Positions 1 to 32,280 of a stretch of DNA of 32,280 nucleotides are shown piece by piece. The notes beneath the pieces are model-generated. The model saw nothing but the letters and a program-made list of their open reading frames with translations. It was not told the DNA's origin and did no database searches. Both the position numbers and the translations under genes were made by a program. Positions within the stretch are counted from its first letter, which is position 1; every line of letters starts with the position of its first letter. Source of the DNA: an uncultured Bacteroidales bacterium (lineage in GTDB: Bacteria > Planctomycetota > Planctomycetia > Gemmatales > HRBIN36); contig CAYPJB010000004.1 of the NCBI GenBank assembly GCA_964410845.1, positions 1-32,280 on the forward strand, in the 5' to 3' direction.

Positions 1-218
1 AACTGGCTAAGCCACCGGAGCCACCGCCGCCTCCACCCCAGGCTCAACTTGATCTCTACATGCAGAAGAAGGACAACAACGACAACAAACTCAACATCAC
101 CGTTGTCATCCATAAGCCTGACCCTTGCCCACCCTGGCTGCACGCCAAGTGGAAGAGCTATTGCGATTCGATTGTGAACGGCCTTTGTTCCCACCTTATT
201 GCTAACAAGCTGAAGTGA
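1..218 (+). CDS. 3' end of an unidentified protein-coding gene (5' part lies outside the window)
   Basis: One frame is open from the window edge to TGA 216-218 (...PPEPPPPPPQAQLDLYMQKKDNNDNKLNITVVIHKPDPCPPWLHAKWKSYCDSIVNGLCSHLIANKLK*). The stop overlaps the GTG start of the next gene (GTGA, 215-218), a typical coupled junction. No family recognised. Confidence 0.4.
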   Translation, partial: LAKPPEPPPPPPQAQLDLYMQKKDNNDNKLNITVVIHKPDPCPPWLHAKWKSYCDSIVNGLCSHLIANKLK

Positions 219-958
219 TACCTCTTCCCCCGTCGCTTCTCCCCGTCATCGATCTCCGACAGGGCTATGCTGTCCATGCAGTAGCAGGGAACCGTGCTGC
301 ATATCAGCGACTACGCAGCCGATGGTGCGACACACCAGGCGATGTCATGCAGTTGCTGGAAATGCTTCGAACAGAGTTGGGGCTGGACGAGTTCTACATC
401 GCTGACTTGGACGCTATTGCAGGCATCGGGCATCATCACCCCCTCATCCGGCATCTCGTTGAACAGGGTTATCGTATCTGGCTTGATTCTGGGTTGCGAT
501 CGCTCCACGATCTAGAGGCTATGCAGCAACTAGGTGTTGAATACATCATCCTCGCCAGTGAAACCATGAAGGTCGATGCCTGGCATCGATTGAAAGATCA
601 TCCAGCTTGTGAGAAACTGGTCTTCAGTCTTGATCTGTACCAGGGCAAGCTGCGGTCAACTGCTGAATTATTGGCTCATATGGAGCCGATGGATATTGTG
701 AATACGGTTGTGAGTTGGGGTATTCGTCGAATCATCGTTCTGGATATTGCCAACGTGGGGACATCTGCGGGTTGTTCGACCCTGCCACTCTGCCAACAGA
801 TCAAGGCACTTCACCCTGCAGTGGAGCTGATCACTGGAGGTGGCATCCGGTCCCTCGCTGATATCGAACAGTTGGAGCAGTCGGGCATTCAACGTGTTCT
901 GGTCGCCACCTGGCTACACGATGTTGCTACCACTTTCGCTCTGTCACCCACTGCTTAG
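215..958 (+). CDS. HisA/HisF-family (beta/alpha)8-barrel protein
   Basis: 247-aa ORF. The N-terminus LLPVIDLRQGYAVHAV matches the HisA/HisF 'IPAIDLxxG' strand 1. It also has a C-terminal GGGIRSLADIEQL phosphate-binding motif and a VLDIANVGT motif. GTG start. No other his genes are nearby. Confidence 0.75.
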   Translation: MIPLPPSLLPVIDLRQGYAVHAVAGNRAAYQRLRSRWCDTPGDVMQLLEMLRTELGLDEFYIADLDAIAGIGHHHPLIRHLVEQGYRIWLDSGLRSLHDLEAMQQLGVEYIILASETMKVDAWHRLKDHPACEKLVFSLDLYQGKLRSTAELLAHMEPMDIVNTVVSWGIRRIIVLDIANVGTSAGCSTLPLCQQIKALHPAVELITGGGIRSLADIEQLEQSGIQRVLVATWLHDVATTFALSPTA

Positions 959-1598
959 CCCGTTCCGTCTCGGCGTTCATGCGTCGTTCCAGTTCGCGGG
1001 CGTAGGGTTCCATTTCTTCCTTGCTGAGGTTCTTCGGTACTACCAACGGTTCGCCTGCAATCCCTGCGGCCCTGCTGAAGGGTTTTGGTATTCCGAATCG
1101 ATCCCAACTGCGAGCGTACCAGGCATTGTGGTAATGCACGCCAATGGGGATGATGGGAAAGCCGGTACGTGAGGCGAGGAAAATGGTGCCTAGCTGGGCT
1201 TCACGGCGAGGACCACGTGGGCCATCGGGGGTAATGCTGAGGTGCAGGTTTTTGGATGCATCGAGCATGCTCATAAGCGCCGGGACGCCACTCTTGGCCG
1301 TGGAGCCACGCACGACACGAAGACCTAATCGCTTGACCACCTGGGCGATGATTTCACCATCGGAATGATTGCTGATGAGAATAGCCACATTGCGATGATG
1401 GCCATAACGACCAGCCATGTAGAGAATTGCTTCATGCCAGAAAGCATAGATGTAGCGACCCGTGTTATCGGGATGACTGGGCAGCAATTTAGGTTCAAAC
1501 AGATACTCGCGTGTCCGCACGGTGTTCATCAGCAGCCGAACGACACCAGCCGTGAGCAGGCCAACCAGTTTCAGCAATCCGGGCTGGCGAAGCTTCAT
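927..1598 (-). CDS. DUF374 / lysophospholipid-acyltransferase-like protein
   Basis: The ORF 927-1637 contains YAFWHEAILYMAG...ISNHSDGEIIAQVVKRLGLRVVRGST...ITPDGPRGPRREAQLGTIFLA, the conserved DUF374 core. I prefer the ATG at 1598 (MKLRQPG..., AGGA about 10 nt upstream) over the TTG at 1637. Confidence 0.75.
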   Translation of the reverse strand: MKLRQPGLLKLVGLLTAGVVRLLMNTVRTREYLFEPKLLPSHPDNTGRYIYAFWHEAILYMAGRYGHHRNVAILISNHSDGEIIAQVVKRLGLRVVRGSTAKSGVPALMSMLDASKNLHLSITPDGPRGPRREAQLGTIFLASRTGFPIIPIGVHYHNAWYARSWDRFGIPKPFSRAAGIAGEPLVVPKNLSKEEMEPYARELERRMNAETERAKQWVTERKW

Positions 1599-1638
1599 GC
1601 TTGTTTCATCCTGAGTGCTGAGTCCTGAGCCTGACAAA

Positions 1639-2598
1639 TCATTCGACGTTGATCAGGAGCTTGATCGGCTCTTTCTGCCCCTGGAGGTAGACCTTCACTT
1701 CAGCATCAAAAGGAGTGTCTCGCGTTAGATTCTGTTCGAGCGATACCTGATAGGTAACAGACGCAGCAGCCTGGCTGACCACCGTGACCACGATACCGGG
1801 GCTGGCTTCTACCCGTTCGACAGGCACTCCCTGGCCGTGCTGATCTCGCAGAGTTACAGTCTTGGTCGGAGAGATGCTTTTGGACATAGTGACGAGATAA
1901 GGCGACATGACATAACGTGTCTTGGCCTTCTTCACCACGGTGATGGGAATGCGAAGTACGGGATACGTCACGTCTGAAGTATAGACAACGACTTCATGAT
2001 CGTGTCGTCCAGCGGGCAAGTCATCACGGACGCTTACTTTGAGGGCATACTGGGCTGCGGTCTGGGTCGCATCGGGTTTCACCCATTCGATGTCGAGATA
2101 GGGAGAGGTACGTTCCAGCTTGATCGGCTTGATCGGGGTGGTTCGCTTATCCAGAATTGTGATTGTCTGTGGACGAGGCTTTTCACCATAGCAGGTAATG
2201 GCTGAGGGGGTGACGATGATCTCCTGCACAACACGGCCTGTAATGATGAACTGCTGCTCTTTGAGTTGGGCACCTTCCGGGTAACGGAGTTTGATGCCGT
2301 AGGTGGTCGGGCCGGGGTTCGAGACAAGGGTGTTGACATCGAGTTTCAGAGTGCCCGTAGCCCCGGGGGCCAGGGTAGATGGTTCAAGAGTGGGTTGAAT
2401 GCAGCCACAACTCGATTTGAGTTCCTGCATGGTGATGGCAGAACTGGCGGTGTTGGTGACTTTGATCTGGTAGTTGAAGACCTGCCCGGCTTTCACTTCG
2501 CCAAGATCAATGGTCGGCGGATCGAAGGCGAGTTGCGCGCGAGCTTGCGTTACGGTAAACAACAGCATCAATAGCGATAGTACTTTCTGCCTATTCAT
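1639..2598 (-). CDS. Secreted DUF1573 domain protein
   Basis: 319 aa with an N-terminal signal peptide (MNRQKVLSLLMLLFTVTQARA). It has the DUF1573 signature FDPPTIDLGEVKAGQ...VTNTASSAITMQELKSSCGC, followed by further Ig-like beta-rich sequence. Confidence 0.8.
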   Translation of the reverse strand: MNRQKVLSLLMLLFTVTQARAQLAFDPPTIDLGEVKAGQVFNYQIKVTNTASSAITMQELKSSCGCIQPTLEPSTLAPGATGTLKLDVNTLVSNPGPTTYGIKLRYPEGAQLKEQQFIITGRVVQEIIVTPSAITCYGEKPRPQTITILDKRTTPIKPIKLERTSPYLDIEWVKPDATQTAAQYALKVSVRDDLPAGRHDHEVVVYTSDVTYPVLRIPITVVKKAKTRYVMSPYLVTMSKSISPTKTVTLRDQHGQGVPVERVEASPGIVVTVVSQAAASVTYQVSLEQNLTRDTPFDAEVKVYLQGQKEPIKLLINVE

Positions 2599-2697
2599 AA
2601 TTACCTCCGTGCGAGCTCAGGTTATAATGCTTGTTGCTTGAACGAGCAATGTCACGTGACGATGGACAATATCTCCTCTTCGCACTCTGCGCATTAA

Positions 2698-2746
2698 TTC
2701 TCTGCGGCCTCTGCGTTTCAATTCTAAACGCAGAGGTCGCAGAGGA
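2698..2746 (+). promoter_or_regulatory. Long imperfect palindrome / RNA hairpin in the divergent DUF1573-tadE intergenic region
   Basis: The perfect core arms are 2708-2718 CCTCTGCGTTT and 2726-2736 AAACGCAGAGG, with a 7-nt loop. The stem extends to about 21 bp (2698-2746), and its two non-Watson-Crick positions are G.U only in the + sense RNA. No U-tract follows on either strand. Confidence 0.45.
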
Positions 2747-2957
2747 GGAAAGACCCGGAGTACGCTGAAGAGAATTCGCGTGTACATGCCATAACTCACT
2801 AAACATCATCAACTTACGTAAATATCGCAACTTCCAGAAAACTGGACTAGGCAAGCCAGGGGACTTACGTTACTGTTGTGCCACGCGGCAACTACCGCGC
2901 TCATGACATGACCTCACGGATTGAGGTTATTACCAAGCTGGCCAGGGAGGGCGCAGT

Positions 2958-3398
2958 ATGAAGTCGCGACATTCTCTTGCACATCGACGTCATACACGGC
3001 GCGGCATCCTCGCTCTCGAACTCCTCCTCATTCTTCCTATTCTGTTGCTGCTCATCCTGGCGATGGTCCAGTTCAGTTTGACCATCCATGCTCGTCAGCA
3101 ACTGGTGGCAGCTAGCCGGGAAGGCTGTCGCATTGCAGCACTGGGTGGTGACCTGGGAGAAGTGGAACGTACGGTTCGACGAACACTGGGTAATGGCCGA
3201 CTGGCTGATGCGGACATTGAACTCACTGACGAATCAGGGAAATCCATCGAAGCGGGGCAAGCGGTGCCCACTGGGGAAGCGGTGGCGGTCTGGCTTCGTT
3301 TACCAACGGTACACGCAGTGCCGGATCTACTGCGATTCATGGGATACAGCATCAAGGGAGACGAGATTATTGCTCGTACCTTGATGAGGCGAGAATAA
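2958..3398 (+). CDS. TadE-like pilus assembly / pseudopilin-like protein
   Basis: 146 aa. The N-terminus RRGILALELLLILPILLLLILAMVQFSLTIHARQQLVAASREG fits the TadE-like N-terminal hydrophobic domain. A GGGAGGG RBS lies 8 nt upstream of the ATG. Confidence 0.75.
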   Translation: MKSRHSLAHRRHTRRGILALELLLILPILLLLILAMVQFSLTIHARQQLVAASREGCRIAALGGDLGEVERTVRRTLGNGRLADADIELTDESGKSIEAGQAVPTGEAVAVWLRLPTVHAVPDLLRFMGYSIKGDEIIARTLMRRE

Positions 3399-3438
3399 CT
3401 ACGCTCAGGATGAGCAAGCTATAGGCAAGGAGCCAACA

Positions 3439-4608
3439 ATGCGTGCAAGCACCATGTTTGCGTTAATCGTCGCGGTGCTCGTCGGCCTGGGAGCTGCGGT
3501 GGCAGCCAAGGCGACAGGCGTGTTCAATCGTGCGGAACCGAAGAAGGAGCCGCCACCCATCATGGTGCTGGCAGCGGCAAGCAATATCTTCGAAGGCAAT
3601 ATGATTCAGACTGCCGATGTCCGAGTTCGTCCTGCATCACTGCAGGAAGTGGAACAGTTGCGTCGGGGTGAGTTGTTGCCTGCAATGCCACAGGCTGTTG
3701 TCAAGCGATTCGCGAAGATGAGCATTCCCGCTGATGCAGCCATCCGGAAGGACTACCTCGAAGACCTCATTGCTCCGGGGGAACTTCGAACACGAGTTGC
3801 TCCTGGAATGCGGGCAGTCAATCTGGCTATTCCCAAACATCATGCCGCAGGTGGCCTGATCAACGTCGGTGACTGGGTGGACATTCAACTGATGGCTGCC
3901 ATCGAAGCTCCGGCAGTGCCGCTTCCCGGGGGGGCAGCTGCAGCTGGTGGCACTACGGCCCAGGCGGCCATCATCACACGCGCTGCCCGTGTGATTGCCA
4001 AGCGGAACAGCCTCTGGCCTGTGCAGACACCACTGGGCCCAGACTGCCCAGTGAACTTTACGCTGGAAACGAATCCTTACCGAGCGGCACTGATCGAGTT
4101 CGCCAAGGATAAGGGAACACTGGTACTGCTTCCGGTAGGTGATACCGACAAGCGAGTGCTGGAAGCCCGCCGAAGCGATTTGATGAATCAGTCAACCAAT
4201 CCAAATCCGGTCATGAATGTGTCTTACAACATGGCTGAGAGCAATGAGTACCGCGAAGAAGACAAGCGTGTTGGCAACTTCCTCAATGGCAACTACGTGA
4301 TCAGTGAAGGCGACCTGGTTCGCATCTTTCAACTGAAGTATGTGCCTCCTACTCCTCCATCCCCAGTCGCCAAGATTGAGAAAGTGGTTGGCATCAACAC
4401 CGCTGGCTATTCAAAAGGTGGCATCGGGGCAAGCAATAACTCAATAGAAGAAGGTAACGCCGGAGCCATTGCCCAGCGTAGTGGGCCTTCTGTGGGTAGC
4501 TATACCGTCGGTGGAAATCAATCGAGCCCTTTCCGATTTCGTCCTCCTGAAGCACCTGCTTCGTGCAACACGTGCCAGACGGGTCGAGGGAAGTGCGGAC
4601 AGAAGTAG
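3439..4608 (+). CDS. cpaB: Flp pilus assembly protein CpaB/RcpC with a long C-terminal extension
   Basis: 389 aa with an N-terminal TM helix and a SAF-like segment (VLAAASNIFEGNMIQTADVRVRP). An RcpC-like region (MRAVNLAIPKHHAAGGLINVGDWVDI) follows. An AAGGAG RBS is present. The last 150 aa or so are low-complexity and end in CNTCQTGRGKCGQK. Confidence 0.8.
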   Translation: MRASTMFALIVAVLVGLGAAVAAKATGVFNRAEPKKEPPPIMVLAAASNIFEGNMIQTADVRVRPASLQEVEQLRRGELLPAMPQAVVKRFAKMSIPADAAIRKDYLEDLIAPGELRTRVAPGMRAVNLAIPKHHAAGGLINVGDWVDIQLMAAIEAPAVPLPGGAAAAGGTTAQAAIITRAARVIAKRNSLWPVQTPLGPDCPVNFTLETNPYRAALIEFAKDKGTLVLLPVGDTDKRVLEARRSDLMNQSTNPNPVMNVSYNMAESNEYREEDKRVGNFLNGNYVISEGDLVRIFQLKYVPPTPPSPVAKIEKVVGINTAGYSKGGIGASNNSIEEGNAGAIAQRSGPSVGSYTVGGNQSSPFRFRPPEAPASCNTCQTGRGKCGQK

Positions 4609-4635
4609 TAGCTATTTGCTACCGAAAGATTCAAC

Positions 4636-5835
4636 ATGATTTACAGCAAGAACAAACCGAAACGCCGTGGAGCCATGTGGCCGTTGCTCTTGGCTTGCCT
4701 GGCGCTCATGCTGGCTGGGCTTGCTCTTGCTGTTGATTCGGCACTACTCTGGCAGGCACGACAGGAACTGCAGGTGGCTGCCGACGCCAGTGCCCTGGGG
4801 GCAGCTCTTGAGCTGGCCGACGACCAGTTACTGCTTCGTCGCCCGGGTGTAATGCATCATGTCCTGCAGCGATCCAGCCGCATGGCCCAGGCAATTGCGT
4901 ATCAGCATCATGTACTAGGTGTGCCGCAGAAACTGGTCATTGAAGATCCGGATCAGAACGATGTGGTAGCAGGTTTTCATGTAGCCCATCAAATGGGAAT
5001 TCAGCCAGCCAGCGATGCAGATCTGGATAGTCCGTTTCTCAATGCCATCGAAGTGACAGCCCGGCGAACTCGTGAGCGGGGCACGCCCGTCGGTCTCTTT
5101 TTCACCCGTCTCTTTCGCCTCGAATCGGCGAATGTTGCTGCCCATGCTATCGCTGCACTGGATCGTCAGGTGATCGGTTTTCGACCTGTTGGGCAACTCA
5201 GCGTGCCTCTCATGCCTGTAGCTATATTCACGGATCCCACTGGGATCGATGAGCATTCCTGGGATGCCCAGATTGAGAAACCCCTGAGCCAGGGTGGCGG
5301 CTACGATGAGTTTGCCTACCAGAAGGCCAGTCGGCGCTGGGTACACACCAGTGAAGGCACCAAGGGCGATGGGCTGCCGGAGTTCTTGCTCAAACTGCCA
5401 CTCGGCACCAATCTCGAAGAGGCAAACGCCACCTTGCTGCAGATCGGCAAGGCGAATGCGTTCTTGCGTCAGGTCGAAACGGGCATTCTGTCTGCTGACC
5501 TGGAAGAGTTTCAGGGACAGTTCAGTCTCGGTTGGGACGGACAACTTCCTGTGGAGGAGTTGCCATTGCCAACGTCGCGCACTCTGGAACAACTCGTCGC
5601 CAGACTGAACAAGCTTCAGGAAGCAGGCGAGGCACGTATCTGGCCACTCTACCAGCGTTTTGAATCCGGTGTGATGGTACAGGGCTTTGTTGCAGCGCGA
5701 ATCGCTCAGGTTGAACAAACAGAAGCTTATCTGCAAGTTATCTTGCAGCCCACAATACTCACGACAGGCTCTGCTATCACTGATGGTACAGCGGCAGAAA
5801 ACGCCTTTGTCGGCAAAATCAAACTCGTTCGTTGA
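4636..5835 (+). CDS. TadG-like (TadE/G N-terminal domain) pilus assembly protein
   Basis: 399 aa. The N-terminus RRGAMWPLLLACLALMLAGLALAVDSALLWQARQELQVAADASALGAA matches the 'putative Flp pilus-assembly TadG-like N-terminal' pattern. No vWA motif is evident. Its operon position lies between cpaB and cpaF. Confidence 0.6.
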   Translation: MIYSKNKPKRRGAMWPLLLACLALMLAGLALAVDSALLWQARQELQVAADASALGAALELADDQLLLRRPGVMHHVLQRSSRMAQAIAYQHHVLGVPQKLVIEDPDQNDVVAGFHVAHQMGIQPASDADLDSPFLNAIEVTARRTRERGTPVGLFFTRLFRLESANVAAHAIAALDRQVIGFRPVGQLSVPLMPVAIFTDPTGIDEHSWDAQIEKPLSQGGGYDEFAYQKASRRWVHTSEGTKGDGLPEFLLKLPLGTNLEEANATLLQIGKANAFLRQVETGILSADLEEFQGQFSLGWDGQLPVEELPLPTSRTLEQLVARLNKLQEAGEARIWPLYQRFESGVMVQGFVAARIAQVEQTEAYLQVILQPTILTTGSAITDGTAAENAFVGKIKLVR

Positions 5836-6037
5836 ACGAGAGGAAACACCAGCCTCGGCTGGTCTGGAATCTTATGCCAGTGATTCATTCAACGGGTGTG
5901 ACGGCGGACACCAGTCACATTTCGGAATCCTGGTGTGAGCGCTCCCGGAAATGGACGGATTGCCAGCGAGGGAAGTTATGATCCCCGCCCTCGCTGGTGA
6001 TCCTTCGCTCCGGGAGTCTGAAACAAGGAAGTCTGCC

Positions 6038-7390
6038 ATGTCACAAGAACTAGCTGTTCGCCAGCAGCGACTGAAAGCAGACATCCACCGGCAGATGGTG
6101 GAGATGCTCGATGTCAGCAAGCTGGGCCACTGGCCTGAAGATCGTCTCCGCCGAGAACTGCGTGGTCTGGCTTCGAGATTGCTCGCCCAGGCGCCGGAGA
6201 TGCTCAGCCAGGTAGAGCGCGAACGGCTGGCTGATGAAGTCATTGACGAAGCTTTTGGCCTGGGGCCACTCGAAGGATTGCTCTCCGATCCAACCATCAC
6301 CGATATTCTCGTGAACGGGCCGAAGTCGGTGTATGTCGAGCGGCGTGGAGTTCTGGAGCAGACGCCCATTGTCTTTGCTGATGAACATCACCTGTTGCAG
6401 ATCATCCAGCGTATTGCAGCTAAAGTCGGCCGGCGTGTGGATGAACAGTCGCCGATGGTCGATGCCCGCTTGCCGGATGGCTCGCGTGTGAATGCGGTGA
6501 TCCCGCCGCTCGCGCTCGAAGGGCCGATGCTTTCTATCAGACGGTTCGGCGTGCGACTCGGAGTAGAAGACCTTCTCGCCGGTGGCTCGATCCCTGCTGA
6601 AGCGATGGCTTTCCTGCAGGCTGCTGTCGAAGCACGAATCAGCGTACTCGTCAGTGGCGGAGCTGGCTCTGGCAAGACGACATTACTCAACGCCTTGTCG
6701 CGTTCGATTCCTGATGATGAACGGCTCGTCAGCATTGAAGATGCAGCTGAACTCTGCTTGCAGCAGCGTCACGTGGTTCGTCTGGAAACACGTCCTCCGA
6801 ATATGGAAGGAGCGGGTGAAGTGAAACTCCGCGATCTGGTCAAGAATTCATTACGTATGCGACCGGATCGGATCATCATCGGCGAAGTGCGTGGAGCGGA
6901 AGCGCTTGACATGCTTCAGGCCATGAACACAGGGCACGAAGGATCACTGACGACGATCCATGCTAATGATGCCCGTGATGCACTGGCCCGTCTCGAAATG
7001 ATGGTAATGATGGCAGGGTTCGAGTTGCCTATCTCGGTGATTCGCCAGTACATCCGCTCAGCCATCACAGTCATCGTGCATCTCTCCCGGCTCAAGGGGG
7101 GCAAACGCAAGATGCTCAGACTTTGCGAAGTAGTAGGCTTGCGTGATGGTCGTTACCTGGTTCGTGATCTGTTCCGTTATCAGCAACAAGGCGTGCGTGA
7201 CGGCAAAGCGTTTGGCAGTTACTTTGCCACCGGCAAACGACCCAAGTGCTTACAGCGATTGCACGCAGCAGGTATGCATCTGCCTGATGAAATGTTCAGC
7301 AAACGCATCCTGGCCACCAGAAGCGAGTTCGATCAGCCTCAGTGGAAGAATCGACTGCATGTCGAGCAAGCCATGAAGGGAGCAGTATGA
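6038..7390 (+). CDS. cpaF: CpaF/TadA family pilus assembly (secretion) ATPase
   Basis: Walker A is GGAGSGKTT. The protein has an Asp box/Walker B region ([12 protein letters not shown]), a His box ([14 protein letters not shown]) and the ITDILVNGP motif. The ORF is open from 5951. I prefer ATG 6038 (AAGGAAG RBS, 450 aa, [13 protein letters not shown]...), but 5951 or 5978 are possible. Confidence 0.9.
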
Positions 7391-8325
7391 GCCAGGAACA
7401 AACCCTCATCGCTGTCCTCAGTGGCGTGGTTACTGCATTAGTCATGGCAGGCATACTGGGCGGCCGAATGATGATAGCCCGTCGCCGTGCTGCACTGGCC
7501 AGTAGTCTGGGTGCTGTGGAGGCAGAAGAGACGCTGGCTGCTGCTCTGCCGTTGCCTGAAGCGAAGAATACATCGGAAAGGGTAGATCGACAGTTCGATC
7601 AACTCGTTACCGGCACAGGAATTGATATTACTTCCGAACAGATGATTGGCGTCATTCTGCTGTGCGGCGTCGGGAGTTGTGCAGGGTTCTACCTCTGGCG
7701 CGACGAGCTTTGGCTGGCACTCCTTGGCTTTGTCATTGGGTTGGCGGTTCCCATTGCCTACTTGATGGTGATGGCGGGGCAGCGTCGCAGGCAGATTCAT
7801 CAGCAGATGCCAGATGCGATTTATCTCCTGTCGCGGTCCCTTCGTGCTGGACTAGGCATGGAGCAAGGCTTTCACCTGGTTGCCAGTGAAAGTCCTCAAC
7901 CGCTCGGCGATGAATTGCGTCGTGTTTCAGAACAGGTTAAGCTTGGGCTCACCGTGCCCACAGCATTGCAAACTGCTGCACAGCGAGTGTCCGTTCTCGA
8001 TTTCAGCGTCTTCGCTGCGATTATTTCGATCCATCGCACCACGGGTGGTCAGTTGCCCATGCTGTTGGATCGCCTGGCATCTGGCATTCGTGACCGTGTG
8101 CAATATCAGGGACAGTTCAGAGCTGCGACAGCGATGGGTCGCATCAGTGCCATTGCCCTGGGCGCGGCAGTACCACTAATCTTCCTCTGGTATGTGCTCT
8201 TTCAACCAGAAACGGTGCAGATCTTCATCAACACACCAGGTGGTATGGCCATGCTTGCCACTGCGTTCAGCCTCGAAGCAGTGGGAATCTTCTGGCTCTA
8301 TCGCTTGCTGCGAACTGATAGCTAA
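7387..8325 (+). CDS. tadB: TadB-like type II secretion system F-family inner-membrane protein
   Basis: The ATG at 7387 overlaps the cpaF stop (ATGA). The protein has TM helices plus a GspF-like cytoplasmic domain (QMPDAIYLLSRSLRAGLGMEQGFHLVASE...). Confidence 0.8.
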   Translation: MSQEQTLIAVLSGVVTALVMAGILGGRMMIARRRAALASSLGAVEAEETLAAALPLPEAKNTSERVDRQFDQLVTGTGIDITSEQMIGVILLCGVGSCAGFYLWRDELWLALLGFVIGLAVPIAYLMVMAGQRRRQIHQQMPDAIYLLSRSLRAGLGMEQGFHLVASESPQPLGDELRRVSEQVKLGLTVPTALQTAAQRVSVLDFSVFAAIISIHRTTGGQLPMLLDRLASGIRDRVQYQGQFRAATAMGRISAIALGAAVPLIFLWYVLFQPETVQIFINTPGGMAMLATAFSLEAVGIFWLYRLLRTDS

Positions 8326-8338
8326 CGGGGACATAACG

Positions 8339-9382
8339 ATGTATTCGGAACTCCTGGAATGGGGCATCCCCGTACTGATCTTCATCGTGGTGGCGAGCGG
8401 CTTTTACTCACTGATCGCCCGGCAGATGGAAGATCGGCGACGGGATCGCCTGCTGAAGCAAACCGCCATTGACGATGGCCTGTCAAAATCCGATCTGTTG
8501 CTGGGCGATTACACACCCGCACTGGCTGCTCAGTTGCCAGTGGCATCGTTCGATCAGAGTGACATTGCCAGGGAACTGAAGACAGCAGGTTACTATGGCA
8601 GCACCGCTATTCTTGAATATGCTGCGGTACGTACCGTCCTCGTGTTGGCGCCATTGATTGCCACCGGCCTGATCGCCCTGATGGTAGAAAAAGAGCAGAT
8701 GAACCGTGTGCTCGTCATAGGGTTCATCGCGACGGGGTTAGGTTACAGTTTGCCTCGCATCTACCTGCATCTCAAAGGGAAGGAACGCATACGTCAACTG
8801 GAGAATGCCTTGCCGGTTACGGTTGACATGCTCACGCTTTGTATCAGCGGTGGTCAGACGCTGCAGGCTTCGATGAAACGTGTGGCGAAGGAGATTGCTC
8901 CAGCCCATCCGTTGATGGCGAGTGAACTGACCATTACCCAGCAACATTCCGAACTGAGCAATCTGCCACATGCACTGAAACAACTGGCAGATCGTGTTCC
9001 TGTCGGCGAGATGCGGAACCTGGCCCTCATCCTTGCACAGGCAGAACGATTAGGCAGCGAGACGGGTACCGCGCTGCTCGAGTATTCCACCAATTTGCGA
9101 ACGGGACTGAAGCAGCGAGCCGACGGTCGAGCCAACCAGGCGATGTTCTGGATGCTGTTTCCCACTATTCTTTGCCTGTGGATACCAGCTGCCATCTTGC
9201 TGGTGGGGCCAGCTATCCTCGAATTTCGCACTCAACGGCAGAGCATTACCAAGGAATGGAAAGAAGCACGGCAGAAGCTTAAGGAATCCAAGCAGCAGGT
9301 GAATCCTGCGTCAAAGGAAGCTCCTGCCGAATCATCAGGCGAGCTAGTGCAAGCCGGTGCCAATGTACCAGCGCGTGAGTAA
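8339..9382 (+). CDS. tadC: TadC-like type II secretion system F-family inner-membrane protein
   Basis: The ATG at 8339 lies 13 nt after the tadB stop and has a GGGGA RBS. A GspF-like domain is present (LENALPVTVDMLTLCISGGQTLQASMKRVAKE...), followed by C-terminal TM helices. Confidence 0.8.
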   Translation: MYSELLEWGIPVLIFIVVASGFYSLIARQMEDRRRDRLLKQTAIDDGLSKSDLLLGDYTPALAAQLPVASFDQSDIARELKTAGYYGSTAILEYAAVRTVLVLAPLIATGLIALMVEKEQMNRVLVIGFIATGLGYSLPRIYLHLKGKERIRQLENALPVTVDMLTLCISGGQTLQASMKRVAKEIAPAHPLMASELTITQQHSELSNLPHALKQLADRVPVGEMRNLALILAQAERLGSETGTALLEYSTNLRTGLKQRADGRANQAMFWMLFPTILCLWIPAAILLVGPAILEFRTQRQSITKEWKEARQKLKESKQQVNPASKEAPAESSGELVQAGANVPARE

Positions 9383-9387
9383 AGGTT

Positions 9388-9741
9388 ATGGTCAGGCTTG
9401 CCATTGTTGAACTGTGTGTCAATGACTGGCCTGCAGCTGTTGAGTGGTTTCGTACAGTCTTCGATTTGCCGGTACTGATGAATGCAGAAGCAGAACAGTA
9501 TGCCTTGCTCAATGCAGGCGATGTCAAGCTAGCGATCAAACATGATTCCACAGCCCAAACTGGTGATCAGGTATTACTGCAGTGGGAAGTGCCTGATCTG
9601 GAGAGTTGGTTGAAGCAGAGAAGTGTTAACATTCTCAAACCATTGAAGGTCAGCCATGAGGGCTATCGGCGAGTTATCATCGAGGGGCCAGAACAACGGC
9701 CCCTGCTGGTTTATGAAATGAAGCAATCTGCGGAGAAATAG
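9388..9741 (+). CDS. VOC (glyoxalase/bleomycin-resistance/dioxygenase) family protein
   Basis: 117 aa. MVRLAIVELCVNDWPAAVEWFRTVFDLPVL...LAIKHD is a typical single VOC module. It starts 5 nt after the tadC stop. Confidence 0.65.
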   Translation: MVRLAIVELCVNDWPAAVEWFRTVFDLPVLMNAEAEQYALLNAGDVKLAIKHDSTAQTGDQVLLQWEVPDLESWLKQRSVNILKPLKVSHEGYRRVIIEGPEQRPLLVYEMKQSAEK

Positions 9742-9750
9742 TAATCCACC

Positions 9751-10242
9751 TCAAATGACGACAGGCTTCCCCAGTGATCGTCGCACGGGAACGAACTGGC
9801 CTGCATGCATCATCTGGTGTGTCGCCATCAGGATCCAGATCTGACCGGCTGTCGGGAACATTTTCTGCCATTGTTCGGGTGAAGGCTTGTCGAAGTCGGC
9901 ATCGCTGCACTTGTTCAGTGCCGTGGTGAAAGCCTGGTGCACCTGCTTGATCAGATCGAGGTACTCCTGCTTGGTGCAGAAGTCACTCGGATTATCGTTG
10001 CCTTGCTTGGATTTGTCGTGTTTCTCGGCGAAGCCAGCGGGGAGTTGTGGAGCTGCGCCAGGAACGAGGGAGTTCAACAAGCCGCATTCTGAGTGAATCA
10101 GATGCCCCAGTTGCCAGGCTATGTGATTACAGCCTTTACCTGGGCGGAGCATCAGCTCAGCATCTGTCAGATCATTGATGTACTGAGTCAGCACCATCTG
10201 ACTGATGTTCTTGGTGCTGAGGATGGCTTGCCTCGTATCCAT
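9751..10242 (-). CDS. DinB-family (four-helix-bundle metalloprotein) protein
   Basis: 163 aa. ...LTDAELMLRPGKGCNHIAWQLGHLIHSE...MATHQMMHAGQFVPVRRSLGKP shows a DinB_2-like His triad pattern. Confidence 0.75.
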   Translation of the reverse strand: MDTRQAILSTKNISQMVLTQYINDLTDAELMLRPGKGCNHIAWQLGHLIHSECGLLNSLVPGAAPQLPAGFAEKHDKSKQGNDNPSDFCTKQEYLDLIKQVHQAFTTALNKCSDADFDKPSPEQWQKMFPTAGQIWILMATHQMMHAGQFVPVRRSLGKPVVI

Positions 10243-10325
10243 GTCGGTTCCCTTTCAATGAGGAGAATTCTTCACTGAACATGATAGGAACGCATCACAG
10301 TATCATCAGCGTACTTATCGAATGA

Positions 10326-10637
10326 TCATGCCTTCGACTTGCAATCAGGCCCTTCCAGTGGAGCCTTCTTTTGAGTGATGTTATTCTGTTTATCAGCTTT
10401 CAGCTGAGCTGTACGCTCGGTGTTGAGCTGGATGAAGCTCGTCCACTGTCCAGGAACATTGGCTTCTGCGTAGATGGCTTCCACCGGGCATTCTGGAACA
10501 CAGGCTTCGCAATCGATGCAGTCGATCGGATCGATGTACAGCATCTTCTCATCTTGCCAGAAGCATTCCACTGGACAGACAACAACACAATCGGTGTACT
10601 TGCAATCGTGGCAACTGGCGGTAACAACGTGAGACAT
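10326..10637 (-). CDS. fdxA: 7Fe (3Fe-4S + 4Fe-4S) ferredoxin, FdxA type
   Basis: MSHVVTASCHDCKYTDCVVVCPVECFWQDEKMLYIDPIDCIDCEACVPECPVEAIYAE aligns closely with Azotobacter-type ferredoxin I. The ATG at 10637 has a GAGGA RBS, and the upstream in-frame extension to 10670 is unlikely. Confidence 0.9.
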   Translation of the reverse strand: MSHVVTASCHDCKYTDCVVVCPVECFWQDEKMLYIDPIDCIDCEACVPECPVEAIYAEANVPGQWTSFIQLNTERTAQLKADKQNNITQKKAPLEGPDCKSKA

Positions 10638-10839
10638 GGTATCCTCGTTCTGAAATGGACAATTTCTCATCGTCCTTTTCAGTATCTTTCTTATGACCTA
10701 AGGAAATCTCTAGCGACGCTGGCTGGTATTGTCTACTTCAGTTCCAACAGGTCGACATATTTCTTTCCTGTTCGTCAGCAAACAGTGCTAGGATGTGCAC
10801 ATTCCCAACCGATGCAGCCCGTAAGGAATTCGCCTGTTT

Positions 10840-12474
10840 ATGCGTAAACTTATCCTGCAACTCGAGCAAAGTCGGCTGCTAATCACCTGTCTCCTGGTCG
10901 CGTTCTTCACATTACTCTTTCTTTACATCGACCATTCACCTGTATGGCATACTGATATCTGGGCGCACTTAAAGCTCGGTTCGTGGATGGTGGAACATGG
11001 CAGGTTGCCTGAAGCTGAGCCATTCTCGCCCTTTACGGAAGACAAGCGATTGATTCCCACTGCCTGGCTCAGCCAGGTGCTGATGTGGAAGGTCTACGAG
11101 GCCGGAGCCTGGATGCCTTTTCGCTGGGCATGGGATGACATTACCCAGCCCTGTGGCGTTATCGCACTGCGCACCATGCATGCGTTGTTGTTGCTTGCCC
11201 GGTTCCTCTTTCTCTTCTGGGCTTTTCAGCGATGGGGCGGGTCACGTCTTACAGCTTTTCTGGGGATGCTGGTTTGCGCGGTTCTGAGCTGGAACCATTT
11301 GACTGTGTTGCGTCCGCAAGTATGGGGAGAACTCTGCCTGGCAATCATGCTCTTTCTTGTCAGTCGCAAGCCCCCCACAAGACTGGCGACCTGGTGTACA
11401 CCTGTCGTTATGGGGTTATGGTGTAACTTTCATGGCTCGTACATGAATGGTTTGCTGATCCTTCTGGGCATACTGGTAGCACGTATTCTTGTCGCTGTCA
11501 GGAAATCACAGCAGGGGGAAACCGAGGCTCTGCACTCGGCATTGGTGCGACGAACCTTCCGCATGTTTTACATCAGCATCCTGGTGGTGGGGTTCTGTAA
11601 CCCTTACGGGAGCTTCCGCTGGTATGCAGATACACTCGGTTTCGCTCAGAATGCCAATGTTCGCATGATGGATGAATGGCAGCGACTCGATTGGAGCAGC
11701 CTCACTGGCAGACTCTTCCTGGGATCATTATGCCTGGTGGTGCTGACACAGCTCGTTGCCAAAACAAAGCACGTTGCAGGAATCAGCCTGGGGCAGGGGA
11801 TTCTCCTGCTCTGCTTTGGCATTCAAACCGTCTTCTTCCAACGCATGATGCCCTGGTGGGCGATTATCTGTCCGTTTGTGTGTGTAGGCCCCTGGGCTCG
11901 CATCTTCGCGCTAGTTGACATACCACCGCTGCGACAATCCATCTTTCGCATCATCACCGAGATGGCTGTGGTGATGGCTGGTTTCTGGTGTGCATTTGCC
12001 TTCTCCAACGTGGGGAGCATGCTGATACACGAAGAAGCACCTGTTCTCAGCAAGATGCTGCACCCGGGAACGCCCCGCCTCCTTGATGTGATGGGAAAAC
12101 GAAAACTTGCCAACCAAATGGATCCTGCCATTCATGAAGCGCTGAACCGTCCGGGGGCTGTGATCTTCGCTAGTGAGACCTTGGGGGATTATCTGTATTT
12201 TACGGGTCGTCACCCTGTGGTCGTCTTTACACATGTACAACTTTTTTCTGAAAAGCATTGGGAGCGGTGCATGGTGGTAAAAGAAGGTATTGAAAACTGG
12301 GAGAAGTACCTGCAGGAATGGAATGTACAGGTCATCTGTGTCGAGCCGGAACTCCATCCGGAACTGGTGACACAGGTGAAGCAATCGCCTAACTGGATCG
12401 TCAAGCTGGACGAAACCACGTCAGGCAGTAAACCAAATCCGAAGTCGCGTCACTTTATCGCCATCAGGAAATAG
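10840..12474 (+). CDS. Polytopic membrane protein, possibly a GT-C-fold glycosyltransferase/polymerase
   Basis: 544 aa with more than 10 predicted TM segments. An early loop motif (DIWAHLKLGSWMVEHGRLPEAEPFS) resembles GT-C/ArnT-like enzymes. The C-terminal 150 aa or so are soluble. The functional call is weak. Confidence 0.6.
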   Translation: MRKLILQLEQSRLLITCLLVAFFTLLFLYIDHSPVWHTDIWAHLKLGSWMVEHGRLPEAEPFSPFTEDKRLIPTAWLSQVLMWKVYEAGAWMPFRWAWDDITQPCGVIALRTMHALLLLARFLFLFWAFQRWGGSRLTAFLGMLVCAVLSWNHLTVLRPQVWGELCLAIMLFLVSRKPPTRLATWCTPVVMGLWCNFHGSYMNGLLILLGILVARILVAVRKSQQGETEALHSALVRRTFRMFYISILVVGFCNPYGSFRWYADTLGFAQNANVRMMDEWQRLDWSSLTGRLFLGSLCLVVLTQLVAKTKHVAGISLGQGILLLCFGIQTVFFQRMMPWWAIICPFVCVGPWARIFALVDIPPLRQSIFRIITEMAVVMAGFWCAFAFSNVGSMLIHEEAPVLSKMLHPGTPRLLDVMGKRKLANQMDPAIHEALNRPGAVIFASETLGDYLYFTGRHPVVVFTHVQLFSEKHWERCMVVKEGIENWEKYLQEWNVQVICVEPELHPELVTQVKQSPNWIVKLDETTSGSKPNPKSRHFIAIRK

Positions 12475-12478
12475 CGTA

Positions 12479-13708
12479 ATGTCCTTGCCCTGGTTTCAGT
12501 CGTTGTTTGCAGAACGTATTGGTGGAGCGAACTACGGGCAGGGCACTGCCATTTACAAATTCGAGAAAATCAAGCGTGCAAAACGTGAAGCTCTGACACA
12601 GTTCCCCCATCGCACCCTGCTCGATTTCGGCATAGGTGAAAACGATGATATGGCTGATGCCAGTGTTCGTGACGTGCTCTGTGCTGAAGCCAACAAAGTG
12701 GAGAATCGTGGTTACGCTGACAATGGCATTGCTGCCTACAAAGAAGCTGCAGCTCGGTTCATGCAGCGTGAGTTTGGCGTCAAGCTGGATCCTGTGACTG
12801 AGATCAATCACTGTATCGGCACCAAGCCCGCATACGCCATGCTGCCTGCTGTCTTCATCAACCCCGGTGACATCACACTGATGACTGTGCCTGGCTATCC
12901 TGTCGCTGGTACGCATACCAGATACTATGGCGGCGAAGTCTATCCGTTGCCTCTGCGGAAAGAGAACAACTTCTTTCCTGATCTCAAGGCAATACCAGCG
13001 GATATTGCCAAGCGAGCCAAATTGCTCGTCATCAACTATCCCAATAGTCCGACCGGTCAGGTTGCCACGAAGGCTTTCTACCAGGAAGTCATCGATTTCG
13101 CACATCGCAATCAGGTAGTGGTCGTGCAGGATGCTGCGCACATTCTGCTCAGCTATCAGAATAAGCCCTTCAGCTTCCTGGAAATGGATGGCGCCAGGGA
13201 AGTCGGCGTTGAAGTGCATTCCATGTCGAAGGGTTTCAACATGATCGGCTGGCGAATGGGTTTTGTGGCTGGCCACGAACGCATCGTCCGGGCCTTTGCT
13301 GATGTGAAAGATAACAGCGATTCCGGCCAGTTCATGGCTGTTCAAAAGGCTGCTGCTTTTGCCCTGGATCAGCCACAGATCCCTGTAGCAGTGCGAAGCA
13401 AGTATCAGCGACGACTGGAAAAACTGGTTGCTGTTTTGAAAAGTGTCGGGTTTGATGCCAGCATGCCTGGCGGCACCTACTTCCTCTATGTGAAGGCTCC
13501 CAAGGGGTGCAATCATCGAGCTTTCGTCGATGCGGAAGATGTCTCGCAGTTCCTGATCACCAATCTGTCTATCTGCTGTGTGCCTTGGGATGATGCAGGT
13601 CCGTTTCTTCGCTTCTCAGTTACATACAGTGCTGCTGATGAAGCTGCAGAGGATCAGCTCATGAAGACAACTCACGAACGACTGAGCAGTCTGGAACTCG
13701 AGTTTTGA
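12479..13708 (+). CDS. Class I/II PLP-dependent aminotransferase, LL-diaminopimelate aminotransferase (DapL)-like
   Basis: 409 aa. The PLP lysine motif is SMSKGFNMIGWRMGF. YPNSPTG is present, and ENNFFPDL matches the DapL 'ENGFFPDL' region. It starts 4 nt after the upstream membrane-protein gene. Confidence 0.8.
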   Translation: MSLPWFQSLFAERIGGANYGQGTAIYKFEKIKRAKREALTQFPHRTLLDFGIGENDDMADASVRDVLCAEANKVENRGYADNGIAAYKEAAARFMQREFGVKLDPVTEINHCIGTKPAYAMLPAVFINPGDITLMTVPGYPVAGTHTRYYGGEVYPLPLRKENNFFPDLKAIPADIAKRAKLLVINYPNSPTGQVATKAFYQEVIDFAHRNQVVVVQDAAHILLSYQNKPFSFLEMDGAREVGVEVHSMSKGFNMIGWRMGFVAGHERIVRAFADVKDNSDSGQFMAVQKAAAFALDQPQIPVAVRSKYQRRLEKLVAVLKSVGFDASMPGGTYFLYVKAPKGCNHRAFVDAEDVSQFLITNLSICCVPWDDAGPFLRFSVTYSAADEAAEDQLMKTTHERLSSLELEF

Positions 13709-13821
13709 GATAGTTGTTCGCTTTCGAGCCATTTACATGTTATGGTAGATTGCTCAAAGGAAAGCGTTTGTGCCGACTCGTAATCTCAGGCATGATGCTG
13801 AACTAAACAAAGCCGCCCTGC

Positions 13822-15126
13822 ATGCAAGATACGCTGTTTCTCGGTCGTTATCGCATCGTTCGCCTCCTCGGCGAAGGAGGTATGGGACGGGTATGGCTTG
13901 CGCGACAGATAGATCTTAATCGCGATGTCGTCGTCAAGGTGATGCACGAACATATCGCAGCAGACCCTCGTTTCCAGGAACGATTCCAGCAGGAAATGCT
14001 GGCTATGGCACAGTTCCAGCATCCCTATGCTGTAACCCTGTACGATGCCCACCTCGAAACCGAGGAAGGCCCCTGCATCATCATGGAGTTCGTCAAAGGA
14101 AAAACACTCGATATTGTTCTGAAGGAGAATCGGCGCTTCACGCCTCAACGTGCCAGCCGGATTCTGGGACAACTCACGGAAGTGCTTTCCACTGCTCATC
14201 ATCAGGGAATTGTCCACCGTGATCTCAAACCTGCAAACTTGATGATCACCGATCCGGATACGCAATTTGAGAAGATCAAAGTCATGGACTTCGGTCTGGC
14301 CAAGCTGGCCCGCCTGGCTAACCTCGAATCTCGTTCATCCATGATGAACAACAGCAATGACAATATTCTGGGTACACCAGCCTACGTTTCACCTGAGCAG
14401 GCACGTGGGGAACATATCACGCATCGCAGTGATATTTACAGTCTTGGTGTCATCATCTACGAAATGCTGACAAGTCGACTGCCATTTCAAGGACTGTCGA
14501 CGATGGATACCCTGCTTGCCCATGCCATTGAGCAGCCGCCCTCGATGAGTGACGATGAGGTATACATTCCAGCAGCTATTGAAGCAGTCGTGTTTCGCAG
14601 CATGGCCAAGCTGCCTGAAGATCGTTATGCCAATGCTCGCGAATTGCATGATGACTACATGAAAGCACTGGCACAGCCAGATCCGCGCAAGTATCAGGAA
14701 CACATGATGCGGGATGATCCTACCGATCTCCCACCCATTCCTGACAACCTTGACCCGGCAGTAATGATTTACCGCATCCAGGCCTGGATGCCACGTTCCA
14801 TTGCCTCAGTGAAACTGGCAGGATTCATTCAGGATGCTCGAGGCGAACTGATTGAAAATTCATCGGGTCGTGTTCGAGTCATTCTGGGAGGCAAGAACAC
14901 TGCCTATCGTCCAAGCAAGGTGGGGTGGTTCGCTACCGGCCGCCCTGATATTGAGATGGAATTGCAAATCTTTGAAAGCAACAATCCTCTTCGTCGCAAT
15001 CAAGTGTGGGTTACCGTCATCCTTCGCTACCTGGGCAAGAGCCTGACTGAAGACTTTCACGCCCGTGGCGACCGCATTTTCCGCGATCTGCGTGGCTACC
15101 TGATTGGCTCAACACCGGGTATTTAA
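13822..15126 (+). CDS. Ser/Thr protein kinase with an uncharacterised C-terminal domain
   Basis: Hanks motifs are present: LGEGGMGRVWLA, VVVKVM (VAIK-type Lys), HRDLKPANLM, DFGLA and GTPAYVSPEQ. The C-terminal 135 aa or so match no family I recognise, and there is no TM segment. Confidence 0.9.
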   Translation: MQDTLFLGRYRIVRLLGEGGMGRVWLARQIDLNRDVVVKVMHEHIAADPRFQERFQQEMLAMAQFQHPYAVTLYDAHLETEEGPCIIMEFVKGKTLDIVLKENRRFTPQRASRILGQLTEVLSTAHHQGIVHRDLKPANLMITDPDTQFEKIKVMDFGLAKLARLANLESRSSMMNNSNDNILGTPAYVSPEQARGEHITHRSDIYSLGVIIYEMLTSRLPFQGLSTMDTLLAHAIEQPPSMSDDEVYIPAAIEAVVFRSMAKLPEDRYANARELHDDYMKALAQPDPRKYQEHMMRDDPTDLPPIPDNLDPAVMIYRIQAWMPRSIASVKLAGFIQDARGELIENSSGRVRVILGGKNTAYRPSKVGWFATGRPDIEMELQIFESNNPLRRNQVWVTVILRYLGKSLTEDFHARGDRIFRDLRGYLIGSTPGI

Positions 15127-15158
15127 CCGCTCGATGTCACTTCTCCAGAACTTCTTCG

Positions 15159-18100
15159 ATGCCAACCTCGACTATCGATAACGGTATACCGGATGATGTC
15201 CAGCGTCAGAGCCGGGTCCAGGATACGCTGGTACATCCCAATCCCGTTCTCTTCAACGCCCAGGAGCATCGACCGGCCATCCCTAACTATGAAGTACTGG
15301 ATGAGTTGGGGCGAGGCGGCATGGGGGTCGTTTATCGTGCGCGTGATATACGACTCAAACGTCATGTTGCCATCAAAATGCTGCTTGATCCTGAATTTGC
15401 CAGTCCGGAACAGCGGCTGCGGTTTAAGATCGAAGCAGAAGCTGTAGCCCAACTGCGTCATCCGAATATCGTCCAGGTCTATGAACTGGGGGAGTTGACT
15501 GGCAGCAGCATTGCCCATCCTTACATGGTGCTGGAATATGTCGATGGACCGACGCTCTTTCGCTACATGCGACAGCGAACGTTCACCGAGCGTGAGATTG
15601 CGGCACTGATGATCACGTTAGCCCGTGCCATTCAGCATGCCCATGATCATGGACTCATCCATCGTGATCTGAAGCCAGCCAACATCCTTCTCCACCAGGA
15701 CCCGTTGCCAGAGAGTGGCAGCCTGGAGATGAACCGTGTGCTTGACTTTACGCCGAAGATCACTGATTTCGGTCTGGTGAAGGCTCTCGTTTTTGACGGT
15801 GAAGTCAGGCGAGATCTGACGAGGCCTGAGCTGATGGTCGGTACCCCCCAGTACATGGCTCCGGAACAGGCGAACCCCGCACCGCATGCTCTCAGTTGCT
15901 CTGTCGATATCTATTCGCTGGGTGTGATCTTCTACGAATTACTTACGGGGCGATTACCTTTTGATGATCGTGACATCCTCCGAATGCTGATGGAAGTGCA
16001 GACACAGGAAGCTCCATCGCCTCGCAAAATCAAGCCTGCGGTTTCCGTCGATCTCGCTACGATTTGCCTGAAGTGCCTGAACAAGGTTCCGGAACAACGC
16101 TATTCTTCCGCTGCAGCGCTGGCTGACGATCTAACTCGTTTCCTGAATCATGAACCCATCCACGCCCGCCCTCTCAGCGAATGGCAAAAGACTGTCAAGT
16201 GGGTCAGACGTCATCCATTAGTTGCCAGTCTGGTAACGCTACTATTCTGTGTGATCACTATTGGTTTGATTGTTATCGGAATCCTCTGGCGGCGAGCTGA
16301 GAGTGATCGACAGATTGCTCAAACGGAATCACAGGAAGCTTCGTGGGCTCGGGACGAGGCCAGGAATGCTGCCCAGAATGCCAGAGAAGCAGAGCTAGTG
16401 GCCAAGGCTGCAGAGGCTGAAGCCAAACGGCAGGAGCAGGCTGCTCAGCGGTCACTTTACTTCAGCAAGGTGGCTCAGGCTGATCTGCTCCTGCAGCAGG
16501 GGTTGCTTGACCGTCCGCTGAGCATTTTGAATTCGACCAATCGCTTGATCAGGGATGAGGATCCAAGAAGCTGGGAATGGTACTACCTGCGCCAGCAGTG
16601 CAATACGATGGAGTCAGTCAATATCCAATCGAATGATTATGTACAGCAGGTTCGCTTTCACCCGAAAAAAGACATTCTGCTCAGTATTGAAGGGGCTGAG
16701 TACTTTGCGGACTATAAGCCCAATGATTTCCCTGCCCGGTTGCTTTTCCACAAAACTGATGGCGACAAGGTTCGTCAAGCGTTCAAAACAGCATTCGTCT
16801 CGCCGTTGCCGCTCCGCCAATTATATCTGCTGAAGGATGGCGAATACGCCATTGTCGGGGATAGCCAGCATCAATTGACATTGATTAATGTGAGTGAGGC
16901 TATCAAGGGAAAATCTCCAGTATGGAAGTTGCCACATTTCCAACTTCATGCCGTTGCAAATGATGCAGGCTTGGTGCTGCTCTGGAAAGAGAATGGTGAG
17001 GTGCTGGAACTGTACGATGTTGAAAAGAAGCAGGTGATCGATTCGCTGAAACTTCCAACTGCTATTCACATGGCTTGCATCAGTAGCGACGGTCAGCGAA
17101 TCGGCTATGCTTTGAAAAACAATCAACTCAATTGCTGGGACAGGAAGCAGCAGAAAGTCATCTGGACGAAGAGTCTGACCGTACCAGCCAGACAGTTAGC
17201 GATGAATGGCAACGGCACCGAGTTCATTTGTCTGGATATCAGCGACACAGTGCGTTGGGAACATGTCGACCAGGGCCGAACGCTGTACCAGGGACAATAT
17301 CGTTATTACGACTTTATTCGCCTCTCTGCTGATGCAATAGCATTAGCTATCATCGCTCACGGGGAACAAGGGGACGATGTGCATGTGTATCGGAAAGGAG
17401 TAGATGGACAGGTCAGGCCGATACCGTACGTGCTGCACGAACATCGGGGAACTGTCCGAAATGTTGAATTCAGCCAGGATAGCAATCAACTGCTCAGTTT
17501 TGGTTCCGATGCAATTGTCCGACTTTGGGATATCAGTGATGCATCACGTAGCTCAGGGAGTGTTCTGCATCGTTACAACGGCCATCTGGCACAGGTACAG
17601 ACTGCAGCTTTCAGTCCGCACAGCAGCATGATCGCGAGTGGCGGAATCGATGCCAACATCATGTACTGGCGTACGGATGTTTCCATCTCTCGAGATCGCC
17701 GCTTCATGGCGGAACTCGAATGCGGTGGGGAATGGATCAGCGATTACCGGTTCGTCCGGGACACTCCCTGGCTGGCGGTCTATCAGCATCAGCAGGGAAA
17801 ATTGGTACTCCTTGACATGAATACTCGGCAGGTTGTCAAGAAGTTCATGCTTCCTGAAGCCTCCAACGAATTCCGTGCACCTCGGTATGACATTCACTTC
17901 TCACCTGATGGCAAACGACTGGCGATTTTGAATAAACTTCACAACCAGGTACTCGTTTACAATACCCTTCAAGGGACACTACTATGGAAAACACCGAGCT
18001 CCAGCCTTCGGTATTTCTGGCTGGCCTTCAGTGGTGATGGCAAACGGTTGTTGTCCGCTGGCCACTTTCCGAACCCGACTACACCCGGCAAGCCCATCCC

Positions 18101-18752
18101 CTTCCTTTCAGGCTACCAGGTATGGGATGTCGCTTCCCAACAACTGATTGTGGAAAACAAGGTCGAAGGGTTTTCCAATTCATGGACAATCAACCACGAT
18201 GGTACCAGGTTGGCTGCTGCACTTCGCACTCGAGAGCAGAGTCAGCTGGGTATGTTCACGGTGGAAGGTGCTGTGAAAGAATTGTGGCGAAAGCCTATCA
18301 ACTTTCGTTACCTGACTTCATTGGCCTTCAGTCCGGATGGACTGTCTCTCGCTGGTGTAAACTTTGTGCCTGAACGCAACGAAGTTGCGCTGTGGAGCGT
18401 TGCCACTGGAGATTTTCGCTGGAAGCACTTCAGTAATTATGAATCGACTCAGGTCACTTTCACACGCGATTCCAAGCGGGTTCTCACTATTGGTTATGCC
18501 AGTGACATCATCATGCATGATTCGCAAACGGGGCGTGAGGTGCTGAGCTTTCGCAGTCATGGCATACCTCGCCTCAACGATTATTCCTTATCGCCTCGCA
18601 TCGTGTTCAATCATGATGAAACGATACTGGCTGCCCATAGTTGGGAAGGTACGCTTTCCTTCTGGCATGCCTTCAACAAGGAAGCCTATGACAAGAACCC
18701 GCAGGCTTTTGAGAAAACTCGCGTTCTCAAATGGGAAGCTGGGGAAGAATGA
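15159..18752 (+). CDS. Membrane-anchored Ser/Thr protein kinase with coiled coil and WD40/beta-propeller repeats
   Basis: 1197 aa. The kinase motifs are LGRGGMGVVYRA, VAIKML, HRDLKPANIL, DFGLV and GTPQYMAPEQ. A TM helix (LVASLVTLLFCVITIGLIVIGILW) and an Ala/Glu/Gln-rich coiled coil follow. About 700 aa of WD-like repeats come next (e.g. HRGTVRNVEFSQDSNQLLSFGSDAIVRLWD, GHLAQVQTAAFSPHSSMIASGGIDANIMYW). Confidence 0.9.
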   Translation: MPTSTIDNGIPDDVQRQSRVQDTLVHPNPVLFNAQEHRPAIPNYEVLDELGRGGMGVVYRARDIRLKRHVAIKMLLDPEFASPEQRLRFKIEAEAVAQLRHPNIVQVYELGELTGSSIAHPYMVLEYVDGPTLFRYMRQRTFTEREIAALMITLARAIQHAHDHGLIHRDLKPANILLHQDPLPESGSLEMNRVLDFTPKITDFGLVKALVFDGEVRRDLTRPELMVGTPQYMAPEQANPAPHALSCSVDIYSLGVIFYELLTGRLPFDDRDILRMLMEVQTQEAPSPRKIKPAVSVDLATICLKCLNKVPEQRYSSAAALADDLTRFLNHEPIHARPLSEWQKTVKWVRRHPLVASLVTLLFCVITIGLIVIGILWRRAESDRQIAQTESQEASWARDEARNAAQNAREAELVAKAAEAEAKRQEQAAQRSLYFSKVAQADLLLQQGLLDRPLSILNSTNRLIRDEDPRSWEWYYLRQQCNTMESVNIQSNDYVQQVRFHPKKDILLSIEGAEYFADYKPNDFPARLLFHKTDGDKVRQAFKTAFVSPLPLRQLYLLKDGEYAIVGDSQHQLTLINVSEAIKGKSPVWKLPHFQLHAVANDAGLVLLWKENGEVLELYDVEKKQVIDSLKLPTAIHMACISSDGQRIGYALKNNQLNCWDRKQQKVIWTKSLTVPARQLAMNGNGTEFICLDISDTVRWEHVDQGRTLYQGQYRYYDFIRLSADAIALAIIAHGEQGDDVHVYRKGVDGQVRPIPYVLHEHRGTVRNVEFSQDSNQLLSFGSDAIVRLWDISDASRSSGSVLHRYNGHLAQVQTAAFSPHSSMIASGGIDANIMYWRTDVSISRDRRFMAELECGGEWISDYRFVRDTPWLAVYQHQQGKLVLLDMNTRQVVKKFMLPEASNEFRAPRYDIHFSPDGKRLAILNKLHNQVLVYNTLQGTLLWKTPSSSLRYFWLAFSGDGKRLLSAGHFPNPTTPGKPIPFLSGYQVWDVASQQLIVENKVEGFSNSWTINHDGTRLAAALRTREQSQLGMFTVEGAVKELWRKPINFRYLTSLAFSPDGLSLAGVNFVPERNEVALWSVATGDFRWKHFSNYESTQVTFTRDSKRVLTIGYASDIIMHDSQTGREVLSFRSHGIPRLNDYSLSPRIVFNHDETILAAHSWEGTLSFWHAFNKEAYDKNPQAFEKTRVLKWEAGEE

Positions 18753-19955
18753 TTACCGACCCAGCTTCTGATATTCCTTGAGCGCAGCTGCCAGGATATC
18801 CACCGAAGCTTGAAGATCTTCCGCCTTCAGTACATAGGCGATGCGTACCTCATTCATGCCAAGACCAGGAGTCACATAGAAGCCGTTCGCCGGTGCCACC
18901 ATGACCGTGGCTTTGTTCAGCTGAAATTCGGAAAGCATCCAGGTAGCGAAGTCGTCACTATCGCGGACAGGGAGCCGTGCGATGAAGTAAAAGGCTCCTT
19001 CTGGCTTCCGCAGGAAAACCCCTGGAATCTGCTGCAAGCCTTGGAAAAGCAAATCACGACGGTGTTGATACTCTGTTACCACGTTCTGCGTGTATTCCGG
19101 GCCGAGTTCATCGGCACCGACAGCAATAAACTGAGCCAGTCCCGGTGGGGACAATCGACCCTGGGCCATCTTCATGCATGCTGCGAAGACGTTCTGATTC
19201 CGTGTTACCAGGCAACCTAATCGAATGCCACAGGCGCTATAACGCTTCGACATGCTGTCAACGACGATGACATTCTCAGCAAAGCCAGGCAAAGTCAGTG
19301 TGCTGATGGCCTGCTTGCCATCGTAGACAAACTCACGGTAAACCTCATCCGCCAGCAGATAGAGTCCCTTATCCTTGCAGAACTGGGCCACCATGGTCAG
19401 TTCGTCGCGCGTGTACACTGTGCCAGTCGGGTTATTCGGATTGCAGATGATCACCATCTTTGTTTTTGGCGTCACTGCAGATTCCCATGCAGAGCGTGGT
19501 GGGAGATGGAAACCATCTTCACCTTTGCTGAGCAATGGCTTCAGTGTCACCCCCGCCATCATGGCAAACGATCGATAGTTGGTGTAAAAAGGTTCCACCA
19601 CGAGTACTTCATCGCCAGGGTTGCAGCAGGCGTACATGGCAAAGAGGATAGCTTCGCTGCCTCCCGTCGTAGCCAGTACTTCGTTGCTTTTCAGATCGAT
19701 ACCGAGTTTGTGATAGTACTTTACCAGCGACAGGACGTACTCTGGCGTTCCACCAGAAGGCGAGTAGGCGTAGACCTTGTCCTTCAGGATGCGCAGCCTG
19801 TCGCGCATCACGGCAGGGGTTTCGATGTCCGGCTGGCCGATATTGAGGTGATAGACATGAATGCCTTTCGCTTTGGCTGCATCGGCAAAGGGGGCCAGCT
19901 TGCGGATGGGGGAAGCAGGCATCTGCACGCCACGTTCGGAAATCGCTAAAGGCAT
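18753..19955 (-). CDS. PLP-dependent aminotransferase (aspartate/aromatic aminotransferase class I)
   Basis: 400 aa. The motifs are SPIRKLAPFADAAKAKGIHVYHLNIGQPDIETP, NPNNPTG and SMSKRYSACGIRLG (PLP Lys). Its stop codon (18753-18755) directly abuts the kinase stop (18750-18752). Confidence 0.9.
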   Translation of the reverse strand: MPLAISERGVQMPASPIRKLAPFADAAKAKGIHVYHLNIGQPDIETPAVMRDRLRILKDKVYAYSPSGGTPEYVLSLVKYYHKLGIDLKSNEVLATTGGSEAILFAMYACCNPGDEVLVVEPFYTNYRSFAMMAGVTLKPLLSKGEDGFHLPPRSAWESAVTPKTKMVIICNPNNPTGTVYTRDELTMVAQFCKDKGLYLLADEVYREFVYDGKQAISTLTLPGFAENVIVVDSMSKRYSACGIRLGCLVTRNQNVFAACMKMAQGRLSPPGLAQFIAVGADELGPEYTQNVVTEYQHRRDLLFQGLQQIPGVFLRKPEGAFYFIARLPVRDSDDFATWMLSEFQLNKATVMVAPANGFYVTPGLGMNEVRIAYVLKAEDLQASVDILAAALKEYQKLGR

Positions 19956-20002
19956 TATGAAACTCCAGTGATCCCAATATTGTAGTTCTTCAATGCAGGA
20001 AG

Positions 20003-20037
20003 TGGCAGGGGCGTTCGGTATCCGAACGCCCCTGCCA
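20003..20037 (-). terminator. GC-rich perfect hairpin downstream of the small secreted-protein gene
   Basis: GGCAGGGGCGTTCGG (20004-20018) and CCGAACGCCCCTGCC (20022-20036) form a 15-bp perfect stem (16 with the T/A at 20003/20037) with a 3-nt loop. It lies about 30 nt after the stop of the 20066-20425 gene. No clear U-tract follows, so terminator function is inferred from position only. Confidence 0.5.
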
Positions 20038-20065
20038 GTGCTAAATTCAACTCGTTCGAAAATGA

Positions 20066-20425
20066 CTACTTGTTCTTCTTTCCAGCCATGAACTCGATTT
20101 TCTCTACCTTGTCGCCGTTCACGGTCAAGGAGACTTGTTGGCCTTGCTTCAGTTCGTCGCTCTTGGCGTCGGTATGGGTTTGATTATCCTTTTTTCCTGT
20201 GATCTTCTCTACCTTCGTGCTGCTGGTCAGGGTGAATTTCTTTTCTTCCTGAGCAGTAGTGCTGGTGTCTTTCTTCTTCTTTGCAATCGCGACGGTGATC
20301 GTGGTGACATCCTTGTCTTTCTCGATTTTGACGATGCTGCCTTTGACGGGCTTGTCAGCAGCATTGGCAGTGTTACCGAAAAGAAGCAGGCAAGCAAGGG
20401 CGAGGCTGAGAGCTAAGCGAATCAT
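20066..20425 (-). CDS. Small Lys-rich secreted protein (hypothetical)
   Basis: 119 aa with a signal peptide (MIRLALSLALACLLLFGNTANA). The mature part is beta-rich and Lys-rich (VKGSIVKIEKDKDVTTITVA ... QQVSLTVNGDKVEKIEF). It starts 3 nt after the ruvX stop. Confidence 0.6.
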   Translation of the reverse strand: MIRLALSLALACLLLFGNTANAADKPVKGSIVKIEKDKDVTTITVAIAKKKKDTSTTAQEEKKFTLTSSTKVEKITGKKDNQTHTDAKSDELKQGQQVSLTVNGDKVEKIEFMAGKKNK

Positions 20426-20428
20426 CTG

Positions 20429-20932
20429 TTACTCCTGAGTATTGGGGTGATTGTCAAGTGATTCAACACCACTGCTGTTGTCAGGGTTTCGCAGTGCATC
20501 GAGATAACTCTGCAACATGATCTGTGCAGCTACCTTATCGAGCTGCTTCTTTCGCTGAGAAGCCTTTAGCCCACCTGCCTGCAAAGCGGTCCAGGCGAAG
20601 GCGCTGCTGAATCGTTCATCGTGAAACACAATCGGCAGCCCTGTTACCTTCTGCAGCCAGGTTCCGTAACGTCGAACTTCCTTAGACTTGGCACTTTCGC
20701 TACCGCTCATGTGCACAGGCAAACCCATAACGATGCCGACGAGTCTTTCCTGTTTGACGAGTCTCTGGTAGAAGACTGTTTCTTCCGATGCACTTTGACG
20801 TTCAAGCAGTTGAAATGGTGCTGCAATGGTCTGGTCTCGATCGCAGAGTGCCAAACCCACACGTACGCTGCCGTAATCGACACCGAGCAGCGGACCAACT
20901 GGGAGTACAGTATTCGGAATATCAGGCTGCAT
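20429..20932 (-). CDS. ruvX: Holliday junction resolvase-like RuvX (YqgF)
   Basis: 167 aa. LLGVDYGSVRVGLALCD...GIVMGLPVHMSGSESAKSKEVRRYG...VFHDERFSS is the YqgF/RuvX signature. Confidence 0.85.
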   Translation of the reverse strand: MQPDIPNTVLPVGPLLGVDYGSVRVGLALCDRDQTIAAPFQLLERQSASEETVFYQRLVKQERLVGIVMGLPVHMSGSESAKSKEVRRYGTWLQKVTGLPIVFHDERFSSAFAWTALQAGGLKASQRKKQLDKVAAQIMLQSYLDALRNPDNSSGVESLDNHPNTQE

Positions 20933-21007
20933 ATTGACAGATTACGAATTGCATGCTGCAACGGGTGCAGTAGAGTGATGCTTTGTGCGATGCGATGATC
21001 AGTTTTC

Positions 21008-23920
21008 ATGCGTGACTTTTACGATGTTCAGCGACAGGCACTGGTTCGCCATCTGAAACGAGCAACCAGCGGTGAAGTGCAGGAGAGCCCGCTGAGCAGG
21101 CAACTCTACAGCACGGATGCCAGCATCTATCAGATTGAACCACTTGCGGTGTTTCTGCCACGCACCACCGATGACCTGCGCGCTGCGATGCAGATATGTC
21201 ATGAGCATCACATTGCTATTGTGCCCCGTGGTGGAGGCACCAGTCTCTCCGGGCAAGCCATTGGTGCCGGGCTCGTCATTGATTGCAGCAAATACCTTCG
21301 CACTATCCTCGAGTTGGATCCTACTGAGCAGCGTGCCCGTGTGCAGCCAGGCGTTGTGCTGGAACAGCTCAACACAGCGGCAAGTCAACATGGGCTTATG
21401 TTTGGCCCCGATGTCTCGACCGCCAACCGCGCCACCATTGCTGGCATGATTGGCAACAACTCTGCCGGATCGCATTCCATCGTTTATGGCCTGACAGTCG
21501 ATCATTTGCTGAATCTTCAAGTCGTCTTCAGCGATGGCAGCACTGCCCGTTTGCAGCGCGAACGGCTGCAGACCATTCTGCAGTTGCAATCCACTGCCTC
21601 GCGAGTGGCGGCCCTGTATCAGACGATCAGACAGATACTCCAGAAACATCACGAACAGATTCGTCAACGCTTCCCAACCATTCTGCGACGTGTGAGCGGC
21701 TACAACCTCGATCGCTTGCTGAATGCCTGGGAAAAGGGTGAACTCAACCTGGCAGAACTGGTGGCAGGGAGCGAAGGGACTCTCGCCCTCATCCAGGAAG
21801 CTGAAGTGAGGCTCGTGAAGAAGCCTCGTTTCCGTGGACTGCTGGTACCTCATTTCAGCAGCATCCAGGCCGCACTCGAATCACTGGAAACCTGCCTGGC
21901 TATCCGGCCCTCTGCCGTCGAGCTGATGGATGAGATGATTCTCCGGCTGGCCCGCCAGAATCTGGCACTGCAACGACGCATGGAGCTGATCGAAGGCATC
22001 CCTGCTGCCCTGTTCATGGTGGAAGTAGCGGGGGATGATCCTATCGACCTTGGTGCCAGACTCGATCAACTCGAACGACAACTGCGAGGCCGACCTGGCG
22101 TAACAGCACTGATACGTACTCTGGACGAGGATCAGCGCGAACCACTCTGGCGACTGCGCGAATCGGGGCTGCCACTGTTGATGGGCCTGCCAGGTGATCG
22201 CAAGCCAGTTACCTTCGTGGAAGATACCGCAGTCAGCCCGGAGAAGCTGCCGGGCTTCGTCGCTGCCTTTCAACAGATCATGCAGGAACACGGCACCCAT
22301 GGTGCCATCTATGGTCATGCCAGCGTTGGTTGTCTGCACATTCGCCCAGTGCTTGATCTGCATCAGCAAAGTGATGTCCAGGTGATGCGGAAGATCAGTA
22401 CTGCCGTCACGCAACTGGTAATGCAGCACGGCGGTAGCCTCTCTGGAGAGCATGGCGATGGCCTGGCTCGTTCTGAATGGCTGCCCAGGCTCTTTGGCCC
22501 TGCCATATACCAGGCATTTAGAGAGATCAAGCAAGTTGCAGACCCCAATGGACTGATGAATCCAGGCAAGATTGTCGACGCACCGCCGATGGATCAGCAG
22601 CTTCGATATCAGCAGCGTGAACGAGTCGAGTTGCCTACGGTGATGCTGGATTATTCCAGACAAGGTGGAATTGCCCAGCACGTCGAGCTGTGTTCCGGGA
22701 CTGGAGTGTGCCGTAAAACGAGTTCTGGAACGATGTGCCCATCGTACCGGGCCACACTGGACGAGAAAGAAAGTACCCGTGGCAGAGCAAATGCATTACG
22801 CCTGGCGTTCCAACAATTGTCACCTGCCGAAGCATTGGCAAGCCACGATGTACACGAGGTTCTTGATCTCTGTCTCAGCTGCAAAGCCTGTAAAGCGGAA
22901 TGCCCCAGCAACGTCGATATGGCGAAGCTCAAGGCGGAAGCTACTCACCAGTATTATCAGCGACATTGGCGGCCGATGTCGCATCGGCTGCAACGATACA
23001 TACCCAGTCTGCTCGCCTGGGGATCGTACTTCGCCCCGATGACCAACGCTTTGTCACGATGGCGGTTCCCGCGCTGGTTGATGCAGCACTGGTTTGGAAT
23101 CAGTCGCCAGCGCAGTCTGCTCCCACTTCATCGCCAGAACTTTCGCCGTTGGTTTCGCCATCGCTATCGGCATACTCCTCCGCAGCCAGACCATCGTGTG
23201 ATTTTGTTTGATGACTGTTTCACCACCTACATGGAGCCTCATCTCGGGCAGGCGGCCTGCAGACTGCTCAATTCACTGGGCTATCAGGTTGAACTGGCTG
23301 GCGGACACTGTTGTGGCAGGCCGCTTATCAGCCAAGGCTACCTCACTGACGCTAAACGCCTGGTGGTGAAGCAGGCACCTCTGCTGGCTGCACGTCTGCA
23401 AGATGACGTGCCCATCCTGGGTCTCGAACCGAGTTGCCTGCTCACACTGACGGACGAATGGCCTGAACTGTATCCGAGTGATGCAACAAAGAAGATTGCC
23501 CAGCATGCAAAACTGACGGAGCAATGGCTTGCCAGCAAGTCAATCCAGTACCGGCCACTGGCTGCAGAAGCTGTTGTTCATGGGCATTGCCATCAGAAGG
23601 CACTCGTGGGCATGACCAGCGTGATGACTTCGCTGCGACAAATTCCCAAGCTCACGGTTCGTGAGCTCGATACCGGCTGCTGTGGCATGGCTGGGTTCTT
23701 CGGTTATGAAACCAGGCATTTCGATCTCAGCAAGAAGATCGCTGGGCAATCGCTGCTCCCTGCCATTGCTGCCAGTTCCGAAGTCATCGTTCTCGCTTCG
23801 GGAACATCTTGCCGACACCAACTCCGCGATTTATCGAACTGTCAGCCTATGCATCCCGTCGAGTTGCTTGCTCAGCAGCGCGAGGCAGGTGAGCCATTCT
23901 CGCACGACCTGCAGCGTTAG
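21008..23920 (+). CDS. FAD-binding (GlcD-like) and Fe-S/CCG-domain (GlcF-like) fusion oxidoreductase
   Basis: 970 aa. The N-terminal FAD PCMH domain includes IVPRGGGTSLSGQAIG, and SGEHGDGLARSEW is present. Two ferredoxin-like Cys clusters (CSGTGVCRK...CP and CLSCKACKAECP) are followed by C-terminal CCG repeats (CCGRP..., CCGMAG). Confidence 0.9.
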   Translation: MRDFYDVQRQALVRHLKRATSGEVQESPLSRQLYSTDASIYQIEPLAVFLPRTTDDLRAAMQICHEHHIAIVPRGGGTSLSGQAIGAGLVIDCSKYLRTILELDPTEQRARVQPGVVLEQLNTAASQHGLMFGPDVSTANRATIAGMIGNNSAGSHSIVYGLTVDHLLNLQVVFSDGSTARLQRERLQTILQLQSTASRVAALYQTIRQILQKHHEQIRQRFPTILRRVSGYNLDRLLNAWEKGELNLAELVAGSEGTLALIQEAEVRLVKKPRFRGLLVPHFSSIQAALESLETCLAIRPSAVELMDEMILRLARQNLALQRRMELIEGIPAALFMVEVAGDDPIDLGARLDQLERQLRGRPGVTALIRTLDEDQREPLWRLRESGLPLLMGLPGDRKPVTFVEDTAVSPEKLPGFVAAFQQIMQEHGTHGAIYGHASVGCLHIRPVLDLHQQSDVQVMRKISTAVTQLVMQHGGSLSGEHGDGLARSEWLPRLFGPAIYQAFREIKQVADPNGLMNPGKIVDAPPMDQQLRYQQRERVELPTVMLDYSRQGGIAQHVELCSGTGVCRKTSSGTMCPSYRATLDEKESTRGRANALRLAFQQLSPAEALASHDVHEVLDLCLSCKACKAECPSNVDMAKLKAEATHQYYQRHWRPMSHRLQRYIPSLLAWGSYFAPMTNALSRWRFPRWLMQHWFGISRQRSLLPLHRQNFRRWFRHRYRHTPPQPDHRVILFDDCFTTYMEPHLGQAACRLLNSLGYQVELAGGHCCGRPLISQGYLTDAKRLVVKQAPLLAARLQDDVPILGLEPSCLLTLTDEWPELYPSDATKKIAQHAKLTEQWLASKSIQYRPLAAEAVVHGHCHQKALVGMTSVMTSLRQIPKLTVRELDTGCCGMAGFFGYETRHFDLSKKIAGQSLLPAIAASSEVIVLASGTSCRHQLRDLSNCQPMHPVELLAQQREAGEPFSHDLQR

Positions 23921-23964
23921 GAGCGATAACAGCCCCAAGCATAACTATTGTTTAGAACAGGTAA

Positions 23965-23986
23965 GTTCCCAGCATTCGCTGGGAAC
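23965..23986. terminator. Hairpin between convergent genes (possible bidirectional terminator)
   Basis: GTTCCCAGC attc GCTGGGAAC forms a 9-bp perfect stem with a 4-nt loop. It lies between the FAD/Fe-S gene stop (23920) and the stop of the 23997-24419 gene. The U-tracts are weak. Confidence 0.4.
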
Positions 23987-23996
23987 CATGGTGATA

Positions 23997-24419
23997 TTAA
24001 CGCCGGCGGCCCGATGCTGCAGCACCAGTGCGTGCCATCGTTGTCGAACTGTTCGAAACAGCAACTTGCGTGACTGCATTGCGAAGTGCAACAATACGAC
24101 GAGACACCATCTGCTGGGCTTGCTGCGAGGTCACGCCGCTACCAGTTGGAGGCGACACCTGGCCGGTTTGCAGGGCAACCAGAAGCTGTTCCGATTGAGC
24201 TATCTGGTTCTGCAGTGTTGCTATCAAGGCCTGTTTGCCGCCGTTGGTATTCGATGCGACAGTGCCAGAGCCGGAGCTAGAAACAGTTGTAGCAGTGCTC
24301 GTAGCACTGGCGGTAGAACTGGAGGCACTTCCGGAATTGCCTTGGCACTTACCTCCCTGTGCCAGGACTGGCGACGCCAGAAGCAAAGCTCCGAGCGCAG
24401 CACACCACAGTCGTCTCAT
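23997..24419 (-). CDS. Secreted Ser/Thr/Ala-rich low-complexity protein (hypothetical)
   Basis: 140 aa with a signal peptide (MRRLWCAALGALLLASPVLAQG). A Ser/Thr-rich linker and a Gln-rich helical segment follow. I prefer it over the antisense 272-aa ORF, which would overlap the upstream gene by 260 nt. Confidence 0.5.
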   Translation of the reverse strand: MRRLWCAALGALLLASPVLAQGGKCQGNSGSASSSTASATSTATTVSSSGSGTVASNTNGGKQALIATLQNQIAQSEQLLVALQTGQVSPPTGSGVTSQQAQQMVSRRIVALRNAVTQVAVSNSSTTMARTGAAASGRRR

Positions 24420-24679
24420 GACAGACTCCTTGAAATGAAAAAGGGACCGCTCAGGGAAAGTGCATCAAAAAAGAGATAACGAGCGATGCAGCGAGTCGAA
24501 TCGTTTCACAACCAGACAAGGCAAGCGGTGTGCCAAGCGGGGAAAAGCGATCGGAAAGAGTGCTGAAGGTACAGATCTTCAGCGAGAGAAAGAAATCTCA
24601 TCTCGTTCACGAGATAGTCTACATCTGCACTTGAGGTGGGGCAGTTCGAGAAGAGACAATCGTTGCAGGATGCTGTGTG

Positions 24680-24729
24680 AAAAAAGCACGACTCGCTCCC
24701 GACTGGTGTCGGGAACGAGATCAGTCGTG
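24680..24729 (-). terminator. Rho-independent terminator of the PhoD-like gene
   Basis: It starts immediately after the stop codon (24730-24732). The outer stem pairs CACGACT (24687-24693) with AGTCGTG (24723-24729), and an inner stem pairs CGCTCCCGAC with GTCGGGAACG. On the - strand the hairpin is followed by C-TTTTTT (A-run 24680-24685 on +). Confidence 0.65.
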
Positions 24730-26133
24730 TTATGGCAACACTTTCAACTGCTTCGGATCAGTGACTTTGATCTGTGGTGCATCCTTGTAAATTTCCACTT
24801 TGCCGGTCACTTGTATTTTCTTGCCTTTGAAATGCTCTTTCGGTTCAGTGATTTCTTTCGACTTGCTCAGATAACCCTTTTCCAGAACAACGGTGAAATT
24901 CTTACTGTCACGAAAGTCGGCAAGTGAATTAAGGAAGACCCGATTGCCTGATCCACCGGTTGCCTGCACAGTGAACTCGACTGTCACTTCTTCGCCAACC
25001 TTTTTCGCTGCTTCGATAGTGTTGATGGTGCCAAGGCTCGTTTTCTCGGGTTCAGCGGTGACGTTGCCAGCGGAGGATGGAACTACACGGCCGGGATGAA
25101 TGGTGCTCAGCAGCACTTTTTGTTGAATGGTCACCTCGCCTGCTTCGTCGCGAATCTGCAGACGAATGACCGGATCGCTGGCATACCAGTCGATGGTGAT
25201 GAATCCGAAGTTGTTCCCCCAGTTCATGGTGGCCACCCGATGCTGATTTGGTTCGAAAGCACGGAATCGCTTGTTCGCTTCGGTTAAGCCGCTGGAAGTG
25301 ACATCGTAGATCGGATAGCTGACAGCCTTGGGCATCATGGACAGTTCGGCCAGGTGTCTGTCTCCGCTGAGGAAGATGATTCCTTTTGCCTGGGTGCTTT
25401 CGATTAGTTGAAACAATTTCTCCCGTTCCTTCGGGTGATTCATCCACTTTTCCCAACCATGATCCTGGGCAATTACCTGTATGCTGGAGCCGACGATGCG
25501 AATATCGGCTGGCTGTTTAAGCTGGTCTTCGAGCCACTTCCACTGAGCTTCGCCCAGGATGGTGCCTGTGCTGCTTTCATCTGGAATGTAGGGGCCCTCA
25601 CCCGGCAACGCTTTAGGTTCTTTTTTCTTCAGCGGCGTGCGGAAGGTGCGGGTATCGAGCATGATGATCTGCACCCGTTGGCCAGGCGGGCCAAATATCT
25701 CAACCGAGTAGATGCCTTCCTGTTCACGACGAGGTGAGTTTTCCGGCACATCGAAGAAATCAAGGAAGAGCTTTTGCGACTCCTTCTTCGGCCCAAATTC
25801 ATACCCTGCATCATTCTTGCCGTAATCATGGTCATCCCAGGTGGCAAGAATCTTGCTGGTCTGCTTGAGTAAACGATAGCCAGGGTTAGCGCCAAGCTGT
25901 TCATACTTTTTCTTCATCAATTCCATGTTGGTGGTATCAGCATAGATGTTGTCGCCGAGGAAGAGAAATACATCAGGCTTCAGGGCCGCTAGTGATTCCC
26001 AGATGGGTTGAGGCTTGGATTGATGAGCACAACTACCGAAAGCGATTCGGCGTAACGGTGCACTTGTAGGATCGGATCCATGCAGAACGGTGGAGAGGCA
26101 ACAGAGTGTTATCAGGGAGAGCAGGATTCGCAT
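24730..26133 (-). CDS. PhoD-like alkaline phosphatase/phosphodiesterase with a C-terminal beta-barrel (OB-like) module
   Basis: The ATG at 26133 gives the signal peptide MRILLSLITLCCLSTVLHG. The metallophosphatase motifs are RIAFGSCAHQ, FLGDNIYAD, WDDHDYG and FLSGDRHLAE. The upstream in-frame extension to 26286 is unlikely because it would overlap gpx. Confidence 0.85.
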   Translation of the reverse strand: MRILLSLITLCCLSTVLHGSDPTSAPLRRIAFGSCAHQSKPQPIWESLAALKPDVFLFLGDNIYADTTNMELMKKKYEQLGANPGYRLLKQTSKILATWDDHDYGKNDAGYEFGPKKESQKLFLDFFDVPENSPRREQEGIYSVEIFGPPGQRVQIIMLDTRTFRTPLKKKEPKALPGEGPYIPDESSTGTILGEAQWKWLEDQLKQPADIRIVGSSIQVIAQDHGWEKWMNHPKEREKLFQLIESTQAKGIIFLSGDRHLAELSMMPKAVSYPIYDVTSSGLTEANKRFRAFEPNQHRVATMNWGNNFGFITIDWYASDPVIRLQIRDEAGEVTIQQKVLLSTIHPGRVVPSSAGNVTAEPEKTSLGTINTIEAAKKVGEEVTVEFTVQATGGSGNRVFLNSLADFRDSKNFTVVLEKGYLSKSKEITEPKEHFKGKKIQVTGKVEIYKDAPQIKVTDPKQLKVLP

Positions 26134-26229
26134 CTTCTGAATCTCGGGCGGGGTTGAACTCGTAAGATAGATAGTTCTAGTGTAGGGATCATAGTGATCC
26201 CGATTATGAACCTCTGATGGAGAATCGTG

Positions 26230-26778
26230 ATGCGTCATCTGGTAGCAAGCAGCCTGGTTCTGGCCATCCTTGGCCTCAGCATTCAAGCGGGAGAGAAACC
26301 TGTGTCAGACGTACTCAATCACACCGTGAAGAACATCGAAGGCAAAGACGTGAACCTCGCCGACTATCAAGGCAAGGTCGTGCTGGTAGTTAATGTTGCC
26401 AGCAAGTGCGGCTACACCAAGCAGTACACCAATCTGCAAGCCGTTTACGAAAAGTACAAGGACAAGGGTCTGGTTGTGCTGGGCTTCCCCTGTAATCAGT
26501 TCGGAGGTCAGGAACCAGGCAGCGAAGAAGAGATTCAAAAGTTCTGCAGCAGCAAGTATAGTGTCACCTTCCCGCTGTTCTCCAAAGTGGATGTCAATGG
26601 CGGGGGCACGTCAGATTTCTACAAGGCACTCAAGGCCAGCAAGCCAGGCGACATCAAATGGAACTTTGAGAAGTTCCTCATTAATAAAAAGGGAGAAGTG
26701 GTCAACCGCTTTGGCTCAGCCGCCAAGCCTGATGCAGGTGAGTTGCTGGCAGCAATTGAAGCAGAGCTGAGCAAATAG
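26230..26778 (+). CDS. gpx: Glutathione peroxidase (Cys-type), with signal peptide
   Basis: GKVVLVVNVASKCGYTKQY...LGFPCNQFGGQEPG...WNFEKFLI are the canonical GPx motifs. The N-terminus MRHLVASSLVLAILGLSIQAG looks like a signal peptide. Confidence 0.9.
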   Translation: MRHLVASSLVLAILGLSIQAGEKPVSDVLNHTVKNIEGKDVNLADYQGKVVLVVNVASKCGYTKQYTNLQAVYEKYKDKGLVVLGFPCNQFGGQEPGSEEEIQKFCSSKYSVTFPLFSKVDVNGGGTSDFYKALKASKPGDIKWNFEKFLINKKGEVVNRFGSAAKPDAGELLAAIEAELSK

Positions 26779-26815
26779 TTCACTAATCGATAGTGACATA
26801 GCATGAGACGATAAC

Positions 26816-26843
26816 AGCCTTTGGTGAGCGATCACCAAAGGCT
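26816..26843 (+). terminator. Hairpin downstream of gpx
   Basis: AGCCTTTGGTGA gcga TCACCAAAGGCT forms a 12-bp perfect stem followed by TTTGTC. It lies 38 nt after the gpx stop. Confidence 0.55.
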
Positions 26844-26897
26844 TTGTCATGTAGAGTAGCTGCAGCGAAGTGAGATTGTCGGCATGCAACTTGTTAG

Positions 26898-26963
26898 TGT
26901 CAGTAGTATGTCAATAAGTGGTGTATAACAGGTCATCAAAGTGTTCCCATCTTGTCTATATTG
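26898..26963 (+). repeat. Left array of phased 11-bp TGTC-type units
   Basis: The units are TGTCAGTAGTA / TGTCAATAAGT / GGTGTATAACA / GGTCATCAAAG / TGTTCCCATCT / TGTCTATATTG. A KGT core recurs every 11 bp. The first 35 bp are the reverse complement (29/35) of 27120-27154. Confidence 0.7.
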
Positions 26964-27119
26964 ACGTGTTTGTGCACAACTCTAGCGATTGTAGAAGACA
27001 AGTCGAATTTTCCGATTTTGTGAAATTGGTAAAAAGTTCCGATAATTCTTCTTGAAATGCCCATGGAGAGTAGTTACATTACCCCTCGTCGATGCGGGGT
27101 TGGCGGCAGGAGACGCCCC

Positions 27120-27198
27120 CCTGTTATCGACAACTTATTGACATCTTATTGACAGCCTGCCGACACCTTGAACACAGGTTGTTGACAAGTAGCAGACA
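27120..27198 (-). repeat. Right array of seven phased 11-bp units (TGTC on the - strand, GACA on the + strand)
   Basis: On the + strand the units are tgttatcGACA / acttatTGACA / tcttatTGACA / gcctgccGACA / ccttgaaCACA / ggttgtTGACA / agtagcaGACA. The spacing is exactly 11 nt, with unit ends at 27132, 27143, 27154, 27165, 27176, 27187 and 27198. Confidence 0.8.
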
Positions 27199-27256
27199 CA
27201 AGAGCTTCCCAGGATGGGACTTGCTGGGCACGGACGCCCCCCCTATTCTTGTGATC

Positions 27257-28093
27257 ATGCACTATGCCATTTGCAATGAGACCTTTGTGGGCTGGGATCA
27301 CCAGCGTATCTGTACATTTATCGCCTCGCTTGGGTATACTGGGCTTGAAATTGCCCCCTTTACCTTAGGGCCAGCACCGACGCTGTTACCCATGGAAACG
27401 CGGCAACAGTACCGTCAGCAGGCACAGGATGCCGGTATTTCGATTGTCGGCCTGCATTGGCTTCTGGCCAAAACCACTGGTTTACACCTTACCCATCCTG
27501 ATCCTTCTATTCGTATCCGGACTGCTCAGTATCTGGTTGAACTCGGAGCACTTTGCCGAGATCTGGGTGGTTCATTGATGGTGCTGGGGTCCCCACTTCA
27601 GCGGAACCGTTTGCCAGAACTATCAACAGTGCAGGCATTTGAGTTTGCCCTGGATACGCTGAAACAGGCCATGCCCCGACTCGGTGAACTTGGCATCCGA
27701 CTCTGTATTGAACCCCTTGGCACCGCGGAAACCAACTTCATCAATACCTGTGCCGAGGCCAACGAGCTTATCCAGGCTGTCGATCATCCCCTCTGCGTGC
27801 TGCATCTCGACGTCAAGGCGATGGCAGCGGAGTGCAACACCAACGATGATGGTGAAGCGATCGCCCGGTTGATTGGCCGGGAGATTGCTCACACTGGCCA
27901 CTTTCATGCGAATGACCCGAATCGCCGTGGCCCTGGTTTTGGCCCCATGCCGTTCGGCCCGATTATGAAAGCACTCCAGGAGAGCAGATATGCAGGTTGG
28001 GTTTCGGTAGAAGTCTTTGATTACTCGCCTGATCCCGAAACCATTGCCAGAGATTCGATAGCCAACCTGAAACTGGCTGCCAACCACCATTGA
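27257..28093 (+). CDS. Sugar phosphate isomerase/epimerase (xylose isomerase-like TIM barrel)
   Basis: MHYAICNETFVGWD...GYTGLEIAPF...GISIVGLHWLL...LCIEPL...HFHANDPN is typical of the AP-endonuclease-2/xylose-isomerase-like fold. The ORF-track start at 27092 would translate the repeat array and is rejected. Confidence 0.8.
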   Translation: MHYAICNETFVGWDHQRICTFIASLGYTGLEIAPFTLGPAPTLLPMETRQQYRQQAQDAGISIVGLHWLLAKTTGLHLTHPDPSIRIRTAQYLVELGALCRDLGGSLMVLGSPLQRNRLPELSTVQAFEFALDTLKQAMPRLGELGIRLCIEPLGTAETNFINTCAEANELIQAVDHPLCVLHLDVKAMAAECNTNDDGEAIARLIGREIAHTGHFHANDPNRRGPGFGPMPFGPIMKALQESRYAGWVSVEVFDYSPDPETIARDSIANLKLAANHH

Positions 28094-28109
28094 CGAAAAA
28101 CGCTGTTCC

Positions 28110-29483
28110 GTGTCTAGTAATGCACCACTGCAGACAGGGAGGTCTGGCGTGCTGTTATCACTCCGACAATGGTTGGGACTCTGGTTCCTTTTCTGGGATC
28201 TGTTGCTGATTGCTGTTTCCAGTTATGCGCTGGTTGGTGATGCAGTACTTCCACGTCTTCCTTCGCTGCTGTGCCTGGCATTCCTCTGTCTCGTGATGCG
28301 TCAGCTCTACAGTGTGCATCGTCTCAGGCGTGGTCGGGAAGAATTAGTCCAGCTCCTGCAGGCGATGTCATTATGGCTGTTGCTCTTGCTGGTAGTGGAA
28401 CCTATTCCGAACATCAGTCGATATCAGTTGCTTTCGATAGTCGGGCTGGCTTGTCTGCTGCTTTTCGCTGTTCGACGGCTCTGGTGGTATCTGATCGGCA
28501 GTCTGCGTGCGCGTGGGTACAATCCTACGCCTGTCGTCATTGTGGGGACTGGTCGAGTCGCCCGGCGAACTGCTCGGGGGATTGCTCACGCAGGTTGGAC
28601 GGGCATGCATGTACTCGGTTTCATCGAAAATGAGCCAACCCGCTACACGAGTGATTTACCCATCATCGGCAAGGTCGTTGATTTACCAAGGCTGGTGCTG
28701 GAACACGGCATCAGTCAGGTCTTCATCGCTTTGCCTTTGCAACGGTATCACGAAGCCAGGAAAGTCTACGACACCCTCAGCCAGAGTATCGTGGAAGTAC
28801 GGCTGATTCTTGATGCAGCACCCCTCACGCCATTGTCGCTGTCCACTACCAAGATTGACGGCCTGACTGTAGTAGGTCTGCGAGACAATCCCCACCTCGG
28901 GCTTAATCGTGCGGTGAAGCGAAGCATGGATCTCGTATTTGCGAGTCTTGGTCTGCTGATTCTCAGTCCGCTCATGATACTCCTGGCAGCACTGGTCAAG
29001 CTGACCAGTCGTGGCCCCATCTTCTACACACAGGAACGGTGCGGCTTGAATGGCCAGCGGTTCCAGATGGTGAAGTTCCGCACGATGAAGCTGGATGCGG
29101 AAGCAACGACTGGTCCGGTCTGGGCAAGCAGCAAGGATTGTCGAACAACAGTCATTGGCAGTTGGCTTCGCCGCCTGAGTCTGGATGAACTGCCTCAACT
29201 TTTCAATGTGCTTCGCGGGGAAATGAGCCTGGTGGGACCTCGCCCGGAACGGCCCGTCTTCATCGAACGCTTCCGTAAGACAGTTCCCAATTACATGGCT
29301 AGGCACATGGTCAAAGCTGGCATGACCGGTTGGGCGCAGGTACAAGGCTGGCGAGGAAACACCTCACTGCGTCAACGCATTCGACACGACCTTTACTACA
29401 TCACGCACTGGAATCCCTGGTTTGATCTTCGCATCATGGTGATGACTGTCTTCAAAGGGTTCTTTCATCGTAACGCCTATTGA
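28110..29483 (+). CDS. Polyprenyl (undecaprenyl)-phosphate glycosylphosphotransferase, WcaJ/WbaP-like exopolysaccharide initiating enzyme
   Basis: 457 aa with N-terminal TM helices and a Rossmann-like VVIVGTGRVARR segment. The bacterial sugar transferase domain reads KRSMDLVFASLGLLILSPLMILLAALVKLTSRGPIFYTQERCGLNGQRFQMVKFRTM...DELPQLFNVLRGEMSLVGPRPERP. GTG start 16 nt after the upstream gene. Confidence 0.85.
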   Translation: MSSNAPLQTGRSGVLLSLRQWLGLWFLFWDLLLIAVSSYALVGDAVLPRLPSLLCLAFLCLVMRQLYSVHRLRRGREELVQLLQAMSLWLLLLLVVEPIPNISRYQLLSIVGLACLLLFAVRRLWWYLIGSLRARGYNPTPVVIVGTGRVARRTARGIAHAGWTGMHVLGFIENEPTRYTSDLPIIGKVVDLPRLVLEHGISQVFIALPLQRYHEARKVYDTLSQSIVEVRLILDAAPLTPLSLSTTKIDGLTVVGLRDNPHLGLNRAVKRSMDLVFASLGLLILSPLMILLAALVKLTSRGPIFYTQERCGLNGQRFQMVKFRTMKLDAEATTGPVWASSKDCRTTVIGSWLRRLSLDELPQLFNVLRGEMSLVGPRPERPVFIERFRKTVPNYMARHMVKAGMTGWAQVQGWRGNTSLRQRIRHDLYYITHWNPWFDLRIMVMTVFKGFFHRNAY

Positions 29484-29602
29484 TGGTCCGCTCTTGCTGG
29501 CAGTACGGGCTGTGAAAAGTCTAACTTGTCGCACAAAAGTGTCGCCCTCGTTTGATCTCAACTGTATGGTAATGAGATGCAAGTTAGACTGTGGAAGTGA
29601 TT

Positions 29603-30790
29603 ATGAAGTTAGCGATACCCCGTGAGACGACTCCTGGTGAAACCCGCGTCGCACTCGTACCCGAATCGGTGAAGAAACTGCTGGCTGCAGGTTTCACTGT
29701 GGCAATGGAAGCTGGCGCTGGCACCACAGCTGGCTACGCCGATGCTTTGTATACTGAGGTCGGGGCAACGGTCGTCAGTGACAAGGCAGCCTTGCTGCGT
29801 GATGCAGATTTTGTCTTGCGGGTGGGCGTGCCGAGCGATTCGGAGATCAGCCAATATCGTGCCGAAGCGATGCTGTTAACCTCGCTGATGCCAACGAAGA
29901 ATCTGAATGCAGTCCAAGCCTTAGCCAGGCAGCGAGTGACCAGTTTCTCAACAGATGCCATCCCGCGTACCACCCGCGCACAGGCGATGGATACGCTCTC
30001 CTCCATGGCCAATATTTCCGGCTACAAGGGAGTACTGCTGGCAGCCTGCAACCTGCCTCGATACTTCCCGATGTTCATGACAGCTGCAGGTACTGTGCTA
30101 CCAGCGAAGGTCTTTGTCATCGGTGCCGGGGTGGCAGGGTTACAGGCCATTGCCACGGCCAAACGACTGGGTGCTCACGTCTTCGCTACCGACGTACGCC
30201 CCGAAGTGAAAGAACAGATTGAAAGCGTCGGGGCTAAGTACGTTGGCATCGAGTTGAAGCAAAGTGCAGCTGCCGGTGGTGGATACGCCAGGGAACTCTC
30301 GGACGAAGACAAGGCCAGGCAGAAGCAAATGCTGGCGGAACAGTGCGCAGTGTCTGATGTCGTTGTCACCACTGCACTCATTGGTGGGGTGTTTGCCCCC
30401 AAGCTCATCTCCGCGGACATCGTTCGCTCGATGAAGCCTGGCTCGATTATTGTTGATCTAGCTGCTGATGGTGGTGGCAACTGTGAGTTGTCGCAGCCGG
30501 GGCTGCTCCCACAACTCTCCCCATCACGAAATGATGGGGCAGGGGGGGCTGCGACTGGCGGTGTTATCGTCGAAAACGGCGTAACCATCATTGCCCCGCT
30601 CAACCTGCCTGCAAGTGTGCCCTATCATGCCAGCATGCTCTGGTCACGCAACCTCTCCAACTTCCTGCTGGCCTTCTACAAGAACAAGTCCTTCACCCTA
30701 GATTTGAATGATGAGATTCTGCGAGGAGCAATCATCACGCATCAAGGGGAAGTGGTACACGCCAAAACGAAAGAGCTACTTGCCAAGTAG
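29603..30790 (+). CDS. pntAA: NAD(P) transhydrogenase subunit alpha, part 1 (dI)
   Basis: MKLAIPRETTPGETRVALVPESVKKL..., the NAD-binding VFVIGAGVAGLQAIATAKRLGA motif, and VDLAADGGGNCE. The ATG at 29603 is preferred to the GTG at 29591. Confidence 0.9.
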   Translation: MKLAIPRETTPGETRVALVPESVKKLLAAGFTVAMEAGAGTTAGYADALYTEVGATVVSDKAALLRDADFVLRVGVPSDSEISQYRAEAMLLTSLMPTKNLNAVQALARQRVTSFSTDAIPRTTRAQAMDTLSSMANISGYKGVLLAACNLPRYFPMFMTAAGTVLPAKVFVIGAGVAGLQAIATAKRLGAHVFATDVRPEVKEQIESVGAKYVGIELKQSAAAGGGYARELSDEDKARQKQMLAEQCAVSDVVVTTALIGGVFAPKLISADIVRSMKPGSIIVDLAADGGGNCELSQPGLLPQLSPSRNDGAGGAATGGVIVENGVTIIAPLNLPASVPYHASMLWSRNLSNFLLAFYKNKSFTLDLNDEILRGAIITHQGEVVHAKTKELLAK

Positions 30791-30830
30791 CAGTCTTGCT
30801 GCAAGCGTAGACAAGACGAGGAGAGCGTAC

Positions 30831-31214
30831 ATGAGGTATTGTTGGTTCACCCTGGGATGCTGGCTTCTCGGCGTGGCAGTCTGCCAGGCTGAAGAGAAAA
30901 CGGCGGCACCGTCGCACAGCAACATTGACTATGTCTCGATGTTGTTCGTCTTCATGCTGGCGACGTTTATCGGTATCGGCGTCATTCGTCGTGTCTCGCG
31001 TTTGCTGCATACTCCACTCATGTCACTGACAAATGCCATCTCTGCCATCGCGGTAGTGGGTGCGATCATCGTCGCAGGTGGCAAGGAGTACTCAACTCCA
31101 GTACGTATTCTTGGTGCCATTGCACTTTTTGCTTCGATGACCAACATTATTTCCGGGTTCATGATCACCGAGCGCATGCTCAAGATGTTCAAGAGCGATA
31201 AGGAGGCACGCTGA
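30831..31214 (+). CDS. pntAB: NAD(P) transhydrogenase subunit alpha, part 2 (membrane)
   Basis: 127 aa. ...HTPLMSLTNAISAIAVVGAI...NIISGFMITERMLKMFK is the conserved PntA C-terminal membrane segment. A GAGGAG RBS is present. Confidence 0.85.
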   Translation: MRYCWFTLGCWLLGVAVCQAEEKTAAPSHSNIDYVSMLFVFMLATFIGIGVIRRVSRLLHTPLMSLTNAISAIAVVGAIIVAGGKEYSTPVRILGAIALFASMTNIISGFMITERMLKMFKSDKEAR

Positions 31215-32280
31215 TGCATCCTTTGTTGATTGAACTCATCTACCTGGCTGGTACGGCACTCTTTATCTTCTCGCTTCACTGGATGAGCGATCCGAAGACT
31301 GCTCGCAAGAGCGTGGCTGCTGGTGCTGTCGGTATGGGCTTGGCCGTCCTGGCTACCTGGTTCAGGCCGGAAGTGACGGAACACCTCTGGGTGATCATCC
31401 CCATTGCCCTTGCCATTGGGCCAGGCATGTGGCTGGCAAACGTGCCTCTGACAGCAGTTCCACAGCGAACTGCCATTTCGCATGCCTTCGGTGGCCTGGC
31501 GGCAGGTTTGGTGGGTACTGCCAAGTATATCCACTGGTATCAGAACGAACCCGAAATGCTGACTGCCTTCCGCATGGGGGCCATCATCATCGAGATCGTG
31601 CTGGGTTACCTCACCTTTACCGGGTCGCTTATTGCAGCAGGCAAGCTGCAGGAGATCAAGTGGATACCCCAGCGACCTTGGGTGTATAAGGGGCAGAATC
31701 TGGTGAATGGTGGCGCCTTTGCCCTGGCGATACTCCTCGGTTTGCTGCTGATCATCTGGCCGAACACAGCCTTTTCACCAGTGCTGTTCGTGGTGTTGTT
31801 ACTCCTTTCGCTCAACTTCGGCTGGATGCTCGTTATGCCGATTGGTGGAGCGGATATGCCGACAGTAATTGCGATTCTCAACTCGTATGCTGGCCTGGCT
31901 GCAGTAGCGATGGGTTTTGTGCTGGATAACAAACTGCTTATTACAGCGGGTGCTCTGGACGGTTCCAGCGGTTTGATTCTTTCCATCATCATGTGCAAGG
32001 CCATGAACCGTTCGTTCTTTAATGTGCTGTTCGGGGCCTTCGGGCAGGTACAACAACAAACAACGCAGGGCGAAGCTAAGGAGTACAAATCCGATACTCC
32101 CGAGAATGCTGCTGCTATCCTCGAACAAGCCAACTATGTCGTCATCGTTCCCGGTTACGGCATGGCGGTAGCCCAGGCCCAGCATAAGGTACGTGAACTT
32201 TACGATGCACTGAAGAAAAAAGGGGTGACTGTGAAGTTTGCCATCCACCCTGTGGCAGGTCGCATGCCGGGGCACATGAA
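31214..32280 (+). CDS. pntB: NAD(P) transhydrogenase subunit beta (3' end beyond the window)
   Basis: This gene is not in the ORF track because it has no stop within the window. My translation from ATG 31214 (which shares one base, A 31214, with the pntAB TGA stop 31212-31214) gives MHPLLIELIYLAGTALFIFSLHWMSDPKTARK...PIGGADMPTVIAILNSYAGLA...VVIVPGYGMAVAQAQHKV...FAIHPVAGRMPGHM. These are canonical PntB motifs. Confidence 0.9.
   Translation, partial: MHPLLIELIYLAGTALFIFSLHWMSDPKTARKSVAAGAVGMGLAVLATWFRPEVTEHLWVIIPIALAIGPGMWLANVPLTAVPQRTAISHAFGGLAAGLVGTAKYIHWYQNEPEMLTAFRMGAIIIEIVLGYLTFTGSLIAAGKLQEIKWIPQRPWVYKGQNLVNGGAFALAILLGLLLIIWPNTAFSPVLFVVLLLLSLNFGWMLVMPIGGADMPTVIAILNSYAGLAAVAMGFVLDNKLLITAGALDGSSGLILSIIMCKAMNRSFFNVLFGAFGQVQQQTTQGEAKEYKSDTPENAAAILEQANYVVIVPGYGMAVAQAQHKVRELYDALKKKGVTVKFAIHPVAGRMPGHM

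Follow-up and report, generated by a model that had tools for sequence, protein, structure and literature searches.

The gap upstream of the gene at 27257-28093 carries two facing arrays of an 11-bp unit, one on either side of a conserved sigma70-type promoter. Judging by sequence comparison across related genomes, this segment is the cis-regulatory region of that gene and not a separate element. Its units and geometry most resemble DnaA-box arrays, and hence point to a regulatory site rather than a mobile element. We tentatively propose that DnaA-type oligomer arrays regulate the promoter of this gene, a reading that we hold with a little less than even confidence. Throughout, "the window" is the whole 32,280-nt stretch of DNA that was analysed, and "the gap" is the 413 bp between the upstream terminator-type hairpin and the start codon. 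The features discussed are as follows.

26816-26843, plus strand: terminator-type hairpin of the upstream glutathione-peroxidase gene, with a perfect 12-bp stem and a 4-nt loop; left edge of the regulatory gap
26881-26886, plus strand: GGCATG box, ~12 bp outside the first left-array unit; GGCA(T/C)G stands at the same offset in 7/7 aligned lineages
26898-26963, plus strand: left array of six KGT-phased 11-bp units in the TGTC... reading, about -189 to -124 from the inferred start site
26987-27051, no strand assigned: conserved AT-rich central block (GC 0.37) between the left array and the promoter
27052-27080, plus strand: sigma70-type promoter of the epimerase-like gene from a promoter scan, with -35 TTGAAA (27052-27057), a 17-bp spacer and -10 TACATT (27075-27080)
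27088-27131, plus strand: leader hairpin 1 at the mRNA 5' end, with apical loop GCAGGAGA and the innermost right-array unit (UUAUCGAC) as its 3' arm
27122-27198, minus strand: right array of seven 11-bp units in the TGTC... reading, about +36 to +112, in the transcribed leader
27207-27252, plus strand: 3' leader block, near-invariant down to the 71% relatives
27257-28093, plus strand: proposed regulated gene, encoding a 278-aa xylose-isomerase-like TIM-barrel protein (AP_endonuc_2, Pfam PF01261, E = 1.4e-36)

Two facing arrays of an 11-bp unit

An earlier, sequence-only reading of this DNA had described an inverted match between about six rightward and seven leftward units, and both the match and the counts held up. 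The inverted arms (26898-26932 and 27120-27154, 35 nt each) are complementary at 29 of 35 positions (83%) across a 187-nt spacer. When the 413-bp gap was shuffled 300 times with its dinucleotide content preserved, no inverted match of 35 nt was better than 23/35. The pair is also the only one in the 32-kb window to reach 27/35 or more within 300 bp, and the segment as a whole is single-copy there.

Each unit consists of a 9-mer plus 2 bp. One or two near-perfect 9-mers (TGTCAATAA, which reads TTATTGACA on the opposite strand) are succeeded by increasingly weak units that retain just the TGT(C) core, on one and the same helical face. Counted by their KGT phase, the left-array units number six; the sole perfect 9-mer is TGTCAATAA in unit 2 (26909-26917), unit 1 is TGTCAGTAG in the window and TGTCAATAA in most relatives, and units 3-6 are increasingly weak. 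On the minus strand, the seven units of the right array read, from 27198 to 27122, TGTCTGCTACT, TGTCAACAACC, TGTGTTCAAGG, TGTCGGCAGGC, TGTCAATAAGA, TGTCAATAAGT and TGTCGATAACA, all starting with TGT; the longest TGT-phased run in 500 shuffles of the window was four units. The innermost three are strong, appearing on the plus strand as TTATCGACA (27124), TTATTGACA (27135) and again TTATTGACA (27146). Tandem Repeats Finder formally gives only 2.8 copies (27124-27154), the outer right-array units having diverged. The two arrays lie ~160-190 bp apart, with the promoter in between.

The gap had been called AT-richer throughout, which is true of its left and central parts (GC 0.37-0.44 over ~26775-27149) and not from ~27075 onward (~0.53). 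It had also been called free of open reading frames of 60 aa or more; in fact, a mechanical 333-aa frame runs from an ATG at 27092 through the right array and into the epimerase-like gene. This extension is unconserved and its frame differs in relatives, so the right-array region is non-coding. A coding role for two central frames of 42 and 45 aa was rejected, as their start codon is lost in relatives. The bounding hairpin, proposed as a terminator, does have a perfect stem, but its T-tail is weak, and it went uncalled by a terminator scan for that reason; relatives carry hairpins of other sequence followed by T-runs at the same position. A sigma54 reading of the GGCATG box was ruled out by eye (no GC at -12), and we make no claim of intrinsic curvature at the gap centre, where the A/T tracts are not at helical-repeat spacing. 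Searches for tRNA and tmRNA found none.

Conservation of the gap and its promoter

Upstream of the AP_endonuc_2 gene, ~10 Gemmatales relatives (71-99% protein identity) have the ~400-bp gap conserved and in synteny. It stays with this gene even where the upstream neighbour differs, and is therefore not a MITE or a transposon end. The best solved relatives of the encoded protein are D-psicose and D-tagatose 3-epimerases (~1e-13), and it falls far below every NCBIfam cut-off; it is a distant relative of the ketose 3-epimerases. Among orthologues at ~45-60% identity, neither the arrays nor the leader are present.

Throughout the six left-array units, 6-7 of 7 lineages retain G and T at positions 2-3, whereas the rest of the unit drifts. 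Even in the 71% relative L194, whose upstream gene differs, the array can still be recognised. The right array varies in length, with seven units in the window, six in L003, three in L073 and L106, two to three in L005, L006, L009, L072 and L196, and none in L010 and L194. The left array is ancestral and the right array lineage-dependent. Since the right array is absent from the 71% lineages L010 and L194, looping between the arrays cannot be the ancestral mechanism. The sequence-only reading had taken the symmetric multi-site layout for a nucleoprotein-complex site, and the conservation of phased units amid drifting bases, around a conserved promoter, speaks for that interpretation. Of the candidates it listed, a looped or oligomeric regulator complex fits best.

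Transcription from the promoter between the arrays is predicted to start at ~27087. Across nine relatives, the -35 element is TTGAAA, TTGAAC, TTGATT or TTGCAA and the -10 element TACATT, TAAATT, TAGATT or TAATCT; the spacer is always 17 bp long, with variable sequence. Depending on the lineage, 142, 154 or 164 bp (13.5, 14.7 and 15.6 helical turns) separate the left array from the -35 element, so that length shifts in ~11-bp steps and helical phase is roughly kept. The central block contains near-invariant stretches (CGATTGTA..AAGTCGAATTTAACGATTTTGT..GGTAA.AAGTTCC..AATTCTTCTTGAA; alignments A1 and A3) and may be an UP-element or hold sites for further factors. Two other promoter candidates were discarded: none of the TTGACA hexamers of the right array has a -10 element at 16-18 bp, as read from the sequence and from the promoter scan, and the single scan match for a divergent minus-strand promoter at the left array (CTGACA-17-GACAAT) is unconserved in relatives.

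Structure of the leader RNA

Leader hairpin 1 is present both in the minimum-free-energy fold (z = -3.3) and in the RNAalifold consensus. Compensatory changes occur among its 15 pairs, for example GTTGGT/ATCAAC in L005. Because its 3' arm is also the innermost right-array unit, part of the conservation of that unit may be at the RNA level. The outer four right-array units, found only in the window and L003, are able to fold as a hairpin of their own (~27145-27190).

The 3' leader block contains a second hairpin (UCCCA-GGA-UGGGA, 27207-27219), whose closing pair covaries between UA, AU and CG, and a possible third (GGGC-ACGGAC-GCCC, 27226-27239). It ends in a C-rich, pyrimidine-rich tract right before the start codon. 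In L003 and L073 it stands in another frame with respect to the ATG, and hence the block is non-coding. Rfam gave no match in the window at gathering thresholds; at E <=10 over 26780-27300, there was one chance match, on the terminator hairpin, and no other.

Resemblance to DnaA boxes

The sequence-only reading knew of no described element with this unit. Our literature search on the 9-mers together with DnaA or oriC likewise found nothing relevant, but the strong units TTATTGACA and TTATCGACA match the DnaA box TTATnCACA at 8 of 9 positions, with G for C at position 6, and the geometry is of the oriC type (PMC6070618, PMC10380432). Inside the gap are all four of the perfect TTATnGACA 9-mers that the 32-kb window contains, against an expectation of 0.57. 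A perfect canonical TTATnCACA box is found nowhere in the window, nor is one conserved in the gap.

We scored the window with an experimentally derived B. subtilis DnaA matrix (PMC4447404, Table S3). On this matrix, 7 of the 30 top 9-mers in the window (at least 8.5 bits) fall in the 413-bp gap (binomial P ~9e-8), and the strong units score 9.0-9.8 bits, ranking 17-21 of 64,544 9-mers. Among the relatives' gaps, those of L003, L005 and L106 are likewise significantly enriched; in L006, L072 and L196 the enrichment is weak, and L194 has none. All of the strong units have G at box position 6, that is, TGTC where DnaA expects TGTG, and this base occurs in just 3 of 150 B. subtilis DnaA-bound boxes (PMC4447404). 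In L106, an additional phased pair of the canonical type (TGTGAACAGTC TGTGAACATTC) stands just upstream of the left array.

The arrangement of the sites also agrees with that of a DnaA cluster. Same-orientation sites separated by 2-bp gaps, giving the 11-bp period, hold through all six left and seven right units, and local site density in the gap is far over the window background.

Phased units in other genomes

We scanned 185,579 species genomes for two units in phase and obtained at least 120 tiles. Among those listed, this phased variant lies directly beside dnaA or dnaN in at least five (L094, L100, L120, L129 and L154), where we roughly estimate a chance expectation of a few tenths. These adjacent arrays, among the matches listed, come from Poribacteria, Clostridia, Mycoplasma and one planctomycete. 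In the latter, Mariniblastus (L100), the interval from dnaA to dnaN holds TGTCAATAA units that share an 11-bp phase with a perfect TGTGGATAA box. Among the matches listed, there is a 3.5-fold enrichment of canonical boxes at distances of up to 250 bp from phased arrays. However, TTATTGACA includes the -35 consensus TTGACA, and the pair overlaps a promoter -35 element in the Gemmataceae L096 and L142, so some of the scan matches are promoters and not initiator sites.

A proposed mechanism

What the sequences show directly is the arrays and their conservation, the architecture of the promoter, the structure of the leader and, in other genomes, an association of the motif with dnaA/dnaN regions. 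That a protein binds, which protein this is, in which direction it regulates and whether the DNA loops are our inferences. In the mechanism we propose, a protein would nucleate on the strong 9-mers and spread head-to-tail over the weak ones. The upstream oligomer would modulate transcription initiation; the downstream oligomer could act as a roadblock for RNA polymerase, contact the upstream oligomer, or both. Such contact would loop out ~200-225 bp carrying the promoter, and expression would track the concentration or activity state of the binder. The most likely binder, as suggested by motif resemblance and by the context of the motif in other genomes, would be DnaA, probably in its ATP form, acting via a non-canonical box, TTAT(T/C)GACA. 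This would make the locus a cluster of DnaA boxes away from the origin that couples the gene to the replication-initiator cycle and possibly also titrates DnaA. We know of no connection between an epimerase-like enzyme and DnaA.

A more far-reaching version of this proposal is that the arrays are a bona fide Gemmatales DnaA-control locus with the non-canonical TTAT(T/C)GACA box, either a datA/DARS-like titrating or recycling site or even an origin, and that the box with G at position 6 is a widespread, overlooked class of DnaA site. We consider this improbable. If it were true, origin finders searching for TTATCCACA would miss such sites. The Gemmatales lineage divides by budding and without FtsZ, and no characterised origin is known for it.

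Experiments have hardly touched gene regulation and replication control in Planctomycetota, and the locus offers a compact handle on them: ~330 bp with a defined promoter, two phased arrays built on a clear 9-mer and natural variants with 0, 2-3, 6 or 7 downstream units. Should DnaA bind here, it would be a transcription factor in Planctomycetota, and a defined non-canonical box would improve origin prediction in several phyla. Should another protein bind, the locus would reveal a new oligomerising regulator and its operator code.

Alternative explanations

The same operator arrays could instead be bound by a dedicated transcription factor, most plausibly an OmpR/PhoB-family response regulator, or by some other oligomerising regulator of Planctomycetota. 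We regard this as unlikely, although it is the most serious of the alternatives. A winged-helix protein would here bind head-to-tail on 11-bp direct repeats, contacting TGTCA in the major groove and ATAA in the minor groove, as in Pho boxes. The window unit TGTCAATAAGn resembles the E. coli Pho-box unit, CTGTCATAAAn, and the 11-bp period is common to both. Runs such as TGTCAATAAGA TGTCAATAAGT TGTCGATAACA also supply the two or more 11-bp direct repeats, with TGTCA core and A/T-rich tail, of the E. coli consensus. The TGTC of every strong unit, in place of DnaA's TGTG, and the rarity of G at position 6 in bound B. subtilis boxes also favour a regulator of this kind. Furthermore, two genes upstream there is a PhoD-like phosphatase gene whose synteny is conserved, and in L083 an OmpR-family regulator gene follows a two-unit array at a distance of ~250 bp.

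Several observations argue against such a regulator. The upstream region of the neighbouring phoD gene has no TGTCA units, and the arrays, unlike a Pho box, occupy -189 to -124 and +36 to +112 of a promoter that keeps its own -35 element, TTGAAA. Neither the window nor any lineage examined has a regulator gene linked to the locus. A divergent 208-aa gene in L194 was considered and rejected as a linked regulator; its product is a membrane protein without a DNA-binding domain. An OmpR-family gene is present in three of the at least 120 tiles listed and adjacent in one, against five beside dnaA or dnaN. The extra phased pair in L106 is TGTGAACA, not TGTCA, and our search found no literature on Pho boxes in Planctomycetota.

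It is very unlikely, in our view, that the locus is the Gemmatales oriC, or a datA/DARS-like replication-control locus, with facing DnaA oligomers around an AT-rich unwinding region. E. coli oriC does have a matching layout of opposed phased arrays and an AT-rich centre, conservation of the intergenic region is unusually high, and planctomycete origins are uncharacterised, with nothing relevant found in the literature. As a weak further point, among the matches listed the locus is the only tile on the 5.76-Mb contig JAXMBC010000001.1 of Gemmatales STL-PLA26, where it lies at ~2.520 Mb, and on the 2.37-Mb contig of 5N134. However, GC skew does not change sign (+0.027 over the 27 kb to the left and +0.022 over the 5 kb to the right), cumulative skew rises throughout the 32 kb, and the relatives have no consistent skew switch. 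An origin of replication is unlikely for this reason. There is also no dnaA, dnaN or other replication gene within the 32 kb or the relatives' flanks, and the left-hand genes, being mostly on the plus strand, would be head-on to a leftward fork. The AT-rich centre, with a GC of 0.37, holds the conserved sigma70 promoter, and no DnaA-trio repeats were seen in it by reading the sequence; the right array lies within a structured 5' UTR. Finally, the segment moves with the epimerase gene through rearrangements, and its boxes decay in the 71% lineage.

We give similarly little credence to the idea that the right-hand repeats matter as RNA only. They would then be a variable, largely unstructured linker with UUGACA motifs, joining conserved leader hairpins, and their likeness to the left array a relic of inverted duplication and of replication slippage by 11 bp at a time, with no common binder. 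In keeping with this, all of the right array is within the predicted 5' UTR, the covarying hairpin takes one of its arms from the innermost unit, the number of units ranges from 0 to 7, the lineage-specific outer four units fold as their own hairpin, and just 2.8 true copies are recognised by Tandem Repeats Finder. Yet the TGT phase holds over seven units despite their divergence, and one 9-mer serves as the strong unit in both arrays, in different lineages. The left array is upstream of the promoter and not transcribed with the gene, yet it has the same phased conservation in all lineages, and reading the sequence revealed no conserved minus-strand promoter for it.

The last alternative, a miniature non-autonomous mobile element with a Tn7- or Mu-type transposase acting at multi-site inverted ends, had been raised by the sequence-only reading from the inverted subterminal repeats and the outermost bases (5'-TGT...ACA-3'), and is effectively refuted by synteny, the single copy in the window and gradual divergence, with 0 to 7 units in the right array, a slowly diverging left array and no empty site among the relatives: the segment always occupies the orthologous site upstream of the same gene, holds that gene's own promoter and leader, has no match among plasmid and phage records, no transposase among the window ORFs scanned and, as already remarked in that reading, no target-site duplication at its ends.

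Comparison with known systems

With DnaA-type arrays as the preferred reading, the closest parallel is E. coli oriC. Its left (R1-R5M-tau2-I1-I2) and right (C3-C2-I3-C1-R4) arrays, like those described here, consist of 9-mers 2 bp apart with an 11-bp period, and its low-affinity 9-mers fill cooperatively from the strong sites (PMC6070618). In both cases, strong sites are followed by weak ones and the two arrays face each other in opposite orientation, as do the two DnaA oligomers of oriC (PMC6070618, PMC10380432); by analogy, filling may be cooperative here too. Unlike E. coli oriC, the locus has no canonical high-affinity TTATCCACA box, carries a promoter between arrays ~160-190 bp apart, one of them transcribed, and is tied to a metabolic gene, with no skew switch or replication genes. 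The E. coli 9-mer TTCCTGACA next to R4, which we take to be the C1 site, also has G at position 6.

DnaA-box clusters are also known outside oriC. In B. subtilis, these intergenic multi-box clusters lie by ordinary genes, as the present arrays do, and regulate the adjacent gene and/or titrate DnaA (PMC3245932, PMC2533591). At E. coli promoters, DnaA prefers pairs of boxes 2-3 bp apart, such double boxes being needed for binding, and DnaA bound in a transcribed region can block elongating polymerase (PMC11317965); we liken the right array to this arrangement. The known clusters (B. subtilis clusters, E. coli double boxes, datA and DARS) have canonical or near-canonical boxes with C at position 6, whereas the locus has the G variant and belongs to an uncultured planctomycete. 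We found no description, for any of them, of strict phasing over six to seven units or of paired inverted arrays at one promoter.

Two further systems share the 11-bp period. Pho boxes (bound by PhoB), ArcA sites and those of other OmpR-family proteins are 11-bp direct repeats with a TGTCA core and an A/T tract, variable in repeat number and bound cooperatively head-to-tail. Pho boxes replace the -35 element, whereas the present arrays stand far upstream and downstream of an intact one, with no linked regulator gene. In parC of plasmid R1, two clusters of 11-bp iterons flank a core promoter; ParR coats both, and the site doubles as an operator. A centromere or iteron function, which had also been among the earlier suggestions, does not agree with the surroundings of the locus, where there are no partition or replication genes and the neighbours are a peroxidase gene and the epimerase-like gene. 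The parC iterons are all in direct orientation, 39 bp apart and beside plasmid partition genes, whereas the arrays described here are inverted, ~160-190 bp apart, chromosomal and next to a metabolic gene.

Two facing arrays around a conserved promoter

The 413-bp intergenic region 26844-27256 (hereafter the gap) carries two phased arrays of 11-bp units, drawn from one 9-mer family and inverted around a conserved promoter. The features of the region are as follows.

24730-26286, minus strand: PhoD-like phosphatase gene, divergent from the glutathione peroxidase gene
26227-26778, plus strand: secreted glutathione peroxidase gene, upstream of the gap
26816-26843: terminator-type hairpin of the peroxidase gene, with other hairpins in its place in relatives
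26898-26963, plus strand: left array, six phased units
26987-27051: conserved AT-rich block between left array and promoter
27052-27080: sigma70-type promoter, TTGAAA-17-TACATT
27088-27131: leader hairpin 1, apical loop GCAGGAGA
27122-27198, minus strand: right array, in the transcribed leader (about +36 to +112) between hairpins 1 and 2
27207-27219: leader hairpin 2, UCCCA-GGA-UGGGA
within 27226-27252: possible leader hairpin 3, GGGC-ACGGAC-GCCC
27257-28093: epimerase-like gene, xylose-isomerase-like TIM-barrel protein (PF01261)

The inverted match described in the sequence-only reading is borne out. A repeat finder returned 35-nt arms (26898-26932 and 27120-27154), 83% complementary and 187 nt apart. 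Chance had been raised as an explanation, but 300 dinucleotide-preserving shuffles of the gap gave at most 23/35 against the real 29/35, and the whole 32-kb window holds no second inverted 35-mer pair of at least 27/35 within 300 bp. The right array, read from 27198 on the minus strand, has seven units in a row that start with TGT (at most four in 500 window shuffles), and on the plus strand the left array keeps a KGT phase through all six units; Tandem Repeats Finder reported only 2.8 copies (27124-27154). Two other descriptions fared less well: the gap is AT-richer in its left and central part but not in the remainder, and, although it was said to lack ORFs of at least 60 aa, a mechanical 333-aa ORF begins at 27092, in a frame not conserved in relatives.

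Across seven lineages, G-T occupies unit positions 2-3 in 6-7 of the seven sequences for all six left-array units, with C mostly next. All seven lineages have TGTCAATAA as unit 2 and most have it as unit 1, while later units keep little beyond the core; in L194, a relative at 71% identity, the array has diverged, yet is recognisable. The promoter hexamers persist in nine lineages with a spacer of exactly 17 bp and variable sequence; the probable transcription start of the epimerase-like gene lies near 27087. From left array to -35 the distance is 142, 154 or 164 bp by lineage (13.5, 14.7 or 15.6 helical turns), changing in steps of about 11 bp with helical phase roughly kept. The earlier proposal of a nucleoprotein-complex site thus stands in part: the phased core is under selection, with unit-sized length changes, and the arrays surround a conserved promoter.

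Conservation of the locus

The comparison covered orthologous loci with protein identities of 99, 85, 78, 77, 76, 74, 73 and 71%. In every locus retrieved the epimerase-like gene follows a gap of about 400-470 bp, and alignments of relatives show more conservation than expected for spacer DNA. In most relatives the phosphatase and peroxidase genes keep synteny with the epimerase-like gene; the gap is kept where the upstream neighbour is instead an lptE-like plus a bamD-like gene (L106, Gemmatales STL-PLA26) or encodes a 208-aa membrane protein (L194). The epimerase-like protein is distant kin of ketose 3-epimerases, far under every NCBIfam cut-off, with its nearest homologues in Gemmatales and Gemmataceae MAGs. 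No tRNA genes, Rfam families, replication genes or transposase were found in the window. The segment occurs once in the window, is syntenic, changes gradually and matches no plasmid or phage record; the mobile element considered in the sequence-only reading is therefore ruled out.

A structured leader containing the right array

In a nine-sequence alignment of the leader, 94.9% of cells pair, six pairs are doubly changed and 0/500 shuffles attain such figures, which is moderate evidence given that the sequences are few and related. Two hairpins show covariation, a third is possible, and every apical loop contains GGA (GCAGGAGA, GGA, ACGGAC); the motif GACGCCCCCC occurs twice. The leader blocks are also present in L003, L005, L006, L009, L010, L072, L073, L106, L194 and L196. 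The 3' block is near-invariant down to 71% protein identity and non-coding, since lineages differ in the frame it has with respect to the ATG. Neither a Shine-Dalgarno sequence nor an Rfam match was found in the leader, which looks like a translational switch or a landing site for a CsrA-like protein.

The innermost right-array unit forms the 3' arm of hairpin 1. Unit number is seven in the window, six in L003, three in L073 and L106, two to three in L005, L006, L009, L072 and L196, and zero in L010 and L194; the left array is therefore ancestral and the right array a later addition that grew in the lineage of the window. Only the window and L003 have the four outer right-array units, which are self-complementary (UUGACAGCCUG / CAGGUUGUUGAC) and would make a separate leader-RNA hairpin at 27145-27190. 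A palindromic insertion may be the source of this growth.

Candidate binding proteins

Two known kinds of site suit a 9-mer repeated every 11 bp: DnaA boxes and the direct repeats bound by the OmpR/PhoB family. The best candidate binder is DnaA reading a box variant with G at position 6 (G6), TTAT(T/C)GACA. The strong units TTATTGACA and TTATCGACA match TTATnCACA at 8/9 positions. A scan of 185,579 genomes, one per species, for TGTCRATAAnnTGTCRATAA matched at least 120 tiles, and in five of the 120 listed the array directly adjoins dnaA or dnaN (Poribacteria L094, Mariniblastus L100, unclassified bacterium L120, Eubacterium L129 and Mycoplasma L154); a rough estimate of chance is a few tenths of a tile. 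In the planctomycete Mariniblastus the units lie between dnaA and dnaN and share their 11-bp phase with a perfect TGTGGATAA box, and among the matches listed canonical boxes within 250 bp of the arrays show 3.5-fold enrichment. When 9-mers are ranked by a frequency matrix for B. subtilis DnaA (PMC4447404, Table S3), seven of the window's best 30 lie inside the gap (P about 9e-8); L003, L005 and L106 show comparable enrichment, three lineages show less, and L194 shows none. Only STL-PLA26 (L106) has an extra phased pair, TGTGAACAGTC TGTGAACATTC, on the reverse strand about 70 bp outside the left array and nearer the canonical type.

The geometry also matches published DnaA behaviour. Low-affinity 9-mers 2 bp apart fill cooperatively from strong sites (PMC6070618), and left and right DnaA oligomers face each other at oriC (PMC10380432). 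At E. coli promoters DnaA needs box pairs 2-3 bp apart and can block elongating polymerase (PMC11317965), and B. subtilis box clusters outside oriC regulate neighbouring genes (PMC3245932).

Counting against DnaA, G at position 6 occurs in only 3/150 DnaA-bound B. subtilis boxes (PMC4447404), and TTATTGACA contains the -35 hexamer TTGACA. The gap holds no conserved canonical box. In two Gemmataceae MAGs (L096:2731-2775, L142:3540-3585) a TTAT(C/T)GACAggTTATCGACA pair upstream of a TPR/HEAT-repeat gene overlaps the promoter -35 and is followed by TATGAT at 17-18 bp; the motif can therefore double as a -35 element or overlap one, and genome-wide searches that use it need to allow for this. The main rival is a dedicated regulator binding the arrays instead of DnaA.

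Reading the arrays as Pho boxes, direct repeats of the OmpR/PhoB family, suits the unit sequence but not the positions, since the arrays do not replace the -35. The short region upstream of the neighbouring phoD (about 26134-26229, between the phosphatase and peroxidase genes) has no TGTCA units. OmpR-family genes occur in 3/120 tiles listed, adjacent in one only. An origin of replication is unlikely, since GC skew stays above zero to the left (+0.027 over 26.8 kb) and to the right (+0.022 over 5 kb), cumulative skew climbs throughout the window, relatives show no consistent switch and no replication genes lie nearby; moreover, a promoter sits in the centre, one array lies within the 5' UTR, and the segment stays with the epimerase gene through rearrangements. 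The STL-PLA26 orthologue lies at about 2.52 Mb in a 5.76-Mb contig.

In the proposed mechanism a protein, with DnaA as the favoured candidate, would nucleate on strong 9-mers and oligomerise along weaker ones. The upstream oligomer would modulate initiation; the downstream one, where present, could block elongation and/or contact the upstream oligomer, looping out about 200-225 bp. The leader hairpins would form a separate, probably post-transcriptional layer. Operator arrays and DnaA-box clusters at promoters are already known; we found no literature description of this box variant, of phasing held strictly over six to seven units or of such sites in this phylum, nor of an inverted pair around a promoter with one array transcribed.

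Related arrays in other genomes

The G6 arrays beside dnaA/dnaN (L094:3934-4250, L100:736-777, L120:2845-3141, L129:5480-5646, L154:4216-4331) belong to five genomes unrelated to each other, and in L120, L129 and L154 they provide the sole good boxes there. Eubacterium DnaA (L129) has a divergent recognition-helix region, KTHGNVIYG, compared with QNHTTIIHA (L094) and RDHSTIMHA (L100); the E. coli counterpart is RDHTTVLHA. The G6 box may be an overlooked DnaA-box class.

Two Bacteroidales MAGs (L089:3628-4208, L153:6737-7061) carry clusters of 6-12 phased 11-bp units (TGTAGATAA + TGTCAATAA + TGTCAACAA), in both orientations in L089. Both adjoin nadA; they may be replication origins or conserved nucleoprotein sites of some other kind. 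Elsewhere in the window, 2958-9382 holds a Tad/Flp-type pilus cluster (TadE-like, RcpC/CpaB, TadG-like, T2SSE ATPase and two T2SSF). A Pseudomonas MAG (L095:5664-5716) has four perfect tandem copies of TGTCGATAAAG and a fifth degenerate copy, adjoining a 189-aa ORF without a Pfam match.
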